A DNA stretch of 64,000 nt from IMG/VR virus record IMGVR_UViG_3300034283_001962, positions 54,408-118,407 of that record, one strand, 5' to 3'. Under the pieces are notes generated by a model, which was not told where the DNA came from, searched no databases, and saw only the letters and a list, made by a program, of their open reading frames with translations. The position numbers were made by a program, and so were the translations under genes. This document shows positions 1 through 64,000 of the stretch, piece by piece. The stretch is from a virus. The first letter of the stretch is position 1; every line of letters starts with the position of its first letter.

Positions 1-8
1 ATAAATTG
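1..8 (+). mobile_element. Possible 3' end of a group I intron upstream in nadV
   Basis: NAMPT homology starts abruptly after ATAAATTG. There is an in-frame stop at 2-4, and the terminal G followed by CA-TTA-TGT-CCT would restore (G)S/T-L-C-P. The rest lies outside the window. Confidence 0.4.
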
Positions 9-490
9 CATTATGTCCTATTGGTGTACCATGTTTAACAATTACCAATACTGTAGATCATGCATATTGGCTTGTAAACTATTTAGAAACTATTATTTCA
101 GCTTCAGTATGGCAACCGATAACAAGTGCTACTATAGCATTTGAGTACCGTAAATTGCTTAATAAGTACGCTCTGGAGACTACTGGTACAACAGATGGTG
201 TACAATGGCAGGGTCATGATTTCTCAATGAGAGGTATGTCTTCTTTACAATCAGCATGTTCTAGTGGTGCAGGTCATTTACTTTCATTTACTGGAAGTGA
301 CACTGTACCTGCTATTTCATTTCTGGAAGAATTCTATAATGCTGATGTTGAGAAAGAATTGATAGGTGCTTCTATACCGGCAACAGAACACAGTGTAGCT
401 TGTATGAGTAGTAATATAAATCAATATTCACAAGTTGAAGAAGAATTTGATGAATCAATAAATCAATGGAAAATTATCCGTTATTTTTAG
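9..490 (+). CDS. nadV: Nicotinamide phosphoribosyltransferase (NAMPT/NadV), N-terminal piece (exon running in from upstream of the window)
   Basis: Frame 2 reads LCPIGVPCLTITNT...WLVNYLETIISASVWQPITSAT...HDFSMRG...GHLLSFTGSDT...SIPATEHSV, typical NAMPT motifs. In-frame TAA at 2-4; ends at TAG 488-490. Confidence 0.88.
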
Positions 491-1103
491 TTCTTGATAA
501 ATTATCTTTTGCCCAAAGAGGTCGTTGATTTGTATAATGAAAACATTTCTTTTGTTCTTCTGGATTAGTTAAATCAAAAGTAAAACACGGTTTAATATGG
601 TCTATATGCCATTTACCATAGTTTTCCCAAGACATATCTTTATCCATGAGCTTAGAAATATAATCCTTAAAAAAATTAGGAGTACATCCAATAAGATTAA
701 AGGTTTTATCAGCTTTTCTGTTTCCTTTTAAAGCATGATGAACTCTTCTTCTAAGATTTCTTTTAATTTTAAAAGTAGGATCATTTTTATGTAAACGTTC
801 CCAATTTTTCTTATACTCTTTAATTTTCAAATTGTTAATATTACGATAATCTTTATCATAATTAGACTTTTCAGATTTATGAGATTTATAATAAGTTCTT
901 TTAGCTAATCTGTGTTTTTCAATATTTTTTTGATAATGAGATTTGCGAGTTTTATTGAACAAATCAGTGTTATTCTCTCTGTAATTTTTATTAATTAAAT
1001 TAATACAAACTTTACAGATAGAATTATAACCTGATTTAAATCTTTTATTTTTAGGAAAATTATCTAATTCTTTTTCAATATGACATTTTGTACATAATTT
1101 CAT
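474..1103 (-). CDS. Free-standing HNH homing endonuclease with N-terminal Zn ribbon (probable start MKLCTKC at 1103)
   Basis: CxxC...CxxC N-terminus; WHIDHIKP...CFHYTNQRPLWAKDNL HNH motif; antisense between the two nadV pieces. Confidence 0.85.
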   Translation of the reverse strand: MKLCTKCHIEKELDNFPKNKRFKSGYNSICKVCINLINKNYRENNTDLFNKTRKSHYQKNIEKHRLAKRTYYKSHKSEKSNYDKDYRNINNLKIKEYKKNWERLHKNDPTFKIKRNLRRRVHHALKGNRKADKTFNLIGCTPNFFKDYISKLMDKDMSWENYGKWHIDHIKPCFTFDLTNPEEQKKCFHYTNQRPLWAKDNLSRTKNNG

Positions 1104-1107
1104 TGTA

Positions 1108-1139
1108 CAAAAATACACAATGTACACATAACTACCAAA
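1108..1139 (-). promoter_or_regulatory. Bacteroidota-type promoter (TTTG-N20-TAnnTTTG) for the HNH gene, likely leaderless
   Basis: Minus strand TTTG (1139-1136), 20 nt, TATTTTTG (1115-1108), ATG at 1103. Confidence 0.6.
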
Positions 1140-1147
1140 TTATTTTT

Positions 1148-2140
1148 ATGGTAAATTCAAAAAAAGTAAGAACTAGATCTATAACAAAAACAGAACAGTT
1201 ATTTAAAGGTCAAAAAGATATGTTATTAAGACATTTTCAATTATATCCATCAGGTATTCTTGCTGAAGTTATGGATACTTGGAATCTTTGGCAAGTTCTT
1301 ACAGAACTTCTTCCTGATCCTGAAATTAAAGCAGCAATTCTAGCTAGAGATGGTAAGTTAGTTATACGTCCTGATTCTGGTGATCCTGTTGATATTATTT
1401 GTGGTAAACCTATTCCAGAATTTAATACATTAGAAGAAGCAGAAAAACATTTTTATAAAAATGTTTTTGTAAATGGGAATATTCTTTTCAGGTTAAATGG
1501 AGAATTAAGACAAGTTATTACTCATTCTGGAAATACATTTATGAGTCAACTTCTTAAGCAATTTCCTCAAGATAAAGGTGTTATTGAATTGCTTTGGGAT
1601 GTATTTGGTGGTACAGTAAACGAACAAGGTTATAAAGTACTTGATCCACACATAGGAGCTATTTACGGAGATTCAATTACATTAGGTAGAGCTACTGAAA
1701 TCTGTGAACGTTTAAAAGCTAAAGGGTTTGCAAGTACTAATATTGTATTAGGTATAGGTTCATTTACCTACCAGTACAATACTCGTGATACTTTTGGGTT
1801 TGCTGTTAAAGCTACTTATGGTGAAGTACTTCAAGAAACAGGTGTGATATTAACAACATATCCTTCTAAAAAAGAGATGAAACCTGTAGGTCGTGAAATC
1901 TTTAAAAATCCTATTACTGATGATGGTACTAAGAAATCAGCCAAAGGGTTACTTCGTGTAGATCATGTTGTAAAAGTTGATTCTTTAGGTGATGTAGTAA
2001 GTCATGAGTATAAACTTGTTGACCAAGTATCTAAAGAAGAGGAAAAGCAAGGAGCATTAGAAACAGTATTTCTTAATGGAAAACTTGTTAAATTGCAAAG
2101 TTTATCAGAAATTCGCAAAAGATTATCTAAAAACTTATAA
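1148..2140 (+). CDS. nadV: NAMPT C-terminal piece (probable start MVNSKK at 1148)
   Basis: YPSGI...DTWNLW, LVIRPDSGDP, GAIYGDSIT, NIVLGIGSFTYQYNTRDT, KKSAKG motifs. Confidence 0.9.
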   Translation: MVNSKKVRTRSITKTEQLFKGQKDMLLRHFQLYPSGILAEVMDTWNLWQVLTELLPDPEIKAAILARDGKLVIRPDSGDPVDIICGKPIPEFNTLEEAEKHFYKNVFVNGNILFRLNGELRQVITHSGNTFMSQLLKQFPQDKGVIELLWDVFGGTVNEQGYKVLDPHIGAIYGDSITLGRATEICERLKAKGFASTNIVLGIGSFTYQYNTRDTFGFAVKATYGEVLQETGVILTTYPSKKEMKPVGREIFKNPITDDGTKKSAKGLLRVDHVVKVDSLGDVVSHEYKLVDQVSKEEEKQGALETVFLNGKLVKLQSLSEIRKRLSKNL

Positions 2141-2142
2141 TT

Positions 2143-2787
2143 ATGGTTCCAGGAACAGTAACAATGTCATTGGCTGATATAGATAAACTTAGAAATGATG
2201 TCAAAGAAGCTCAAAATCAATTAAAAACAGTTGAAAAAGAAAAAGAAGAAATTAAAGCTGAGAAAAGAGTTTTAAAGATAACTATAACTAAGCATTATAG
2301 TCAAAGTAATAAATATCTTATTGAAGAATTTATTAGATATGCTAGTGCAGAACATAGATTTGATAGTTTACAGTATGTTAAAGATTCTTTTTTTGCTCGT
2401 CACTTTAGATATTATAATAACTTTGGTTATGATTCAGCTAAAAATGCAGAAGATAAAACAGAAGAGTATATCAACTTTGATGATGCAATCTCTGATCTTC
2501 GTAAAGATGTGGAATACAAAGTGTTTACAGAGCTAGAAACTTTAAGAAAAGCTGAACAAACTTATTCACTAAAGTATGAAACATTAAAAGAGCAGTACAA
2601 TAGTGATATAGTAGCCTTCATTAAAGAACATAATGATAGGTATTGTAAATTAATGAAGGAATATACTGATCTAAAAGAAGACAAGGATACTCGTAAAACT
2701 GAGGAAATTCTTAAAGAAAAGATCGCTAAACTCGAAAAAGATTTGTCTGAAGAAAAAGCAAAGAAATGGTATCATAAACTATTCTAA
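2143..2787 (+). CDS. Hypothetical coiled-coil protein
   Basis: 214-aa ORF, K/E-rich heptads, coupled to nadV. Confidence 0.7.
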   Translation: MVPGTVTMSLADIDKLRNDVKEAQNQLKTVEKEKEEIKAEKRVLKITITKHYSQSNKYLIEEFIRYASAEHRFDSLQYVKDSFFARHFRYYNNFGYDSAKNAEDKTEEYINFDDAISDLRKDVEYKVFTELETLRKAEQTYSLKYETLKEQYNSDIVAFIKEHNDRYCKLMKEYTDLKEDKDTRKTEEILKEKIAKLEKDLSEEKAKKWYHKLF

Positions 2788-2820
2788 AAATCTTTAAAAA
2801 TCAAGTAAAAGAAACTAACA

Positions 2821-4509
2821 ATGTTTAAAACTAAGCAAAGTAACTTAATCGAAAAGAAAGAAAGTACTACCATTAAAGGTAAAAAGAATGCATTTGTTGC
2901 AGCAGCTAATGAAAAAGCTGCAGTTACTATTAGTGGTAATGGTGCAATGAAGTACAGTACTACTGGTAATGATTTTGTTGATCAGTTTGGTAAATGCTCT
3001 AATTACAAAGCTCCTCGTAGTTACAATGAAGTAAGTAAAGATATGAGTACGTTATGGGCGATTGATCCACAACAAGCATTTGCTTTTGCATTGTATATTA
3101 GAATGATTACCAGAACAGTATCTTTAATCAATGGTGTAAAAACAACCAGTGTACAAAGAGGACAAGGTTTAAAGCACGAAGGAATCATGAGAATGATCTG
3201 GATTGCTGTAAATTATCCTAATGTATTCTGGAAAAATGCTCACTTGATTGTAGCAGTTGGTTCATGGAAAGATATCATTCAAATGCTCTCTTATGATCTT
3301 CAGTATAATGGTTGGAAAGACCGTTTAATGAACTGGAATTATTTTGGAGATATGATTTTAGCTGGTCTGGAAAATCCAGCTCAGTCTAATTTATTAAAGA
3401 AATACCTTCCTCAGATCAAAGCCAATTCTCGTTGTAAGACTATTGAGGCTCAAGCTGATAACCTAATTAGCAAGTGGATATGTTCACTACTTTTTGGTAG
3501 CAAAGAGAGTACATATAACTATAAGAAATACCGTCAATTAAAAACTAGCGGTACTGCACATGAATGGCAGAAGTTAATTTCAACAAAGAACTTAGTAAAT
3601 ATTAACTTTAGCACTATTCATGGTCGTGCATTAGCTATGATGGTATCTTCTAAGTTCTTGAAAAACAATGGTTTAGAAGCACGTTATGATCAATGGCTGA
3701 CTACACAACCTCTGGTGAAATATACAGGATTTGTGTATGAATTATGTGCAAAGATCAGTGCTATCAAAAAACCATATGAAGAACAAACAATCAATAAGCA
3801 GTTCATGTCTTTGGTTGAAACAGCTAAAAAAGGAGCTAAGAAAGAAACTTCATTGATTGTAGTACGTGATACAAGTGGCTCTATGAGTTCAAATGCAACA
3901 GGTACAAAAATATCATGTGGAGATGTAGCTAAATCTTTAGCTCTGTTCTTTAGTTACATGTTACCAGAAGGAGCATTTAACGATTCTTGGATCGAATTCC
4001 ATAGCACAGCTCAAATGCGTACTTGGAAAGGTAAAACTCCAGTTGAACGTTGGAAGAATGATCATTCTTCGTATGTAGGAGATACAAATTTTGAAGGAGT
4101 AATTGACCTAATTTGTAATATTAAAAGAAAAGGAATTAGTGAAGAAGAGTTTCCAACAGGAATTCTTTGTGTATCCGATGGTGAATTTAATCCTGCTCAA
4201 TTAGGTAAAACTAACGTTGAATCAGCTCGTATAAAGCTTAAAAAAGCTGGTTTCTCTGCTGAATATGTAAAGAATTTCCAGATAATTCTATGGAATTTAG
4301 GTAATTCTTACTACGGTAGAGGTAACTCTGGTAATAAGTTTGAAACTCATGGAGAAACTGAGAACGTGTTTTATTTCTCAGGTCTTGATGGATCAGTTAT
4401 AGCATTTCTTACAGGTTTAGAAGGTCAGAAAGCTGGTGTTCCTAAAACTGATGTAGAATTAATGCAAGCTGCATTAAATCAAGAGATCTTTGGAATGATC
4501 CAGATCTAA
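2821..4509 (+). CDS. Ro60/TROVE-like helical + vWA protein (DUF2828-like), putative RNA-binding
   Basis: N-terminal 'SGNGAMKYSTTGN', RGQG, GSWKD; vWA MIDAS motif 'VVRDTSGSM', 'GDTNF', 'ILCVSDGEF'. Confidence 0.75.
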   Translation: MFKTKQSNLIEKKESTTIKGKKNAFVAAANEKAAVTISGNGAMKYSTTGNDFVDQFGKCSNYKAPRSYNEVSKDMSTLWAIDPQQAFAFALYIRMITRTVSLINGVKTTSVQRGQGLKHEGIMRMIWIAVNYPNVFWKNAHLIVAVGSWKDIIQMLSYDLQYNGWKDRLMNWNYFGDMILAGLENPAQSNLLKKYLPQIKANSRCKTIEAQADNLISKWICSLLFGSKESTYNYKKYRQLKTSGTAHEWQKLISTKNLVNINFSTIHGRALAMMVSSKFLKNNGLEARYDQWLTTQPLVKYTGFVYELCAKISAIKKPYEEQTINKQFMSLVETAKKGAKKETSLIVVRDTSGSMSSNATGTKISCGDVAKSLALFFSYMLPEGAFNDSWIEFHSTAQMRTWKGKTPVERWKNDHSSYVGDTNFEGVIDLICNIKRKGISEEEFPTGILCVSDGEFNPAQLGKTNVESARIKLKKAGFSAEYVKNFQIILWNLGNSYYGRGNSGNKFETHGETENVFYFSGLDGSVIAFLTGLEGQKAGVPKTDVELMQAALNQEIFGMIQI

Positions 4510-4515
4510 AAATAT

Positions 4516-4559
4516 ACAAAGGTAAATTTGGATATTTCGATATCCTTATTTACCTTTGT
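4516..4559 (+). promoter_or_regulatory. Promoter TTTG(4527-30)-N20-TACCTTTG(4551-58) embedded in a long inverted repeat, upstream of the ncRNA array
   Basis: Matches the Bacteroidota -33/-7 consensus; ACAAAGGTAAAT...ATTTACCTTTGT hairpin. Confidence 0.65.
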
Positions 4560-4565
4560 TTTACA

Positions 4566-4680
4566 AGACTACAAACAGCAACACAAAAACAAAAATTCAA
4601 ACTTGAAACTTGAACAAGGAAGTTCGAATCTTCCACCGTTATACCGAGGTAGTTGGTCTGGAAAATCGGTAGTAGTCTGA
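4566..4680 (+). ncRNA. Y-RNA-like unit 1 (closing stem, ACAGCAA, UGA anticodon-like loop, T-arm)
   Basis: AGACTAC/GTAGTCT stem; ACAGCAA 4575-81; TTCAA-a-CTTGAAA-c-TTGAA; GGAAG-TTCGAAT-CTTCC. Confidence 0.7.
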
Positions 4681-4683
4681 ACA

Positions 4684-4744
4684 AAGTCGCTTACAGCAAC
4701 TAAAGCAATCCCTTTGTAATGGAAAAAAGCAAAAAGCGACTTGA
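4684..4744 (+). ncRNA. Y-RNA-like unit 2 (UGU anticodon-like loop)
   Basis: AAGTCGCTT/AAGCGACTT stem; ACAGCAA 4693-99; TCC-c-TTTGTAA-t-GGA. Confidence 0.65.
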
Positions 4745-4748
4745 AATA

Positions 4749-4864
4749 AGAACTCTAACAGCAATATATAATGATTGAGGATCAACTGGTCAGTGGTTCG
4801 AGTCCACTCATTAGAGAAATCTAATGTAGCTCAGCTGGTAGAGCAGTTTAAAAATGAGTTCTGA
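4749..4864 (+). ncRNA. YrlA-like unit 3 with circularly permuted tRNA domain (GAG anticodon-like loop)
   Basis: AGAACTC/GAGTTCT stem; ACAGCAA 4758-64; TGA-TTGAGGA-TCA; T-arm AGTGG-TTCGAGT-CCACT; acceptor-like stem CATTAGA-GAAA-TCTAATG; D-arm TA-GCTC-AGCTGGTA-GAGC. Confidence 0.8.
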
Positions 4865-4866
4865 AA

Positions 4867-4928
4867 AGGTTATCAACCGCAAACCATAATAATTTTCACT
4901 TTTACTGAAAAAAACAAATGGTAACCTG
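4867..4928 (+). ncRNA. Y-RNA-like unit 4 (UUU anticodon-like loop)
   Basis: AGGTTATC/GGTAACCT stem; ACCGCAA 4876-82; TTTTCA-CTTTTAC-TGAAAA. Confidence 0.65.
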
Positions 4929-4932
4929 TATA

Positions 4933-4992
4933 AGAATAGCAACAGCAACTAATAAAATTTCAATTGGTGAAAAAAAACAAATGCTATTCTGA
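4933..4992 (+). ncRNA. Y-RNA-like unit 5
   Basis: AGAATAGCA/TGCTATTCT stem; ACAGCAA 4942-48; TTTCA-ATTGG-TGAAA hairpin. Confidence 0.65.
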
Positions 4993-5370
4993 TTTTTTTA
5001 AATGGGGCAGACCGGATTTGACAGCGAAGGATCGGTAATTACACATGTAGGCAAAGCAAGAACGCCTTAAAACACTTGCAAAACAACAAACGACACTTCT
5101 AAAGAAGCACGTATTGCAGAAGGTGGAGCGGTTATCCGTTCAATCTTCAACAAGGTAGCAGTAGCTGCCTAAGCAATTGGGGGAGTTATCCCTTATTACC
5201 CAAAATAGCAATTGTTTTCTTTGTTTTCTCAAAACAAAGTGGTGGTAGCTCTAACCTTGGTTAGTTCCCTTTACGGTGCAGAAAGTAATTGAATGGGTAA
5301 ACCAGATAATGAAATTAGTACTAAACATGTGAAACGTTGTAATTATTGAAATTTTGTTTGGACGTGGGTT

Positions 5371-6034
5371 TAAAGTCGGACCCGCTATATAGGAATATAT
5401 AGGCAATAATTGGGAGAATTGCTGGAACGCTAAGGATTTATATCTATGCTAATCAGCAGCCGAGCTTCAAGGAAGTTTGAAGAAGGTTCAGAGACTAGGG
5501 ATACTACGGTAAGCCCATAGCACCCAACATCCAGAACGGATGATGATATAGTCCAACATCTATTGAAAAATAGAGAGTTAAAAGTTTGGAGATGTAGTAT
5601 ATTTACCCTATCTTCGTATTAAATAATACGTATGAACTGGGATTATATTACAGGTTTTTTTGATGCAGATGGTTCTATTAGTTTAGTTCGACAGAACAAA
5701 AATAGAGAACGTGCACCTCAAATTTCATTTCATAATAATGAACTGAATATTCTAGAAAATATTCAAAGTTTTATTAAAAAAGAATTGAATATTATAGGTC
5801 ATATTTCTAAGAAAAAGAAAGCTAAAGAACATCATGGTCAACAATATGATTTAAAGTATCACGGTTTTCCAAAATGTATTGTAATTGGAAGTAAATTAAG
5901 AAGTATTCATCAAAAGAAAATTAAAAGAATACTTTTAAGTGAACTTATTCATAAGATAACTCCTAGAAACGGTAAATATAGTGAACAAACACTTAAAACC
6001 AGATCAGAGTTAGAACTCAAATTTTTAAATTAAG
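5371..6034 (+). mobile_element. Group I intron in the tmRNA T-loop
   Basis: P1 GGGTT/GACCC with U-G wobble; P10 AGTCG/CGACT; core AATTGCTGGAA, AATCAGCAG, TCAGAGACTA, GATATAGTCC; terminal G at 6034. Confidence 0.9.
5632..6033 (+). CDS. Intron-encoded single-motif LAGLIDADG homing endonuclease
   Basis: YITGFFDADGSI motif; TAA stop sits directly before the intron's terminal G. Confidence 0.88.
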   Translation: MNWDYITGFFDADGSISLVRQNKNRERAPQISFHNNELNILENIQSFIKKELNIIGHISKKKKAKEHHGQQYDLKYHGFPKCIVIGSKLRSIHQKKIKRILLSELIHKITPRNGKYSEQTLKTRSELELKFLN

Positions 6035-6076
6035 CGACTCCCACCTGCTCCACTTTTTTTAATGCGTAAAAAAGTC

Positions 6077-6107
6077 GCCCGGTATTTTCTAATACTGGGC
6101 TTTTTTA
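6077..6107 (+). terminator. Intrinsic terminator after tmRNA, followed by TAAATTTG (6110-6117) promoter element for polB
   Basis: GCCCGGTATT-TTCT-AATACTGGGC-TTTTTT. Confidence 0.75.
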
Positions 6108-6122
6108 TTTAAATTTGTTCCT

Positions 6123-8153
6123 ATGTATAATGTTAGAATATATGACATTGAGACTCTGAAAGAGTATTTTCTGGTGTGTGTTTATGACCCTAATACAAAT
6201 GAATGGATAGATTTTTCTATTAACAAAAATGTTGATGAGGGGTATAAAATGATTAATTACTTTGAATCACTTAAATGTGATTTTGTAGTTGGTTATAACA
6301 ATGTAAACTTTGATGGTCAGATTATAGAATATGTCATCAGAAATTACCACAAATGGACAGATTTAAATAGGCTTGAAATATGTTACAAAATATGGCAATA
6401 TGCTCAAGATGTAATTGATGATATTAATAATGGTTTATTTGCTCCATTCAGAGAAGAACACTTAACAAACCGACAATTAGATCTTTTAAGAGTTCATCAC
6501 TTTGACAATGAAGCTAAGAGAACAAGTCTTAAGTGGCTTGAGTTCATGATGGATCTGGAAAATATTCAAGATATGCCAATAGCTCATGATGCAACTAATC
6601 TTACAGATAAAGATTTAGAAGAGGTTATTATTTATTGTAGAAATGACGTATTAGCTACACATAAGTTTTATAAATATACTATTGGTAATGTTGAAGATGA
6701 TTGGGTATTTGCTAATTTATATCAAGGAAAGAATAAAATTCAAGATAGATTAGACTTAATTGAAGAATTTACATTTCCTGCAATAGCTATTAACTGGTCA
6801 GATGTACGAATAGGTGATGAGATTAATTTAAAAGGGTACTCCTTACGTACAGGTAGAGATAGAAGTGAAGTATATAAGCTCAAGAAACAGCGCAAACCTA
6901 CCCGTAAAATCACATTTGGAGAATGTATTCCTGATTACGTACAGTTTGAAACTCCTGAGTTTAAAGCATTTTATAATAGTATTAAGAATGTCAGGCTTAC
7001 CTACATGGATAAACAAGAGTTTTTGTTTACTTATAATGGAACAAGATATAATATTGCTAAGGGAGGAATACACTCAACTGAAAAGAAAAGAGCAATTACT
7101 GTTACAGAAAATGAGATACTTAGAGATGCAGATGTAGGTTCACAATACCCTAATGCCATCAAAAAGCGTAAACTGTTTCCTTCTCACTTAGGAAAAGAAT
7201 GGTTAGTTAACTACGAAAATACCATTACAAAAAGGATTGAATATAAACATATTGGTACAGCTAAATATAAAGGTTTATCTGATATGCTTAAGCTTGCTCT
7301 AAATGGTGGTGGTTTTGGTAAAACTAATGAAAATACATCTTGGCAATATGATCCTGTAGTTACATTTTATTGTACTATTGGTAATCAGTTTGAGATTTTA
7401 ATGCTTATTGAAAGGCTTGAAATGGTTGGAATACATTGTGTATCTGCTAATACAGACGGTATTGTATGTAAATTTCATAAAGAACAGGAAGAAAAATACA
7501 ATGAAGTATGTAAATGGTGGGAAGAAACAGTAGGTAATTCTGATCAAGGTAAGCTTGAATATGCTGATTTTAAAGCAATTTATCAAACATCTGTTAATCA
7601 TTATATTGCTATTAAAGCTGATGGTTCAACTAAAAAGAAAGGTCAATTTGCTACTGATTTTGAATTTAACAAGAATAAATCAGGAAGAGTTATACCTTTA
7701 GCACTTGAAACATATTATAAAGATGGAACAGATCCTATAGAATATTTAAAGAATCATACTAATATTTTTGATTTCTGTATTGGTGTAAAAGGTAACAAAA
7801 AGTATTATTATCGTACTCAAAATTCTGATAATCATCAAACTCTAGATTACTTTGATAAAGTACTTAGATATATTATTACTACAAAAGGTGAAATATTATT
7901 TAAAGTAAAGAAAAAAGTATATGAATGGGATGGAGGTAATGATATTATGCATTGTGAAGCTCCAGATTCATTTACTGGTAAACAACCTTTAGTAACAATC
8001 TGTAATACAATTGATAAATCTAAAAGTATTAATGAATATAACATTGATTATGATTATTATTTAAAAGAAATAAATACTTTAATCGAACAGATTAATCGTC
8101 AAGGATCTAAGAAAAAAGGTTATAATAATCCTAATCAAATAACTTTATTTTAA
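6123..8153 (+). CDS. polB: Family B DNA polymerase (crAss-like)
   Basis: Exo motifs YDIET, GYNNVNFD, YCRND; pol motifs DADVGSQYPN, KLALNGGGFGK, SANTDG. Confidence 0.9.
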   Translation: MYNVRIYDIETLKEYFLVCVYDPNTNEWIDFSINKNVDEGYKMINYFESLKCDFVVGYNNVNFDGQIIEYVIRNYHKWTDLNRLEICYKIWQYAQDVIDDINNGLFAPFREEHLTNRQLDLLRVHHFDNEAKRTSLKWLEFMMDLENIQDMPIAHDATNLTDKDLEEVIIYCRNDVLATHKFYKYTIGNVEDDWVFANLYQGKNKIQDRLDLIEEFTFPAIAINWSDVRIGDEINLKGYSLRTGRDRSEVYKLKKQRKPTRKITFGECIPDYVQFETPEFKAFYNSIKNVRLTYMDKQEFLFTYNGTRYNIAKGGIHSTEKKRAITVTENEILRDADVGSQYPNAIKKRKLFPSHLGKEWLVNYENTITKRIEYKHIGTAKYKGLSDMLKLALNGGGFGKTNENTSWQYDPVVTFYCTIGNQFEILMLIERLEMVGIHCVSANTDGIVCKFHKEQEEKYNEVCKWWEETVGNSDQGKLEYADFKAIYQTSVNHYIAIKADGSTKKKGQFATDFEFNKNKSGRVIPLALETYYKDGTDPIEYLKNHTNIFDFCIGVKGNKKYYYRTQNSDNHQTLDYFDKVLRYIITTKGEILFKVKKKVYEWDGGNDIMHCEAPDSFTGKQPLVTICNTIDKSKSINEYNIDYDYYLKEINTLIEQINRQGSKKKGYNNPNQITLF

Positions 8154-8166
8154 AAATTAAGGAAAT

Positions 8167-8415
8167 ATGAAAACAGCAATGCAGGAACTGATAGAATTAT
8201 TGGAAGACTTTAAAGGTGAACTAAAAGATACGTACGATGGTAACCCTTGGATAACCCGTGGAGTACTTATCTCTATTGCCGAGGCTAAGAAACTATTGCG
8301 TAAAGAACGCGAACAGATCGAGAAGGCGTTTTTTGATGGGGACGAAGACGGAAGATCGGAATATTATAAAAAATTTGTAGGCTCACAAGATTACTACAAT
8401 AAAACATACAGCTAA
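8167..8415 (+). CDS. Small hypothetical protein (KTAMQEL...EKEQI...YYNKTY family)
   Basis: ORF; paralogous to 10682-10921. Confidence 0.65.
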   Translation: MKTAMQELIELLEDFKGELKDTYDGNPWITRGVLISIAEAKKLLRKEREQIEKAFFDGDEDGRSEYYKKFVGSQDYYNKTYS

Positions 8416-8892
8416 TGAACAACTTACAAACCAAACTCAAAGAATTAGAAGCCTGTGATGGCCCTGATGGTGCTATTGAATGGGCCAAAGACTACGACAC
8501 CCTTCAAGATGCTTGGGATAATTGCCAAAGAGGGGATTGGATGATTTGGCTCATTGATAAGATGGGCTGGAGCAATGATAAGGATCTAAGACTGATGTCT
8601 GTTGCGTTTGCAAGGCAAGTGCAGCATCTCATGAAAGATCAGAGGTCAATCAATGCCCTTGATGTTGCGGAAAGATACGCAAATGGGGAGGCTACTGTTG
8701 ACGAATTACGGGAGGCAAGGGCGGCAGCAAGGGCGGCAGATACGGCATGGGCGGCAGCATGGGCGGCAGATGCGGCAGATGCGGCAGAGGCGGCAGCAGA
8801 TGCGGCAGGGGGGGCAGTAAGGGCTGATCAGGCTAATATAATTAGACAGTATTTGCCAACGGTAACATTCTAAAACATACAGCCAATGAACA
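8400..8892 (+). repeat. 22-bp direct repeat TAAAACATACAGC(T/C)AATGAACA at 8400-8421 and 8871-8892
   Basis: 21/22 identity; each copy spans a stop/start junction flanking ORF 8415-8873. Confidence 0.8.
8415..8873 (+). CDS. Hypothetical protein with Ala-rich AAWAA repeats
   Basis: ACDG...W...RGDWMIW N-terminus; GC-rich GCGGCA repeats at 8715-8820. Confidence 0.7.
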   Translation: MNNLQTKLKELEACDGPDGAIEWAKDYDTLQDAWDNCQRGDWMIWLIDKMGWSNDKDLRLMSVAFARQVQHLMKDQRSINALDVAERYANGEATVDELREARAAARAADTAWAAAWAADAADAAEAAADAAGGAVRADQANIIRQYLPTVTF

Positions 8893-9425
8893 CTGAAAAA
8901 ATAAAAGCAGCACGATCTGCCTATACCGCAGGAATTAATTACGCAGCTGCCAATTTACTAAAATTTGATAAATACGGGTGGGAGTGGGGAGGTCGGTGGA
9001 CCAACTTCAAGGATATGCCACACTTCCAGAAAACATTCGGCAAGACAACAAAAACAGCAAAGATGAAACTAAAACAAATCGACTTTAACGCGGAACTAAT
9101 CGGCAAGGATGGCATCGTAGTGAAAACAATGGATGGCATAGAAGTCAAGCAGCTTACTTTTTTTAAGTGCGATGTTTCCTACAAAGTTGTAGGAACTATG
9201 GATGGAGTGCTACAAACTTGGAATAGTATTGGAAATTATATTTTTTCAATTACTTCGGATGGTAATTGTGTAATTGCCAGACACTCCACATTAAACCTAA
9301 TAATGTACAAAGAAGTCAAGGTTATGACGGTGGACGAGTTTTATCAACGTTATTATAGTACAATAGGTGCTTACGACTTCGCCCACAAACTTGCCGCTGC
9401 TGTAAAGGCTGGGGAGGTGGAGTAA
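8886..9425 (+). CDS. Chimeric hypothetical ORF: M15 peptidase C-terminal remnant fused to a protein probably starting at MKLKQ (9063)
   Basis: GWEWGGRWTNFKDMPHFQ motif in the first 55 aa. Confidence 0.55.
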   Translation: MNTEKIKAARSAYTAGINYAAANLLKFDKYGWEWGGRWTNFKDMPHFQKTFGKTTKTAKMKLKQIDFNAELIGKDGIVVKTMDGIEVKQLTFFKCDVSYKVVGTMDGVLQTWNSIGNYIFSITSDGNCVIARHSTLNLIMYKEVKVMTVDEFYQRYYSTIGAYDFAHKLAAAVKAGEVE

Positions 9426-9470
9426 GATCATAATATGAAACATTAAGGCGGGAAAATATCTTTGAAATAG

Positions 9471-9501
9471 TTTGCATAATCAAAATAAGGTTGTATATTT
9501 G
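9471..9501 (+). promoter_or_regulatory. Promoter TTTG-N19-TATATTTG heading the operon that contains the mini-array
   Basis: TTTG 9471-74, TATATTTG 9494-9501. Confidence 0.7.
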
Positions 9502-9520
9502 TAAGACAAAAGCAAACAAA

Positions 9521-9718
9521 ATGACACTAACCGAAAAAATCAACAGCAATCCTTACTTAAAAGTAAGCAACTGCACAGACATTGCAGACCTTGAAGCAGC
9601 AATGGATGACCTTAGAAAACTTGATGCAGAGTTTGGAGATGACAACAAAACGCTATTAAAACTTTGGGCAAAGTTCTTAGGTAAAAAGAAAAAACTTGAA
9701 TTATGGAAGCGGAAATAA
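9521..9718 (+). CDS. Hypothetical protein (MTLTEKI...)
   Basis: ORF directly after the promoter. Confidence 0.6.
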   Translation: MTLTEKINSNPYLKVSNCTDIADLEAAMDDLRKLDAEFGDDNKTLLKLWAKFLGKKKKLELWKRK

Positions 9719-9996
9719 AAGTTAGGAAACCAAGCAAGCTAAGAATATTGGCAAAGAAAATACTGGGGAATTACGCCCTGTATTATACAAAAGAATTTGA
9801 GTGGCAAATGAAGTTGCCGAAAAATGGTGATCAAATAAAAATAACATGGTTTCCGGACAACAGAGGAGCAACAAACGCTTATATTGGGATGTCTGGAGTA
9901 GTTGAAAATATGAATATTAACGATGGTCATTTTATATTGAATTGTGGAAATTGTATACTTATTTGTAGTGGCGATTTTAATTACATTAGATTATGA
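9703..9996 (+). CDS. Hypothetical protein
   Basis: ORF track; overlaps neighbours. Confidence 0.55.
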   Translation: MEAEIKVRKPSKLRILAKKILGNYALYYTKEFEWQMKLPKNGDQIKITWFPDNRGATNAYIGMSGVVENMNINDGHFILNCGNCILICSGDFNYIRL

Positions 9997-10145
9997 AACA
10001 GGGCGGCAAACGTGAGGGGGCAGGCAGACCAAAGAAACATGGTGAACCAACCACTACAATCGCTTTCCGCTGCCCTGTATCTAAAGTTGATGAATTGAAA
10101 AAAATAATTAACACAAAACTGGCCAAGTGGGCAATAAAAAAATGA
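9993..10145 (+). CDS. 50-aa DNA-binding protein (GGKREGAGRPK motif, AT-hook/RHH-like); not in ORF track
   Basis: MKQGGKREGAGRPKKHGEPTTTIAFRCPVSKVDELKKII...; ATGA coupling at both ends. Confidence 0.7.
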   Translation: MKQGGKREGAGRPKKHGEPTTTIAFRCPVSKVDELKKIINTKLAKWAIKK

Positions 10146-10486
10146 ACAGACAACAAAAAATTGCAGAGCTGAAAGCTCAGATAGCTGAACTTGAAAAGAT
10201 CACACCGGAAGAAAGGTTTTTAGAGTTGATCGACGGCATGACCGTGAAAATTGACAAAGACAATTACCCGAATTCGACTTTCTTTTTTAAGGGTGATACG
10301 TGTTATTTAGAACTTGAAAAATCAAGATTATGGGTTAGATATGCTGAAATCTGGCAGGTTTTTAAAGTTGAATTTGGGATGCAGTATGATGAAATCCAGT
10401 CGTTTATAAAAGATCAGATGGAACAACACTTCAAAATGATGGGGGGAGTAACACCCGACCGAATGACATGGACGGATCAAATGTGA
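10142..10486 (+). CDS. Hypothetical protein whose C-terminus is encoded by repeat 1 + spacer 1 of the mini-array
   Basis: MNRQQKIAEL...KDQ-MEQHFKMMGGVTP-DRMTWTDQM*. Confidence 0.75.
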   Translation: MNRQQKIAELKAQIAELEKITPEERFLELIDGMTVKIDKDNYPNSTFFFKGDTCYLELEKSRLWVRYAEIWQVFKVEFGMQYDEIQSFIKDQMEQHFKMMGGVTPDRMTWTDQM

Positions 10487-10578
10487 TGGAACAACACTTC
10501 AAAATGATGGGGGGAGTAACACCTGAAGTAATAAACTGGGTAGTAGCTTTGCTGGTGGAACAACACTTTAAAAAATGA
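10417..10578 (+). CRISPR. CRISPR-like mini-array: two identical 39-nt repeats plus a degenerate partial third, with two spacers (29 and 30 nt); no cas genes in window
   Basis: Repeat GATGGAACAACACTTCAAAATGATGGGGGGAGTAACACC at 10417-55 and 10485-523; partial GGTGGAACAACACTTTAAAAAATGA at 10554-78. Spacer 1 (10456-84) is identical to 46968-46996. Confidence 0.75.
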
Positions 10579-10681
10579 ACAAATGGCCTTTTTACAAAGC
10601 GATTGGTAGGACTTGGAAATTCGAAGCTGCTAAATATTACAACCGGGGTAAACTTATGCGTAAAATTAAAACTGAAAAGAC

Positions 10682-10921
10682 ATGGAAAAGAAACTGACAG
10701 CGGTAGAGTGGTTTTTAAATGAACTACAAAGGATGCAATACTTTATTGGCAATGATATGTTACAAGCCTATAACCAAGCCATCGCAATGGAGAAGGAGCA
10801 GCACGAAAAAACAGCTTTACATTTTTCAGAAAAGGTACTTGACCACATTCAAGATGATAAAGGGTGGGAAGGCGGAGATTTTGAGTTTAAAAATTACTAC
10901 AATAAAACCTACGGCAAATGA
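10682..10921 (+). CDS. Small hypothetical protein (KLTAVEW...YYNKTY family)
   Basis: Paralog of 8167-8415. Confidence 0.65.
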   Translation: MEKKLTAVEWFLNELQRMQYFIGNDMLQAYNQAIAMEKEQHEKTALHFSEKVLDHIQDDKGWEGGDFEFKNYYNKTYGK

Positions 10922-11151
10922 CAAAAGAATCTATTGTTGAGTTACAAAAAATAGACTGTAACTGCAATGACTGTATCCATATGAACAGAGATATTGCTAA
11001 GTATGAATCTTTTAACTCTCTGTATAGGGGGACTAACCCATCACACCGGGTACTTTATGGACACTGTTCTCTAAAAAATATACAAGTGTCTTTTATAGCC
11101 AATACTTGTCAGATACATACTCAATCTTGCTTTAAGCATAGAAGGGATTAA
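10918..11151 (+). CDS. Cys-rich hypothetical protein
   Basis: IDCNCNDC...GHC...NTCQ...CFKHRR. Confidence 0.65.
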   Translation: MTKESIVELQKIDCNCNDCIHMNRDIAKYESFNSLYRGTNPSHRVLYGHCSLKNIQVSFIANTCQIHTQSCFKHRRD

Positions 11152-11233
11152 AATAAAAACCCCTTCCAGATTATGAAAGGGGTCGGTCGACATCCCCGGC
11201 CTGCTGATTGAAAAGGTATCCATAACAAAAGTA
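11150..11233 (-). ncRNA. Putative ~70-nt minus-strand small RNA with its own promoter and terminator
   Basis: TACTTTTG at 11233-11226; hairpin ACCCCTTTC...GGAAGGGGT followed by a U-run on the minus strand; intergenic. Confidence 0.4.
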
Positions 11234-11255
11234 ATGATTTAAAATAACTTAATCA

Positions 11256-11570
11256 ATGAATTACGCAGAAAAAATGGCAGAGAGGGAGTTCCCAAAAGAG
11301 ATGCAATGGCTTAATTACGGGGGTGGCAGTAATGACGAATACGTTGATATGAACGAGGGCAGCCGCACCGCATACGTCAAGGGCTATGAGGCCGACAAGT
11401 GGATAAGGGTGGAGGATGAGTTGCCAGAACTAAAACTGGCTGAACATATACAGGTGTGGCATACAGAGTGGGAAAGACCTTATTACTTAAAGACGGTTTA
11501 TTTTTTAAAGCCGACAGTTTACAAAAGGTATTCACATTGGCAATATTTATCACCACCTAAAACAAAATAG
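11256..11570 (+). CDS. Hypothetical protein (DUF551-like WIRVEDELP...SHWQ)
   Basis: Motif recognition. Confidence 0.6.
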   Translation: MNYAEKMAEREFPKEMQWLNYGGGSNDEYVDMNEGSRTAYVKGYEADKWIRVEDELPELKLAEHIQVWHTEWERPYYLKTVYFLKPTVYKRYSHWQYLSPPKTK

Positions 11571-11780
11571 ATGGAAAACGAAAATATAAACGAAGCAGAA
11601 AAACCGCAAATGAATATAGGTGATGTTAGCAGTAGTGCTTTACCTGATGCGCTGTTAGATTGGAACACGCTTTCACTTGATCAAATGGTAGAAAACTTGC
11701 GACAAAAATATATGTTTAGTAGTAGCGGAGATGCAAAGTGTATTCACCATTTGATAGGGTTTTATGATAAGCACAAATAA
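11571..11780 (+). CDS. Hypothetical protein
   Basis: ORF track. Confidence 0.55.
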   Translation: MENENINEAEKPQMNIGDVSSSALPDALLDWNTLSLDQMVENLRQKYMFSSSGDAKCIHHLIGFYDKHK

Positions 11781-12005
11781 CTAACTAAAAAAGTAATGGC
11801 AACATTCAGAATACCCAACGGGAATACAGTAACATTTAAAATTGAACCATGAGTAAAAAACAAAAAAACACAAGCATAGCCGCTATTGTCTACATCATTA
11901 CTTGTATGTGGATAATTCAAGGTGAGACGATCAGTAGTTTCGGCAGATTTTTAATAGCAATTTTCTTTTTTACAGTTATAGGATCAACATATGATTTAAC
12001 AAAAA

Positions 12006-12215
12006 ATGATAACCATGAGTAAAATATTATTACAGACAGAAAAGCAAATGATAAAGGACGTTATTGTAGAGTTGGCATCAAGACTTATAAAAGACACAGA
12101 GGATAGTTCTGAAAAGCATGGCATGATAGAGGTAGGTGCAAGATGGGTGAAACAGCTTGATGAAAAACTGTTTGAACTTGACCAAATTGAAAGACAAATA
12201 AATCTTACCACTTAA
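12006..12215 (+). CDS. Hypothetical protein
   Basis: ORF track. Confidence 0.55.
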   Translation: MITMSKILLQTEKQMIKDVIVELASRLIKDTEDSSEKHGMIEVGARWVKQLDEKLFELDQIERQINLTT

Positions 12216-12223
12216 AAAGTAAT

Positions 12224-12520
12224 ATGGAAAGAAAACTTAGCATGACTAAATTTCGAGAACTTATAAACCTGCATTACAAAGGAAAGATAAGCATAAGCAA
12301 GTTTCTTGAAGAAATTAATAACCATTTTATTACACCTATTGAGCATTATTCATCAGCATCGGAAAAGTGGGCAACTACATCAATAAAGTGTTGTTTATGT
12401 GGCCATTATTGGCAGGCGGTGTATCCCGTTCAAGTTGTAGTCATATTGGGCGAAGAAAACATTAGATACCCAGAATTAGAGTGTCCGAATTGTGAATACA
12501 AAAACATAGTTAAACCATGA
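12224..12520 (+). CDS. Hypothetical Zn-ribbon protein
   Basis: CCLCGHYW...ECPNC. Confidence 0.6.
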   Translation: MERKLSMTKFRELINLHYKGKISISKFLEEINNHFITPIEHYSSASEKWATTSIKCCLCGHYWQAVYPVQVVVILGEENIRYPELECPNCEYKNIVKP

Positions 12521-12990
12521 GTAAAACCCCTGAACAGATAGCAGCGGAGTTGTACCCTACTATCCCAACTGCAATAGTGCATTATGATTATAATGATATA
12601 GTTGAATACCAACGTGCCGCATGGCTATCAAGGCAACCGGAAGTGGATGAACTGAAAAGGCAGGTGGAGGAGTTGATGGCATTTAACGAAACGTGTTTGC
12701 AAAACAACAAATCATTGACAGCCGCTAAAGAGAAGGAGTTGGAAGAGCTGAAGGAACAATTAGGCTATAACAAGTTCGGGGTAGGAAAGCTAATTGAACA
12801 AAACGCCAAGTTGAAAGCCACCCACGATGCTGAGATGTGTGCTTTTGCGGAGTGGATTGATGAAAATGAATTAGTACGAATAATTAAATACGGAGATGTC
12901 AAGTGGTACTCTAACAAAATAGGAGATGCAGGAGTTTTTGAAAAGCCACATACTACTATTGAACTACTAACTAAATTTAGAGAACGATGA
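12517..12990 (+). CDS. Hypothetical protein
   Basis: ORF track; ATGA coupling. Confidence 0.6.
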   Translation: MSKTPEQIAAELYPTIPTAIVHYDYNDIVEYQRAAWLSRQPEVDELKRQVEELMAFNETCLQNNKSLTAAKEKELEELKEQLGYNKFGVGKLIEQNAKLKATHDAEMCAFAEWIDENELVRIIKYGDVKWYSNKIGDAGVFEKPHTTIELLTKFRER

Positions 12991-13229
12991 AATTAGGAGA
13001 GCAAATTATACCAATGGAATATTCTGAACAAGAGCTTATAAAAATTGCTGAAAAAGGTGAATCAGATTTGAAGGCAAAAATGGCTATGTACTTACTAAGA
13101 GAAAATTATGACTCTACATATGGCTGGTGTAATGATTGCGATTTCTTAGTATGCAAGAAAAGAGATTGTTGTTTAAATAGAATTGATAACAAAACTGAAA
13201 CGAACCGTCAAGATTTACTTGACAGTTGA
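12987..13229 (+). CDS. Hypothetical Cys-rich protein
   Basis: WCNDCDFLVCKKRDCC. Confidence 0.6.
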   Translation: MKLGEQIIPMEYSEQELIKIAEKGESDLKAKMAMYLLRENYDSTYGWCNDCDFLVCKKRDCCLNRIDNKTETNRQDLLDS

Positions 13230-13326
13230 AAAAACAGAGGTATGATAAGCTTAATAGCAATATTGTCTTTAGCGTTAATATCTTATTTGCTTTTATGTAT
13301 TTATCTGAAGCTACAGGATATTCAAA

Positions 13327-13977
13327 ATGAAATTTTCCATAATACACAGGAACTTAAAAAACAGAACCATGAAAGAACTAATTGAGTGGATGGAGCAAGA
13401 ATTAAAAGGACATGAACTAATAGGCTCAGACTACGGACTTGGCTTAAGAAGCGGCATCAGCAGATGCATAGCCAAAGCCAAGGAACTTGAAGCCGCAAAT
13501 TGCGACCACAAAAATTGTCTCAATTATAGCAAAGATTTGCGACAGAACCATTCCGAGGATACGCTCGATATGCGTGATCCACTTGCTGAAGCATGGGACA
13601 GTGAAGAAGACAAGATATGGGACACGCTCGATATGCATACCTTCAAAGTAGGTGACAGGGTGAGGGTGGTAAGCAATCAGGCCAGTATGGCTAATGAAAA
13701 TTGTGGCCGACATGAATTTGAAATAGGGGCTGTTGTAGAGTTAAGGTATTGGAGTGATGGCTCTAAAAGTTGGGAAGCTAAAAATAAAAGTGACTGTTGG
13801 AATATTGACCCCGCAGACATTGAACCATGCCAAAAGGAATTTAGATGGGAGGAGAAACTGAACAACCTACTTGCAACTAAATCAAAAGCTGAATTGCTTG
13901 AGGTCTGGGATCGAGTCAATAAAGAAAGAAAAAAGGGTCCAGCTTTAAGTGACTATTTTGAGAAACTTGAGGAATGA
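13327..13977 (+). CDS. Hypothetical mosaic protein with KOW/SH3-like segment (FKVGDRVRV)
   Basis: ORF track. Confidence 0.6.
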   Translation: MKFSIIHRNLKNRTMKELIEWMEQELKGHELIGSDYGLGLRSGISRCIAKAKELEAANCDHKNCLNYSKDLRQNHSEDTLDMRDPLAEAWDSEEDKIWDTLDMHTFKVGDRVRVVSNQASMANENCGRHEFEIGAVVELRYWSDGSKSWEAKNKSDCWNIDPADIEPCQKEFRWEEKLNNLLATKSKAELLEVWDRVNKERKKGPALSDYFEKLEE

Positions 13978-14173
13978 GAAACAATTAATCAAAAAAGCAC
14001 ACCTGAGTAAGTCAATATATTATGATTTATATAATATGAAAAAGCTAAAAGAAAAAGAATGATAGAAGATTATGAAAGAATTTATCTAACAGATAAGATT
14101 TTTATTAAAGAAGATGAACTTTTTTTTTTCCAAGAATTGTTACACGATGAAAAAAAGATTAAATTTGTAAATA

Positions 14174-14857
14174 ATGACTCAAAACAATCTAGAATCTTTA
14201 AAAGAACCAATGTTCAATCTGTCTTTAAAACAAATAAAAATTTGTCTAGAGGAAAAAATAGATTTAAACAGTTTATTTTTACTAGAAGCATTAGAGGAGG
14301 AAAAAGACTTGGCAGAATATTTAAAAACTCCTCAATTAGATTCTTGGAAACAAACTCTAGTTCGCAAAAGTTTAATAAACGAAAAAGGAATACTTCTAAC
14401 TAGAGGTAAAGCATTATTAGATAATATTCGTAAAGGAATCAATTGCAAAAAAGAAAAATTAGATAAAAATGTTTCTAATGAAGAAACATCATTTGATATA
14501 TGGTGGAGACATTATCCAGGTACTAATAATTTTGAGATAAATGGTAAAAGATTTAAAGGTACTAGAACTTTTAGAGTAGAAAAAGATACTTGTAGATTAC
14601 TTTATAATGCAATTCTTACATCAGGAGATTATTCACATGAAGAAATGATTGAAGCTATTAAATTAGAGACAGAAAATCGTAAAGAAGAATCTTATCGAAC
14701 AGGTGAAGATAAACTTAAATATTTACAAAACTCTGCAACCTATCTTAGACAATACTCTTTTGATCCATATATTGAATTAGTTAGAACTGGATTAAAATCA
14801 CAAAATTCAAATCAAAAAACAACAGAAACAGATTACATTGGAGGAATTAATATATGA
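14174..14857 (+). CDS. Putative replication-initiator/helicase-loader-like protein
   Basis: FDIWWRHYP...YLQNSATYLRQ pattern seen in phage initiator C-terminal domains. Confidence 0.5.
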   Translation: MTQNNLESLKEPMFNLSLKQIKICLEEKIDLNSLFLLEALEEEKDLAEYLKTPQLDSWKQTLVRKSLINEKGILLTRGKALLDNIRKGINCKKEKLDKNVSNEETSFDIWWRHYPGTNNFEINGKRFKGTRTFRVEKDTCRLLYNAILTSGDYSHEEMIEAIKLETENRKEESYRTGEDKLKYLQNSATYLRQYSFDPYIELVRTGLKSQNSNQKTTETDYIGGINI

Positions 14858-15060
14858 TAACAATAAAAAACTTTCCAGAAATTTATATTACTGGCTTTCT
14901 TATAAGTAGCTTAATATTTATTTTTAGAGCAATTAAAGGTAAACCAGCACAAGAACCTGGTTGGTTAGATGTCTTTATGTGGTTATTTGCTTGGTGGTTC
15001 TTACTACCTATTTTCATTGTACGTTGGATTAAATATAAAATAAAAGGAGAAAATATATGA
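14854..15060 (+). CDS. Small two-TM membrane protein
   Basis: Two hydrophobic segments. Confidence 0.6.
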   Translation: MITIKNFPEIYITGFLISSLIFIFRAIKGKPAQEPGWLDVFMWLFAWWFLLPIFIVRWIKYKIKGENI

Positions 15061-15299
15061 TACAAGAATCTATAAAATTTCACACTGCAGATAACAAAAC
15101 TGTTGAATTAAGATTAAGAGATGGTAAGTTTTCAGCAACTCTATGGAATGGTTCATCAGGTAGAGGTTCAGATTCTTTAACTGAGTTTTTTGATTTGTTA
15201 GCTAGTAAATATCCTTCTTTACATTTTACTGCAATAAGTTGCAGTCGTACTACTGAAACTGATTTCAAAATGTTCTTTGAAAAGTCAAATAAATCATGA
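15057..15299 (+). CDS. Hypothetical protein
   Basis: ORF track. Confidence 0.55.
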   Translation: MIQESIKFHTADNKTVELRLRDGKFSATLWNGSSGRGSDSLTEFFDLLASKYPSLHFTAISCSRTTETDFKMFFEKSNKS

Positions 15300-15514
15300 A
15301 CAAGATACCAACAGCTGAAGAATTTGCAAAAAGCTTTACTACAGGTAAGGCTGAAGAAACAACAAGAGAATATGTATGTGCCATGCTTATAGAGTTTACT
15401 AAATTACATGTAAAAGCTGCTTTAGAAGCAGCTGCTGATCAGTTCAGTTATTCAGGTGTAAATGGTGTTTACACTTGTATATTAAAAGCTTATTCACTTG
15501 AGAATATCAAGTAA
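15296..15514 (+). CDS. Hypothetical protein (IPTAEEF...LHVKAALEAA family)
   Basis: ORF track. Confidence 0.6.
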   Translation: MNKIPTAEEFAKSFTTGKAEETTREYVCAMLIEFTKLHVKAALEAAADQFSYSGVNGVYTCILKAYSLENIK

Positions 15515-15522
15515 ATATTAAT

Positions 15523-15753
15523 AAACAACTACTGTATTAATACTGAACAGTAACCAACTCTTGTGAACAGAGTTAAGCCCAGTGTTCATAGTTCGGAATA
15601 CAGGGAATAGGGACAAGAATACCTGTATGGTTACCTCACAGTCTAAGATGTGAGTGGTTCGGGTTGGTGTACAAGAAACTCAGTTACCCAATTACACTGG
15701 GAGTGTATCGTGAGATGAGTAATTGTACCCACTTAGAGGGACAGTAGTTGTTT
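15523..15753 (+). ncRNA. Unidentified ~230-nt highly structured RNA
   Basis: 13-bp closing stem AAACAACTACTGT/ACAGTAGTTGTTT, several internal stems, and a possible pseudoknot CCCAGTG/CACTGGG. Confidence 0.6.
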
Positions 15754-15760
15754 TTAATAT

Positions 15761-15879
15761 AGTCAGGTGGCGGAATGGTAGACGCTGTGTACGCCCGATT
15801 AGACACCAGTACGAGGCAGTGAAAAGCCTGCACGTAGAGCTTAGAAAACTGGTTACAGGTTCAAATCCTGTCCTGACTA
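15761..15879 (+). ncRNA. tRNA-like RNA 1 with non-canonical anticodon domain
   Basis: AGTCAGG/CCTGACT acceptor stem, Leu-type D-arm TGGCGGAATGGTAGACGC, T-arm ACAGG-TTCAAAT-CCTGT; ~70-nt irregular middle. Confidence 0.65.
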
Positions 15880-15894
15880 CAAAAAATTGAAAAT

Positions 15895-16032
15895 ATGAAA
15901 CCTATTGTAAATAAAAAGAAAGAAATCAAAAAGGCAAGATATAAATATCCTTGGTATAAGGCATTTATTAAATTACTTAGAAATCAAAAACAAAAGGACT
16001 TTAGGAATGAACAAACTATCCATATGTCCTAA
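15895..16032 (+). CDS. 45-aa basic hypothetical protein
   Basis: MKPIVNKKKEIKKARYKYPWY..., lying between the two tRNA-like RNAs. Confidence 0.4.
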   Translation: MKPIVNKKKEIKKARYKYPWYKAFIKLLRNQKQKDFRNEQTIHMS

Positions 16033-16042
16033 AAAACAATAT

Positions 16043-16184
16043 AGTCAGGTGGCGGAAAGAACTGTAATTGCAATAACAGTTCATGGCAGACGCAGTGTAT
16101 AGTGTGGCTGATGTAGATAGGCCACTGGTCACGCAGCGAGATAGCGTACACTTTCTATTACAGGTTCGAATCCTGTTCTGACTA
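16043..16184 (+). ncRNA. tRNA-like RNA 2 with a hairpin inserted in the D-loop and a branched anticodon domain
   Basis: AGTCAGG/TCTGACT acceptor stem; GAACTGT...ACAGTTC insert; AGTGTA...TACACT stem holding two hairpins; T-arm ACAGG-TTCGAAT-CCTGT. Confidence 0.65.
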
Positions 16185-16198
16185 CTGAAATAAAAAAT

Positions 16199-16819
16199 AT
16201 GAAACTGAATTGTAATATTCCTAGCTTTAAAGCATTAGTAAAAAAATCTTATTTTACAAAAAACATAAATGATAGTCAAGAATATTATAACGTTTATGTT
16301 TTTGCTATTCAATCAGTATCTGGTAAGATAGTTACATTTCATGTAATAACTGATTCTGGTATGTTAAGAAGCAGAGTTCCATTGTCTGAAATATATACTA
16401 AAATACCTACAAAAGATGTACCATTTAACTATAAACAGTTATGGGATTGTTTTAGTGAGAATGTATGTGTAATTGAATACAGTTTTTTAGCATTTCATAA
16501 AGCTCAAGTAGTATTAAGAGATGGTAGTAAAGTATGGGGTACATATATTTTTACTATTGATTGGTATGATAATCCGTATAGTAATGAACCATCAGATTAC
16601 AAATGTGGTCATGTATTAGAATCAGATGATGGATATTTATTATGTATGCCTAATAATAGAATTTTTTGGAAAGATTCTAACTGGGTAACAAAAAATTTAC
16701 CTGAAGATTTAAAACAATTTAAAGTAGATGATGAACTTTTTTCTGTAGAAAATCAATCAGATAAATGGATAGCAGAAGACAGTAATGCATTTTATTACGA
16801 TATAATAAAACAAAAGTAG
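16199..16819 (+). CDS. Hypothetical phage protein
   Basis: 206-aa ORF (YIFTIDW...PNNRI). Confidence 0.7.
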   Translation: MKLNCNIPSFKALVKKSYFTKNINDSQEYYNVYVFAIQSVSGKIVTFHVITDSGMLRSRVPLSEIYTKIPTKDVPFNYKQLWDCFSENVCVIEYSFLAFHKAQVVLRDGSKVWGTYIFTIDWYDNPYSNEPSDYKCGHVLESDDGYLLCMPNNRIFWKDSNWVTKNLPEDLKQFKVDDELFSVENQSDKWIAEDSNAFYYDIIKQK

Positions 16820-16863
16820 CAATATGGAAATAAAACTATTCATGTAATTGTAAAAAATAAAAG

Positions 16864-17217
16864 ATGGAAAAGTATTTTGTAAAAAATATAGAAAATAAGT
16901 TAATACTGTGTAGTAGAAATATACAGGTAGGTGATGATTTTCAAGATGAAAATGGAAATAAATTTGTTTGCACAAGTATAGATAAAGTTTACCCTCATAA
17001 AAGTATATATTCTGAAGGAAAATGGGAAAAAGATTGGCATGATAAAACAAAATGTTTTAAAGTTATTGGAGAAATATCACCTGATGCTACATGGGTAACA
17101 GAAGGAATGGAGTTTGAAGAGGCTGAGGTAAAACGGATAGCTATTGGTATTAGTAATCCCATAGGTTCAAAATATCATATATACCAAATTAAAGGTCCAT
17201 GTGGACATTTTCATTAA
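16864..17217 (+). CDS. Hypothetical protein (KVIGEISPDATWV...KGPCGHFH)
   Basis: ORF track. Confidence 0.65.
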   Translation: MEKYFVKNIENKLILCSRNIQVGDDFQDENGNKFVCTSIDKVYPHKSIYSEGKWEKDWHDKTKCFKVIGEISPDATWVTEGMEFEEAEVKRIAIGISNPIGSKYHIYQIKGPCGHFH

Positions 17218-17500
17218 ACCAATTATTATGACACAATACCCTCACTACAAACTTTATACTGTACAAGCAGGTTCTTTAAAGAAAAATATTCATCACAGTT
17301 ATGAATTTGAATCAATTAAACAAGTTTATGATTTTTTACTAAATTTCTATAATAGAAATAAAAGTTCAAGTTATAAAGCTAAACCTGAAAACCAATATTG
17401 TATACAACAATATACTATGCCTTATAAAGCAGAAATAGTACAGGTATTTAAAGTAATTAAATTCTCAGACTATTATATAATAAATAAGAAAAGAATATGA
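17201..17500 (+). CDS. Hypothetical protein
   Basis: ORF track. Confidence 0.5.
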   Translation: MDIFIKPIIMTQYPHYKLYTVQAGSLKKNIHHSYEFESIKQVYDFLLNFYNRNKSSSYKAKPENQYCIQQYTMPYKAEIVQVFKVIKFSDYYIINKKRI

Positions 17501-18573
17501 CTGAATTTGATGATCTTCTACAACATTATACAGATGGACAACAAGGTAAAAATGCAGGTTTACCAATGGGTTTTGAGAGACTTAATAAATTTATAGGAAT
17601 TCGTAAGAGTATCTATACATTGATTTTTGGAGCAACTGGATCTGGTAAATCTGCATTTTTACATGATGCTTATATACTCAATCCTATTGATTGGTATGTA
17701 CAAAACCCTAACACTGGAGTAAAACTCAAGATTATTCTCTTCTCAATGGAGAGAAAGAAAGCATATATTCTATCTAAATGGTTAAGTAGAAGGATATTTC
17801 TTGATTATGGAGTACTAATTCCTATTCAAAAAATGCTTGGTTGGTGGCGTAATAATCCACTAACAAAAGATGAAATAGAAATTATACATCAATATCGAGA
17901 TTATGTTGAGTTTATTACAAATGATATTATAAGCATTTATGAAGGAGCTAGGAGTCCATCTGATATTTATCGAATAGTCAAGAGTTACGCAGAAGAAAAT
18001 GGCAAGGAAGAGCCTCTAAATGAGTTTAAGAAGGTATATATACCTAATAACCCACATGAGATCGTAATGCCAATGGCTGACCACTTAGGTCTTGCAAAGT
18101 TAACCAAGGATTATTCGGTAAAGAAGGAAGCTATTGATAAGATTTCTGAACATTTTCAGTATTTTCGAGACCATTTAGGGTATTCTCCTATAGCCGTTTC
18201 TCAGATTACAAGAGATTTAGGTAACGTAATGTATCAGAAAATGGATAGTTTTGAACCTACTTTAGATCATGTTAAAGAATCAGGTAGACCTGGTGAAGAT
18301 GCTGACGTAGTTATCAGTCTTTTTGACCCTTTGAGGTACAATACAGATGACAAGTCATACAGAGCAGGTCGGTTTATCAATCCATTAACAGGAGCTAAAC
18401 ACTTTAGAAGCATCAAAATCCTGAAGAATACTTATGGTGAAGATGACATCAAAGTAGGTATGGCTTTTTGGGGTGCTTGTGGTGTTTTTAAAGAACTTCC
18501 AAAACCTGGAGCTGACATGGAAACCTTTGATTATCAACAAGTTATAGAAGGAAATTACTTTAAATTACCTTAA
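17497..18573 (+). CDS. dnaB: DnaB-like replicative helicase
   Basis: GATGSGKS Walker A, FSME, DHLG, VSQITR, ESGRPGEDADVV, KILKNTYG. Confidence 0.85.
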   Translation: MTEFDDLLQHYTDGQQGKNAGLPMGFERLNKFIGIRKSIYTLIFGATGSGKSAFLHDAYILNPIDWYVQNPNTGVKLKIILFSMERKKAYILSKWLSRRIFLDYGVLIPIQKMLGWWRNNPLTKDEIEIIHQYRDYVEFITNDIISIYEGARSPSDIYRIVKSYAEENGKEEPLNEFKKVYIPNNPHEIVMPMADHLGLAKLTKDYSVKKEAIDKISEHFQYFRDHLGYSPIAVSQITRDLGNVMYQKMDSFEPTLDHVKESGRPGEDADVVISLFDPLRYNTDDKSYRAGRFINPLTGAKHFRSIKILKNTYGEDDIKVGMAFWGACGVFKELPKPGADMETFDYQQVIEGNYFKLP

Positions 18574-18631
18574 TTATTTCTTGGAAAAAACACATTTTAT
18601 GCTTAACTTTAATGTCTCATAATTTTAAAAA

Positions 18632-19321
18632 ATGAATACACAAACAGCAAAAGAAATGGAAAAAACTAATGAAAACAGAATTCCACGAGAAGTTTATAAG
18701 GTTCTTCTTGTTGGACAATCAGGTAAAGGTAAAACGTACTCATTCCGAAATATGAATGAAATCAGTACAGGATTTATTAATACTGAACTAAAACCTTTAC
18801 CTTTCCGTAAAAATTTTAAGTATCATGCTAAACCCAAGAAATTTGTTGGTTTAATGAAAGCACTTGAAGACTTTGAGAAAAATGAAGAAATCAAAGTTAT
18901 TGTAATTGATTCACTTTCAGCAGCATTTGAGAGTCTGGTTGAAGAAGCCAGGAGCTTGTATACTAACTGGGATGTCTGGAACTACTACAATAAGAAGATT
19001 GGCGAATTTATGAAGAAAGTAAAAGAGATCAATAAAGAGATCTTTATTACTGCTCATTATGAAGTACTTAATGTAGAAGGTGCACCTGAAAAAAGAGTTA
19101 AAGCAAAAGGTAAAGAATGGGAAGGAGTTATTGAGAAGGAATTTACTATCGTTCTGTATGCAGAAGATAAGTGGAAATCTGATACACCTGAGTATTTCTA
19201 TCGTCTTGCTGGTGAAGGAATGAGTGCAAAATGTCCTCCGGATATGTTTAAGGATAACCCTATACGTATTCCAAATGATGCAAACGAAGTTTATAAAGCA
19301 ATTCTAAATTACACAGCATGA
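18632..19321 (+). CDS. Sak4-like AAA ATPase (AAA_24)
   Basis: VGQSGKGKT, IVIDSLS, ITAH. Confidence 0.75.
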   Translation: MNTQTAKEMEKTNENRIPREVYKVLLVGQSGKGKTYSFRNMNEISTGFINTELKPLPFRKNFKYHAKPKKFVGLMKALEDFEKNEEIKVIVIDSLSAAFESLVEEARSLYTNWDVWNYYNKKIGEFMKKVKEINKEIFITAHYEVLNVEGAPEKRVKAKGKEWEGVIEKEFTIVLYAEDKWKSDTPEYFYRLAGEGMSAKCPPDMFKDNPIRIPNDANEVYKAILNYTA

Positions 19322-19620
19322 CAGAGTTAGAAAAATATGAAGCAGTAAACAAAACTGAAACAGTTGAAGAACTACAAAATGTAATTTTATCCTTAGCTGA
19401 TGAGCAAGGAATGGTTATGGGTAGAACTCGACCTTTTCATGCTGCTCAACAAGCAAAGAATTTAGAAATTGTAATGGAAGGTTACCCTGCTAACTTATTA
19501 ACTCGTTCATACGGAATAAGGCAACAAGCTTTGTATATAGCTTATTATAAAAGCATAGATAAACTGGATAATAACAGAGCACAAGTATTTATAAACAAAA
19601 ATAAAGAAAATGAAAGGTAA
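19318..19620 (+). CDS. Hypothetical protein
   Basis: ORF track. Confidence 0.6.
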   Translation: MTELEKYEAVNKTETVEELQNVILSLADEQGMVMGRTRPFHAAQQAKNLEIVMEGYPANLLTRSYGIRQQALYIAYYKSIDKLDNNRAQVFINKNKENER

Positions 19621-20536
19621 CAAAAAAGAACAGAAAGATTTTGCAAAAGAAATTGGTCTATTTGAAGCTAAAGTTGTAGCAATTAATCCAGATCGAGAAG
19701 AACTGGAAAAACTACTTGGAACAGAATTAGAAAAAGATCCTGAGTATGTAGAAAAACGTAAAGTAAAAGACTCTCAAAACGTTGAGACAGGAGAAGAAGT
19801 TGATTCTGTACGGATTTCTGTATGGACTGAAGATGTAAAAAGTAAGCGTCTTAGAAATATTAGTTTTTATCTTGAGGATCGTCCAAGATTTAATAAAGAT
19901 CAAACTAAAGTACAGTATATCAACTCTGTTGGTACTACAACTTGGGCTTTAATTGAAGATGGTACTTCTACTTTTCCAAGCTGGTTTACGAACTTCTTAA
20001 GTAAAGATAAGAGCATTATTGGTAATAAAGAATACCGTCAAGCTATTGTAGGTGAAGAAGAGTTAATGACTTTTGTAAAGAATTGGGCAAAGTTTGATCT
20101 CTTTGATGTAGATACTAATATCTTACTTGATACTAAAAAGCTATTTAGAGGTAATGTTAAAGAGCTTTCTGAAGAGATTAATGGTGATATGGTAGAAACT
20201 ATTGTAGCAATGGCAACTGTTCGTATCAGTGAAAAAGTAGTAAATGAAGATAGTGGAGAAAAAGAAACTGTTGTTTATCAAAGTGTTTATAACAAAGACT
20301 TTCTTCCTGGCTTTAGTATGAAATACTTCCGGAATATTGAATTTGATGCTCAACGTGTCAACCAGCTTCGTTCAAAAAGTAAGCTTGTTGGGTTTGAGAA
20401 ATTTATTGTAAATATCTCAGATAAAGAATATGGTTGTAAAACTCCTATCTTTATTGGTGAAGTAAAAGATTTTGTTCAAGGTGAACATATTACTGCAAAT
20501 GATGCAGTTCTAGAACAAGACGACGCTAAATACTAG
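19610..20536 (+). CDS. Putative single-stranded DNA-binding protein (crAss-type)
   Basis: VVAINP motif, acidic C-terminus, position between Sak4 and primase. Confidence 0.55.
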   Translation: MKGNKKEQKDFAKEIGLFEAKVVAINPDREELEKLLGTELEKDPEYVEKRKVKDSQNVETGEEVDSVRISVWTEDVKSKRLRNISFYLEDRPRFNKDQTKVQYINSVGTTTWALIEDGTSTFPSWFTNFLSKDKSIIGNKEYRQAIVGEEELMTFVKNWAKFDLFDVDTNILLDTKKLFRGNVKELSEEINGDMVETIVAMATVRISEKVVNEDSGEKETVVYQSVYNKDFLPGFSMKYFRNIEFDAQRVNQLRSKSKLVGFEKFIVNISDKEYGCKTPIFIGEVKDFVQGEHITANDAVLEQDDAKY

Positions 20537-20560
20537 GCAAGATTTGAAATTTTATAAGTT

Positions 20561-20600
20561 AAGCCCGGTGTATTTACATCGGGCTTTTTATTTATCTTTG
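20561..20600 (+). terminator. Terminator hairpin followed by TATCTTTG promoter element (20593-20600)
   Basis: AAGCCCGGTG-TATTTA-CATCGGGCTTTTT. Confidence 0.7.
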
Positions 20601-20606
20601 TTTTGC

Positions 20607-21608
20607 ATGAAAGGTATAAAAAAACAACTCTTAACAGAAGAAACTATTCTTCAGAAGGTTTCCGAATATGATATTTATCGTTTCTATCTTGGTCGTGATT
20701 TTAAACTTAATAGACCTATGCATTCTCCAATGCCAGGTAGAAAAGATGATAATCCTTCATTTGTAATAGGTAATAAGCACGGGTTTTTGTATCACATAGA
20801 TTTTGGTGACTCTTCTTATAGAGGAAGATGTGTAGATTTTGTGAAGCAAATGAACAGTCTAACAGATTATCATGATACATTACTTAAAATAGATGAAGAT
20901 TTTGGATTAGGTATAAGCAATCGTACAGATATAAAAGATTATAAACAAATTGTGGCAGAGTATAAACCTGATAAGTCTATTCCTAAAGAATATTCTCTTA
21001 TTCAATGTAAAGTAAGAAGGATATTTCATACAGACGAACTGTTGTATTGGAAACAATATTTTCAAACCGAACAGGATTTGCGAGCAGAGAATGTATATCC
21101 TATTACTGAGTTGTGGATAGATAAATTACGTAAAGGTATCTCTAAAACAGAAATGGTATTTGGTTACCTATATGATGATAAATGGAAAATTTACCGTCCA
21201 TTCAGTTCCAATAAAAAGGATAAATGGCGAACTAATGTTCCAATAGATCTTATGGATGGCTTAGAAAACATAAAAAACTGTAATAATGCTTTAGTCACTA
21301 AATCTAAAAAAGATAAGATGGTTATTAAAAAGATATTACCATGTGTTGCATCAGTACAAAATGAAAGCGTAGTAGCTATTAACGAGGAGAATTTAAACTA
21401 CCTCAAAGCTAACTCCAATATACAATGGATCAATTTTGATTCTGATGCACCAGGTAAAAAGAATTCTTGGCATTATACTACAGAATTTGGTTTTCGGCAT
21501 ATCAATGTACCAGATCAGTTATTTCCTGTAAAAGACTTTGCAGATATGGCAAAAGAATACGGATTAAAAGCTGTAGAAGAACACTTTAAAACAAAAGGAT
21601 TAATATGA
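20607..21608 (+). CDS. DNA primase (crAss-type, TOPRIM)
   Basis: SPMPGRKDDNPSF, DFG, TKSKKD, FDSDAPG, KDFAD. Confidence 0.8.
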   Translation: MKGIKKQLLTEETILQKVSEYDIYRFYLGRDFKLNRPMHSPMPGRKDDNPSFVIGNKHGFLYHIDFGDSSYRGRCVDFVKQMNSLTDYHDTLLKIDEDFGLGISNRTDIKDYKQIVAEYKPDKSIPKEYSLIQCKVRRIFHTDELLYWKQYFQTEQDLRAENVYPITELWIDKLRKGISKTEMVFGYLYDDKWKIYRPFSSNKKDKWRTNVPIDLMDGLENIKNCNNALVTKSKKDKMVIKKILPCVASVQNESVVAINEENLNYLKANSNIQWINFDSDAPGKKNSWHYTTEFGFRHINVPDQLFPVKDFADMAKEYGLKAVEEHFKTKGLI

Positions 21609-21796
21609 ATGTAATAACTGTTGTAGTTATAGTAGAAGGAGGAAATGTTCAAAGTATTTACTCAGATGAAAATGAAAAACATTTTAATGTGATAATGTTG
21701 GATTATGATAATTTCAAAGCAGGTCAGAAGAAAGATAAGATACACTTACTTGCAGAAGAAATGATTGAAAATAAACAATTAAATTGTATTTACTGA
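21605..21796 (+). CDS. Hypothetical protein
   Basis: ORF track. Confidence 0.55.
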   Translation: MNVITVVVIVEGGNVQSIYSDENEKHFNVIMLDYDNFKAGQKKDKIHLLAEEMIENKQLNCIY

Positions 21797-22512
21797 TGAA
21801 TTTTGAAAAATTTGAACCTCTTTTAGGAGATTGGGCTTATAAAATAAAGCCATTTATAGAAAGTGAGGAATGCGATAAAATCTATGCACGGTTAAAAGCT
21901 GATTCATCTAGAGGTAAAAGAATATGTCCAGATTCTCAGAATACCTTTAGAGTGTTTAAGGAAACACCTTATAAGAAGTTGAAGGTCATATTTCTAATGT
22001 ACGACCCTTACCCTTGGATTAAGGATGGTGTCACTGTAGCTGATGGTATTGCTCTTAGTTGTAGTAATACAAAAAAGTTTCAGCCATCTTTAGAACAATT
22101 TTATCATGCTATAGAGAGAGATACTAATTTAAAATTAGCTGGCATTAAAGATTGGGATTTAACTCCACTTTGTAATCAAGGAATAATGATGTTAAATACT
22201 GCACTTACAGTAGAAGAAGGAAAAGTGGGTTCTCATTATGATTTATGGAAACCTTTTACTACATACTTATTTGAGGAAGTTCTTGCAAAACACAATAGAG
22301 GACTTATCTTTGTTTTATGTGGAAAAGAATCACAGTATTATGAAAGATTTATCAATCCTTTACAGCATTATATATTTAAATTAGAGCATCCTGCAGCAGC
22401 AGAATGGGGATCAAGAGAATGGAAACATGATGGAATCTTTAATACTATTAACAAACTGGTTAAAGAGAATAATAACGAGGAGATAATTTGGATTGACGAT
22501 CTCCCTTTCTGA
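21796..22512 (+). CDS. ung: Uracil-DNA glycosylase (family 1-like)
   Basis: KVIFLMYDPYP, ADGIALS, QGIMMLNTALTV, GSH, EHPAA. Confidence 0.85.
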   Translation: MNFEKFEPLLGDWAYKIKPFIESEECDKIYARLKADSSRGKRICPDSQNTFRVFKETPYKKLKVIFLMYDPYPWIKDGVTVADGIALSCSNTKKFQPSLEQFYHAIERDTNLKLAGIKDWDLTPLCNQGIMMLNTALTVEEGKVGSHYDLWKPFTTYLFEEVLAKHNRGLIFVLCGKESQYYERFINPLQHYIFKLEHPAAAEWGSREWKHDGIFNTINKLVKENNNEEIIWIDDLPF

Positions 22513-22952
22513 TGTATAATATGAAAACTAGATGGATACAGCGGGATCTGGAAGAACAGATTGCCGAAGAGTATAAAAATCAAGGAAAAGAATATCAATT
22601 TTTAAATCAAAAAAAAGAAAAAATGGCACAAGAGCTTAAAATCTCAGAAATCTTGACGCTTCTTAAACAAGGGTATAAGCGTTGGACAAAAGAAGAGAAT
22701 GAAGAAGGAAAAAGTATTCAGACTCACTATGGTCTTACATTTAGTGAATGTAAAGAGATCTTTAAACATCCGAAAATCAAAGGTCTAAAAAGCAAAAAAC
22801 TTTCTGTGAAACTAATAGATGACACAGAAATTAATCGCTCTATAGTTCAAGCTGAAACAACTACTTGGACTGAAGCAGAAGTGGTTGCAGAACAACCTAC
22901 AACACCAGTAGAACAAACTCTGGAAGAAAAGTTTGAAAATCTCTTTAACTAA
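22512..22952 (+). CDS. Hypothetical protein (probable start MAQELK at 22622)
   Basis: ORF track. Confidence 0.6.
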   Translation: MYNMKTRWIQRDLEEQIAEEYKNQGKEYQFLNQKKEKMAQELKISEILTLLKQGYKRWTKEENEEGKSIQTHYGLTFSECKEIFKHPKIKGLKSKKLSVKLIDDTEINRSIVQAETTTWTEAEVVAEQPTTPVEQTLEEKFENLFN

Positions 22953-22991
22953 TCAATTTAATTAAAAACAAAAATTTAAATTTCAATTATT

Positions 22992-23504
22992 ATGGTAAAA
23001 GTATCAGTTTACAGCGGAACAGGTAGTATTAAACAAGTCGAATTTGTAGGTGCAAAATGGTCAGAACTCCAACAAACACTTGCTCAAAATGGAATTTCTT
23101 ATAATTCCAATGGAATGATAGCAGTAATTGGTGAAACCGAACTTACTTTGCAATCTAATGATGCAATTATTCCTACAACTGATTTTACTCTGTTTCTACT
23201 TCCTCAAAAAGTAAAGAGTGGTTCTGATGATGAGGATAGCTACGATGAGAGTTATGATGAGAGCTATGATGACAGTGACGATGATGATGACAATGAAATT
23301 GTACCAGCAGTGAACCCTTCAGGAGTTCCTGCTGATGTTACCAGCTGGACAAAAGAACATGCTTTGATTGCAATTAATCTAATTAGCACTAAAACAAATG
23401 AGATTAATACTTTGGGAAACCAAATCAGGCAGTATGTTACTAATATGTCTGTTAGTCCTTTGGATGATAAAGCCAAAGAGCTGATGAACAAACTCTTTAA
23501 GTAA
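22992..23504 (+). CDS. Putative ubiquitin-like (beta-grasp) protein with C-terminal extension after ...KVKSG77
   Basis: ~77-aa beta-rich domain ending in Gly, then an acidic linker; first gene of the E2/JAB/E1 operon. Confidence 0.6.
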   Translation: MVKVSVYSGTGSIKQVEFVGAKWSELQQTLAQNGISYNSNGMIAVIGETELTLQSNDAIIPTTDFTLFLLPQKVKSGSDDEDSYDESYDESYDDSDDDDDNEIVPAVNPSGVPADVTSWTKEHALIAINLISTKTNEINTLGNQIRQYVTNMSVSPLDDKAKELMNKLFK

Positions 23505-23511
23505 CTAAAAC

Positions 23512-23546
23512 TAGGGGTATCGTAATAATGCGATACCCCTTTTTTC
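23512..23546 (+). terminator. Intrinsic terminator between the Ubl and E2-like genes
   Basis: AGGGGTATCG-TAATAATG-CGATACCCCT-TTTTT. Confidence 0.75.
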
Positions 23547-23567
23547 TTTAAACAATAAAATATTAAT

Positions 23568-24968
23568 ATGGCAACAATCTTAACAATTGAAGAAAAACTA
23601 AAAAAGAACGCAGAAGTATTGATACACGGAATAGATTTATCTCCAATAGTAAAAATGAAAAATGCTCTTAATGAAGTTTTTGGAGAAGAAAGAAATCAAA
23701 TAGTAAGTCTTTTTGAAAAAGAAAGTTATCTTAAATTTTCACAAGTAAAAGATTTCTCAGGAGATGTAAAAAATTATAAAAAATATGTAATAGATAATTA
23801 TTTTTTTGATATAATAATTCACTTTCCTGAAATAACAATTAAAAACTCAAAAGGAAAGTCTAGAAAAATATATGATTTATATGTTAAGTTTAATGTTGGT
23901 TTAGACTTTAAGATTAAAGAAAATTTAATGGGTATAGCAACTACTTTTGAAGAAGATGCTTTAAATAGTAGTTACCATCACTCACATCTTCCATCAGGTA
24001 AATATACTGACTTTAAATCATTCTGTTTAGGTTCAGATACACCAATAAATCTTTTGTTTCACAAAATGAAAAGTAACGCTTTTGATGAAGGAACTTTTAA
24101 AATGTTGTTGTATACTATTAGAGAGTATGTTTCTTGGGAATCACTAGAAGGTGGACCACATGTTAGGATGAGTAATGTTAATGTAAATAATGTAGGAGCA
24201 GGATTTAATTGGTTAACTGCGTCTTATACAACTGAGAATTTATTAAGTGCTGATTCAATATTAAATTTTCCATCTAAAGCATTTTCTGAAATATCTCTCT
24301 GTTATATACTTAAAGAAGCTATAACAGAAGATGCTAGAAACATTATTATAAATAACTGTTTTACTTATAGATTAGAAGGCACTGAAGTAATTCTGCAACC
24401 AACTGATTTTTTAAGTAAAAAAATTGCAATGTTTTGGTTAGAACTGTGGAATGTACTAAAAATTAATTACAGAACATCTACACGTAGTTACAAAGAAGAT
24501 AAAGTTAGAGTATACTTAGCAGAAAAAGCATCATTTAATTATACTGCAAGAGGAAGTTTTCAGGTATATCATTTTTGTAATGACCTAGCTTATAGAACTT
24601 TATTTAAAAAAAATGATCAAGGTAAATTTATTATTGACGCTAAATTATACGAAGAAACAACAGGAAGTACATTTCCTATATCAACAAATACTTCGATTTA
24701 TACTAACGGAAAAAAGTTATTTAAATTTAAAGGTAATGATGTAACAATTCGCATTATAATACCTGAAGATAAAACTAAAGTTCAACTAACCAAAGAAGAA
24801 TTAGAAACATTTTATATTCATCCAAAAATACTAAATTATGTCACAAACTATTTTGCAGATAAACTCAATTCCCAAATCATTACCACTTGTACAGGCACAA
24901 GGGAAGATACCACTAATAATTTCGCAGAAGCTCCAACGACAGATATTTTGGCTTTGCTCCAAGATTAA
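23568..24968 (+). CDS. Putative prokaryotic E2-like conjugating protein
   Basis: YHHSHLP...FCLG motif (candidate catalytic Cys), WESLEGGP; operon context. Confidence 0.6.
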   Translation: MATILTIEEKLKKNAEVLIHGIDLSPIVKMKNALNEVFGEERNQIVSLFEKESYLKFSQVKDFSGDVKNYKKYVIDNYFFDIIIHFPEITIKNSKGKSRKIYDLYVKFNVGLDFKIKENLMGIATTFEEDALNSSYHHSHLPSGKYTDFKSFCLGSDTPINLLFHKMKSNAFDEGTFKMLLYTIREYVSWESLEGGPHVRMSNVNVNNVGAGFNWLTASYTTENLLSADSILNFPSKAFSEISLCYILKEAITEDARNIIINNCFTYRLEGTEVILQPTDFLSKKIAMFWLELWNVLKINYRTSTRSYKEDKVRVYLAEKASFNYTARGSFQVYHFCNDLAYRTLFKKNDQGKFIIDAKLYEETTGSTFPISTNTSIYTNGKKLFKFKGNDVTIRIIIPEDKTKVQLTKEELETFYIHPKILNYVTNYFADKLNSQIITTCTGTREDTTNNFAEAPTTDILALLQD

Positions 24969-26184
24969 TGCTGTTGAGTGGTCAGGTACACTGTTTTACC
25001 AAGTTGAAGGTCAATTTGGTAACAAAAACTTTAAGATTACTGCTAAAGAAGTGTATCTTCAAGATATTGGTACATCAGGATACACAGAATATGAGTTCGA
25101 TATGGACTTTATACGGTTAATAATGAAAGATTCCGCATTGCGAGATTTAAAAAGAGGTCACATTCACTCTCATAATACAATGAATGTCTTTTTTTCAGGT
25201 ACAGATAATTCAGAGCTTGTTGATAATGCTCCAAATTACAATTATTACCTTTCTCTTATTGTTAACAACCGAAATGAAATGACAGCAAGAGTTGCATTTG
25301 TAACTACTATTAAGTCATCAGATAAGCGTACTTATATCTTTAAAGGTAACGAAGGAGAAGATCTTAGTTTAGAAGTAGGAGATGAAGTAAAAGAAGAACA
25401 AAAAGTACTCTATTACGATTGTGATATTGAAATAGAAAAAGATGAAATTGAACAAACTATGCTGAGTAGATATACTGAGATAAAAGAAAAAGTAAAAGTT
25501 GTTCCTGCAACTTCTAAAATTACATCTTATGAAGAAGCAATGAATAAGTTTGGTTCTACAAAATCTTGGAATAGTGAAAGTAATTTCGTTCAGGGAGGTA
25601 ACGCTTGTCAAGGGAGTTTTTTTCAGGAACAAGAGGAAAGAGCAAAAAGCAACAGAAGCGAGAAAACAAACTACTACGAAGAAAAGAGCAGATGGAATCA
25701 AAACAGAGAAAGAAAAAAAGAAAGCAACAATTCAAGTGATTTCTGGGGAAGTGATTACTGGGAAGGTGAGGAGCAACCCAATTCGAGATATGATAAACAG
25801 TCTACTGGAAACGTAATTATAGATGATGATACATTTAATTCTGATGAGGATTTATATGAAGAGAACCTGGAAAAATTTGTTTGTCAGTATATCTTAAATG
25901 ATTTTAGTGGAAATATAGTGAATAGGTTTAGCGATGTTGAACAAGTTATTGAACATCTTGCTGAAAACAGAGATAAAATGAGTAAACGTGAGTGGATTAA
26001 GTATTGTGATAATCTATCAAAAGGATTTGATAAACTTTACAGTAGCTTTTGGAATGATGTAAATGGTGAAAATACTGAAGCTGTTATATCTGATAGTATT
26101 AGTATATTACTTAGTAATGCTCCAATTGGTACACAAAATTGTGTTGATGACCTTGCTAAATCACTTCAGGAAGCTGTAGTTTAA
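24838..26184 (+). CDS. JAB/MPN metalloprotease domain protein
   Basis: VEWSG...GHIHSHNTMNVFFSGTD (JAMM E...HxH...S..D). Confidence 0.85.
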   Translation: MSQTILQINSIPKSLPLVQAQGKIPLIISQKLQRQIFWLCSKINAVEWSGTLFYQVEGQFGNKNFKITAKEVYLQDIGTSGYTEYEFDMDFIRLIMKDSALRDLKRGHIHSHNTMNVFFSGTDNSELVDNAPNYNYYLSLIVNNRNEMTARVAFVTTIKSSDKRTYIFKGNEGEDLSLEVGDEVKEEQKVLYYDCDIEIEKDEIEQTMLSRYTEIKEKVKVVPATSKITSYEEAMNKFGSTKSWNSESNFVQGGNACQGSFFQEQEERAKSNRSEKTNYYEEKSRWNQNRERKKESNNSSDFWGSDYWEGEEQPNSRYDKQSTGNVIIDDDTFNSDEDLYEENLEKFVCQYILNDFSGNIVNRFSDVEQVIEHLAENRDKMSKREWIKYCDNLSKGFDKLYSSFWNDVNGENTEAVISDSISILLSNAPIGTQNCVDDLAKSLQEAVV

Positions 26185-26195
26185 AACAAAAAAAT

Positions 26196-26936
26196 ATGTT
26201 GTTATATACTGAAACAGAAGACGGAAATAAAGAGCTGATTACAGAAGCTCAATATACAAGATTAAAGGGAGCCGATTGGTTTCCTTTATCTTATAAAAAG
26301 CCTATTATGATACTTGGTCAAGGAGGAATTGGTTCATGGGCTAGCATATTTTATTCACGAATTGGTTGTATCATTCACAGTTATGATATGGATAACTTTG
26401 AAGATCATAATATGACTGGTCAATTTGTTATGAATAAAGATACAGGAAAAGCTAAAGTTGAAGCTGTAGCTAATTTAGTAAAAGATTTCTCTCCAGATGC
26501 AGAAATCTATGCAAATAATACTGCATATACAACTGATTCTCCAACATCAGATATAGTTATATGTGGGTTTGACAATATGAAAGCTCGTAAATTAGCTTTT
26601 TTAAAATGGGTAGATTATGTAATGAATAAAGCTCCAGATAAATCTAAGTGTTTTTTTCAAGATGGAAGACTACTTGCTGAAACACTGCAGATTTTTAATA
26701 TTTCAGGAAATGATCTTGAGAAGATCAAAATGTATTATAATGAGCATTTGTTTGATGATGCTGAAGTAGAAGAAGCTGACTGTACATTCAAACAAACCTC
26801 TCATTGTGCTGGAATGATAGCTTCTCATATGGTAGGATTTTTCACAAACTGGCTCTCAAAGAGTTATACAGGAGTATTTCGAACTGTACCTTTTTTGTAT
26901 CAATATGTTATACCTTTAAATAGACATGAATCATGA
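26196..26936 (+). CDS. ThiF/E1-like adenylating enzyme
   Basis: ILGQGGIGSW, YDMD, KAKVEA, CGFDNMKAR, DGRL. Confidence 0.88.
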   Translation: MLLYTETEDGNKELITEAQYTRLKGADWFPLSYKKPIMILGQGGIGSWASIFYSRIGCIIHSYDMDNFEDHNMTGQFVMNKDTGKAKVEAVANLVKDFSPDAEIYANNTAYTTDSPTSDIVICGFDNMKARKLAFLKWVDYVMNKAPDKSKCFFQDGRLLAETLQIFNISGNDLEKIKMYYNEHLFDDAEVEEADCTFKQTSHCAGMIASHMVGFFTNWLSKSYTGVFRTVPFLYQYVIPLNRHES

Positions 26937-27571
26937 GAATTAATTTTGAGTTTTTTAATAGAATTACAAATGAACCATATACAAGTAATAATAGTTTAAT
27001 AATAGATCGAGATTCAATAGAATTTACTAATTTAAGATTTATTCCTAGCAAAATAACTGAAATTCCATTAGTATTAATACCCGTTTTAGAAAATGCTATA
27101 CTTAAAGAGAATGACGAAGTTATAAAATTACGATATCTTACTAATATGCAATTTAGAGGAAGAAAGCTTAAATCAGCTCAGCTTGCTGGAATTATTGGTA
27201 ATTTATGTGAATGTTTTAAAGACTGTAATTCCTCTTTGATTTTTGGTAAAGGGTTTATTGCTGTAAATCGTGGTACATACTTAGAGTATTTATTCATGAT
27301 TACAACAACTGTAGAAAAAGGAGTAGTAGAAAAGAATATAAATAAGTGCAAAATTTATATTTCTCCTAAACTAAAATCAGAATTTAGGACTATAAATTCA
27401 ATTATAGAGAAATATTTTCTAAAAGATTTCAATGGAGACATAATTATTACTAATGCTATGAGTAAATATTTTGGTGTTAAAGTTAAATTGCCTAAATTTG
27501 ATACTGTTGCTGAGCAGCAAGACTTTATTAAGCAAATGTTTGCTCAATTTGTAATTCAATTAGCAGCTTAA
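26933..27571 (+). CDS. Hypothetical protein (coupled to E1)
   Basis: ATGA overlap. Confidence 0.65.
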   Translation: MRINFEFFNRITNEPYTSNNSLIIDRDSIEFTNLRFIPSKITEIPLVLIPVLENAILKENDEVIKLRYLTNMQFRGRKLKSAQLAGIIGNLCECFKDCNSSLIFGKGFIAVNRGTYLEYLFMITTTVEKGVVEKNINKCKIYISPKLKSEFRTINSIIEKYFLKDFNGDIIITNAMSKYFGVKVKLPKFDTVAEQQDFIKQMFAQFVIQLAA

Positions 27572-27573
27572 TT

Positions 27574-28233
27574 ATGACAAGAAATAAAGTTACCCGTAAA
27601 AAAAATAATACTTCTTCCAAAACTAAAATAGTTATAAAACCTAAAGGAACCAAAATGAAAAACACAACTGGTTCTTATAAAAATATAGCTTATGATAGTT
27701 TAGAAGAATTAGCATTTTTACAATGGGCATCAGAATTACAGAAAGCTGGGTATATACACTCTATTCAGCGTTCTCCCAGCTTTCTGCTTTCTGATAGTTT
27801 ATCTAAAGACTATGTAATCCAAAAACTTACTAGTAGCAAACCAGCTATCCAAAACCTTCTACAAGGTCACAGTTATACTCCAGAATTTTATATTATCTGG
27901 AATAAAATAGCAAAGGATAAATTTGTATGGACAATGGATGACACTTGTAAGTTTGAAAAGTTATTTGTAGGCGACGAAATGGCTAACGGTACTTATCAAA
28001 CCTATATAGAAATTAAACCTATTTGGGATCAAAACAATATGGAAAGATTATTTAAGCTTAATCAAAAATGGATGTGGCAAAAACACTCTATTTTTGTTAA
28101 TCTTATAAAGTGTCCAGAGTTGTTTTCTGAGAGTTTTACTCCAAATGAATATAGAACTACTAAAACAGGTAGAACTAGAACAATTAAATGGGAAATTAAA
28201 ACATTGAGTCAATTTATAAATATAAAAAAATGA
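27574..28233 (+). CDS. PD-(D/E)xK endonuclease-like protein
   Basis: YDSLEE, SYTPEF, YIEIKP. Confidence 0.6.
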   Translation: MTRNKVTRKKNNTSSKTKIVIKPKGTKMKNTTGSYKNIAYDSLEELAFLQWASELQKAGYIHSIQRSPSFLLSDSLSKDYVIQKLTSSKPAIQNLLQGHSYTPEFYIIWNKIAKDKFVWTMDDTCKFEKLFVGDEMANGTYQTYIEIKPIWDQNNMERLFKLNQKWMWQKHSIFVNLIKCPELFSESFTPNEYRTTKTGRTRTIKWEIKTLSQFINIKK

Positions 28234-29060
28234 AAATGATATTATTTGGCTCTCGTGCTATTAAACATCATTATCCTGATTTTTATAGAGAGTGTAAAGA
28301 TTGGGATTTTTTAGTTGAGAAAGATTTTAGACATTTAAAGTCTAATATAAAAGAAATAGAATACAAATACATTGAACCATTATGGGATTCTATGACAAAA
28401 ATAGAACATGAAACTCATGTGTTATATCCTTATAAAATACTTACTTTAAAGATATCTCATTTGTTTTATGATAACAACTGGGAAAAACACATAAAAGATG
28501 TACAGTTTTTGTATAATAAAGGTGTAAGATATGACATAAAGTTATTAGAAAAGTTGATTATATGGTGGAAAAAAGTCTTACCTAAACAGAGAAGAAGTAA
28601 TTTAACTTTAAACAAAGAAGAATTCTTTAAAAATAAGATTAATTATACTATTGATCATGATTTTATTCATACTTTAATTAATCCAATACCTGCTTATTTG
28701 AGTATTTTAAAAAATGACTCTGAAGTAGAACCTTCTGAAGTTAAATGGATTAGACAACCAAGAATTATAAAAGACAGGATTGTAAGAGAAGAAATATACG
28801 TAATGGCTTGGGAAAGAAATTTTAAACATAATAGAAATTATATTGAAGCTTATCAATGGATGTTAAAGAATTTTATTCAAAGACATGCTCCTGTTTGGGA
28901 GATGCTGTATATAATAGAAAACTATGAAAGGTTAAAAGTACCTGAATTTGATTACATAAAACATATAAATGATGGATTATTTAGAAAAGGAATTAGTTAC
29001 GAAACAAATGACAGAGAGAGAATACAGAAGTTTAAACAAGAAAAGTTACAGCTCGCTTAA
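28230..29060 (+). CDS. Nucleotidyltransferase-like phage protein
   Basis: LFGSRA...KDWDFL (GS + DxD), DHDFIH. Confidence 0.55.
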   Translation: MKMILFGSRAIKHHYPDFYRECKDWDFLVEKDFRHLKSNIKEIEYKYIEPLWDSMTKIEHETHVLYPYKILTLKISHLFYDNNWEKHIKDVQFLYNKGVRYDIKLLEKLIIWWKKVLPKQRRSNLTLNKEEFFKNKINYTIDHDFIHTLINPIPAYLSILKNDSEVEPSEVKWIRQPRIIKDRIVREEIYVMAWERNFKHNRNYIEAYQWMLKNFIQRHAPVWEMLYIIENYERLKVPEFDYIKHINDGLFRKGISYETNDRERIQKFKQEKLQLA

Positions 29061-30075
29061 AACTTTTGCTGATGATCGAAAAAAGTACTATAAAAAGTAT
29101 ATACTTTTAGAAGATACTAGTGATGAAGACTTAAAAAACCGTGCAACTTTAATTGGTTCAATGGTAGATTGTTTACTATTATCTCCAAATGAATTTGATA
29201 ATAAGTTTTATATTAGTACTTGTAATGAAGTTCCTACTGGACTTATGTTACAGTTTGTTGAAGCTTTATATAAAAGAGTAAGAGACTGTGTTGATATAGA
29301 AGGAAAGTTAACTCGACCATTTGCTGATTTATCGTTAGAAGCATATAATGATGTCAAGTTTGATAGAGACGGTAACATTGTTGCATTTAAAAGAGATAGT
29401 TTTGAAAAAGTTGTAGAAAAGTTTACTGAAAACGTTAAAGCATATTTTGATGAAATTTGCCAAGTTCGACCAAATGGATTAATGGTAATTACTACATCAG
29501 ATATTGAAACTGCAGAAAAAGTTAAAACTGAACTTAGATCTAATTCAATAACTTCTCAAGTTATCAATCTTAAATCAAATACTCGTTTTGAAGTTTATGA
29601 GTCTTATCCAATTATTTATTCTTATAAAAGTTTTGAATTTAAATCTTTATTAGATAAATTAGTAATAGATCATGATGAAAAAACTATTCAACCTTATGAT
29701 TTAAAAGTAACTTGGGACGTAGAAAATTTTTATGAAGGATATTTCCTTTACAGAAAAAGCTATATTCAAGTAGGTCTTTATCATTTAGGTACTATGCTTG
29801 TATTTAAAAAGCAAGAGAAATATAAAGAATATAAGATTTTACCAATGAAGTTTATTGTAGCAGATCCTAATAATTATACTTCTCCTTTAATTTACAGTAT
29901 ATCTGAATCAGTACTTATGAATTCATTTAAAGGATTTGAATATAAATGGAGAAACTATAAAGGAATTGATGCACTTATTGACGATCTTAAATGGCACGAA
30001 GAAACTGGTATATGGAACATATCAAAAGAAAATTATGAGAATAAAGGAGTAGTTATAATAAAAGAGGAGGGATAA
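29008..30075 (+). CDS. PD-(D/E)xK exonuclease (RecE/ExoVIII-like)
   Basis: SYSSLK, GSMVD, KSLLDKL...YDLKVT, YIQVGLY. Confidence 0.75.
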   Translation: MTEREYRSLNKKSYSSLKTFADDRKKYYKKYILLEDTSDEDLKNRATLIGSMVDCLLLSPNEFDNKFYISTCNEVPTGLMLQFVEALYKRVRDCVDIEGKLTRPFADLSLEAYNDVKFDRDGNIVAFKRDSFEKVVEKFTENVKAYFDEICQVRPNGLMVITTSDIETAEKVKTELRSNSITSQVINLKSNTRFEVYESYPIIYSYKSFEFKSLLDKLVIDHDEKTIQPYDLKVTWDVENFYEGYFLYRKSYIQVGLYHLGTMLVFKKQEKYKEYKILPMKFIVADPNNYTSPLIYSISESVLMNSFKGFEYKWRNYKGIDALIDDLKWHEETGIWNISKENYENKGVVIIKEEG

Positions 30076-30654
30076 ATGTCAAAATTAATGAATTATTCAA
30101 GAACTTGTGCTACTGTGTTTTTAATTAGACCATTAGGATTATGTTCAAAAACTGAATCTTTAAACCCTAAAGATCCAAATGCAGCAAAAATTATTAAAAA
30201 ATATGGATTTATTGAAGCGTATTTATATGATGAAAATCGTACAAGTACATCTTCAAGAGTAGTATATTGTTTGTTTAAACCTCCTAACTTTCAAGAATTT
30301 GAAGAATTCGTAAAAATGGAAATAGAAGATAAAGTAGATATTGTTGACGAATATGACTATCCAAATGGACATGTTATATTAGTTTATAAATTTCCAGAAA
30401 TTTATAATAACGATTATGATTTAATATTACAAGGTAAATATTCAAAATGCTCTGATGCATTTAAATCATTATTTCCAATTACAAAATCAAAAACTGAATT
30501 AACTATTTATGCACTTGTTTTTTATCATGAATCTAAACTTAAATCTGCTGTTGAAGACGATTTAAATGTCAAATTTGATAAAGATATGGAGTTTTGGTAC
30601 ATTCCTGATGTTACAAAAGAAACTTTAACTTACAATAAAATAAAAAAACTATAA
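30076..30654 (+). CDS. Conserved crAss-like hypothetical protein
   Basis: ORF track (GKYSK motif). Confidence 0.65.
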   Translation: MSKLMNYSRTCATVFLIRPLGLCSKTESLNPKDPNAAKIIKKYGFIEAYLYDENRTSTSSRVVYCLFKPPNFQEFEEFVKMEIEDKVDIVDEYDYPNGHVILVYKFPEIYNNDYDLILQGKYSKCSDAFKSLFPITKSKTELTIYALVFYHESKLKSAVEDDLNVKFDKDMEFWYIPDVTKETLTYNKIKKL

Positions 30655-30657
30655 ATA

Positions 30658-30993
30658 ATGTTGGAAAAACGCAGATTCACACAGTTAAATCCTACAGAAA
30701 TATTGCAACCTCTTCCTAAAAGTTATAACAAACTTTTAGAATGGTTACCTGTAGATGTAAAAACAACAGATGAACGTAATCAAATTGCTCATCAGATGTT
30801 AATGTATACTCCTAGATTCTTATTTGATTTCTTTGATGATCAAAAGTTATATATTAACATTGAATCAGATTTTGAATTCAAAGGATTTATATGGTATATT
30901 AATGATAATGGTATTACTGGAACAGATACACGAATTGATGCAGAAGAAGCAGCATTTAAAGAAGCATTTAAACTATTGGAGGAATTATTATGA
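30658..30993 (+). CDS. Hypothetical protein
   Basis: ORF track. Confidence 0.6.
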   Translation: MLEKRRFTQLNPTEILQPLPKSYNKLLEWLPVDVKTTDERNQIAHQMLMYTPRFLFDFFDDQKLYINIESDFEFKGFIWYINDNGITGTDTRIDAEEAAFKEAFKLLEELL

Positions 30994-31268
30994 ATCAGGT
31001 ATTTAAATTATCGGGCAGTCTAATTACTATTGAAATTGAACCCCATTCAGACAAGAAAAATGTAAGTTTTCGTATGGTTTATGGAGCAAACTTACCTGGA
31101 CAGCGAAAGGAAATTAATACTATGTTTTCTTTAGAGGAATTAAGAACAATTGTTGAAGTAATGCAAAATAGCATTACACATTGCGATATGGCAAAAACAT
31201 CTTCTATTTCACTTTTAGACAATGCAACTTTAACTGCTTTTAGCCAAGGTTTAAATGATAAACTATAG
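30990..31268 (+). CDS. Hypothetical protein
   Basis: ORF track. Confidence 0.55.
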   Translation: MNQVFKLSGSLITIEIEPHSDKKNVSFRMVYGANLPGQRKEINTMFSLEELRTIVEVMQNSITHCDMAKTSSISLLDNATLTAFSQGLNDKL

Positions 31269-31299
31269 CAATTTCCAGAAATATCTAAAACATTAAATT

Positions 31300-31617
31300 A
31301 TGAGTAAAGAAGAAAAACAAGAAAATAAGTTGTTTTTTGATTATAAAGTTACATCTTGGAGAAGGATTTATTTAAGTGATGAATCTAAAAAAGAGGAAAT
31401 CTTAAAAATACTGGAAGAAAACAAAAGTAAAATCTTAGAATCAAATAATCTTGCTGAATACATTCCAGATTTTTACGACAAGCACTTTGTACAAGATGAG
31501 TTACTTTACGAAATAAGTGAAGATATGACTCCTAATATGAATGAAGGAGAAGCCACTATAGAATTTTGTGAAGAAATCAGTAATAGAACAGACATATTAT
31601 GGACAAATAAACTTTAA
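31300..31617 (+). CDS. Hypothetical protein
   Basis: ORF track. Confidence 0.55.
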   Translation: MSKEEKQENKLFFDYKVTSWRRIYLSDESKKEEILKILEENKSKILESNNLAEYIPDFYDKHFVQDELLYEISEDMTPNMNEGEATIEFCEEISNRTDILWTNKL

Positions 31618-31621
31618 CAAT

Positions 31622-32056
31622 ATGATATTTGATTATAAAGAAGAAGAAGAAGAAAAAAAAGGCAGAGCTGATCGGTTTAATGATAGTAAACGTCAATGGA
31701 ACTTGATGCATTTACCTTCATTCGAACCTATGGTTCAAGTTCTGGAGTATGGTGCTAAGAAGTATAGTCCTAATCAATGGAAAAAAGGGTTTCCTATTAC
31801 TGAAATCTATGATTCTCTAATGCGTCACATGATTGCTTTTATGAATGGTGAAGACAATGATCCAGAATCAGGACTTCCTCACATTGGACATATACAGTGC
31901 AATATCATGTTTATGGCTTATGTAAAAGAAAATCATCCTAAGTTTGATGATAGACTTACAGTTATAAATTTTACACCATTAGTAAATATAAATAATAGCA
32001 TTTCACTAAATGGAATAACTTTAGAAAATGTAAATATTTCTAATGGTATAGATTAA
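31622..32056 (+). CDS. dATP/dGTP diphosphohydrolase domain protein (DUF5664-like)
   Basis: VLEYGAKKYSPNQWKKG...SLMRH...DPESGLPHIGHIQCN. Confidence 0.8.
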   Translation: MIFDYKEEEEEKKGRADRFNDSKRQWNLMHLPSFEPMVQVLEYGAKKYSPNQWKKGFPITEIYDSLMRHMIAFMNGEDNDPESGLPHIGHIQCNIMFMAYVKENHPKFDDRLTVINFTPLVNINNSISLNGITLENVNISNGID

Positions 32057-32096
32057 TAATAATCAAAAAGATTACTAATAATAATTTTTTTGATTA

Positions 32097-32131
32097 GAAA
32101 AAAGAGGGTATATTTGCAACCCTCTTTTTTT
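32097..32131 (+). promoter_or_regulatory. Hairpin containing a TATATTTG promoter element (32109-32116) upstream of nrdJ
   Basis: AAAAAAGAGGGT-ATATTTGCA-ACCCTCTTTTTT. Confidence 0.55.
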
Positions 32132-32150
32132 ATAAAATTCAGTTTAACAT

Positions 32151-33893
32151 ATGGCAAGTAAATTTTTTAGAACAGACTTTAGTGAGTCTATATTTAATCT
32201 TAAATATAAACACGAAGGAGCTGAAACCTGGGATGAATTATCCCGTACTCTTATTGAAGATGTATGCAGAAATTATCTTTCACAAGAAGAAAAGGACGAA
32301 TTAATAGAGATGCATACAAATATGGAATTTATTGCCGGTGGTAGATATCTCTACTATGCTGGACGTGACAATAAGTTCTTTAATAATTGCTATTTGTTAA
32401 AGAGTTTAGAAGATAGTCGTCAAGACTGGGCTAATCTATCTTGGAAAGGCGAGTCCTGTTTAATGACAGGTGGTGGTATTGGTAACGATTACAGTATTTA
32501 CAGACCTAAAGGAACTCCTATTGCTCGTACTGGTGGTCTTGCATCTGGACCTATACCTAAAATGATGATGATAAACGAGATAGGTAGAAATGTTATGCAA
32601 GGCGGAAGTAGAAGATCTGCTATTTACGCATCTCTTAACTGGTTACATGCTGACGCAGGTGAATTTCTACACTGTAAAGACTGGTATAATATGCCAGTAT
32701 CAGGTGCTTATGATGAAAATGGTAAAAATCTAACTGTTGGTTTACTTAAGGAGAAAGACTTTAACTATCCTGCTCCTTTGGATATGACAAATATCTCTTT
32801 AAATTATGACAATAAGTTTTTAGAAGAGATTTACGGTTTATCATTTGAAGTTCTACTTTCTATCTATAAAGAAGGAGGAAAACATGCTATTTTCAACTTA
32901 CCAATTGTCAGGATACCTATTACATTCCTAGAGAACTGTCGTCAAGCTCTTAAAACAGGTGAACCTGGGTTCTCCTTCAATTTCTTTGAGAAGGTGCTAG
33001 AAACGCTTAGAAATGCTTGTACAGAGGTTACTTCAGAAGATGATAGTGATGTGTGTAACTTAGCTAGTGTAAACTTAGCTAACATTTCAACAATAGAGAG
33101 AGCTAAGAGGGTATTTTATCTTGTTGGTAAGTTCTTGTTATGTGGCACTATGGTAGCTGATTTACCTTATGACAAGGTTAAAGAAGTTAGAGAACAGAAC
33201 AGGAGACTCGGTATGGGTATTATGGGTGTTCATGAATGGCTTCTGAAAAGAAACTATAAGTATGAAGTTACCTCAGAATTACATGAATGGTTGGCTGCTT
33301 ATCGTGTAGGATCAGAAATTGGTGCTAACGAATTAGCTGATCTTTTACGTATAAATAGACCAAAAGCTTACCGCGCTATTGCTCCAACAGGTACTATAGG
33401 TATTATGGCTGGTACAACAACAGGTATTGAACCTTTATTTGCTGTAGCTTATAAAAGAAGGTATCTGAAAGGAGATAAAGAATGGCATTTTCAGTATGTA
33501 ATAGATGGTACAGCTAAAATACTCATTAACCAATATAAAGTTGATCCTTACAATATTGAAACTGCTTTATCTTTAGCTAAAGACTATGAGCGTAGGATTA
33601 AATTCCAAGCTGATGTTCAAGATTACGTTGATATGTCTATTTCATCTACAATCAATCTACCAGAATGGGGAACTGAATTAAACAACGATACCAGAGTTAA
33701 GGACTTTGCAAAAGTTTTAGCTAAGTACGCTGTTAGACTTAGAGGATTTACTTGCTATCCAGACGGAAGCAGAGGAGGTCAACCTTTAACTCTTGTAGAT
33801 TACCATGAAGCTCAAAAACAAGAAGGTCAGGAATTTAAAGAAGAATTCTTTGATGTTTGTGATTTGACTAAAGGTGGAACTTGTGGAGTATAA
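32151..33893 (+). CDS. nrdJ: Class II (B12-dependent) ribonucleotide reductase
   Basis: FNNCY, GGSRRSA, GEPG, LRNACTE, VCNL, AIAPTGTIG, C-terminal C..GGTCG; no beta subunit nearby. Confidence 0.85.
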   Translation: MASKFFRTDFSESIFNLKYKHEGAETWDELSRTLIEDVCRNYLSQEEKDELIEMHTNMEFIAGGRYLYYAGRDNKFFNNCYLLKSLEDSRQDWANLSWKGESCLMTGGGIGNDYSIYRPKGTPIARTGGLASGPIPKMMMINEIGRNVMQGGSRRSAIYASLNWLHADAGEFLHCKDWYNMPVSGAYDENGKNLTVGLLKEKDFNYPAPLDMTNISLNYDNKFLEEIYGLSFEVLLSIYKEGGKHAIFNLPIVRIPITFLENCRQALKTGEPGFSFNFFEKVLETLRNACTEVTSEDDSDVCNLASVNLANISTIERAKRVFYLVGKFLLCGTMVADLPYDKVKEVREQNRRLGMGIMGVHEWLLKRNYKYEVTSELHEWLAAYRVGSEIGANELADLLRINRPKAYRAIAPTGTIGIMAGTTTGIEPLFAVAYKRRYLKGDKEWHFQYVIDGTAKILINQYKVDPYNIETALSLAKDYERRIKFQADVQDYVDMSISSTINLPEWGTELNNDTRVKDFAKVLAKYAVRLRGFTCYPDGSRGGQPLTLVDYHEAQKQEGQEFKEEFFDVCDLTKGGTCGV

Positions 33894-33916
33894 ATTTTTA
33901 TTGTTTAAAGTTAAAC

Positions 33917-33947
33917 GGGCGAATATTTCTATATTTGCCCTTTTTTT
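33917..33947 (+). terminator. Intrinsic terminator
   Basis: GGGCGAATAT-TTCT-ATATTTGCCC-TTTTTTT. Confidence 0.7.
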
Positions 33948-33973
33948 ATTATCTTTACTAAAATATAATCAAT

Positions 33974-35080
33974 ATGGCAAGAACATCAAAAAGTACTGAG
34001 AATCAAGCAGGTAAGTCAAAGCTTGATGAATCACTAGCTCGATTAAATAAAGAATATGGACAAGGTTCTGTTTTTAGAATTGGAGACAATCCTTCAATAG
34101 AAGTAACTGATTTTATTAGTACAGGCAGTTTAAATCTAGACAGAGCTGTAGGAGTAAATGGATTACCAACTGGTAGAATTGTTGAAATTTATGGTCCTGA
34201 ATCTTCAGGTAAAACAACTATCTGTTTACATGTTATAAAAGAAGCACAGAAAAAGAGTAAAAAAGCTGCATTTGTAGATATGGAAAATGCACTTGATTTA
34301 AAGTATGCTTCAGATATTGGGGTAGATGTTAAGAATCTTATCTTTGCACAACCTAATTATGGTGAAGAAGCTTTAAATATAGTAAAAGAATTATGTTTAT
34401 CAGGTGAAGTTGGAGTAATTATAATAGATTCTGTTGCAGCTCTTGTTCCTAAAACAGAAGCAGATGGCGAAGTAGGTGATAGTAATGTAGGAAAACAAGC
34501 TAGAATGATTTCTCAAGCTATGCGTATTCTTACTCCTATTGTACATAAAAGTGGAACATTAGTTATTTTTACTAACCAAATTAGAATGAAAATTGGTGTA
34601 ATGTTTGGGTCACCAGAAACTACTGCAGGTGGTGAAGCACTTAAGTTTTTTGCATCTGTACGTCTTGATGTACGTAAATCTGTACAACGAGAAGACGGTG
34701 TAGCAACTTCTAATAAAATAAAAGTAAAAGTTGTAAAAAATAAAGTAAGTATACCATTTAGAGAAGCAGAATTTTTTATTATTTATGGAAAAGGTATTGA
34801 TAAATTGCAAGAAATTATAGATATTGCAGTTGAATCTAATATTATTCAAAAATCAGGTAGTTGGTATGCTTATGGAAACGATAAGTTAGGACAAGGTGAA
34901 GATAGTATAAAACAACTAATGATTGATAATGAAGACTTTTATAATGAAATTGAAAAAAAAGTACAGGAGGTATTAAATGGGAAGAAAGAAGAAAATAGAC
35001 TTGCAAGCGTTGGAGAAAGTGGAGATACAGAAACCATTGGAATCAAACTCACTGACGATGAAGACAGCATTATATCTTGA
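33974..35080 (+). CDS. recA: RecA recombinase
   Basis: GRIVEIYGPESSGKTT, DSVAALVP, NQIRMKIGVMFGSPETT. Confidence 0.95.
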   Translation: MARTSKSTENQAGKSKLDESLARLNKEYGQGSVFRIGDNPSIEVTDFISTGSLNLDRAVGVNGLPTGRIVEIYGPESSGKTTICLHVIKEAQKKSKKAAFVDMENALDLKYASDIGVDVKNLIFAQPNYGEEALNIVKELCLSGEVGVIIIDSVAALVPKTEADGEVGDSNVGKQARMISQAMRILTPIVHKSGTLVIFTNQIRMKIGVMFGSPETTAGGEALKFFASVRLDVRKSVQREDGVATSNKIKVKVVKNKVSIPFREAEFFIIYGKGIDKLQEIIDIAVESNIIQKSGSWYAYGNDKLGQGEDSIKQLMIDNEDFYNEIEKKVQEVLNGKKEENRLASVGESGDTETIGIKLTDDEDSIIS

Positions 35081-35522
35081 TGATATAAGAACACCTATTG
35101 AAACTCCTGAAGGATATGAATGGGTAATAGTAAGATCATATGACGAATTTGTAAATTATTTAACAGAATTTTACAGGAGTAAAAGAAAACTTCCAGAAAT
35201 GATCTTTTTTGATCATGATTTAAGCGAAGAACATATGAACTTTTATTATAATAATCCTAAGTTTAGTCTTATTCGTTATGAAGAATTTAAAGAAAAAACA
35301 GGATTACATTGTGCTAAATGGTTAACTTTGTTATGTGAAAAAAATAAAATTGATTTGCGAGAATCAAAATTATATGTACATTCACATAATCCTATTGGAG
35401 CTAATAATATACAACATTGGTTAAACTATTATCTAAAATTACAATACGGTGGTGAGTTTTCATCATGTGTAATTCATAAAGTAAAATTTAAAATAGACAA
35501 TACAAATGACAGTAAAATTTAA
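35058..35522 (+). CDS. Cyclic-phosphate-processing receiver domain protein
   Basis: LYLDDIR, FDHDL, KTGLHCAKW, VHSHNPIGA. Confidence 0.75.
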   Translation: MKTALYLDDIRTPIETPEGYEWVIVRSYDEFVNYLTEFYRSKRKLPEMIFFDHDLSEEHMNFYYNNPKFSLIRYEEFKEKTGLHCAKWLTLLCEKNKIDLRESKLYVHSHNPIGANNIQHWLNYYLKLQYGGEFSSCVIHKVKFKIDNTNDSKI

Positions 35523-35940
35523 AAAATTAGTTCCAACAGCAATTATTCCTAGTTATCAAACAAAAAGATCAGCAGGATTAGATTTGTGTACAATAGAAAA
35601 ATTTACTATTTTAGCAAATGGAGGAACTTATACAGTAAATACTGGTTTGTCAGTAGAAATGCCTGATGTTTATGAAATGCAAATAAGACCAAGAAGTGGT
35701 CTTGCAGCTAAAAATCAGATAACTGTACTTAATACTCCAGGTACTATTGATAGTGACTATAGAGGAGAAATCAAAATTCTATTAAAAAACTTTGGTCCTT
35801 ATACTGTAACTTTTAATGCTGGAGATAGAATTGCTCAAGGAGTAATAGCTAGAGTTGAGAAACCAATTATATTAGAAGTAGAAGATCTTTCAGAAACTGA
35901 AAGAGGAGAAGGTGGATTTGGCAGCACAGGAATCAAGTAA
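35506..35940 (+). CDS. dut: dUTPase
   Basis: SAGLDL, RPRSGLA, GTIDSDYRGE, RIAQ, RGEGGFGSTG. Confidence 0.95.
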   Translation: MTVKFKKLVPTAIIPSYQTKRSAGLDLCTIEKFTILANGGTYTVNTGLSVEMPDVYEMQIRPRSGLAAKNQITVLNTPGTIDSDYRGEIKILLKNFGPYTVTFNAGDRIAQGVIARVEKPIILEVEDLSETERGEGGFGSTGIK

Positions 35941-36028
35941 TCAATTTAACGTATGAAGAGTCATAAAAAGAATCCAAAAAAAAGTCCAGAATTTCTGGAA
36001 CTAAATACAAACCAATAAAACGTAGAAA

Positions 36029-36196
36029 ATGGCAACAAAGATCAAACAACCTAAGAGGTACTACAAGACAACTTCAGGAACTTACCGTGCACGACTTACT
36101 CGTAATGGTAATTTGACTAGCAAAAACTTCATGACTGCTACAGCAGCTAAAAACTGGCTAAAAGAGCAGCTTGAAGAAAGTGTTGGAAGAAGATAA
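36029..36196 (+). CDS. 55-aa AP2-like DNA-binding protein (not in ORF track)
   Basis: ...YKTTSGTYRARLTRNG...SKNF.TATAAKNW; followed by a GGGGGT/ACCCCC hairpin. Confidence 0.55.
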   Translation: MATKIKQPKRYYKTTSGTYRARLTRNGNLTSKNFMTATAAKNWLKEQLEESVGRR

Positions 36197-36235
36197 CTAA
36201 CAAGGGGGGTGTAACAACCCCCTAATTTTTAACGT

Positions 36236-36706
36236 ATGAGAAATAGAAAAATTGTTTATAATGCTATTCGTACTCCTGATGGAACTATTATAGAAAGTAA
36301 AAATAGGCATGATTATGTTGAACATTTAGATAAAAATGGTAAAACCTATATGGTAGATGGAGGTCATGATTACCTTCGTCGTAGTGCTTTTTCTGATGCA
36401 GAAGATTTAACTTTATATAACGATGATCCTTTTGAAATAGTACGTGAGCATATAACTAGGTATAATATTTTTAAGTCTGAAGATGTAAAATTATGTAACA
36501 TGTCAGATCAATGGTTAGATAACCTTCTTGATATGTTACTTGATATGTCAAACATGATACCAGAAATGCTTTCTTGGTACACTGTTTTAATCATCAAAGA
36601 AAAACAGTACAGAGTTGAAAACGAAATATCAATAACAGAAGATGAAGAAATCCTCATTAAAGCGAATAAGCTCAAAGAAATTATTGCAAAAAGACCAAGA
36701 TATTGA
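36236..36706 (+). CDS. Hypothetical phage protein
   Basis: TPDGT..ESKNRHDY...MVDGG.DYLRR. Confidence 0.7.
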   Translation: MRNRKIVYNAIRTPDGTIIESKNRHDYVEHLDKNGKTYMVDGGHDYLRRSAFSDAEDLTLYNDDPFEIVREHITRYNIFKSEDVKLCNMSDQWLDNLLDMLLDMSNMIPEMLSWYTVLIIKEKQYRVENEISITEDEEILIKANKLKEIIAKRPRY

Positions 36707-36989
36707 GAAGACTAAAGAAATGCAGCAGTTTTTTATGACTATTTGGAATAGTTTACCTCCTTATAGAAAAAGGTGTTACGAAACTGGAGAAGCTCTTAAA
36801 AATCCACCATTATCTACTTATTTTCATCATGTATTACCTAAATCTAAGTATCCAGAATATAGGTTATGTGATTGGAATATTGTACTTTTGAAACCTGAAG
36901 TTCACGAACAGGCCGAATTAAATATTAATAAGACTCCTAAAGTCAAAGAATACAAACAAAGATTATTAAACCAAATTACAAAACTATGA
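36642..36989 (+). CDS. HNH-like small nuclease
   Basis: CYETG...FHHVLPKSKYP...NIVLL...H. Confidence 0.6.
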   Translation: MKKSSLKRISSKKLLQKDQDIEKTKEMQQFFMTIWNSLPPYRKRCYETGEALKNPPLSTYFHHVLPKSKYPEYRLCDWNIVLLKPEVHEQAELNINKTPKVKEYKQRLLNQITKL

Positions 36990-37342
36990 TGCAATTTTTT
37001 TATGACAGAGAAGAAGTAGTAGGTAAATCAGAAGATAAGACTACTGATTTAACAGAAACCAGAAAAGATAGCTTTAACCCTGAAATGGTTATAAGAAGCT
37101 ATGAGTACGTTAAAGGAAAAATTACTATCATACTATCAGATGGACACGAAGAGGCTCAAGAAGTACCTCAAATGAACTCTAAACGTCAAATTACTGGTTA
37201 TAAAAGAGAAAGAAGCTGGGTAACTAGTCAAATTTTCTTAAATGAAAATGATACTAAGAGATATCGTGAGTATTTTGACATTGAACCTCATATGCTTTTG
37301 CAGAAAGGAAAGTATTTGCTTGAGGATTATAGTCAGCTGTAA
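36986..37342 (+). CDS. Hypothetical protein
   Basis: ORF track. Confidence 0.65.
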   Translation: MMQFFYDREEVVGKSEDKTTDLTETRKDSFNPEMVIRSYEYVKGKITIILSDGHEEAQEVPQMNSKRQITGYKRERSWVTSQIFLNENDTKRYREYFDIEPHMLLQKGKYLLEDYSQL

Positions 37343-37416
37343 TATTAGTATTTGGAGCATTCATTGGTACTTCAGGTACAGTATATTTTAAAAAGCGTAA
37401 AAAAAGTTGATAAAAT

Positions 37417-37444
37417 AAAAAAACCCCTTAATTGGGGTTTTTTA
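37417..37444. terminator. Bidirectional terminator at the convergence of the + and - gene blocks
   Basis: AAAAAAACCCC-TTAATT-GGGGTTTTTTT. Confidence 0.65.
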
Positions 37445-37658
37445 ATACGCTTATCTTTCCTTCTTCTACACCTTTTATCATTTTTTGATCTAAGGCTTTT
37501 TTAAGTTCATGAATTGCTACAATTCTTTGAGCTTCTACATTATTCAAAACTGAATTACAGTAGTTTAACATTAATTCAAGTTCTTTTCCTGTAAGTTCAA
37601 ATACTTCTTCTGGTTTCCAGTTGTAACCAACTTCAATTTGTTGTTGATCTTTTTCCAT
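37428..37658 (-). CDS. Hypothetical protein
   Basis: ORF track. Confidence 0.6.
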   Translation of the reverse strand: MEKDQQQIEVGYNWKPEEVFELTGKELELMLNYCNSVLNNVEAQRIVAIHELKKALDQKMIKGVEEGKISVLKNPN

Positions 37659-37660
37659 AT

Positions 37661-37945
37661 TTATTGGTTTATGTTAAAATTTATATTTGCTCCAAGTTTC
37701 ATAGACTTTGAAAATTCTACTCGAATTCTATATAAGTTATGAAAATCTTTAATTTTTTGTATTAGAACATCTAAATATTTAGAATGTGAAGGTGCTATAC
37801 GTACATTAATACTGCCGTTTAACTTCTTAGTTATTTGAACTGTACAATTAACATCAATAGACTCTAAGTATCCAGTTAACCAAGATATATATGATGTTTC
37901 ATTATCAGCTATAATCTTAGGAAAGTTAACCTTTAAAATTTTCAT
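37661..37945 (-). CDS. Hypothetical protein
   Basis: ORF track; TAAATTTG element at 37980-37973 upstream. Confidence 0.6.
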   Translation of the reverse strand: MKILKVNFPKIIADNETSYISWLTGYLESIDVNCTVQITKKLNGSINVRIAPSHSKYLDVLIQKIKDFHNLYRIRVEFSKSMKLGANINFNINQ

Positions 37946-38016
37946 AAAGATACTTTAAAGAATATCCTTTTACAAATTTAATATTAGGATTTCTATACAA
38001 AAAAATAAATTAACTT

Positions 38017-38421
38017 TTAAGGAATAACTACAAATACAGGATTTAAACAGCTACTAGCTGATACAAATGTAATACTATTATTTGCAACAAGAGTAAAACT
38101 TCCAAAATTACCAAATAATGTATTTAATTGAGTTACAAGATTAGTACGTCTAGCATTTTCATCAGCTCCAGTTGTAGTAATTAATACACCTGAAGTAAAT
38201 AATGCTCCACAACCTACATTAATTGTTACTGTTGCATCAGTTAATAAAGCTAACGATGCAATATTAGCTACAACTGTACCACCTGCTCCACAGCAAGTAT
38301 TAGCATCAATTTCAAACCAGTTACCGTTTTTAGGCTTAGATTTTCTAAGTACTAAGCTGGCAGGTACGACCCTCTTGCTAGCATCAATTCTAACAAAAGC
38401 TTTTAATAAATTAGCTCCCAT
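38017..38421 (-). CDS. Putative virion structural protein
   Basis: LKAFVRID...RKSKPK.G.W.EI...CC N-terminus; late block. Confidence 0.5.
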   Translation of the reverse strand: MGANLLKAFVRIDASKRVVPASLVLRKSKPKNGNWFEIDANTCCGAGGTVVANIASLALLTDATVTINVGCGALFTSGVLITTTGADENARRTNLVTQLNTLFGNFGSFTLVANNSITFVSASSCLNPVFVVIP

Positions 38422-38426
38422 GTTTT

Positions 38427-39467
38427 TTAGACTTTTAAATTGTTAAATGTTTGTTTACTATCTAATAGTTCTTCTACATATTTAGAAGAACACATATTTA
38501 AATTAATTTTATTATAATCTACTCCTAAATCAAAAGGAGTAGTTGTATTATTTCTAAAAAGCATTTTATCAAAACATCCTTCTATAGCTCCTGCATCGTG
38601 ATAAATATACTTATTTTTCCAATCTTTTATTGGAGTAGTAGCCCAAGCAAAATCCATACATGTAGGTGTACTTGTTTCTTGACCTCTTTTCCACAGATTC
38701 CATAATAGTGACCACATATCAGCACACCATACTTGAAACCCTTTATCTTCACTTTCAAAAAATTGATTATTAACATTAGTTAAATGTACTCTAAGCATCA
38801 TACAACCATCTAATACATCTGCCCAAAACTTTGCATCAATTCCTTTTAGTAGATATTGTGCTCCTCCTGTATTAAATTCATTTTTTTCACAGATTTCTCT
38901 ACTGATACCAAAACTACTTATGCTTTCTGCAAGTATATCTCGTTTTTTATATGTATCAATCTTTCTTGGAATAACATCTTTTATTTTACTATCAAAATAA
39001 CTAGCTGATATATAACTTCTTGTATCTGATAAATAATTTATATTATCATTTAGTAATCCTTCTATAAAATCAGGATATTTAGTAAAAATAACGTCAGAAT
39101 CTAAATAAAAAACACATTTATCACTTAATTCTGGATGAACTGTAAAGTATTCTTGTAAACACCAAGGTCTAAGTAATGGTATATAATTAAAAGTTTTAAT
39201 TAAATGCCAACATTTTCCTTCTTTACTATCATCAAAATATATAAATTTAACTTCCGGATACCTTTTTTCTAATGCAAAAAAGAGAGGGTGTATCTCTCTT
39301 TTTGGTGACGTATATAACAAAACGTGATAACGATTTGATATTCCCAGTCTGCTAAAATTATGTAGTTGAATATTAAGTTGCCAAGCAAAGAATAGATCTG
39401 TCGGTTGTACCGATATTAAAATCCATTCTTTCATAATATTAATTTTATTAAGATAAAGAAATCTCAA
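38427..39467 (-). CDS. GT-A glycosyltransferase-like protein (resembles peptide O-glycosyltransferases)
   Basis: FYLDSDVIF DxD motif, GGAQY, WCADMW, YHDAG. Confidence 0.65.
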   Translation of the reverse strand: MRFLYLNKINIMKEWILISVQPTDLFFAWQLNIQLHNFSRLGISNRYHVLLYTSPKREIHPLFFALEKRYPEVKFIYFDDSKEGKCWHLIKTFNYIPLLRPWCLQEYFTVHPELSDKCVFYLDSDVIFTKYPDFIEGLLNDNINYLSDTRSYISASYFDSKIKDVIPRKIDTYKKRDILAESISSFGISREICEKNEFNTGGAQYLLKGIDAKFWADVLDGCMMLRVHLTNVNNQFFESEDKGFQVWCADMWSLLWNLWKRGQETSTPTCMDFAWATTPIKDWKNKYIYHDAGAIEGCFDKMLFRNNTTTPFDLGVDYNKINLNMCSSKYVEELLDSKQTFNNLKV

Positions 39468-39906
39468 TTAATTTGAAAAAAATTGGATAGGTTTCTTCAG
39501 TTTGTAAGTTTTCAAAATCATCAATACTGAAAGCATAAACTTCAATATCTTTTTCCTCTTTTAATAATTTATCAAGTTCAGTATTAAATTCAATAAACTT
39601 AGGATTTAATTTTTGAACATCTTGATTTTCTTCATTCTTTTCTGTAATATTAAGAGGTAGACTAACATTTCCTTTATCATCTTTTTCACCATGTTTAGTA
39701 ATAAATTCATCACGAAGTTTATCTATTAACTCTACATTTTGAGAAGTGGTAGTTTTAAGTTTATTCAACCAATATTTAACTTTTAAGTTAAGTGATTGAC
39801 TTAAAAGACCTTTTGTAATTTTTGTACCATTTTCACGATTAACTGATCCTGAAAGTTCAGAATCTAACTGATAAACTTCTAAAAGTGTTAATTTAGCTTT
39901 GTTCAT
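39448..39906 (-). CDS. Hypothetical protein, possible tail-fibre chaperone
   Basis: Helical, acidic; TATATTTG element at 39934-39927 upstream. Confidence 0.5.
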   Translation of the reverse strand: MNKAKLTLLEVYQLDSELSGSVNRENGTKITKGLLSQSLNLKVKYWLNKLKTTTSQNVELIDKLRDEFITKHGEKDDKGNVSLPLNITEKNEENQDVQKLNPKFIEFNTELDKLLKEEKDIEVYAFSIDDFENLQTEETYPIFFKLIEISLS

Positions 39907-39960
39907 ATTATGATTTTTTTAAAACGCAAATATAGTGTTTTTTAACTAAAAAACAAAATT

Positions 39961-40161
39961 TTATTTCCAAGTACCGCTAACTTTTATATTAGGCGTTGCG
40001 GTTTTCCACACACCCGATACTTTGATATGAACAGTTGCTTGCTTCCATACACCGCCCACCTTTAGCCATGCTAATGTGGTGGACGGTGGAGTTGATACGC
40101 TCTCAATCGGCACTTGTCCAATCTCAATCGTTGCACCATCATATAACCTCCTTGTTGCCAT
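39961..40161 (-). CDS. Small tail-fibre-associated protein (KVGGVWK repeats)
   Basis: Three KV.G.WK repeats. Confidence 0.6.
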   Translation of the reverse strand: MATRRLYDGATIEIGQVPIESVSTPPSTTLAWLKVGGVWKQATVHIKVSGVWKTATPNIKVSGTWK

Positions 40162-40162
40162 T

Positions 40163-40966
40163 TTATACTTCTCCTAAAATTAATGCACCTGTTATTCCAA
40201 AATTTACTACTGTAACAGCACTAAAAGTTAAACAAGCATCAGGATGAATTTCACAAAGTGAATTAATTATGCAACCTGTACTAACTGCATCTAATGGCAT
40301 TGCACCTGTTGCACTTTCCAATGAAATCATTGCCAACGGTTTAAACATACACACCCCAAAGTTTCCTGCCGATCCTGTTGTTCCCGCAAGAGTTACTGAC
40401 TCAATACTTCTAAATCCTTTATCTGATCCTTGTAAAGGAATAGGAATAAGGATACCTACTTCTCGATAAAACCCTCCACCGATTATTGTAGCAGTAGATA
40501 TTCTACCACTCACGCCTGCTGAATTTGTGTAGCTTATTGTTACCGTTGTTTGTGTTGTGCCAATAATGCCATATACTACAATTCCTGCCATAACTCCCTC
40601 ACCCGATGTATATCTTGTTAATGCTGCGGTTGGAAGATTAGTTGTTTGAGGTGTTGTTAAAGTTCCATTCAGTCCTCCGCTAACATTTAACAAATCAACA
40701 ACCATCATTGATGCTGCACCATAATTTGTAGTGCTAATCCTTGCCCCTAACATTGTCAATCTACCTGTTGATACAGCAGGTATAGGGCCCATTGATTGAG
40801 CAGAATTTTTGTCTAATGCAACGCTTGTCGTTGGTGTAGCAGGAGCAGGGTTAAAGTATTGCCAACTTGCATTTGGTCTTAATATTCTTATTGTGCTGGT
40901 GCTAAAATCAGCGACCCTGTTTTCTTTTAGCTTGTCTACGTATTCGTCAAAGTCAGTTAGTGCCAT
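40163..40966 (-). CDS. Putative structural protein, paralog of 40968-41816
   Basis: Shared ALTR.T.G.G, YTN.AG..GR, PL...D.G.R.IE, AGNFG, PDAC. Confidence 0.65.
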   Translation of the reverse strand: MALTDFDEYVDKLKENRVADFSTSTIRILRPNASWQYFNPAPATPTTSVALDKNSAQSMGPIPAVSTGRLTMLGARISTTNYGAASMMVVDLLNVSGGLNGTLTTPQTTNLPTAALTRYTSGEGVMAGIVVYGIIGTTQTTVTISYTNSAGVSGRISTATIIGGGFYREVGILIPIPLQGSDKGFRSIESVTLAGTTGSAGNFGVCMFKPLAMISLESATGAMPLDAVSTGCIINSLCEIHPDACLTFSAVTVVNFGITGALILGEV

Positions 40967-40967
40967 A

Positions 40968-41816
40968 TTATTTTTCTATTGTTGCTATTGAACCGAATAA
41001 TTCAGGTGCAGTTCCTGAACCAGGGATAAACATTAGTGCTAAACAAGCATTAGGGTCAATAACGGGTATGCCGGGCAATCCTGTTGTGTAATCTCTCCAA
41101 CCCATTGTACCTGCTGCACCAACTGGAATCCATGCCAAAGGTTGTGCAATGGTTATACCAAAGTTGCCTGCCGTACCCGTAGTAGCCGTTAATTGTATTT
41201 GCTCAATAGCTCGAATACCTGAATCACCTGCTGCTAAAGGTATGCGTTGCATACGGGTAGCCTCTCTAAAACCCGTTGCGCCTATATTGATTGTTGATGT
41301 TCTTGAACCCGTCCCTGCTTGATTTGTGTAGGTCATTGTAAGGGTTGTAGATGTTGTTCCTATTATTGTATAAATCTCATAAAACGCTATGTTTCCTGCA
41401 CCGCCCGTATTACGGGTTAAAGCAGGAGTTGGAGTTGACCCTTGTATTGTTTGAGCAGATGTTGAAGTTCCTGATAATCCACCCTCGTGAAATAACCTAT
41501 CATAAAGTAAATACACGCCTGGGGTTATTGGTGTAATACTTGCCCCAATTAAGTGTTTATCTCTACCACCACCGGGAGCAGTAAAAGGTATTGCCCCTTG
41601 AGTTGATTTAGTAGGTATTGCTCCCGCCGTAGGAACATCTCCTTTGGCAGGCATTCCGTCATACTCCCACAGCGAACAACCTCTACCTGACACTGGTGCG
41701 GTTGCTGCCACACCTTGAACACGAGGCACTTTGTGAAAGAATATATTTTCAGGATTGCCGTTATTCCCGCCTGATTGACGGTTGATTAAATCCGATAAGT
41801 CTGTTATTGCTGCCAT
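40968..41816 (-). CDS. Putative structural protein, paralog of 40163-40966
   Basis: Same shared motifs as 40163-40966. Confidence 0.65.
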   Translation of the reverse strand: MAAITDLSDLINRQSGGNNGNPENIFFHKVPRVQGVAATAPVSGRGCSLWEYDGMPAKGDVPTAGAIPTKSTQGAIPFTAPGGGRDKHLIGASITPITPGVYLLYDRLFHEGGLSGTSTSAQTIQGSTPTPALTRNTGGAGNIAFYEIYTIIGTTSTTLTMTYTNQAGTGSRTSTINIGATGFREATRMQRIPLAAGDSGIRAIEQIQLTATTGTAGNFGITIAQPLAWIPVGAAGTMGWRDYTTGLPGIPVIDPNACLALMFIPGSGTAPELFGSIATIEK

Positions 41817-42010
41817 GTTATTCCATTTTCAATTGCGTGTGCTTTTGCTTCAACAATTAGTTGTGATAAGTTATCAATATTGACACCCGATTGATATACC
41901 AAACCACCTGATTGTGGTAGTATCTCAAAGTTTTCGTTACTTACTTGTAATGCCCAATCTCCGCTATCGGATAGGTATAGGATTGATTCTGTTTTTTGAA
42001 TTACTCTCAT
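41804..42010 (-). CDS. Hypothetical protein
   Basis: ORF track. Confidence 0.55.
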   Translation of the reverse strand: MRVIQKTESILYLSDSGDWALQVSNENFEILPQSGGLVYQSGVNIDNLSQLIVEAKAHAIENGITWQQ

Positions 42011-42013
42011 TTT

Positions 42014-45000
42014 TTATACGTATTGTAAATAAATGTCCCCGTCCGCTCCACCATTAGGCGCAGCAGTACCCGAAGTTATTACTTTTTGTGGTAATGCTTC
42101 TGTTGAAAGAACCCCGTTAAAATCTGCTACAACCATTCTAGTTCCAGTACCCGAAAGAGATGATGAGTGTACTGTACCATAAACCTGCAAAGTCGATCCA
42201 TTGTCAGTTGGTACGGTTGATCCTGATCCAGAAAATGCAGCATTAGCATTAGCATAAAACGTGACTGGATATCTGTAAGTGTTTGTAGATGAATTATAAG
42301 TACTAATCTGCAAAGAACCCGGACCACCTTCAGCAGTAGATTTAGTACTGCCTCCTAGATTAAATTCTGCACTATAGATTCCATTTTTCATAGACCAGCT
42401 TGTTTGGAAGCTCCATGTAGAATCTAAAGCAATACTTTTAGGGTAAGATGCAGAACCCATAACAGTAAGTCTTGTCTGAGGATTCACAGTTGCAGTACCA
42501 ATTGCTACCTCATTACCATTATCATATATTACACTAAGACCAAGAGCACTTGCTCCTGTCCATTTAGCTACATAATCTGCAGTTCCAGAGCCAGATAATC
42601 CACCTCCACCTCCCGATGGTGCTGCCCAAACGCCATCAGCACGAAGAAAGTTACTTGTTCCTCCACCAGAAGCAGGAACAACGCCTTTTACGGTAGAAGT
42701 AAAAGTATCCAGCAATGTTGTTGCCTGTGTTCCTGTTAATACTTCTACATTACCAGTTGAAGATGTAACTCGACCAAGAAAAGATGCAGTATCTATCTGC
42801 TGAAATTTAGCTAGTGATACTACATTGTTATCTATGGTCCAAGTTGCCCCTGATGCTGATACAGTAATATCTCCCTTATCTCCATCAGTTAAAGTACCTC
42901 CTCCACCAAAAGTACTTGCAGAACGATATTTTATTTGACCAGTAGTAGTATCACGAACTAAGACTTGGGTTAATGCGTCATCCTGATCAGGAATAGCACT
43001 AAGAGTAAGATGATTTACAAACCTTCCTGTACCATTGACATCAAGTGTAAATGCAGGAGCATTTATATTATTAATACCAAATCTGCCATTTGAGTCAAAT
43101 CTATGATAGCGATTTATTGTACCATCATAAACCTTAAAGTAAAATCCACCATCACTATATATGTGCATCATTTTAGGTGATCCAGATACCTCACCTTCTT
43201 TATATGCCATAGATAGCCAACCACCATTATTAAGCTCTCTAGCTACAAAATAATTTATTTCTTGATTACTAGATAATGCAGCACTTTTTGTTATAGTAAA
43301 TAACGAATCATTATTAGTACCTGTATAAGAAATTGCACCTACTGTACCGTTAAATGTAAAGTTAGATTCTGCATTTCCATTCCCTGCAGATACTGAAGTA
43401 ATAATTCTATCATTACCTTCATTAGTTACAGTGTAAGATGAACCTCCTGAACCTCCTGAATCAATATAAACCCACGCAGATCCATTGTAGAATGAAAACT
43501 TATTTACAGTAGTATCATAAATAAATAATCCAGTAGGTACAGATGTAACTGCATCTCTAATGGCAGTAGTAATTCTCGGAGGCAGAAATCCAACTTGACC
43601 AAAAGAACCTGCTACCATTTCAACTATGGCTTTAGAATTAGGTCTAGCTGTTCCAAATCCTACATTACCTCCTACAGTAACTAATGCGTGAGTATTTGCA
43701 GCAATCTCGTTGGTCATACGAATATAATTACCATACAAGATGCTACTTGGTCCACCTGTTCCTCCTTCAAAATACAATCCGTATGATGTAAGTAGTGAGG
43801 TTCCTCCTGAGTACATGTAAACTTTAATACCGTAGGGAGTGCCAGCAACCTGATAGTTTTCTGCAAGTAAAGCTGTTGCTGACATATTTAAACTGCCAAA
43901 TTGGTAAACTTGAGCCTTTACAGCTACCATATTGGTAGGAGCAGAAAAAGTAGCATAGGCAACGCCAGAAACACCTGTGCTATTAGAACTATCACTAACT
44001 CCATATAATGATATATTAGTAGTACCTCCACCTGCATAAAAAGAACCTCCGTAGTTAGTAGAATTTGATCCTGTATTTACGCAAGTAGAACTAATACTTT
44101 TTGTGGTAATATTAGGAGATACATTAGCACCAGATCTAGTAATTTTTAATACTGAGTTGTCATTAGTAGATGTTGTACTTGTGCTTGATAATTCTATTCC
44201 AGTATTAACCAAGCTGTTCCACTGCCATGTTTGGGTATTGTTGCCGTTATCTATTGTATTAGAAGTTGTGGCAGCAGTCAATGAAGATAGCTCTCTTGGA
44301 GTAATTATATCACCAGATCCAAGTATAGTAACTCCATTAATAGTTTTAATGTTTGTACCAGATACAAGAGTGTTTTGTTTGTTACTAAAAGTAGTCCAAT
44401 CAGATGAAGTTAAAGCTCCACGATTTGACCCACTTGCATTTGGAATATTAAAGGTATGAGTGTTGCTTGCTGAAACTATATTAAAATCAGTACCATTTGT
44501 TCCTGTTTCAAGAACTTGAGTTGCACCAGTCTGACCACTACCAGAAATACCAAGAGATACTATACCTCCAACATATTGTGGTATATTAAGCACACCTGTA
44601 GAACTATTGTATGTTGCAGCACCAGATGAGCCAGTGGTCGTAAGTGATATAGACAACCTTGCTCTTAAATCTGTATAATAAAGGTTTGTTCCTTCAGTAA
44701 CAGCTGTAGTATTAAGCGTTTGAAATGTTTTATCTCCCCTCCAATATTGAGAAGTAGTTCCTGCCATTATAGCAGGTTCACCACTTGCGGGTACTGCCCA
44801 TATTCCATCAGCTCGTAAAAAATTATTAGTACCTCCACCACTTGAAGGCACAAGACCAAAAGTTGAAGCTGTAAATGTTGTTAATAAAACTCCTTGAGGA
44901 TTAATAGTAACTCCAGAATAATATGAAGGAAGTAAATCATAAAATATACCTCCAGATACTGAACCTGTTCCAATCAACTTACCTTTACCTTCTATTCTTA

Positions 45001-45301
45001 CCATTTTATTAGTAGGAATAGTCAAAGCTCCATTAATAGTTATTTCTGTATCAATTAATACACTAGAAACAAGAGAACTATTAAAAACTCCTTGCAGTCT
45101 TACAGTTTGATCTCCTGTTGGTCCAGTAACGGCCCAAGCAGCACGATATGTTCCATCAAACTGTCTTCTCCATATACCTAAAGCACCTAAATCAAATGTT
45201 GATACATTATCTACAGGTGTTGATGAATCTACTTTATATATTATACCACCACTATCTGTTGGTAATCCAATAGTTAAAAATGATGTATCATTTAATGGCA
45301 T
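42014..45301 (-). CDS. Tail fibre protein
   Basis: Gly/Ser/Thr-rich; modules SGGGT.NFLRADG.WA, TTSQYWRGDKT, EGTNLYYT; C-terminal DGDIYLQY. Confidence 0.75.
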   Translation of the reverse strand: MPLNDTSFLTIGLPTDSGGIIYKVDSSTPVDNVSTFDLGALGIWRRQFDGTYRAAWAVTGPTGDQTVRLQGVFNSSLVSSVLIDTEITINGALTIPTNKMVRIEGKGKLIGTGSVSGGIFYDLLPSYYSGVTINPQGVLLTTFTASTFGLVPSSGGGTNNFLRADGIWAVPASGEPAIMAGTTSQYWRGDKTFQTLNTTAVTEGTNLYYTDLRARLSISLTTTGSSGAATYNSSTGVLNIPQYVGGIVSLGISGSGQTGATQVLETGTNGTDFNIVSASNTHTFNIPNASGSNRGALTSSDWTTFSNKQNTLVSGTNIKTINGVTILGSGDIITPRELSSLTAATTSNTIDNGNNTQTWQWNSLVNTGIELSSTSTTSTNDNSVLKITRSGANVSPNITTKSISSTCVNTGSNSTNYGGSFYAGGGTTNISLYGVSDSSNSTGVSGVAYATFSAPTNMVAVKAQVYQFGSLNMSATALLAENYQVAGTPYGIKVYMYSGGTSLLTSYGLYFEGGTGGPSSILYGNYIRMTNEIAANTHALVTVGGNVGFGTARPNSKAIVEMVAGSFGQVGFLPPRITTAIRDAVTSVPTGLFIYDTTVNKFSFYNGSAWVYIDSGGSGGSSYTVTNEGNDRIITSVSAGNGNAESNFTFNGTVGAISYTGTNNDSLFTITKSAALSSNQEINYFVARELNNGGWLSMAYKEGEVSGSPKMMHIYSDGGFYFKVYDGTINRYHRFDSNGRFGINNINAPAFTLDVNGTGRFVNHLTLSAIPDQDDALTQVLVRDTTTGQIKYRSASTFGGGGTLTDGDKGDITVSASGATWTIDNNVVSLAKFQQIDTASFLGRVTSSTGNVEVLTGTQATTLLDTFTSTVKGVVPASGGGTSNFLRADGVWAAPSGGGGGLSGSGTADYVAKWTGASALGLSVIYDNGNEVAIGTATVNPQTRLTVMGSASYPKSIALDSTWSFQTSWSMKNGIYSAEFNLGGSTKSTAEGGPGSLQISTYNSSTNTYRYPVTFYANANAAFSGSGSTVPTDNGSTLQVYGTVHSSSLSGTGTRMVVADFNGVLSTEALPQKVITSGTAAPNGGADGDIYLQYV

Positions 45302-45320
45302 ACTAATATCTCTTTTTTAA

Positions 45321-45800
45321 TTATAGACTTATCTTAGGTTTAAAAAACCTAAACACATAAAATGCAATCCCGCCCACTATCAACCCAACTATGCCCAGAA
45401 GAAAATACAGCCTTGTACGAGCTTCTTTGCGCCAGTAGTCGCGCTCTGTTGTCATTTGAACTAAAGTGTTCTCAATAGTCGTCAAACGCTTGTTAAGGGC
45501 ATTTAGCAGCTCTCTATCTTTAATCTTTGACGTATCGACCCTACTAACATTTTTGTAATACCTCTCGACATACTTTTCCTTTACTGGATAAGGCAATGGA
45601 ATAGTATCATATTCAACCCGTTCAATAACTGAATCTTTACCACGAATAAAAGTGGTATCATTTTTAGGCGGGTTTTTCTTTACATATTCCCTCACCACCT
45701 CTTCGGTGGCTTCCTGTGATTGAAGTACGTGTTTAACTGAGTGTTTCATCGTTTTGCACGAAACAAAAAAAATATTAATTATTATGATTAGTATGATCAT
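45321..45800 (-). CDS. Putative unimolecular-type spanin (N-terminal lipobox, C-terminal TM)
   Basis: MIILIIIINIFFVS-C signal and lipobox; C-terminal LYFLLGIVGLIVGGIAFYVF helix; next to holin-like genes. Confidence 0.55.
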   Translation of the reverse strand: MIILIIIINIFFVSCKTMKHSVKHVLQSQEATEEVVREYVKKNPPKNDTTFIRGKDSVIERVEYDTIPLPYPVKEKYVERYYKNVSRVDTSKIKDRELLNALNKRLTTIENTLVQMTTERDYWRKEARTRLYFLLGIVGLIVGGIAFYVFRFFKPKISL

Positions 45801-46032
45801 TTTTATATTTAGTCGCATCATTGTCAATTTTAGATTGTCCAAAATAATAAGCTATAATAACTACTAATTGACCTATCACTACTCCAGCAATAGTCATAAC
45901 TACATCTTTATTTTCAACAGGAATAGCTTTTGAAAGTAGTTTAAACAAAAAAATAAATGATAATATTACCCAAAATATTGTAATTGTGTTACGAATATCT
46001 TGCTTAGTTATCTTCCTTAGGAATTCTATCAT
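45775..46032 (-). CDS. Holin-like two-TM protein
   Basis: Two TM helices, YYFGQS motif. Confidence 0.6.
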   Translation of the reverse strand: MIEFLRKITKQDIRNTITIFWVILSFIFLFKLLSKAIPVENKDVVMTIAGVVIGQLVVIIAYYFGQSKIDNDATKYKNDHTNHNN

Positions 46033-46216
46033 TTTTTATTTTTTTATATAATGAGTACACCCAATAAGTACTTGCACATGTACCTGAAAGGATAGTTGCT
46101 ATACTTGCAAAATCACTAATAACTAATACATCTGATAAATATAGAAATTTTTGTATTATCCAAAGACCTGCTGTTATTCCTAGCAGTACTGTTCCATTGT
46201 CAACTGTGTGATCCAT
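46004..46216 (-). CDS. Small membrane protein (holin-like)
   Basis: Two hydrophobic segments, charged tail. Confidence 0.55.
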   Translation of the reverse strand: MDHTVDNGTVLLGITAGLWIIQKFLYLSDVLVISDFASIATILSGTCASTYWVYSLYKKIKNDRIPKEDN

Positions 46217-46253
46217 TACACTTTAAATATCCTGTTATAAAAAATATTGATAA

Positions 46254-46748
46254 TCAAACTTTGCTTTTTATGATAATCATATCATGCGGTGCAGGTATAT
46301 TACCGCCAAAGTATGCCCCTAGTTTATACCCCACCATAATCGTATGTTTTTGAACTGTTACGCTTTTACTGCATCGAAACCCCTTGTTATCTGTCACCAC
46401 GAAAACATACAACCCTTTTTCAACGTATATGCGATAGTTATAAAAGGCACCCATCTTTACCTGGCAAACAAATTGAGACATCCTTTCACCACGGCTGTAG
46501 ACATATGCCCATATCTCCATTGCTTCCGTATCAGTATTCCATCTCCAACAAAACCTGGCAGACTCCTTGTGATGGTGCGGCCAGTAGCCGACCCCAAACA
46601 GCTTGTTTAAATCCATCTGATCACTGGTCTTCAAATCGTACTTACACGAATAGTCAAAGCATATCTGCTTACTGACAGATTTTGAAAACACCAGCCCCAA
46701 GCTGCGTGGCTTGAAGCGGTGTTCAGATGCTTTGACTTTGTAGTTCAA
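46254..46748 (-). CDS. Hypothetical beta-rich protein
   Basis: NKLFG...SARFCWRW...YFGG..PAPHDM; higher GC than its flanks. Confidence 0.6.
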   Translation of the reverse strand: MNYKVKASEHRFKPRSLGLVFSKSVSKQICFDYSCKYDLKTSDQMDLNKLFGVGYWPHHHKESARFCWRWNTDTEAMEIWAYVYSRGERMSQFVCQVKMGAFYNYRIYVEKGLYVFVVTDNKGFRCSKSVTVQKHTIMVGYKLGAYFGGNIPAPHDMIIIKSKV

Positions 46749-47074
46749 TTGATCGGGTTTGTGGTGGTTCCTAATGGACCGCTATGAAATACGCCCAGGA
46801 TCAGCAATGCCGCAATAATAAACGCTGCTGTAATTGCGATCTTATACCAGTTTGCTCTGTTGCCGTTTTCAGCATTAGGAAAAATGGAATCTTTTGCACT
46901 AGCTACTAAAAAACCTGCTGCGCTTAGAAGGCATACCCAGCCGCCTATTTTGTTTCCAATAGGTGCACGACCGAATGACATGGACGGATCAAATGTTGCA
47001 TAAGCCATAACGGCAATAATAAGTGCCGCAATGATTAAGACGATAGGGTTTGCCCCGTTGTTACTTTTTTTCAT
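46745..47074 (-). CDS. Three-TM membrane protein; contains the exact match (46968-46996) to mini-array spacer 1
   Basis: Three hydrophobic helices; the match covers the TFDPSMSFGR loop. Confidence 0.7.
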   Translation of the reverse strand: MKKSNNGANPIVLIIAALIIAVMAYATFDPSMSFGRAPIGNKIGGWVCLLSAAGFLVASAKDSIFPNAENGNRANWYKIAITAAFIIAALLILGVFHSGPLGTTTNPIN

Positions 47075-47084
47075 GTTTTTGTTT

Positions 47085-50000
47085 TTATGTGTAAAATGTT
47101 CCAGAATATCCTATAAATTGAGGAGAAGGTGTAGGAAGATTTTGCCATGTAGCATCTCCATTAGCATTACTTTGTTTAGTAAATACCTGTCCTGTTGTAC
47201 CTCCATTTGGTATAACTGTTGACCAGGTATTATCACCTCTAAGAAAAGTAGCTGAAGAAGGAGTTCCTGTAGCTGATAGATTAATTATACCTACTATACC
47301 ATTAGCTAATGTAGTAAAAATAGATGTAGTACCAGATCCTGTAACTGCTCCACTTAAAGTAATATTTTGATTAGTTGTTAAATAAATTGTATTATCAAAT
47401 ATCCAAGTATTTGTTCCTGTTCCAGTGTATCTTAGGTTACCAGCAGATGCTCCAAGAGTAGGAAGTAAAACACTACGAAGACCTACAACAGTAAGAGCTG
47501 TTGCTCCAGTTGCGTCACCTGTATGAGTAGCGTTACTAACCAATCCTGAATATAGAGAGTTTGGTGCGTTATCACCTGTATTTGAACCACTAACAGAAGA
47601 TGATCCTGTTATAACTAATGCTGGACTTGACGATCCTGAAAATACTATACCATTAACTGATGTAGGTGTAATTGCACCTAATGTTAATGTTATAGCAGGT
47701 GTTGTAGAAGGTGTTGATACAGATCCAGTAATTCCATTAGCAGATACTACAGATACAGAAGTTACTGTACCATTATTGGTAGGTATTGTTCTATAACCTA
47801 ACATTTGTGTAACTGAATCAATTACTAACATTTGAGCTGTTCCAGAAACATTATTAGGTAAATTTCCTTGTAGCTTGTACTTACCATCTGCAGCAATAAA
47901 ATCAATACCATCATCATAAGAAACAGTTATTTGTGATGTTTTTGATGGACTTATTTGAGTATTACTAATAATAACACCAAAAACAGTACTCATTCTTATA
48001 GATGCTCTATCAGATGTTGCAGTTCTTAAAACATTAATTAATATTTTATCAACTGAAGCTTGTGCAGGAAATTGATCAATTGAAGTATTATATCCAGCTG
48101 TAGCATCAGTTGATGCCATATTTATAGAACTTGGAAAAGCTGTAAACCTATTTGATTTATCGCTTGTATCATTTGTTAAATATGAACTTGTTCCCGATAA
48201 AGAAAGAGCTTGAACATTACTTGCATTTGTTCTATGTAAATATAATTGATTATTATTTAATGCAAAAGTTCTATCTTGTGTTGCACTTACATCTTCTCCT
48301 AATACACCAAAACGTGTTGAATATTGAGGTATATTAAATACTCCTGTAGTATTATTATAAGTTGCAGCTCCCGATGTACCAGATGTTGTTATAGATACAG
48401 AATTTCTTGCTAAAGAATCTGTATATTGAGTAACAGAAGAAGTTATAACTCCAGTAGTATTATTGTAAGAAATACCTGTACCTGCAGAAATCGCAAGACG
48501 AATTGCAGTATCTAAATTTTGCCAAGTTTTATCTCCTCTCCAATATTGTGATGTTGTTCCAGAAGCAATAATAGGTTCTCCTCCTAGTCCTACTAAATTA
48601 TAATTTGGAATATTTAAAACATTACTAATAAATGTTGCAACTCCAGAATTTCCTACAGTTGTTAAAGAAATAGGATTTTGATAATCTGTTCCAGCTATTG
48701 CTGCAACTAAAGATCCTGCATTACCTTTTAATATTCCTGTAACTGTAGTAGTTAAAGTGATAGCTGGATTAATAGTTGGATTAGCTACGCTTCCAGAAAA
48801 TCCATTAGCTGCAACTACTGATAGAGAAAGAACAGTACCTCCACCTCCCCCTGATGCTGTAGAAGTAATTATATAAGGATTAGCTATTGTTCCTGTACCT
48901 GTAATAGATACGTTAGTACCTGCACTTAGTTTTGTTTCAGAACCGTCATAACTAATATTAGAAGAAATAGTAAAATTAGGATACGTTCCTGTAATATTTA
49001 TACCTGCACCAGAGTTAAGTATAACTGTTTGGTCAGGAGAACTATTTGTTATAACTCCCGTACTATTATTATAAGATATTCCTGAACCTGCACTTAAAAC
49101 TAATCTTGCTAAAGTATCAGTATACTGAGTAATAGATGAAGAAATACTAAAAGTAGGATAAGTTCCAGAAACATTAATACCTGCACCTTGGTTAATTGTT
49201 ACTAATTGATCCGGAGATGAATTAGTAATTATTCCTGTAGTAGAATTATATGTTATACCTACTCCAGCACTTAAAGCAAGTCTAGCACGAGTATTAGTAT
49301 AATAAAGATTTGTACCTTCGGTTACATTAGTTGTATTAACTAAAGTAGTAAGATCAATTAAACCTTGGCGAGAAAGAGTTAAAACACCTTCAGATAAAGA
49401 AAGTGAAGTTGGAAAGTTATTACCATCTGCACCTATTACTGTAGAATTGATAACATAAGGATCTAAAAAAGTACCAGTACCTGTTATAGTAATGTCACTT
49501 CCAGCATTTATCTTAGTTTCTGCTCCAGTAGGTAATGGAATTAAAGTTGTAAGACTAGGTAAACCAAATCTATTAAGTGTAAGAATTCCAGTTGAATTGT
49601 TGTATACAAGTGAAGTAGGATAATTATTACCATCTGCTCCACCTGATCCTCCTAAATTAGTAATAACATAAGGATCTAATGATGTTCCTGTTCCAGAAAC
49701 AAATATTCCAACGCCTGCAGTTATTGCTGTATTTGAACCATCTGGTAAAGGAACTTCAATAGTTGTTTGTAAAGATGGTAAGCCATTTCTATCAAGTCTA
49801 AGAATATTATTTTGAAAAACTAAAGCTGTAGGATAATTATTTAAATCACAAGGATTACAAGAATTATTTACTGATTTAGATTCACATTCAGAATCATTAG
49901 ATGTACCTGATTGATTAGAATAATCAGATAGATTTACAGGTTGATCAGCAAGCTCACTTCCTGTCTTTAGTCTTATTGGACCTAATCCATCTATATTCAT
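47085..50000 (-). CDS. Tail fibre / long repetitive structural protein
   Basis: Repeats DGNNYPTSL, ITGTGT..DPYVI, SAG.GI.YN.TTG.IT; modules shared with 42014-45301. Confidence 0.75.
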   Translation of the reverse strand: MNIDGLGPIRLKTGSELADQPVNLSDYSNQSGTSNDSECESKSVNNSCNPCDLNNYPTALVFQNNILRLDRNGLPSLQTTIEVPLPDGSNTAITAGVGIFVSGTGTSLDPYVITNLGGSGGADGNNYPTSLVYNNSTGILTLNRFGLPSLTTLIPLPTGAETKINAGSDITITGTGTFLDPYVINSTVIGADGNNFPTSLSLSEGVLTLSRQGLIDLTTLVNTTNVTEGTNLYYTNTRARLALSAGVGITYNSTTGIITNSSPDQLVTINQGAGINVSGTYPTFSISSSITQYTDTLARLVLSAGSGISYNNSTGVITNSSPDQTVILNSGAGINITGTYPNFTISSNISYDGSETKLSAGTNVSITGTGTIANPYIITSTASGGGGGTVLSLSVVAANGFSGSVANPTINPAITLTTTVTGILKGNAGSLVAAIAGTDYQNPISLTTVGNSGVATFISNVLNIPNYNLVGLGGEPIIASGTTSQYWRGDKTWQNLDTAIRLAISAGTGISYNNTTGVITSSVTQYTDSLARNSVSITTSGTSGAATYNNTTGVFNIPQYSTRFGVLGEDVSATQDRTFALNNNQLYLHRTNASNVQALSLSGTSSYLTNDTSDKSNRFTAFPSSINMASTDATAGYNTSIDQFPAQASVDKILINVLRTATSDRASIRMSTVFGVIISNTQISPSKTSQITVSYDDGIDFIAADGKYKLQGNLPNNVSGTAQMLVIDSVTQMLGYRTIPTNNGTVTSVSVVSANGITGSVSTPSTTPAITLTLGAITPTSVNGIVFSGSSSPALVITGSSSVSGSNTGDNAPNSLYSGLVSNATHTGDATGATALTVVGLRSVLLPTLGASAGNLRYTGTGTNTWIFDNTIYLTTNQNITLSGAVTGSGTTSIFTTLANGIVGIINLSATGTPSSATFLRGDNTWSTVIPNGGTTGQVFTKQSNANGDATWQNLPTPSPQFIGYSGTFYT

Positions 50001-50672
50001 TTACTTATATTCTTTTAAAAATCTATTATAATATCTTTTATAACCAGAATATTCTAGAGAAACATTATCTAAATAATATTTTTCTTCTTCATTTAAATTT
50101 GAAAAGTCTGTATACCAAGGTAAATGCTTACATGTAAAATCTCCAGCTACTCTTAACGCTTCATATTGAAAACTTTTATCAGTTCTTATAACACAAAAAG
50201 TTGTATCAACATCTGCTTTGTAAATATTTTCAGCAAGACATTCTTTCCAAAACTTTGTTTCCCATGTAAATATTTCATTACCTAATTCTGTTATGGGTAA
50301 GTTTTTTATGTCTAAAGATAAACCAACTTTAGAATAATTATATTTTTCACCTATTAATATCATTTGTTCAATGAAATCTTTAGGTGTATTTAAATTAAGT
50401 TCTATATCACTATCTGTATATACAACCCAATCATTTTTTTCTAATCTAAGATCATTTAGTAAACCACTATTATATATAGCTAGTTGACCTAAATTATTTA
50501 GTCTTTTAACCTTTATTTCTTTATTTGTATCATACCAATCTAATAAAGGTTTATATGTAGATCCATTATCTAAAATAGTAATATCAAAATAATCTCTTTT
50601 TTGTAAATCTTTTACTAACTGTTTAGTTGTAGATAAACGATTTAAGTTATTTATTACTATTGGAATTTTCAT
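50001..50672 (-). CDS. Glycosyltransferase family 2-like
   Basis: ILDNGSTY, YTDSDI, DVDTTF, HLPWY. Confidence 0.75.
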   Translation of the reverse strand: MKIPIVINNLNRLSTTKQLVKDLQKRDYFDITILDNGSTYKPLLDWYDTNKEIKVKRLNNLGQLAIYNSGLLNDLRLEKNDWVVYTDSDIELNLNTPKDFIEQMILIGEKYNYSKVGLSLDIKNLPITELGNEIFTWETKFWKECLAENIYKADVDTTFCVIRTDKSFQYEALRVAGDFTCKHLPWYTDFSNLNEEEKYYLDNVSLEYSGYKRYYNRFLKEYK

Positions 50673-51450
50673 AAAGATAAGCTACTTGTTCATAGTATTT
50701 TGCAGCATGTTCTTTTTTAATTGGTATTATTATACCATCCCCATGATCTTGAGAAAATTTTCGATAGTTCTCAAAGTTTTTAGGGTCACCTGGATTACCT
50801 GATGTTTTAAATGTTGGTATTGTGCTGTCTCCCCAATTGTATACAAGTGTTGGTTTACCTTTCCCATCAACATATAATTTATTTCCTAATGCTTCTACCC
50901 ATTTTAAATGCTGGTTTGAAGTCGTCAAATGAAATCCGTGAGCTTTTAAGAAATGGTTTTGAACAAATATTGAAGGTTCTAATGTATTTTCTACTATATT
51001 AATTCCTTGAGCATGTCTATAATAAGAATATTTAGGTTTGTAAGCTACATGATTAAATTTAATTTCTTCTTCAGAAATAACACATGCTCTAGATAAACCT
51101 TTAACTCCTTCATTAATATGATCAGGTAAGAAAATATCATCATCGTCCCAAAAACAAACAATATCTACACTGTCTGGAACTAACGTCAACATATCTGTAT
51201 ATATTTGACCTAGATTTTGATATGAAGATTGTGTAGTATAACAAACATCATTATTAACTAATTTAATGTGTTTATTTTTAGGTAATTCTTCAGGTAAGTT
51301 TAAAACTTGAGAATAATCTGAATTATTATAAATAAGAAGAGTATGATCTCCTTTATAGTTTTGATCTATAAAAAATCTAACTAATCTCTCTAAACAAGTA
51401 TGACGACCACATGTAGCTGTAAGACAATAAACGTTAGGTATCCAGTTCAT
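50647..51450 (-). CDS. Glycosyltransferase family 2-like
   Basis: CLTATCGR, FIDQNY, CFWDDDDIFLP. Confidence 0.75.
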   Translation of the reverse strand: MNWIPNVYCLTATCGRHTCLERLVRFFIDQNYKGDHTLLIYNNSDYSQVLNLPEELPKNKHIKLVNNDVCYTTQSSYQNLGQIYTDMLTLVPDSVDIVCFWDDDDIFLPDHINEGVKGLSRACVISEEEIKFNHVAYKPKYSYYRHAQGINIVENTLEPSIFVQNHFLKAHGFHLTTSNQHLKWVEALGNKLYVDGKGKPTLVYNWGDSTIPTFKTSGNPGDPKNFENYRKFSQDHGDGIIIPIKKEHAAKYYEQVAYLYENSNSNK

Positions 51451-51593
51451 TTTTTGTCGTAAATATAGGATAAATTTGTGACAAAAGTACTATTTTTTAT
51501 TAATATAACAGTAAATAATTAATAAATTAGATAAAAATATTTAGCTTAATATAGCTTTAAATACTATTATTTTTTAATATAATAACTAAAGGT

Positions 51594-54500
51594 TTATCTT
51601 ACACTGTACTGATTACTTATTCTTATACCCATTTCCTCAGCTAAATCTTGATTGAAAATACCTATGTATGTAAGCATCTCTTTTGTAATAGGGAAAGTTT
51701 TAAACAGGTACTTGGTTGGTTTAGCTGATTCTTGCCATTCTTCAACTCCAAAAATAGCTCCTGATGCTTCTTTGGTAAAGTGATTCATAAAAGTTAGAGC
51801 ATCATTTACTGTACCTAATGCTGGAAATACACTACCATTAGCAATATCCATTGCTGATTTAGGATTAAACCAAAAACCAAGTTCATCGTAAACTTTATCA
51901 AGAGTTCTCATTCCAAACTTTAGCACACCAGTATACTCATCTTTCTCCCTATCGTCACCAATACCCATCTTAGCACTTATCAGAAGACCTAACATTCCTA
52001 CCCAGAATTGAGCTTCTTTAGCTGCCATCTTGATACCTTGGTAATGTATTTCCATAAACTCCTCTTCTGAAAGGAATTCGTCTTGTTCTCCGCCTTCTTT
52101 TAAGAATTTATCTAACTTCTGACGATAGATGTTACGCATGTATTTAACCCCATTCTCATTAAGTTCCATGACATCTCTTAATGCTCTAATAGAGCTTAAA
52201 CCATTCTGAGTAATTAGTTTAAACATTAATCTAAGTCTACCATATTCCCAACTTTGTTCACCTACATTCTCTTTCAATCCACCAAAACGAACCAGAGCCA
52301 TTCCAGGTATCCAGTTTTTAAACATCATAAAGGATTGACCAAATAGGGTCATACGGTATTGAGCAATAGCTTCTGGACTAGAAGCACCTAATACATTTCT
52401 ACTTAAAGCCTGTACCTTGTTTCGTAATTCCCAAACACTTCTATCGCTTCGATCAACTCCATCAATTACTAACTGACCGTCTACCAGTTTAGCTGTTTTC
52501 ATGATAGAGTTCTCTTTCATCTTCTCAATTTGATCATTGATCTTTTGTTCAAGAGCAAGTCTTTGGTCTTTTGGTAACTTGAAACGACCAAGATAACCAT
52601 TCTGTTCTCTTACGTATTCAGGAATATTAACAATTTTCCCATCAATAACTACACTGTTTTCTATCATAGATAACAGCATAGGATAAGTTATAGCTTTATC
52701 TGAATACTTTTGTAAAGCAAAAAGTATCTCACTTGTCATATATTCAGTTACCTTACTGGATGAAAGCTTATTGATATTGAAATTCTCTTGATTTTCAACG
52801 AGCGGCATAAAGTAATCAATCATCTTCGCATAAATCTCACCTCTTTCACCACCTAACATGCTAGTTAACTTAGTTGTATTGATTAGGTATTCCTGTCTTG
52901 TAAAGTACTTACCTGAACTGATTACACTATTTACAGCACCACCAACTAAGTTAGAGATTGGTGTACCTAAGTTAAAACCTAACACCTTCATTTGAAACCA
53001 CCTATTAGCAGCTTGCACAGCTTTGATTCCTGATATAACCACTTCACCTTCTTCTTCTTCAAACTCAGAGAGCATCTTAAATCCTACTTTCTCATTGATC
53101 TTTTTAGCAGTTGCTCTTAGATCCATTGTAAAACTCAGATCTTCAGCCTGACCCGATAACTTCTTACCGTAGATATAGTAATTGATAAAGTTCTCTAAGT
53201 ATTCAGTATTCTTATCGTTCTGATTCTGTTTAGGTACTTCATCATACTGAGTTTCGCCATCTCTTCGTACAGCAACCAGTGTTTTCTTTCTTCTTTCAAC
53301 GTCACGAAGGATTTTAGCTGAACCTTCCAGCTCACTTCTCCACTCATATTCATTGATCTCCTTTTCCCACAATGCAAGGTTCTTAATAAACTCTTGAGAC
53401 TTTTCTTCAGTAGTTAGGTCGTAAACAAAGTTTACTGGAATCTTTTGAAGAGGTTCACGAGTAATGGGATTTATTGCACCAAATATATTATCAGCACCAG
53501 GTTCTACACGAACAGCATCAAGGATAGTTTTAAAAGGATTCTTATTACCCCCTTGTACAAGTCTATCTACATATGTCTTTCTAACATTAGGTACAAATGA
53601 ATAGAGTTGTTTCCAAGGAATCATACCTAATTCAGCAGCTCTTTTATTAGCTGCTATTTGTAGTTGATATAATTCAAATATATCTGGTTGATCCTTAAGT
53701 TTTTTATAGTTTTCTGAATAAGCTTTATCATTTAAGAAGTAAGCTATTCTATTGTTCTGAGAATTAATTGCAGTTGATTTGCTTATATCAAACTTAGCTA
53801 TAAAGTCTGCTTTCTTTCTTTTACGCTCTGTTATGTTTTTAGCTTCATCTTCATAAAAGATCTGATTGTCTATGTATGCAAACTGATCTTCCTTTCTCTC
53901 TTCGTAATCTTTTACATATGCATCCAGATCAATATATTCATTAATAAAAGCACGAGCCTTTTTAGTATCAGTACTAGCTAAGAGTTCCTTTAATTGCTTT
54001 CTGATTGCAGCATCGTGACGATCAATTAGTTTCACAGTCTTTTTACCTTCATACTCATATTCAGAAGTAAGGAAAGTTTTAAACAATTCCATTTGAGTTA
54101 TTCCTCTGGATGTTGCAGCTGCAGCAATCTTTTCCTCGACCGATTTAAGCTTGTTAATAGCAGCGTCAGTAGCAAAAGCAGCTTTCTGTTGAACTTCCTG
54201 ATACATTTTATAAAATAGCTTACCTGTTCTTGATTGTGCTCTAGAAAAATCACGAATATTTCTATCTCTTGTATTAAGTTGTTTCTCAGGTTTAGTTATA
54301 TTAAGTACTTCATAAGCTTTTCCCATCTTATTCGCTGTCTTGTCAATTAATTTTTGGTAAAATAAGATGAGTTTTTTTGCTTCACCAGATAAATTATTAA
54401 GCTCAGTAATTTTCTTTTTTTGTTCTTCTGTTAGTTTGACAGGTGCATTTGGATCTGGATTTGTACTAGCTTCAATAATACCTCTTAAATTAATACTTAA

Positions 54501-57500
54501 ATCTTCATATACAGTAAGGATTTCTACATTTTCATTAAGTTTTGAAGCAAAATCCATTAGTTTAGCATCGGTTGTTGTATCAAGTGAGTTTTCATACCTT
54601 GTTAAATCTTGATTCAATTGTCTAATAGTAGCTTTGGCTATATCAACAGTTTCTTCTATCCGACCTTGCATTTGAAGTCTTCTGATGGCAGCATAGTACC
54701 TTTCAGTAATATCATATAAAGAGTACTTTTCTTTATCCCCCCCGTGTAATTTTCTCAATTTGTTAATGACAGTATTCATTTGAGTAATCAACTCATCAAT
54801 TTCTTTATTTCCAGTAGAATAATCCGCAGTAGCTATAGGAAGAAGAACTGATCTTTCTTCTTGTTTATAATCTACTTTACCCATGCGTAACTTAACAAAA
54901 TTCTTCTTCTTATAATCATAAACTACTTGGATAGGTATCATGGCAGTCAACCTAAAGTTTTCTTTAGGAACACCGTAAATATTAGAAAAAATATCCTTAT
55001 ATGCTTTCATCTGAGTTTGGTAACTCTCAACTTTAGCATTAAGAATAGATTTTTTATCCCCAATGATCTCCAAGAACTTCCAGTCAAGCATATCTACAAT
55101 ACCATCTTCCTGTATAGCCATGAAGTCTACTGTACCTGCAGTATCCTTTCCGTTGTAGATTTTAATCTCAGCAAAGAACCTCGTATTAGGTTTATACGCA
55201 AGAAGACGAGCTTCCATTGCTTCATACAGCATTTTATAAGCTGTATTGTTCTTCATCTCCGATGCACCTTGTTGAGGAAGAGGTTCAGCTCTTAAGAAAC
55301 CATTCTCATCTACTAATCTTTTAAAGATAGCGTGTAAATCAGCGTGACCTCCTGTACCTGTTCTTCTTTTAACTTCATCCATCTCAGTTGGTACATAATC
55401 CTTCATTTTAGCTTTTACAGCATCAGTAACCCTTTTAGGAACCCTAACTCCTTCGTATAAATAGTAGGTATCGGTCTCATCATTAGGATTAACATAAAGA
55501 TGTAAACTGCTGTTAACTTTCATTATCTGAGCAATAAACTCATCTATATTAAAACGTTTCTTACGTTCATCTTCTGGTAAAGAAAAGTATGTACCTATAT
55601 CGTAAAACTCTGGGTTTAAGGTATCCATACTTACAATCTCATTGTTCTGTACTTTCTCAACAGCTTCTTCAAAAGGATTAAATCCTGCTCCTGTAAATAA
55701 TTTATACAAAGCATTAAGAACCTTTCTCCACCAAGCCTGGATAGCTGCTGCTAAATCAGGATTAGTTTCTTCACTCTCTTCTTTGTTTACATATATCTGA
55801 GCAAGCAGTTGACCAATAGCTTCTTTCTTAATCTTTCGGATGTTAGTAGTTCCATCACTATTCTTATAAACATCCTTGTATCTATCAAAAACTTCTTGAT
55901 ATAGATCGTATTGACCAATCTTATTAAACATTTCATTGAACAACTTAGGTTCTGTTTGTTCAATAATATCTACTGCTATGTGCATTGATTCCTCTGCAAG
56001 AGCTACGTCTTCTTTACCATTAACAACTTGAACAAGTCTATTCATAAAGTCAGCAAGACCTTGTGCACTAATAGGTTCTCCTTGAACTTTAATATTAGAA
56101 ACAGTCTCATAGTTGACACCAATCCTTTTAAGGAATTCTTTTAACTTAGCAATAGTTTTTGGACTAGCTTTAGGTTGATTGTTTTCATTACCTTTTAGCT
56201 GTAATAAGATTGGACGAAATTCTCTTTCTTTCTCAAGCTGAATTTCATACCAACCATTACCATATTCATCAGTAATTTCTTTAACCTTGTAATTCTTTTT
56301 AAGAATATTACCTACTGTATTTTCATAGAAGTTAAATATAGGTTTTAAAGCACCAAAACCTTCTTTTTCTATTTCTTCAAGTTCTTTTTGAATTTGAGTA
56401 ATTTCTCTATCTATTTTTGCATGTTCATTTCGAACTTCATAAGTACCTTTTTCTAAATCAAGCTTTTGTAAATTGTTTAATTTATCTACTTTAGCTACGG
56501 CATCTTCATAGTTATCATAAATACTATCTATTTCAACACTATCATAATTTACAAATACTACTTCATACTGAAAGGTTTTCCCAGCTTTTCTTCTTTCAAG
56601 TTCTTTAATTCTATCTTCTTTTTGCTTTTTAAACTCTTCTAATGTAGTATGTCCTTCAATTTTACTAGCTGTATTACCAGAAGGAAATAATACTTTCTCA
56701 TATCCTTTCTTAGCACTATCTTGAAGGATAGACTTAAGAAAGAAGGTTACCCAGTTATTGTCTTTGTTTAATAGTTGTAAAAATTGATTAGGTGGGGTTT
56801 TAGCTCTTTCGCTTTCTATAAATTTAGTAGCTTCTTCTATTGTTTCAAAATCTACAACATCTTTATTTGATTCTTTATCAACAACAACACTCCTTAAGTT
56901 ACCTTTTATATTAACCTGCTGTATTTTATATTTATCATTATCAAAAGCTTGACCAAATACTAAATTTTCTTTATCTCTACCCTTCTGAAACAAATCAGAT
57001 TGTACTTCTAGTATTCTACGAATACTTTTTATATCTCTTTTATTGATAAATTGAACTTCTTGGTTTTGTCTAGCATTTTCATACTCTTCTTTTGAAATAG
57101 ATTTAGACATACCACCCTCAGAATCTTCAGGTTCAATGTTATATTTTATACCATCTGTTTGATAAAAATAGTTATTTAGTAAAAATAACTCTCCTTTATA
57201 ATCTTTAACTTTATCACTTCTAAACCAACCAATACCTTTATCAGTAGCAAATTCTGCATGACCTTTAATACTAGGTGTAATTAAAGGTGTAGCTATCTCA
57301 TTCTCTGTATAGTTAGTACCTCCTGGTACTGTTAAGATTGAGTAATATTGAGTTGGTCTTATTTCTACTTTTTGTAATCTATGTTTAGGTACTAAATTCC
57401 CATTTTCATCTTCAACTAAAGTATAATCTTCTTTTGACTTAATCTCATCTTTAGCAGTATTAATCTCAACAGCATAACTATAATTAGCTAATAAATCTGT

Positions 57501-58109
57501 AATGATTTGCTCTCTTAAATTATCATTATTTTCCCATTTACCATTTTTAAATAATCTAGCATCATTATTAGTCAGAACTTTAAATCCTTTTTCTAATATT
57601 AATTGTTTTTGTTCTTTAGGTATTTGAAGTTCTGTTAAAATTTTATTTAGATCCCAGTTATTCTTTGCACCTTTCTCAAACATAGCTACAGCTTTAGGAG
57701 TCTGTAGTATATCTAAAGCTTTTATTACAAAGTTTACATTAGGACTATCATCTAAACGATACATTGGTCCTGAAGAATATAATGGTTCACTGCGTTCTTT
57801 TTCTGGTATATCTTTATAGTAATGATTAACTAGTTCTTCAGATGGAACTAATGTAAAGGATACAGGTGCATCTTTATCTTCAGTACTAATCCTACCTCTA
57901 ACATGACCATTAAACATAGCTCCAGTCTTAGTTATAAGATTCTTTGCTATTTCAATAGCTTGAGCACGAGACACAGCTTTTCCATTCTCAGATTTACCGA
58001 GAATAGAAAAGGTGTCCCAGGCTGTTTTACGAAAGGATTTTCTACCCTTAATGAATTCTTCTTCAGCCTTATTTACAATTGATTTTCTAACGTCTAGTTT
58101 ACAATACAT
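51594..58109 (-). CDS. Giant virion cargo/ejection protein (polyvalent), containing a PD-(D/E)xK nuclease-like domain
   Basis: 2171 aa; ILEVQSDLFQ module; EESMH zincin-like motif; GTGGH...AGTVDF...LDWKF; crAss-like C-terminus; adjacent to the vRNAP. Confidence 0.7.
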   Translation of the reverse strand: MYCKLDVRKSIVNKAEEEFIKGRKSFRKTAWDTFSILGKSENGKAVSRAQAIEIAKNLITKTGAMFNGHVRGRISTEDKDAPVSFTLVPSEELVNHYYKDIPEKERSEPLYSSGPMYRLDDSPNVNFVIKALDILQTPKAVAMFEKGAKNNWDLNKILTELQIPKEQKQLILEKGFKVLTNNDARLFKNGKWENNDNLREQIITDLLANYSYAVEINTAKDEIKSKEDYTLVEDENGNLVPKHRLQKVEIRPTQYYSILTVPGGTNYTENEIATPLITPSIKGHAEFATDKGIGWFRSDKVKDYKGELFLLNNYFYQTDGIKYNIEPEDSEGGMSKSISKEEYENARQNQEVQFINKRDIKSIRRILEVQSDLFQKGRDKENLVFGQAFDNDKYKIQQVNIKGNLRSVVVDKESNKDVVDFETIEEATKFIESERAKTPPNQFLQLLNKDNNWVTFFLKSILQDSAKKGYEKVLFPSGNTASKIEGHTTLEEFKKQKEDRIKELERRKAGKTFQYEVVFVNYDSVEIDSIYDNYEDAVAKVDKLNNLQKLDLEKGTYEVRNEHAKIDREITQIQKELEEIEKEGFGALKPIFNFYENTVGNILKKNYKVKEITDEYGNGWYEIQLEKEREFRPILLQLKGNENNQPKASPKTIAKLKEFLKRIGVNYETVSNIKVQGEPISAQGLADFMNRLVQVVNGKEDVALAEESMHIAVDIIEQTEPKLFNEMFNKIGQYDLYQEVFDRYKDVYKNSDGTTNIRKIKKEAIGQLLAQIYVNKEESEETNPDLAAAIQAWWRKVLNALYKLFTGAGFNPFEEAVEKVQNNEIVSMDTLNPEFYDIGTYFSLPEDERKKRFNIDEFIAQIMKVNSSLHLYVNPNDETDTYYLYEGVRVPKRVTDAVKAKMKDYVPTEMDEVKRRTGTGGHADLHAIFKRLVDENGFLRAEPLPQQGASEMKNNTAYKMLYEAMEARLLAYKPNTRFFAEIKIYNGKDTAGTVDFMAIQEDGIVDMLDWKFLEIIGDKKSILNAKVESYQTQMKAYKDIFSNIYGVPKENFRLTAMIPIQVVYDYKKKNFVKLRMGKVDYKQEERSVLLPIATADYSTGNKEIDELITQMNTVINKLRKLHGGDKEKYSLYDITERYYAAIRRLQMQGRIEETVDIAKATIRQLNQDLTRYENSLDTTTDAKLMDFASKLNENVEILTVYEDLSINLRGIIEASTNPDPNAPVKLTEEQKKKITELNNLSGEAKKLILFYQKLIDKTANKMGKAYEVLNITKPEKQLNTRDRNIRDFSRAQSRTGKLFYKMYQEVQQKAAFATDAAINKLKSVEEKIAAAATSRGITQMELFKTFLTSEYEYEGKKTVKLIDRHDAAIRKQLKELLASTDTKKARAFINEYIDLDAYVKDYEERKEDQFAYIDNQIFYEDEAKNITERKRKKADFIAKFDISKSTAINSQNNRIAYFLNDKAYSENYKKLKDQPDIFELYQLQIAANKRAAELGMIPWKQLYSFVPNVRKTYVDRLVQGGNKNPFKTILDAVRVEPGADNIFGAINPITREPLQKIPVNFVYDLTTEEKSQEFIKNLALWEKEINEYEWRSELEGSAKILRDVERRKKTLVAVRRDGETQYDEVPKQNQNDKNTEYLENFINYYIYGKKLSGQAEDLSFTMDLRATAKKINEKVGFKMLSEFEEEEGEVVISGIKAVQAANRWFQMKVLGFNLGTPISNLVGGAVNSVISSGKYFTRQEYLINTTKLTSMLGGERGEIYAKMIDYFMPLVENQENFNINKLSSSKVTEYMTSEILFALQKYSDKAITYPMLLSMIENSVVIDGKIVNIPEYVREQNGYLGRFKLPKDQRLALEQKINDQIEKMKENSIMKTAKLVDGQLVIDGVDRSDRSVWELRNKVQALSRNVLGASSPEAIAQYRMTLFGQSFMMFKNWIPGMALVRFGGLKENVGEQSWEYGRLRLMFKLITQNGLSSIRALRDVMELNENGVKYMRNIYRQKLDKFLKEGGEQDEFLSEEEFMEIHYQGIKMAAKEAQFWVGMLGLLISAKMGIGDDREKDEYTGVLKFGMRTLDKVYDELGFWFNPKSAMDIANGSVFPALGTVNDALTFMNHFTKEASGAIFGVEEWQESAKPTKYLFKTFPITKEMLTYIGIFNQDLAEEMGIRISNQYSVR

Positions 58110-58121
58110 TTATAATGATTT

Positions 58122-61100
58122 TTAAGAACAACTACCTTGAATCATGTCATCTCTCTTTATATCGGGAACTTCTCCTACAGAAGGTATATCATCAATCTCT
58201 TCGATAGGAAGTTCTGAGTCATCTGTAAATTCGTAGATGTCATCAAATGATGGATCTGCTTCATAAGTACGTACACCATCAGAATATTCTTCCTCTAATT
58301 CTTTGAATAAACTAGGGGTAATTACCTTTCTTGCTGCAAGATCACTCATCTCTTTTGGAACGTTTTGGTTCTCAGATAATACAGAAGGACGCAATACATT
58401 ATAGAACTCACTTACTCCTCTTGCTCCATATTTAATAGCAGGTTTATAGAAAACTTCCTTTTTTGTATCTGTTGTCTTTACACCATTTTCTACTATAGCT
58501 GTTTCTAAAACATAAGGATCACCATCCCCTTTATCTATACGCTTATACAAAGTTACTATTTTATTATCATAGTCAAGTTTCATTTTACCTGTTTTAGAGT
58601 CTCTTATTTTAGGATACGTTACTATCTTTACAAATTTTCTATCCAGATATTCATAAGTAGGAAGTCTTAACATTCCTTGAAACATCGGAAACTTATAAAC
58701 AAGATCAGCACCCACCTCTACTTCTTTAGCTCTAATCTCAGGTACAAGTGTATCATTATCCCAGTTAGTCCTATAGAATAAATCAGACTCTAAAAAGAAT
58801 AGTAGATCACTTTCTGAATCTGTTTTATTCTTTACATACTTTTTATAGGCATGTTCAGGAACAATATGATTCCAGCTTGTTTTAGTTTTACTAACTCCTG
58901 TTTGAAGAATACCTGTAATAATTAGGTTTTCCATAATCAATGACACTGGCTTCGCCTTACCATTAATCGTGATTACAATATTACTTTGCATTAACCTGTT
59001 AAAGTCATCACTCATAATATTTTGAGCCTGAGCATCTCTGATATTCTCTTTAAGTTCTACAGTTGAAGGATAACCTGGTCTCTTATCAATATAAGGAACA
59101 ACTGCTTCCAAGAAAGTATTATATTTTAAACTTGGGTCAGCATGTTTCTTCATAGCTTCAATATAAAGAGCAGTATTAAACTTTTGATGATCAGTATCAA
59201 CTATTAAAGGTCTAAGCCAAGAAGATAGAGATTTACCATTAATAACATTGTCATTTGCAACGATATAATTCAACAAACTCATCTCAGCTCTATCCATTAA
59301 GTACTTGTATTCTTCTTGACCTATTCTCTTAATACCCTTAACTTCTTCAGCTAACCTAAACAGAATTCTACCAGACTGACCTTTATGTAACTTGAAGTAA
59401 ACTTGAGCAAAAGCATTATTAAGTTTATCCACTGAAGATCTAATCTCTCCAATAAATGTATTATCAAATACTCTATTAACACCTTTAATTTTACTCTCCT
59501 CAGCTTGTGTAGTCTGAATAATCTTTCTATTATGACTATTATGATCATTTATTTTCTGGGTATCATAGTTATACCCTTGAACTACACGATACAATTCCCA
59601 TTTCAGACTCTCAATTACTGAGAAGTCATCAATCATATATCTCTGTAAGTTCTTTTCGTACTCATCTAAAGGTACACCGTTAGCCCATTTTTTTATCATA
59701 GTTTCCATTGTCTTCTTATCATAAGAAGGTGGTTTATTAATAGTCTTATGACCCTGCGCTGCTCCAAATAACTTTAATACATCTTTTCTATTTCTAGCTG
59801 CAGAAAGTCTTTTAGTTGTAACACCTAAAGAAACCTGAGCATCATTGATCTTTCTTTTCTCAATGTATTCTCTAATAATAGGTTGATTCAAGAAAAGAGC
59901 ATACGTTTCAGGATCTTCTCCAGCTTTATTCATAAATAGATAGGTAGCAGCTTGATCTGAATCAGCACCTAGATCAACGATCCAAGAACCTTTTGCAATA
60001 TCCACATATCCATCAATATACTGAGAACCTGAACCAGCTAATTGTATTTTGCCTAATTTATCATAAACACCACTTAAAGAAATATATTTCTTACCATCAA
60101 TAATAATTTCATTAAAATTAAAACCTAAATCTGATACTGTCATTTCACCTCTACCCTTAACCTTAATTTTAGTATCAAAAGGAATAATAATTCTTGAAAC
60201 CTGGTTGACAGATAAGTTTGTATTAGATACAGCTCCTACACCCACACCTTCTTTACCAATAACGAAATTATGACGAGTCTCAGTCATATAAGAACTTCTT
60301 AATAATCTAGCATGATCTGTATTGGTATTCCTTTCAATATTTGTTTGTTTGTTTTTAGGAGTAGTTAGCCTTTTGATTTTCTTAGCGATCTCTTTAAGAC
60401 CAGGAGAACCATCAGAGAAGAACTCTTGCGTGTTTGGTGTAGTCAGTTTCTCAAAGTTTCTAGGTAATGTAATTACTCTAATCAGAGCATCCAAGTATCT
60501 ATTCTCCAATGCTTTCATGTATAACTCTTGTACTTGAGTTTCCATTAAGTCTTCTGTCTCAATAAAGAAACGAAGAGCTTCACTGTAAGTTATATCATCA
60601 GCTAAAGCAAATACAGATTTAACTTTATTAGCAATTAATATAAGAGGTGTATCTTCATCTTGCTCACTAAGTTCTAATGTAACTTGAGCTGGTACTGCCA
60701 TATCAATCCACTCTTTAGCTCTATCTTTTTCTTCCAGAGTTAAAAATAGTCCTTTACCAACAATATCTCTAATATATTCCTTTGTCTTTTCCTCATTACC
60801 TTGCCACTTAATTTCTTTAGCATTACCATCAAAGTCCTGATACCAGTTTTTAAGATACAGGTTCATTTTATCAATGTCAAAGTCAGAACCAGCTTTAGTG
60901 GTAATCTCTGCAGGAAATACAACAGCATCACCCATATCTTCTGGTAAGAAGTCAACTACTTCAAAGTATTCTACTGAATTAAGACCCTGAGTAGGGATAC
61001 GGAAACCGATACCTCTTAATAATTCAGGATCAATCTTTCCTAAAGGAATACCCCTGAACTTATTAGGAAGCAGAATCTGACAGGCTTCAGTGTTACCACT

Positions 61101-64000
61101 TTTACCAACACTATAGAATTTAAGCCTACTTGAAGTCCATACGTTTTTACTATTAAGCTTTCTTTGTTCGAGTTCCCAACCTGTTACCGGAGCCATTATA
61201 TGAGATCCGCCATTCACTTTAGGTCTAACGATCTTCTTGTCAATGATAGAGTAAATAATATCTCTGATCTGTTTATAACTAGCAATAGATTCAAAATCAA
61301 TCTCATCTGAACTAATAGCTTCAGCTAAGTTGATTGGAAGTTGTCTTCTTTGTAACTCTATTAAGATGTGATCTACAATCTTTTGATGACCTTTTTTACC
61401 AAGTCTGTACTGACCGATTGGTTTACCATCTACTTTAACTTCAATAATATCTAACTCTTTTAATACAGATTCATATCTAGCTGCAGTTAAAGCTTCTTTT
61501 GAATCCTTAAGTTGAGCAGCAACTCTATGTAACTCAGAGATATTTCTCTTTTGATCTTCAGTTAAGAAATCCCACTCTTCAATACGATTAGACTCAGTAC
61601 CTGCTTCAAAATCTTGAGGTACACCATCAGAATACATGTCAGTAGTATCCAGTTTATTTAACTGAGAACCTTGTGTATTCTTATCGTGCTGTCCAGCAGT
61701 CTCTACTTGAATACCGATATTTCTATATGGTATCTCTCTTACTTTAGTACTACCTATACCTTCTTTGTTAATTTTTCCTTCCTCGTTATACAGTGTAACC
61801 AGTGTATCAGTTGTAGCTCCTACTTTATGTGCGGAATTCATTAGAATATAATCAATTCCTTTCTTCTGCATGACATCATATAAGTCAGTCAACTGGACAC
61901 CTTCTATCCACTCATAGAATAATGGCATAGCAGATGTCTTAACAAGATCAGTTCTTGCAACACCTTCTTCAAATACAACACCAGAAACAATAGGTTTCAA
62001 GATATGGAAAAATGCTCCTTTAGGTTTACCACTCTTAATTCTGTTAATAAGATCAACAGATAATGGAGCATCGTCTTTAACTCTCAATGTTCTAGCATCA
62101 CGTTTTTGTAATTGTTCTGAGCTGTATTGATATTGGCCTTTCTTATTCTTCATGAACCTTTCATAAGCCATGTGCCATTGGAAAAGTCTCTCTTGTGCTT
62201 CATCAAATCTTCCTCCTGCTTTGTAAAGAAACTCACGATAAGCAGTAGGTAACATCACACTCGCAGCATCTGCTTCATTTCCACGCTCATAGGCTTCAGG
62301 TAGTTTAGAGTTGATTCTTTCTCTTAAAAGAGTAAGTGTTTTTTCACTAGAACTCACTTTAACATCATACACAGTTGCTGTAGTAAGATGATTTTTAAAG
62401 TGAGTATAACCTGGATCTCCTGGTTTAAGCCCTTTGTTTAATTCAACATTAGCCCACTCATTAAATCCACCTACACCATCTTTTACTTGATGATGAGTGT
62501 ATTCTCTACCTGACATAAATGACTTGAAACGTTTTTCAGCATCGGCAAATTGAGCAGGGTCACCAAAGAATACTTTATGCATCTCGATGTTATTCAAGAT
62601 AAAGTTCATCTCACGGAATTCAATGAGATCTCTAAGTGCATCTGAACTAATGACTTTACCCTTACCTGTAATATCTTCTTTAACATCAGTAAGAAACCCT
62701 TTAATTTCAAAGGTTTTTGCTTTATCTTCTTTATCACTTTTATCTATAACAAAACCATACTTGGTTAGCATACTGACTGTACTCAATGATTGTTCACGAA
62801 GGAAAGCTTGAACTTGATTGTCAATTTCTTCTGCAGTTACTACATCAAATAAAGATTTATCTCCATCTATTACATCACTATGAATAGCTTCTACAGTTTT
62901 ACGATCAAGTATCTCTTTAAAAAACCTTAAAGATTTACCCATTTCCCTACCGTAAGTATCCTTAATATTGAGAGCCTGTATGTGTTTTCTGTTATTGAAA
63001 TCTTTAGCTAGTGCTATCTCAGTCTCTAAATATCCTTTCATTACATCAAAGAAGTAAGTTTGTTTAGCTCCCTTTCTTCTTAGCGTATCTTTATAAACTG
63101 TCAACGGAATATAACCACCAGCATCTTCAATACCTGCTGAAGTATCAATAATCCATTCTGTTTTAGCATCAGCTGGAATTAGTACATTAAATATACCTCT
63201 TAGGTTATTGTTAAATTCAAACAATACCCTTTCGCCAAGTGACATCTTAGATACACTCTTGGCTCCGGTTATGTCTGATTTACGACCTTCAGTTACACCT
63301 AAACTTATAAGTTGATTTCTTTTACCTGCTTCATTATACATTTTTCTATTTAGAAGTCTGGTATCTCTTGAGAAGATATCTCCTTTTACACGATCAAGCC
63401 AAGGTATTTTTTCACCAAATTCTTCTACTGAAGGACTTTCTTTAAAGACATTAAAAACATAAGATATCCAGTTGTTTAAAACAAAATTTGATGTTGGTTT
63501 ACCATCATTATTCAAATGTTGAGATTCATTATCTTCAGCCAATGATTTGTTCATTAAGATATCAGCAATATTCTCAAGTCTGCTTTGAATACCAATACTC
63601 TTACCAGTCAAGATAGGTAGCGGTTTACTTTGAGCAGCCTTTAGTGTATTTCTGATATTCTGTATTTGCTTTCTGATATCATCTTGATCCTTAGCTGGTA
63701 AGCCATCAAATATCTCTGGTGTTAATTGAGAGATACCAATTGCATTAGCAAAGTTAATTGGACCGTATTTAGAGGTATCAGTCAAGTAAGGGATCTCAGA
63801 GAATATAAAGTTGTTATCCTTTGTCACTTTTGTAAAGGAGGCAGCTTTAATATTCGCAATCCATTCTCTTGCAATCTCTTTTGTTTTAGTACTGAAGTTT
63901 GATCTGTTCAGTACAACTTCACCATTCTTCAGATATCTTTGTTCAAAGAATTCAGGCTTTTGTTTCATTAACGCATTCTCAACTTTGAGAACACCTTTAG
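58122..64000 (-). CDS. Virion-associated RNA polymerase (crAss-like), 5' end beyond the window
   Basis: GFRIPTQG and catalytic GSDFDIDK motifs; frame stays open from 63968 to the window edge (KGVLKVENALM). Confidence 0.9.
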   Translation of the reverse strand, partial: KGVLKVENALMKQKPEFFEQRYLKNGEVVLNRSNFSTKTKEIAREWIANIKAASFTKVTKDNNFIFSEIPYLTDTSKYGPINFANAIGISQLTPEIFDGLPAKDQDDIRKQIQNIRNTLKAAQSKPLPILTGKSIGIQSRLENIADILMNKSLAEDNESQHLNNDGKPTSNFVLNNWISYVFNVFKESPSVEEFGEKIPWLDRVKGDIFSRDTRLLNRKMYNEAGKRNQLISLGVTEGRKSDITGAKSVSKMSLGERVLFEFNNNLRGIFNVLIPADAKTEWIIDTSAGIEDAGGYIPLTVYKDTLRRKGAKQTYFFDVMKGYLETEIALAKDFNNRKHIQALNIKDTYGREMGKSLRFFKEILDRKTVEAIHSDVIDGDKSLFDVVTAEEIDNQVQAFLREQSLSTVSMLTKYGFVIDKSDKEDKAKTFEIKGFLTDVKEDITGKGKVISSDALRDLIEFREMNFILNNIEMHKVFFGDPAQFADAEKRFKSFMSGREYTHHQVKDGVGGFNEWANVELNKGLKPGDPGYTHFKNHLTTATVYDVKVSSSEKTLTLLRERINSKLPEAYERGNEADAASVMLPTAYREFLYKAGGRFDEAQERLFQWHMAYERFMKNKKGQYQYSSEQLQKRDARTLRVKDDAPLSVDLINRIKSGKPKGAFFHILKPIVSGVVFEEGVARTDLVKTSAMPLFYEWIEGVQLTDLYDVMQKKGIDYILMNSAHKVGATTDTLVTLYNEEGKINKEGIGSTKVREIPYRNIGIQVETAGQHDKNTQGSQLNKLDTTDMYSDGVPQDFEAGTESNRIEEWDFLTEDQKRNISELHRVAAQLKDSKEALTAARYESVLKELDIIEVKVDGKPIGQYRLGKKGHQKIVDHILIELQRRQLPINLAEAISSDEIDFESIASYKQIRDIIYSIIDKKIVRPKVNGGSHIMAPVTGWELEQRKLNSKNVWTSSRLKFYSVGKSGNTEACQILLPNKFRGIPLGKIDPELLRGIGFRIPTQGLNSVEYFEVVDFLPEDMGDAVVFPAEITTKAGSDFDIDKMNLYLKNWYQDFDGNAKEIKWQGNEEKTKEYIRDIVGKGLFLTLEEKDRAKEWIDMAVPAQVTLELSEQDEDTPLILIANKVKSVFALADDITYSEALRFFIETEDLMETQVQELYMKALENRYLDALIRVITLPRNFEKLTTPNTQEFFSDGSPGLKEIAKKIKRLTTPKNKQTNIERNTNTDHARLLRSSYMTETRHNFVIGKEGVGVGAVSNTNLSVNQVSRIIIPFDTKIKVKGRGEMTVSDLGFNFNEIIIDGKKYISLSGVYDKLGKIQLAGSGSQYIDGYVDIAKGSWIVDLGADSDQAATYLFMNKAGEDPETYALFLNQPIIREYIEKRKINDAQVSLGVTTKRLSAARNRKDVLKLFGAAQGHKTINKPPSYDKKTMETMIKKWANGVPLDEYEKNLQRYMIDDFSVIESLKWELYRVVQGYNYDTQKINDHNSHNRKIIQTTQAEESKIKGVNRVFDNTFIGEIRSSVDKLNNAFAQVYFKLHKGQSGRILFRLAEEVKGIKRIGQEEYKYLMDRAEMSLLNYIVANDNVINGKSLSSWLRPLIVDTDHQKFNTALYIEAMKKHADPSLKYNTFLEAVVPYIDKRPGYPSTVELKENIRDAQAQNIMSDDFNRLMQSNIVITINGKAKPVSLIMENLIITGILQTGVSKTKTSWNHIVPEHAYKKYVKNKTDSESDLLFFLESDLFYRTNWDNDTLVPEIRAKEVEVGADLVYKFPMFQGMLRLPTYEYLDRKFVKIVTYPKIRDSKTGKMKLDYDNKIVTLYKRIDKGDGDPYVLETAIVENGVKTTDTKKEVFYKPAIKYGARGVSEFYNVLRPSVLSENQNVPKEMSDLAARKVITPSLFKELEEEYSDGVRTYEADPSFDDIYEFTDDSELPIEEIDDIPSVGEVPDIKRDDMIQGSCS

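Follow-up and report, generated by a model that had tools for sequence, protein, structure and literature searches.

The founding intron of a tmRNA gene is reportedly that of Clostridium botulinum, credited to Williams in 2002. Phage T4 has group I introns with homing endonucleases in protein-coding genes, the enzymes being GIY-YIG or HNH proteins, and in its sunY/nrdD intron the 3′ splice site lies far from the core with the ORF in between. A recent catalogue (PMC11915505, NAR Genom Bioinform 2025) gives 883 unique intron-form tmRNAs from 21 phyla with introns at four T-loop subsites (2, 3, 7 and 8), which does not agree with an earlier note on the present DNA that had called such T-loop introns rare and reported in a few tmRNAs. 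As described there, the founding class (T-loop position 7; ref. 11 in PMC11915505) comes mostly from Bacillota and most of its members have no nuclease gene, LAGLIDADG genes being listed in 36 of the 883, some of them after P9. Position 3, which follows the second U of the loop, is given there for class Bacteroidia alone, although RefSeq viruses were searched as well. For phages, two ARAGORN-based surveys (PMC9004378 and PMC7162821) report ssrA in 402 of 18,146 genomes as well as tmRNA in huge phages, and propose that it keeps the hijacked translation machinery running or tags proteins. Both deal with one-piece and two-piece forms only, and the word 'intron' is absent from either text.

Here we analysed a 64-kb stretch of a lake phage genome (the window; coordinates below are positions in it, forward strand) that has an ssrA gene interrupted at subsite UU|CGACU. 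This is 'position 3' of PMC11915505, if its numbering is taken as its text implies. Like the position-3 bacterial tmRNAs described there, the gene has its intron after the second T-loop U, a U.G pair at -1 in P1, a terminal G and, as in some of those members, a LAGLIDADG gene after P9, and unlike the Bacteroidia genes it is present on a phage genome. PMC11915505 already catalogues this combination of subsite 3 with a LAGLIDADG gene after P9 for Bacteroidia, and the phage setting alone appears to be unreported. In full-text literature searches, no paper on an intron-form tmRNA carried by a phage came up; the word 'phage' does not occur in the portion of the PMC11915505 supplement examined, and the gene may already be listed in the tmRNA database of that paper. 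We consider it very probable that a one-piece phage tmRNA gene was invaded by a mobile group I intron with a homing nuclease. This explanation draws directly on the gene anatomy, on the family-wide covariation of exons and ribozyme, on the modelled fold of the protein and on the occurrence of intron-plus and intron-minus alleles; splicing, charging, and the activity and target of the nuclease are inferred.

Anatomy of the split tmRNA gene

The tmRNA (ssrA) gene covers 5004-6052 and 664 nt (5371-6034) split its T-loop. ARAGORN called 0 tRNA and 0 tmRNA in the raw window. When 5371-6034 was removed in silico, it called a 386-nt tmRNA with the tag DTSKEARIAEGGAVIRSIFNKVAVAA, and the removal also gives a 5-bp T-stem with a 7-nt T-loop. 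The claim of the earlier note that this is a phage tmRNA split in its T-loop by these 664 nt is thus upheld.

Exon 1 (5004-5370) was assigned by ARAGORN on the spliced form, by Rfam RF00023 and by end-to-end alignment with four intronless viral tmRNAs (L093, L094, L104 and L114). It starts with the 5′ acceptor strand GGGGCAG (5004-5010), continues with the tmRNA body and closes with the first half of the T-arm, made up of the stem strand 5364-5368 and the first two loop nucleotides (5369-5370), its last letters up to 5370 being ...GTGGGTT. Exon 2 (6035-6052) has CGACTCCCACCTGCTCCA as its first letters at 6035 and holds T-loop nt 3-7, CGACU (6035-6039), the 3′ strand of the T-stem (6040-6044), the 3′ acceptor strand CUGCUCC (6045-6051) and the discriminator A (6052). 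The alanine identity elements are therefore present, namely the 7-bp acceptor stem GGGGCAG/CUGCUCC with G3.U70 and the discriminator A6052. The CCA end is not encoded in the window gene, where the bases after 6052 are CTT. In the spliced form ARAGORN places the tag reading frame at 5092-5172 (26 codons and TAA), an open frame whose tag ends in VAVAA; the resume codon GAC and the tag length are ARAGORN predictions only. The Rfam tmRNA model RF00023 aligned to 5011-5367 at 29.2 bits, under its gathering score of 47, and the score is low because the 3′ tRNA-like part is absent at that place. A terminator-like hairpin of 10 bp (5 G-C) followed by a T run is present at 6077-6110, 25 nt past the tmRNA end, which is weak taken alone, since shuffles would lead one to expect 0.9 such sites and 1 was found.

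Boundaries and structure of the group I intron

The intron (5371-6034, after the second T-loop U) was delimited by Rfam, by ARAGORN, by its family and by the gap against intronless relatives; its first letters are TAAAGTCGGACCC at 5371 and its last ...AAATTAAG at 6034. The Rfam group I model RF00028 matched 5360-5575 on the forward strand over its full length (positions 1-253 of 253) and scored 91.9 bits, where the gathering score is 50 (E 2.9e-22). The P/Q/R/S core that the earlier note had read from the letters is thereby confirmed, and the P1 and P10 pairings and the terminal G that it had also read are present as well.

P1 (5364-5385), read from the sequence, pairs the exon GUGGGUU (5364-5370) with GACCCGC (5379-5385) over 7 bp, and the wobble pair U5370.G5379 lies at the 5′ splice site. 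Its loop (5371-5378) holds AGUCG (5374-5378), the partner in P10 of CGACU (6035-6039), and this 5-bp pairing was equalled by 16 of 1000 P1-loop shuffles. P2 (5385-5402; 5385-5391 with 5396-5402, loop GGAA) was obtained from RNAalifold and pair counts, with compensatory changes in 7 of its 7 pairs. The catalytic core (5410-5573), placed by the Rfam alignment and by mapping the consensus structure onto the window, consists of P3 (5410-5414/5523-5527), P4 (5420-5425/5453-5458), P5 (5429-5430/5448-5449), P6 (5459-5461/5485-5487 and 5465-5470/5477-5482), P7 (5493-5497/5549-5553), a P7.1-like hairpin (5498-5504/5509-5516), P8 (5528-5532/5538-5542) and P9 with a GAAA loop (5560-5564/5569-5573). P7 and P9 in the window were read by eye. 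The terminal (omega) G at 6034, read from the sequence and from the spliced-form ARAGORN call, places the 3′ splice site about 460 nt downstream of P9. A closing helix seen by eye (5578-5589/6017-6028), which would loop out the ORF, was rejected, since its RNAduplex energy was matched by 112 of 200 window shuffles, and in 8 relatives it was likewise no better than shuffles. No helix linking the distant 3′ splice site to the core was identified in the window intron.

A family of intron-bearing ssrA loci

The same intron was found at the same T-loop subsite in 20 other loci (15 viral and 5 from Bacteroidota), so that the family has 21 rows with the window. In the five Bacteroidota loci (L049 and L054-L057), the intron and its nuclease are homologous and sit at the same site, and the tag has 9 aa, as against 26 aa in the window. 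It should be noted that the family search required the terminal G, and its presence in 21 of 21 rows follows from this criterion. In every row, the intron follows the second T-loop U, a 7-bp acceptor stem forms across the intron (in 11 compensating versions), and G3.U70 and the discriminator A are present; an encoded CCA was found in only 2 rows. Throughout the family the two exons covary to form a single acceptor stem despite the intron between them, so the ligated tmRNA is what selection sees, which fits the inference of the earlier note that splicing is required for a chargeable tmRNA. After splicing, ARAGORN made no call in 4 rows (L005, L022, L028 and L031), where the T-arm and acceptor stem are complete.

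On the ribozyme side, P1 has 5-7 bp in all 21 rows and covaries with the exon, GGGUU occurring with GACCC and GAGUU with GACUC. P10 has at least 5 bp in 10 rows and 2-3 bp in the remaining 11. The RF00028 cut-off was passed by 13 of the 20 related loci, the other 7 scoring below it. In 19 aligned intron cores, standard pairs occupy 98.4% of 1060 pair cells, compared with 80.7% in shuffles (0 of 500 as high) and 30-40% with slid partners, a margin over the slid controls that is inflated because the consensus structure was derived from the same 19-sequence alignment on which it was tested. Compensatory changes were seen in 33 of the 56 pairs of these cores and in 7-10 when slid; P7 is invariant across the alignment and hence uninformative on covariation. 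A general split-T-arm scan also gave candidate short 'introns' of 194-232 nt in six loci (L014, L017, L048, L050, L052 and L053), where the nuclease gene lies outside the intron, and these were left out of the position-3 family.

The LAGLIDADG nuclease

The intron ORF (5632-6033, 133 aa) lies after P9 and its stop codon (6031-6033) comes 1 nt before the terminal G6034. The earlier note had proposed a LAGLIDADG nuclease at the 3′ end of the intron with its stop abutting that G, and Pfam, PDB profiles and an AF2 model all agree with it. The protein scored 31.6 bits with PF14528 (LAGLIDADG_3; cut-off 22.5, E 2e-7) and 31.3 bits with PF00961 (LAGLIDADG_1; cut-off 23.1, E 4.1e-7). Its single motif GFFDADGS occupies residues 8-15. 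We found 102 homologues, and D11, D13, G14 and S15 of the motif are invariant in 57 of 57 nuclease sequences, D13 presumably being the match of the catalytic Asp in I-CreI. The PDB profile search returned only LAGLIDADG enzymes or maturases among the matches listed. In the AF2 model (pLDDT 95.3) the chain is predicted to follow the alpha-beta-beta-alpha-beta-beta-alpha order of this fold, and the best Foldseek matches listed are all LAGLIDADG enzymes (I-TnaI, I-Vdi141I, I-CreI and I-OnuI halves), the whole chain being matched to the homodimeric I-TnaI (TM 0.68/0.63), I-Vdi141I and I-CreI. The predicted fold is that of a LAGLIDADG protein, which contradicts the PHROGs label 'HNH endonuclease' (phrog_5046).

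A modelled homodimer gave ipSAE 0.64, where the best of 3 controls gave 0.00. Among proteins of solved structure, 20 of 30 that are pairs of one chain and 1 of 23 that are single chains attain this mark, though the pass may stem from resemblance to solved LAGLIDADG dimers. Its runs agreed in at least 94% of contacts with a partner pLDDT of at least 86, and the interface is predicted at residues 4-14, i.e. the LAGLIDADG helix. The protein is similar to I-CreI, I-MsoI, I-TnaI and I-Vdi141I in having a single motif, in being encoded by a group I intron and in the pseudo-palindromic target to be expected; also, as in enzymes of the I-CreI, I-TnaI and I-Vdi141I type, the fold is predicted along the whole chain with dimerization through the motif helix. 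It is shorter than these single-motif enzymes (133 aa) and has 14-20% identity to them in structural alignments. As in the T4 introns, a phage gene holds a group I intron of the self-splicing type in which a nuclease ORF separates the core from the 3′ splice site, but here the host gene specifies a stable RNA and the enzyme is LAGLIDADG.

The protein could instead be mainly a maturase, or a passenger with a dead nuclease, in an intron that is spliced but fixed in the phage and immobile. The mRNA maturase 2ab5 is among the best PDB profile matches, and with the 3′ splice site so far from the core and the closing helix not found, a protein helper is conceivable. Also, the contigs of 4 DNA runs contain no joined-exon form, i.e. 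no intronless DNA allele of the window phage. Against these stand the 11 of 21 rows in which the nuclease gene is antisense to the intron and the ribozyme core is conserved equally, as an antisense gene is not translatable from the intron RNA. The metal-binding residues of the motif are also invariant in 57 of 57 sequences. The tag ANAQIEANMNKVFSLLGEEVAVAA belongs to an intron-bearing gene in L027 but to uninterrupted ones in L081 and L119, so intron-plus and intron-minus alleles exist within one tag lineage. The nuclease family occurs in both phage and Bacteroidota ssrA genes, and viral and cellular rows interleave in its tree, with 5 label changes of which at least 2 are forced by well-supported branches; this points to recent mobility. 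We therefore consider this alternative improbable and favour invasion by a mobile intron whose protein would be an active homing nuclease.

Intron-minus alleles and tags

Among 80 viral loci fetched by the tmRNA 5′ motif, 42 had an uninterrupted tmRNA. The four intronless viral tmRNAs named above align end to end with the window exons at 58.6% identity over 377 columns, and the longest gap against the window is exactly 664 columns. Their tag (VKSQSERVEEGASIIAMAFASELALAA in L093) is homologous to the window tag with the frame kept across a 3-nt gap in the alignment, which at this low DNA identity indicates purifying selection. The 17-nt T-arm of the window is found identical but uninterrupted in the viral loci L081, L113 and L116, so targets for homing are available, which is in line with the suggestion of the earlier note that the nuclease may cut intronless ssrA alleles of competing phages or of the host. 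The exact 23-nt 5′ end of the tmRNA had 0 matches in viral contigs. In L002 and L003, relatives found through the neighbouring DNA polymerase, ARAGORN and Rfam detected no tmRNA, tRNA or intron, so that synteny yields no intronless allele. A blastn search of 4700-6200 against GenBank phages gave 14 records, all matching the intron core only and 0 the tmRNA.

These alleles also bear on whether the split gene is a decaying relic, captured with its intron from a Bacteroidota host and non-functional in the phage. Such a relic would be in keeping with the tmRNA score below the Rfam gathering value, with the unencoded CCA, with the same intron and nuclease in Bacteroidota chromosomes, and with a phage that has no SmpB (PF01668 is absent from the 118-kb phage record, while the same search was positive in 10 control genomes). 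Decay is difficult to reconcile with defining parts that are all intact (acceptor stem, G3.U70, discriminator A, T-stem and T-loop after splicing, and the VAVAA tag), nor would a non-functional gene be expected to keep its tag homologous and in frame with intronless viral tmRNAs of such low identity. As for the capture, tags longer than 10 aa occur in 30 of the 42 standard viral tmRNAs and form long-tag lineages of their own, distinct from the 9-aa tags of hosts, which argues against a fresh one. A non-functional relic is accordingly very improbable, and the functional tmRNA gene with an invading intron stays the favoured explanation.

Phage genome and assembly

The virus genome of the record has 118,407 bp and is rated 100% complete by CheckV; it encodes a DNA polymerase, ribonucleotide reductase, UvsX-like recombinase, primase and helicase (PHROGs) together with 23 tRNAs. 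A neighbouring 562-aa protein had no match among PDB sequences, and a YrlA-like stretch gave a folding z of -1.0. In each of three separate runs of lake-water DNA, contigs extend across 5370/5371, so the junction of exon 1 and intron is not an artefact of one assembly. Among the contig pieces listed for the 4 DNA runs, none bridges 6034/6035. The sampled words of 4900-6150 are present at 0.99-1.00 in three runs, which may be the source samples of the record, and none of the listed datasets that hold this region is on record as RNA. An assembly chimera of a tmRNA gene and an unrelated intron, conceivable for a metagenome assembly with an unbridged 3′ junction, is practically negligible given the three bridging runs, the near-complete word content in possible source samples and the same architecture in 20 other loci of separate records.

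Proposed mechanism and its implications

The mechanism we propose would start with transcription of a precursor of about 1.05 kb. The folded intron would be a P1-P9 ribozyme that includes a P7.1-type insert. U5370.G5379 in P1 would define its 5′ splice site, and P10 with the terminal G6034 would define the 3′ one, about 460 nt past P9. Self-excision would restore the 7-nt T-loop and 5-bp T-stem, after which host enzymes would process the ends and add CCA to the 386-nt tmRNA, and this would be charged with alanine through G3.U70 and the discriminator A. Host SmpB is the presumed partner because the phage has none, and together they would release stalled ribosomes during infection, adding the 26-residue tag that ends in VAVAA. 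The 133-aa single-motif protein would act as a homodimer and cut intronless ssrA at or near the T-arm, a natural pseudo-palindrome, whereupon repair would copy the intron in. In this way the intron could pass from one co-infecting phage to another, and between the genes of phages and those of Bacteroidota hosts.

More tentatively, and with the odds against it as a whole, ssrA may be a homing site common to phages and their Bacteroidota hosts, used by a single intron-nuclease family to pass from phage to phage and between phage and host. On infection, ssrA genes without the intron would be cut by the phage-borne nuclease, in co-infecting phages and perhaps also in the host chromosome. A phage carrying the intron would thereby gain an edge in mixed infections by interference competition, and the host's own ribosome-rescue gene would be converted or damaged. 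The phage tmRNAs would be a long-tag lineage in their own right, with tags of 17-33 aa where those of hosts have 9 aa, and the longer tag perhaps does more than mark proteins for degradation.

The gain from the window alone is modest, because the design has already been catalogued in bacteria. ARAGORN-based surveys are blind to intron-split genes, so phage ssrA is under-counted and this class goes unannotated. The locus also draws attention to long-tagged phage tmRNAs, a group that has been little studied and is assumed to depend on host SmpB. What the family adds is that the same intron-nuclease family occupies the same ssrA nucleotide in many uncultured phages and in Bacteroidota chromosomes, with intron-free alleles alongside. 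This makes it a natural system for the study of intron homing, whether between virus and host or between rival viruses, in an RNA gene that is both small and very conserved.

The split tmRNA gene

ARAGORN called neither tRNA nor tmRNA in the raw 64-kb window, and a 386-nt tmRNA (5004-5370 joined to 6035-6053) was called once positions 5371-6034 had been deleted in silico. The earlier note had described a tmRNA gene at 5004-6052 on the forward strand, its T-loop split by a 664-nt group I intron with P1, P10 and a terminal G, and all of these are present as described. The Rfam group I check, set beforehand, gave a match to RF00028 over the full model length (5360-5575, 91.9 bits against a cut-off of 50, E 2.9e-22). 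The Rfam tmRNA model RF00023 aligned with the 5′ 357 nt of the tmRNA at 29.2 bits against a cut-off of 47, and this alignment ends at the T-arm break. On the forward strand, P1 pairs GUGGGUU (5364-5370) with GACCCGC (5379-5385) over 7 bp, placing U5370.G5379 at the 5′ splice site, and P10 pairs AGUCG of the P1 loop (5374-5378) with CGACU, the first five bases of exon 2 (6035-6039), over 5 bp; a P10 this good was equalled in just 16 of 1000 shuffles of the P1 loop. The terminal intron G is at 6034 (+). Our search for a helix that would return the 3′ splice site to the core from about 460 nt past P9 gave none. After ligation the T-arm has a 5-bp stem and the loop UUCGACU, and the acceptor stem is GGGGCAG/CUGCUCC including G3.U70, followed by discriminator A6052; the CCA end is absent from the gene sequence. 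The tag reading frame of the spliced form (ARAGORN; 5092-5172, +) encodes DTSKEARIAEGGAVIRSIFNKVAVAA, and a terminator-like hairpin lies downstream of the gene at 6077-6100. In the contigs of four DNA runs, this phage itself showed no DNA allele free of the intron.

A 26-28-nt motif (TAyAAGAA...AACAGCAAy, copies 73-75% alike) is present three times, at 4562-4589, 4746-4771 and 4929-4956, in the non-coding stretch that contains a YrlA-like RNA and the tmRNA gene; its third copy ends 48 nt 5′ of the tmRNA. For AACAGCAAY the window has 6 occurrences where 1.7 are expected, and the repeated motif may be a promoter or a processing signal of the phage.

The intron family and conservation of the ribozyme

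The search for nuclease homologues gave 102 at E <= 0.001, mostly of 130-140 aa, and the profile search yielded 43 viral and 23 genome loci, the best 14 genome loci all being Bacteroidota by record title. The intron core of the window matches 31 of these 66 loci by blastn. By a split T-arm scan with ARAGORN after in-silico splicing, 26 loci besides the window were obtained, 16 of them sharing its subsite (position 3, after the second T-loop U in the numbering of PMC11915505); four further viral loci, not called by ARAGORN, share this split T-arm and have a complete acceptor stem. The position-3 set analysed below has 21 rows (the window, 15 viral and 5 Bacteroidota loci), among which L006 equals L007 in sequence and the nucleases of L026 and L027 are identical. 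Common to all 21 rows are G3.U70, discriminator A and an acceptor stem of 7 bp with its strands flanking the intron; 11 distinct compensating variants of this stem are present. The terminal G is likewise found in 21 of 21 introns, though it was required by the search. P1 is 5-7 bp in every row and tracks the exon (GGGUU/GACCC, GAGUU/GACUC), while P10 reaches at least 5 bp in 10 rows and just 2-3 bp in the other 11. The RF00028 cut-off is passed by 13 of the 20 related loci, and that of RF00023 by all 5 cellular and none of the 15 viral loci.

From a clean alignment of 19 distinct intron cores RNAalifold recovered P1-P6, a P7.1-type hairpin, P8 and P9. With P7 added as a pseudoknot, standard pairs fill 98.4% of 1060 pair cells, against 80.7% in shuffles (0 of 500 as high) and 30-40% when partners were slid by 1-3 columns; the tested structure came from the same alignment, which somewhat inflates this margin. 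Changes on both sides occur in 33 of 56 pairs, compared to 7-10 with slid partners, and P7, being invariant across the 19 cores, is uninformative. Judged from this covariation, the ribozyme is under selection.

Similar intron cores with the same nuclease family are also seen at other subsites, in viral and Flavobacteriaceae loci (L012 and L021 at subsite 8, L058 and L059 at subsite 7, and by eye L008 and L030 at 7 or 8); the nuclease family is therefore not tied to a single insertion point. The scan also gave a putative intron of about 210-230 nt at subsite 7 in four Flavobacteriales/Vicingaceae genome loci (L048, L050, L052, L053), where the candidate short intron is followed by the tmRNA 3′ exon and then by the nuclease gene; L050 has a second copy of the candidate 3′ exon past the nuclease gene.

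The LAGLIDADG nuclease

The 133-aa nuclease ORF (5632-6033, +) begins 58 nt past P9 and its stop is 1 nt short of G6034, so the claim of a LAGLIDADG ORF at the intron 3′ end holds: the protein passes the cut-offs of both Pfam LAGLIDADG_3 and LAGLIDADG_1, and the fold agrees. Among the matches listed for a 57-homologue profile against PDB sequences there are LAGLIDADG enzymes and maturases only, and D11, D13, G14 and S15 of the motif are unchanged in 57 of 57 sequences. The AF2 model (pLDDT 95.3) resembles the halves of I-OnuI and matches, over its whole length, the homodimeric I-TnaI, I-Vdi141I, I-MsoI and I-CreI. The PHROGs label 'HNH endonuclease' for this family is contradicted by the fold. 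A two-copy model gave an ipSAE of 0.64, and the best of its three controls gave 0.00. Of 30 proteins whose solved structures are pairs of one chain, 20 attained that mark, as did 1 of 23 whose solved structures are single chains. At least 94% of the contacts agree between runs, partner pLDDT is at least 86 and the interface runs through residues 4-14; resemblance to LAGLIDADG dimers of solved structure may account for this pass of the dimer model.

Ten of the 21 rows, the window among them, have the nuclease gene in sense with the intron; the stop is 0-6 nt from the intron end in 9 of these 10, and L055, whose ORF is shortened, is the exception. The remaining 11 rows are all viral and have the gene antisense at the same place after P9, which argues against a general maturase role of the protein. 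Directly 5′ of the nuclease ATG lies a perfect 6-bp hairpin (CGUAUU-AAAU-AAUACG, by eye; 5616-5631), which might hold down nuclease translation from the precursor.

Intronless alleles and possible exchange with Bacteroidota

A degenerate 5′ tmRNA motif search gave, among the matches listed (119 rows), 80 viral loci, of which 42 have an uninterrupted tmRNA at the motif; the tags exceed 10 aa in 30 of these 42 and are 10 aa or shorter in the other 12. The P7 motif of the intron occurs downstream in three more of the 80, two being contigs already in the set. L027, which has the intron, shares its tag with L081 and L119, which lack it. The closest tag relatives of the window among the matches listed are L093, L094, L104 and L114 (tag VKSQSERVEEGASIIAMAFASELALAA), all uninterrupted, and they align with the window at 58.6% identity over 377 columns, with the tag in frame and one 664-column gap. 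The 17-nt T-arm of the window is present uninterrupted in L081, L113 and L116. It may be noted that the viral tags predicted by ARAGORN (L074-L153 and the position-3 set) are mostly long, 17-33 aa, with a recurring ANMNKVFSL...AA, and that cellular Bacteroidota loci have the predicted 9-aa tags GENNYALAA and GESNYAMAA.

In a quick IQ-TREE of 50 nuclease rows, with SH-aLRT support only, viral and cellular rows interleave; the labels change 5 times, and well-supported branches force at least 2 of these changes. For example, L049 (Prolixibacteraceae) groups with the viral L006/L007, and two Flavobacteriaceae loci group with the viral L021; the partner of the window's nuclease is the viral L005 (56% identity). 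The 22-nt ligated junction has no site within 6 mismatches in the phage's own genome, where the nearest sites, with 7 mismatches, are four T-arm-like ones in the tRNA region.

Genome context

The virus record is 118,407 bp and 100% complete by CheckV, the window (G000:C1:54408-118407) being its second half. By PHROGs it encodes DNA polymerase, ribonucleotide reductase, a UvsX-like recombinase, primase and helicase. All 23 tRNA genes, for 19 amino acids, are in the half outside the window (G000:C1:37092-41144). tmRNA is charged with alanine; no alanine tRNA is among the 23 genes, and no SmpB was found in the phage genome.

Upstream of the tmRNA gene, a YrlA-like match (RF02553; 4768-4879, +) scores 39.5 bits, below the gathering score of 69, with T-arm, hairpin and D-arm in YrlA order and a fold z-score of -1.0. 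The ORF of a 562-aa protein (2821-4509, +; phrog_850 'RNA-binding protein', E 1.5e-31; Pfam DUF7788/DUF2828) ends 260 nt upstream of it; the protein has a vWA-like DxSxS motif by eye and no match among PDB sequences. From these sequence features, the two may be a phage Ro60-like protein and its Y RNA adjoining the tmRNA gene.

Rfam gave only three group I matches across the whole phage genome. A nicotinamide phosphoribosyltransferase gene (G000:C1:53241-56547) lies in three pieces, matching NAMPT_N (533-877 of the fetched locus L072), NAPRTase profile positions 2-72 (window 155-490) and 62-201 (window 1088-2140). Rfam gives weak group I matches for the first insert (31.8 and 19.8 bits, both below cut-off), which has an ORF at L072 972-1586 (+); the second has an ORF at window 474-1127 (-). 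Both ORFs show HNH-like Cys/His motifs by eye and no Pfam match; the phage probably has further introns. In each of two related viral contigs (L002 170-3101, L003 4001-6932), the homologue of the DNA polymerase at window 6123-8153 (55% identity) takes 2932 nt for 673 matched residues. This excess of about 900 nt suggests an intron, intein or insert that is absent from the window's gene; Rfam gave nothing at E <= 0.01 on either contig.

Relation to known systems and proposed working

PMC11915505 catalogues 883 unique intron-form tmRNAs from 21 phyla. All of the introns lie in the T-loop and are spread over four subsites; position 3 is recorded from class Bacteroidia only, and 36 of the 883 carry LAGLIDADG genes, in P7.1 or after P9. 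On this account such introns are not rare in bacteria, contrary to what the earlier note had supposed; its observation is otherwise confirmed and its interpretation supported with rarity corrected. RefSeq viruses were also searched in that study and a phage intron form is unmentioned in the text accessible, nor do the accessible parts of two ARAGORN-based phage surveys with tmRNAs mention introns (PMC9004378, PMC7162821). Our full-text search of published papers found none on an intron-split phage tmRNA. The gene has the same design as those in that catalogue and differs in its phage setting, which implies traffic between phages and Bacteroidota; only this setting and traffic appear to be unreported.

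The gene anatomy, the covariation, the protein fold and both allele types are shown by this analysis, and the following working is proposed. A precursor of about 1.05 kb would be transcribed and the intron would excise itself, after which host enzymes would trim the ends and add CCA. Charging would be by host AlaRS and delivery by host SmpB, since the phage is without SmpB. The RNA would then free stalled ribosomes during infection and append a long tag ending in VAVAA. A nuclease dimer would cut intronless ssrA alleles near the T-arm, which is, owing to its stem, a natural pseudo-palindrome, and repair would copy the intron in.

Follow-up and report, generated by a model that had tools for sequence, protein, structure and literature searches.

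Short CRISPR arrays without cas genes have previously been known in viruses from a few archaeal viruses and from database surveys. The portogloboviruses SPV1 and SPV2 of Saccharolobus carry cas-less mini-arrays of one or two spacers (Medvedeva et al. 2019, PMC6858448; review PMC11656645), which are intergenic, with a host-like leader and with repeats matching known host arrays (PMC6858448). A survey of viral repeat units counts 2,103 units of all CRISPR types except type VI (PMC10651486); some of them may overlap with the phage family treated here. For crAss-like phages, Yutin et al. use the term CRISPR array solely for host arrays, not for arrays on the phages, and among the papers listed by our literature search none describes the latter. 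Among bacterial systems, type VI-B combines 36-nt repeats with 30-nt spacers (Smargon et al., 10.1101/092577), the VI-B arrays of Flavobacterium columnare adapt in trans via the type II-C Cas1-Cas2 (Hoikkala et al. 2021, PMC8092290), and transcription of II-C arrays is reported to start at promoters within their repeats and to run towards the leader (PMC8092290).

Our analysis confirms a genuine phage-borne, cas-less repeat-spacer array of CRISPR type in a complete 118-kb crAss-like lake phage (CheckV: 100% complete). In the following, "the window" is the whole stretch of 64,000 nt that was analysed from this genome, and all coordinates refer to it. The relevant features are:

9457..9501, + strand: candidate promoter, a TTG 32 nt before a -7-like box TATATTTG (9494-9501)
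10127..10486, + strand: ORF1, 119 aa from GTG at 10127 or 114 aa from ATG at 10142
10417..10455, + strand: repeat 1, 39 nt (36 nt in relatives), translated in the ORF1 frame as MEQHFKMMGGVTP
10456..10484, + strand: spacer 1, 29 nt, the newest and ORF-proximal spacer, identical to 46968-46996
10485..10523, + strand: repeat 2, an exact duplicate of repeat 1
10524..10553, + strand: spacer 2, 30 nt, the older spacer, with no target found
10554..10577, + strand: truncated terminal repeat, overlapping the start codon (10575) of the next ORF
46745..47074, - strand: target gene, a 109-aa hydrophobic protein of unassigned function in the - strand late/structural block
46968..46996, + strand: protospacer of spacer 1, within the late gene and not flanked by repeat sequence

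The layout given in the first-pass annotation, two exact 39-nt repeats and a degenerate third separated by spacers of 29 and 30 nt, was re-found. Repeats 1 and 2 are identical copies with a start-to-start distance of 68 nt, the third copy from 10554 keeps only the first 22-24 nt (four mismatches in 22), and the two spacers show no kinship with each other. The window repeat aligns to the 36-nt repeat of the related metagenome contig L001 with three extra bases. Besides the array and the protospacer, the 118,407-bp genome holds no additional copy of the repeat, of repeat halves or of either spacer, so that the lack of a spacer 2 match first noticed by eye extends to the whole genome. Tandem Repeats Finder reports nothing at the array locus, and the array is therefore not a tandem duplication. 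Within a locus the repeats are constant in length and sequence (window, L001, L083, L086, L113 and L114). Spacers are unique and of near-constant length, in the relatives mostly 29-30 nt with a few of 33-36 nt beside degenerate copies. Units are gained at the leader end, older distal spacers are shared, and the terminal repeat is decayed to about 20-24 nt. These are general properties of CRISPR arrays; a non-coding AT-rich leader, together with co-resident cas genes or a known host system with a matching repeat, was not found. The array is also no assembly artefact: independent unitigs back both repeat-spacer junctions. Among the contigs of run X1, the probable source sample, one unitig leads from the repeat into spacer 1 (10426-10484) at depth 4.0 and a separate one from spacer 1 into the repeat (10455-10514) at depth 2.6, the flanks having a depth of 5.7. 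Three further lake runs likewise contain window-type contigs that show 0 differences, stop at 10446 and resume at 10494.

The array is fused to ORF1, whose last codons are repeat 1 plus spacer 1 and whose stop (10484-10486) arises at the joint of spacer 1 and repeat 2. No Pfam, PHROGs or PADLOC match was obtained for ORF1, the ESM Atlas returned unnamed clusters only (<0.8), and the AlphaFold2 model is helical and of low confidence (mean pLDDT 60, below 50 in the tail from residue 103). Compared to the L001 homologue, ORF1 shows 4 synonymous and 10 non-synonymous codon differences. The ORF in the leader position evolves fast, and we know of no CRISPR leader that is such an ORF. A host-type promoter had been placed at 9471-9501 in the first-pass annotation; in a sigma-70 scan it did no better than chance (5 sites found vs 6.2 expected). 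The 9426-9517 intergenic gap, which precedes the + strand run of genes containing the array, does hold a TTG...TATATTTG pair of the Bacteroidota promoter type at 9457-9501, but such a motif is frequent, with 47 occurrences on the + strand of the window. The nearest promoter-like site lies about 900 nt upstream of the array.

Both the fusion of the array to a conserved ORF and its membership in a very large module family were overlooked by the first interpretation. A profile search with ORF1 yielded 987 representatives at E<=1e-3, which form a large unannotated phage family. Among 150 listed representatives, a 12-aa stretch (at least 9 of 12 identical) recurs at an offset of 22 aa in 50 and at other offsets between 15 and 30 in none; in 50 of the 150 the called gene runs on through 2-4 units, and 100 have a single unit within the ORF. 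At the DNA level, 36-nt repeats, spacers of 29-36 nt (29-30 in most cases) and truncated last repeats are seen in nine other IMG/VR contigs. The units do not preserve the reading frame, with a period of 68 in the window and of 65 in one L086 interval and in both L113 intervals, and with an in-frame stop in the L001 spacer. Conservation at third codon positions is 0.85 in the first 22 nt of the repeat vs 0.59 in the preceding 60 nt of the ORF (10 loci, one of them mis-registered by a base). Several paralogous modules occur within one phage genome, and an HNH gene stands beside one module copy only. Judged from these sequences, the module of gene plus array is widespread in large phages. No paper was found for the peptide motifs of the family.

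Spacer turnover is directly visible among close relatives. Window and L001 are 93% identical in the ORF part, 399/400 in the downstream flank and 24/24 in the terminal repeat (L086 has a similar truncation), while the intervening spacer is identical at only 7 of 30 positions; this is cassette replacement and not drift. The 12-aa repeat unit is present in 38 of 38 close ORF1 homologues (15 of the 16 in a first set, P0016 being set aside, plus 23 further ones), which share about 20 different 10-aa inter-repeat stretches among them. The ORF, the repeat of 36 nt and the truncation of the last repeat are retained in the relatives, which carry about 20 different 30-nt spacers. Across homologous loci, spacers differ and repeats are conserved, as the first-pass annotation had wished to see checked. 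Gain was seen three times. The array of P0029 is that of P0005 plus one additional ORF-proximal spacer. A diverged version of spacer 2 (translated xxxNWVVAxx) is the first spacer in P0010, P0032, P0033 and P0034, and the window array consists of this type of first spacer plus spacer 1, which is absent from those arrays. Finally, near-identical paralogues in one phage record (L083/L101) differ by one ORF-proximal 66-nt unit of spacer and repeat. In these comparisons the unit is always gained next to the ORF, which is the polarity of CRISPR adaptation. At the other end, a trailer-end unit ..PRPEMPQFPTDR is common to P0003, P0011, P0015 and P0033. Longer homologues of ORF1 were not found, and P0003 and P0015 are the only cases of other ORFs built from the repeat peptide. 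Searches for DNA relatives gave one irrelevant 67-nt match among INPHARED phages, 0 and then 9 unrelated coding matches in IMG/VR with the window repeat core, and none in a single-protein search of IMG/VR with ORF1; a scan of metagenomes brought two true relatives, L001 and L002, and with L003 an unrelated gene.

Spacer 1 recurs on the same strand at 46968-46996 (29/29; two matches in 0 of 100 shuffles), and the claim that it copies a late gene of the phage itself, the target being free of repeat sequence, proved correct. So did the antisense relation: the target ORF lies on the - strand, and an array RNA would be + strand and thus antisense to the target mRNA. The location of the target "near the lysis genes" found no backing, because neither PHROGs nor Pfam gives a match for the target gene or its neighbours; PADLOC does not match the target gene. 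Three relatives of the gene were found in IMG/VR. The protospacer is exact in the sibling phage contig L077/L082 from IMG/VR, has 3 mismatches in L081 and at least 8 in L080. TGCA flanks, initially thought to be shared, give way to TGCG, GGCA and GGCG on one side in the relatives. Escape by PAM mutation was considered, as the sole two differences between window and L077 in a 95-nt identical block lie at protospacer -1 and -4, and was rejected because four phages show all four combinations of these two synonymous sites. Against INPHARED, spacer 2 and the L001 spacer matched noise only. Programmatic comparison of the relatives' spacers with the window phage genome, at a strict threshold, gave no match except spacer 1. 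The L086 and L083 array regions matched other arrays in five viral records and no protospacers, nor did relatives' spacers find a target in the partial records that carry them; a target is known for only 1 of roughly 25 testable spacers. The array thus is, as in viral mini-arrays, short, cas-less and equipped with a spacer matching a related phage exactly (L077/L082), and it departs from them in the 29/29 self-match of the carrier, the two sites probably lying on one molecule.

A six-frame HMM search of the phage genome detected no Cas1, Cas9 or Cas13b, Pfam (128 ORFs) and PADLOC (48 ORFs) found no cas genes, and the Cas13b profile NF038190 had 0 matches in the phage genome and in five related viral records. 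On the bacterial side, an exact 21-mer of the window repeat variant, searched in 185,579 species genomes, had 14 single matches in coding genes, several of them recA, and none in an array. BLAST of the repeat against 401 sampled Bacteroidota genomes returned noise only, three TGGAAC motifs at a period of 65-67 gave 0 arrays and 2 chance singles in 401 Cytophagales genomes, and three TTTCAAAWTG motifs at the same period gave 0 in 401 Bacteroidota genomes. Searching 5 bacterial genomes, among them the 4 that have class 2 arrays, yielded no ORF1 homologue. The phage host is probably a member of the Bacteroidota. The phage RecA was tried as a host marker and is uninformative, because it is 53-55% identical to all five genomes tried.

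The phage repeats resemble Bacteroidota class 2 repeats. The specific label type VI-B, put forward in the first-pass annotation, is unproven, because a small model of Cas13b repeats fails on them, the hairpin does not extend across the family and the searches turned up no host array. What stood of this claim is the sequence similarity: the repeat of L083 is identical to the Cas13b repeat of genome G435 in 26 of 37 alignment columns (hand-counted), both begin with 5' G.TGGAAC and have ..TTGGAGGGT..ACAAC in the 3' half, and phage repeats compared to true Cas13b repeats reach z = 4.2-5.0 against shuffles, significant in both orientations. The VI-B dimensions (36-nt repeat, 30-nt spacer) are those of the relatives, the window having 39 nt and a newest spacer of 29 nt. 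Like VI-B, moreover, the phage array is without its own Cas1-Cas2, would be transcribed from the leader side and would yield a guide complementary to mRNA. The ends, the covariance model and the search for a linked Cas13b, in contrast, did not bear the label out. The complementary 5'-GUUG and CAAC-3' ends of VI-B are missing from the + strand, where the repeats end in GGUG...CACC in L001 (complementary, both sides changed), GAUG...CACC in the window and GGUG...CAAC in L083/L086. The loop on the folding + strand is A-rich (AAAAU or AAAUU) with the poly-U on the - strand, and no Cas13b is linked. The covariance model rests on 11 repeats from 3 genomes and is hence narrow; it gives a true array 52.8 bits and had no match on the window, L001, L083 and L086 repeats even when filters were off, and Rfam had none for phage repeats. 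The L001 repeat folds at -9.3 kcal/mol on the + strand (2 of 200 shuffles as good) vs -3.5 kcal/mol on the opposite strand, in a shape like that of true Cas13b repeats in transcribed orientation (-11.2 and -9.4). The 39-nt window repeat folds at -5.2 kcal/mol (matched by 55 of 200 shuffles), those of L083 and L086 at -2.9 and -2.7 kcal/mol (about 100 of 200), and the L001 hairpin is not kept in distant family members.

Likeness to type II-C is of a similar kind. The II-C array of G787/L076, an example from the Flavobacteriaceae that has Cas9 and Cas1 beside it, shares the 36-nt repeat and the 30-nt spacers with the phage. Its repeat agrees with that of L083 at 21 of 36 positions (ungapped hand count), with similar ends and an identical 10-mer in register, TTTCAAATTG at repeat positions 13-22. 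In type II crRNAs the first 22 nt of the repeat pair with the tracrRNA, and it is in its first 22 nt that conservation of the phage repeat is concentrated. The truncated last repeat of the phage (~22 nt) also suits a type II crRNA better, as a Cas13b crRNA keeps the full 36-nt repeat 3' of the spacer. Unlike II-C, the phage offers no anti-repeat or tracrRNA candidate (no other repeat copy on either strand) and no linked Cas9. A tracrRNA-like anti-repeat was also sought beside the II-C array of G787, where the matches were further array copies only.

Of the first interpretation, the cas-less phage array, the conserved repeats with varying spacers, the self-derived spacer and the antisense relation hold, and the VI-B type is not established. 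We lean towards a host-dependent, cas-less mini-array of CRISPR type that forms one module with ORF1 and is aimed at sibling phages, the self-match being accidental. The first repeat is formed by the last 36 nt of the gene (39 nt here), which puts the gene in the position of the leader. Each new unit consists of a 29-30-nt spacer plus a fresh copy of the first repeat and is inserted gene-proximally, and the distal repeat decays with its first ~22 nt retained, a pattern that matches Cas1-Cas2 integration. Because the complete phage genome is without cas genes, the integrase and any effector must on this reading be those of the Bacteroidota host, presumably those of a II-C- or VI-B-like class 2 system in which repeats measure 36 nt and spacers 30 nt. 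The array would probably be co-transcribed with the + strand early genes and then cut into guide RNAs, the newest of which would be complementary to the late membrane-protein mRNA of the carrier and of sibling phages from the same lakes. The array's anatomy, the turnover of spacers, the polarised gain, the lack of cas genes and the module across the family are shown by the sequences; the involvement of host Cas1-Cas2, transcription, processing, effector type and function we infer. By analogy to known viral mini-arrays, the most likely use would be the exclusion of related phages, and the exact self-match most likely arose by accident, when the adaptation machinery of the host took up DNA of the replicating phage itself. 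Rarity of the cognate effector, or a poor handle in the form of the aberrant 39-nt repeat, might explain why the self-match is tolerated. Counting against this explanation are the failure to find a bacterial array or cas locus with the phage repeat, the lack of a match to the Cas13b covariance model and to Rfam, the hairpin that does not beat shuffles in L083, L086 and the window repeat, the known target of a single spacer, the exact self-match and the ORF as leader; the paralogous modules per genome and the co-variation of repeats with the 3' end of the gene fit a phage-intrinsic mechanism equally.

Such a mechanism, in which the ORF1-family protein, alone or with an unrecognised factor of phage or host, would recognise the 3' end of its own gene and drive the 30-nt insertions or use the resulting RNAs independently of host Cas, draws on the constancy of the gene-array linkage across the 987 representatives, down to about 35% identity. 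Repeats that are identical within a locus and vary between loci together with the protein's C-terminus, several modules in one phage genome, bacterial genomes with class 2 arrays yet no ORF1 homologue, scans without a cognate host array and nucleotide-level conservation across the first 22 nt of the repeat all agree with it. Nevertheless, an ORF1 protein of ~100 aa that bears neither a nuclease nor an integrase signature, and whose helical model is of low confidence, is improbable as an integrase, no other candidate enzyme is conserved beside the module in the loci examined (the HNH gene being confined to one copy), and the 36 + 30 geometry, the polarity, the decaying last repeat and the II-C/VI-B likeness are products of host class 2 systems; we regard it as distinctly unlikely. 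The same gene-embedded repeat might instead act as an RNA decoy or anti-CRISPR, Racr-like or as a competing crRNA-like RNA, that mimics the host repeat and soaks up a host Cas effector early, the spacers being non-targeting by-products of the host integrase. That origin would account for the self-derived spacer as well as for the targetless others, and the minimal and commonest state of the module is one full plus one truncated repeat (L001; P0002 and P0006 with 10 cluster members), in line with the single unit in two thirds (100/150) of the listed representatives. The array lies within the early + strand block behind a plausible host-type promoter, and precedents exist in viral solitary repeats and mini-arrays with one Racr shown to be functional (PMC10651486) and in Cas-competing viral crRNA-like RNAs reported in a preprint (10.1101/2024.10.29.618823). 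A decoy is unlikely all the same, as genome scans found no host repeat to mimic, the repeat sits within a coding region and not behind its own promoter like solitary repeat units, spacer 1 exactly matches a co-occurring sibling phage, and the solitary repeats surveyed are of all CRISPR types but type VI (PMC10651486).

A reading at the protein level, with repeats encoding a C-terminal peptide with hypervariable 10-aa linkers and selection acting on the tail and not on RNA, can point to 36 + 30 = 66 nt being divisible by three, to the read-through of 2-4 units in a third (50/150) of the listed representatives and to the family-wide conservation of the unit peptide. It is largely refuted by the broken frames (68 nt with the stop at 10484-10486 in the window, 65 nt in L086/L113, the stop in the L001 spacer). 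The L001 truncated last repeat is conserved at 24/24 though it lies beyond the stop, synonymous sites are conserved in the first 22 nt of the repeat, the tail is predicted to be disordered (pLDDT <50), and spacer 1 reproduces exactly a piece of an unrelated gene, in another reading frame; we hold this reading to be highly improbable. Strain mixing, finally, concerns the self-match and leaves the array real: the array of one strain would have been joined to the late gene of a co-occurring sibling, so that no single genome would hold both spacer 1 and an intact protospacer. The phage genome is a metagenome assembly with about 5-6x depth in the likely source run, at least two related strains occur together in other lake runs, with the array flank of one variant showing 13 differences and a protospacer flank of the sibling type also present, and known viral mini-arrays avoid self-matches (PMC6858448). 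In run X1, on the other hand, only one version of the array flank (0 differences) is seen among the pieces listed. Just one of these pieces covers the protospacer, at depth 5.4; it agrees exactly over 10455-10484, and its flank is the one common to both phage types, which differ in the flank on the opposite side. Depths at the array flanks and at the protospacer are similar (5.4-5.7), and proteins with a spacer-1 tail occur in 4 sequence records beyond the window (P0001, P0017, P0018 and P0038). We judge strain mixing to be very unlikely, though short-read contigs cannot phase sites 36 kb apart.

Returning to the host-dependent mini-array, it could tentatively be seen as one case of an unannotated class, in which a small gene ends in a CRISPR-type repeat and leads an adaptation-competent cas-less array, comprising hundreds of 50%-identity clusters; this generalisation is possible but doubtful. 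From the sequences at hand, some jumbo-phage genomes seem to have more than one copy of such a module. Should the partner prove to be Cas13b or II-C, virulent Bacteroidota phages would here be seen for the first time to hijack an RNA- or DNA-targeting class 2 system on a wide scale, and this would, if true, include phage-borne type VI-like guides, which are missing from the 2,103 units of the survey (PMC10651486). If there is no host partner, a new kind of phage-autonomous repeat-spacer system tied to the ORF1 protein would be at hand. The comparative data offer a direct view of ongoing one-end spacer gain in a gene-fused array, and such fused modules are common in large environmental phages yet hidden by the read-through of gene callers. 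The module provides a natural setting in which to test adaptation in trans on viral DNA, and it bears on the effect of a self-targeting guide on its carrier virus and on the use of Cas9 or Cas13b by phage against phage. It also holds a warning, as many metagenomic "hypothetical proteins" with odd repeated tails are mis-called arrays.

Ectopic "neo-CRISPR" integration of spacers by Cas1-Cas2 at non-CRISPR sites was reportedly described by Nivala et al. in 2018. The phage module is similar in that a repeat-length duplication flanks a spacer inserted at a non-canonical site, here within a gene; it differs in that the site is conserved, reused across a gene family and subject to several rounds of gain, and is by no means a one-off scar. 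With Racr the module shares a phage-borne CRISPR-like repeat without cas genes, its minimal state being a full plus a truncated repeat. Racr is a non-coding RNA with its own promoter (Camara-Wilpert et al. 2023, PMC10651486); the phage repeat lies inside an ORF and its spacers are gained and lost. Accordingly, the single, non-coding, self-promoted repeat of a solitary unit is not what is seen at this locus, where a repeat inside ORF1 is followed by spacers and further repeats. Close parallels also exist in SPV1 and SPV2. They likewise have no viral cas genes, their relatives carry different spacers at the same locus, implying turnover, and their spacers match close viruses of the same habitat, with adaptation and interference presumed to be borrowed from the host. 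Relatives of the phage module have up to 3 spacers, compared with 1-2 in the portoglobovirus arrays. The differences are that in the phage the 3' end of a conserved protein-coding gene doubles as the first repeat and no matching host array is known, that SPV1 and SPV2 infect archaea while the lake phage is crAss-like with a bacterial host (Bacteroidota, as inferred above), and that the SPV carriers have their own protospacers mutated or deleted (PMC6858448), whereas the lake phage shows an exact self-match.

A CRISPR-like mini-array stands at the 3' end of a small phage gene. Sequence reading of positions 10200-10800 and a repeat finder returned the structure that the first-pass annotation had described, two identical repeats and a degenerate third with two unrelated spacers between them, within a long run of + strand genes:

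Features of the array and of its self-match (window positions)
10127-10486, + strand: ORF1, ending in repeat 1
10417-10455, + strand: repeat 1, 39 nt, same as repeat 2
10456-10484: spacer 1, 29 nt
10485-10523, + strand: repeat 2, 39 nt
10524-10553: spacer 2, 30 nt
from 10554, + strand: third repeat, first 22-24 nt kept, 4 mismatches in 22
46745-47074, - strand: protospacer-bearing ORF, 109 aa
46968-46996: protospacer of spacer 1

Tandem Repeats Finder reported no tandem array at the locus, and beyond the array and the spacer 1 protospacer no further resemblance to the repeat, its halves or either spacer was found in the whole 118,407-bp genome. Contigs from four lake-water runs were aligned to positions 9900-11100. 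The joints from repeat to spacer 1 (depth 4.0) and from spacer 1 to repeat (depth 2.6; flanks 5.7) are each spanned by a unitig of their own in the probable source run, and in the three other runs window-type contigs with 0 differences break and resume at just the points where a de Bruijn graph would be interrupted by a repeated 31-mer. This rules out an assembly artefact as the source of the array.

The in-frame translation of repeat 1 is MEQHFKMMGGVTP; nine further ORF1 codons come from spacer 1, and the stop codon spans the joint of spacer 1 and repeat 2. Because the unit measures 68 nt, repeat 2 is read in a different frame, by a spurious 36-aa ORF. ORF1 has no match in Pfam, PHROGs or PADLOC and no homologue in five bacterial genomes tried, and no mention of the peptide motifs of its family was found in the literature searched. 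Its AlphaFold2 model is poor (pLDDT 60), with a tail predicted to be disordered.

Our comparison set comprised 16 homologous metagenome proteins and 23 further cluster members; with P0016 set aside, 38 proteins were compared. An N-terminal part of about 100 aa is common to the homologues and is followed by 1-4 copies of a 12-aa unit; the 10-aa stretches between units vary by protein, with about 20 different ones among the 38. DNA of the metagenome contig L001 was set against that of the window:

Identity between L001 and the window
Downstream of the array: 399/400
Truncated last repeat: 24/24
ORF part: 93%
Its one 30-nt spacer, which holds an in-frame stop: 7/30

Spacers thus vary while repeats are conserved in homologous loci, a check that had been proposed for this array. 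Against L001, divergence jumps at the array (93% identity over 10142-10416 on the ORF side, 99.75% over 10554-10953), which suggests a recombination boundary between strains. The array of homologue P0029 equals that of P0005 plus one extra spacer on the ORF side; likewise, spacer 1 of the window lies on the ORF side of the spacer that comes first in P0010, P0032, P0033 and P0034, and a trailer-side unit is common to P0003, P0011, P0015 and P0033. ORF-side gain and a shared trailer are characteristic of arrays in which spacers integrate next to the leader and the first repeat is duplicated each time. Since the repeat duplicated in the window is an aberrant 39-nt form, three bases longer than that of L001, integration copied the repeat end to end and did not measure 36 nt.

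The family is wide. A profile of close homologues, searched against 1.84 billion representatives, matched 987 proteins at E<=1e-3 (318 at E<=1e-10). Among the 150 listed of these 987, the 12-aa unit is found again at the C-terminus (VEEHFKLKGVTP and many variants), identical inside one protein and different from protein to protein; in 50 of the 150 a 12-aa window (at least 9/12 identical) recurs exactly 22 residues further on, and in none does it recur at another offset from 15 to 30. IMG/VR phage contigs (L083-L087, L111-L114) have the DNA anatomy of the window. Repeat 1 forms the end of the ORF, the repeats measure 36 nt and most spacers 29-30 nt (period 65-66 nt), and a last repeat shortened to about 20 nt adjoins the start codon of the next gene. 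Across ten loci, one mis-registered by a base, conservation at third codon positions is 0.85 in repeat positions 1-22 versus 0.59 in the preceding 60 nt of the ORF, and repeat positions 23-31 are variable. Selection therefore falls on the nucleotides of positions 1-22, the part remaining in the truncated last repeat.

Several paralogous modules of ORF1 and array occur together in some records that are fragments of very large phages (L083:4001-4300 and L101:808-1561 in one IMG/VR record; G1178 at about 46.6, 48.5 and 73.1 kb). In one record a near-identical paralogue pair differs by a single 66-nt spacer and repeat unit on the ORF side. One module copy lies directly behind a 105-aa HNH endonuclease gene, and the 639,979-bp (640-kb) IMG/VR viral contig L112 has a diverged copy with repeat GGTAAGTGAACATTTCAAATTGAGGGTGGACACAAC. 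The top profile matches, P0040 (588 aa), P0041 (760 aa) and P0042 (864 aa), are long proteins with 5-6 separate ORF1-profile matches; they could be paralogues in tandem that were run together into a single ORF, or genuinely multi-domain.

Spacer 1 recurs once in the one assembled record, on the same strand and over 29 nt without mismatch, and none of 100 shuffles held two matches; the reported exact self-copy stands. Its target ORF is on the - strand, so a + strand array RNA would be antisense to the target mRNA, in the geometry originally proposed. The spacer also has an exact match in a sibling phage from IMG/VR, whose sequence surrounding the site is 91% identical, and shows 3 mismatches to a second sibling and 8 or more to a third. 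No targets were found for spacer 2 (as first noted for the window, and now in the whole 118,407-bp genome), for the L001 spacer, for relatives' spacers searched as peptides or for the L083 and L086 spacers. PAM escape by two substitutions adjoining the protospacer was rejected, as these are freely varying synonymous sites.

The repeat had also been likened to type VI-B (Cas13b) repeats, which passages of a preprint describe as 36 nt long with GUUG/CAAC ends and a poly-U loop, standing 3' of 30-nt spacers (10.1101/092577). Such arrays occur in 4 of 401 sampled Flavobacteriaceae genomes: two adjoin Cas13b (NF038190, E = 1e-251 and 5e-264), a third combines a VI-B-like repeat with no called Cas13b, and the fourth is a II-C locus that has Cas9 and Cas1. 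In genome G715 (L074, G715:C8:28000-44000) VI-B-like 36-nt repeats are grouped in several short blocks, and a TnpB-like ORF (390 aa) intervenes; a Cas13b match was not found within 16 kb, and a nearby 982-aa ORF has no NCBIfam match. In the authentic Cas13b array of genome G435, two 88-89-nt units (L073:10393-10481 and 10578-10665) match the repeat model end to end, fitting the "long direct repeat" of the same preprint passages.

Part of the likeness holds. Phage repeats resemble Cas13b repeats above shuffles (z 4.2-5.0), and the L001 repeat is predicted to fold at -9.3 kcal/mol on the + strand versus -3.5 on the opposite strand, resembling Cas13b repeats in transcribed orientation (-11.2 and -9.4 versus -5.7 and -5.5 kcal/mol). 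By hand count the L083 repeat shares 26/37 alignment columns with one Cas13b repeat; with the II-C repeat it shares 21/36 ungapped positions, among them a 10-mer that is identical and in register. However, the similarity exists in both orientations, the phage ends are GGUG/CACC, the + strand loop is A-rich, and a narrow covariance model from 11 Cas13b repeats did not match the phage repeats. Rfam found nothing on them, and for the 39-nt window repeat and those of L083 and L086 the predicted folding is no stronger than in shuffled sequences. Reduced to its first ~22 nt, the last repeat would remain usable for a type II crRNA but not for one of Cas13b. Given these mixed points, the phage repeats are filed as Bacteroidota class 2-like, with no subtype assigned.

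The record, rated complete by CheckV, has Pfam matches to crAss capsid and tail-ring proteins, a P22-type portal, RecA, ribonucleotide reductase and others, and is therefore assigned to a crAss-like phage; all 24 runs holding the locus (24/24) are lake or freshwater metagenomes. That the array is cas-less was confirmed by Pfam (128 ORFs), PADLOC (48 ORFs, every large unknown ORF included) and six-frame HMM searches of the phage genome for Cas13b, Cas1 and Cas9. The promoter-like site closest to the array, previously called host-type, does have a TTG 32 nt 5' of TATATTTG, which we take to fit the Bacteroidota promoter consensus, but the motif is frequent and a sigma-70 scan was not above chance. 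No + strand terminator was found between this candidate and the array. A free-standing LAGLIDADG homing endonuclease ORF (window 5632-6030) lies 4.4 kb upstream of the array. A nicotinamide/nicotinate phosphoribosyltransferase gene is in three pieces (NAMPT_N, NAPRTase, NAPRTase; genome 53241-53582, that is L020:15241-15582, window 155-487 and window 1088-2137) interrupted by a - strand ORF (477-1127); the split could be an intron or homing-element insertion. Three unusual accessory genes (window 31568-32053, 34977-35519, 26196-26933) encode a dATP/dGTP diphosphohydrolase N-domain protein, a cyclic-phosphate-processing receiver (cREC_REC) domain protein overlapping the recA end, and a ThiF-family protein.

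Exact matching of a 21-mer of the window repeat against all 185,579 species genomes gave single coding-gene matches only and no array. BLAST and periodic-motif scans, run on three samples of 401 genomes each, did not find one either, and searches for ORFs derived from arrays gave nothing new. As lake Bacteroidota are poorly represented in these samples, the missing host array is absence of evidence only.

The best-supported reading is a host-dependent viral mini-array as in archaeal viruses, which would be maintained by in-trans adaptation. Its self-match would have arisen by accident when adaptation drew on abundant phage DNA, perhaps tolerated through an uncommon effector or a 39-nt repeat that is a poor handle. 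Strain mixing is a rival source of the self-match: the sibling-type protospacer flank co-occurs with the window-type strain in the same lake runs, and spacer 1 and its target may lie on different molecules. A protein-level repeat is largely refuted by the broken reading frames. A decoy role of the phage repeat (PMC10651486) and a phage-autonomous mechanism tied to ORF1 compete with the host-dependent array; the viral units in the survey of PMC10651486 include none of type VI.

Host-dependent mini-arrays are described for archaeal viruses in PMC6858448 and in the review PMC11656645, and in-trans adaptation is shown for cas1/2-less VI-B arrays in PMC8092290. New in the phage array are the fusion to a conserved gene, the very wide spread in large phages and the exact self-match, which sets it apart from the archaeal mini-arrays, whose carriers avoid self-matches.
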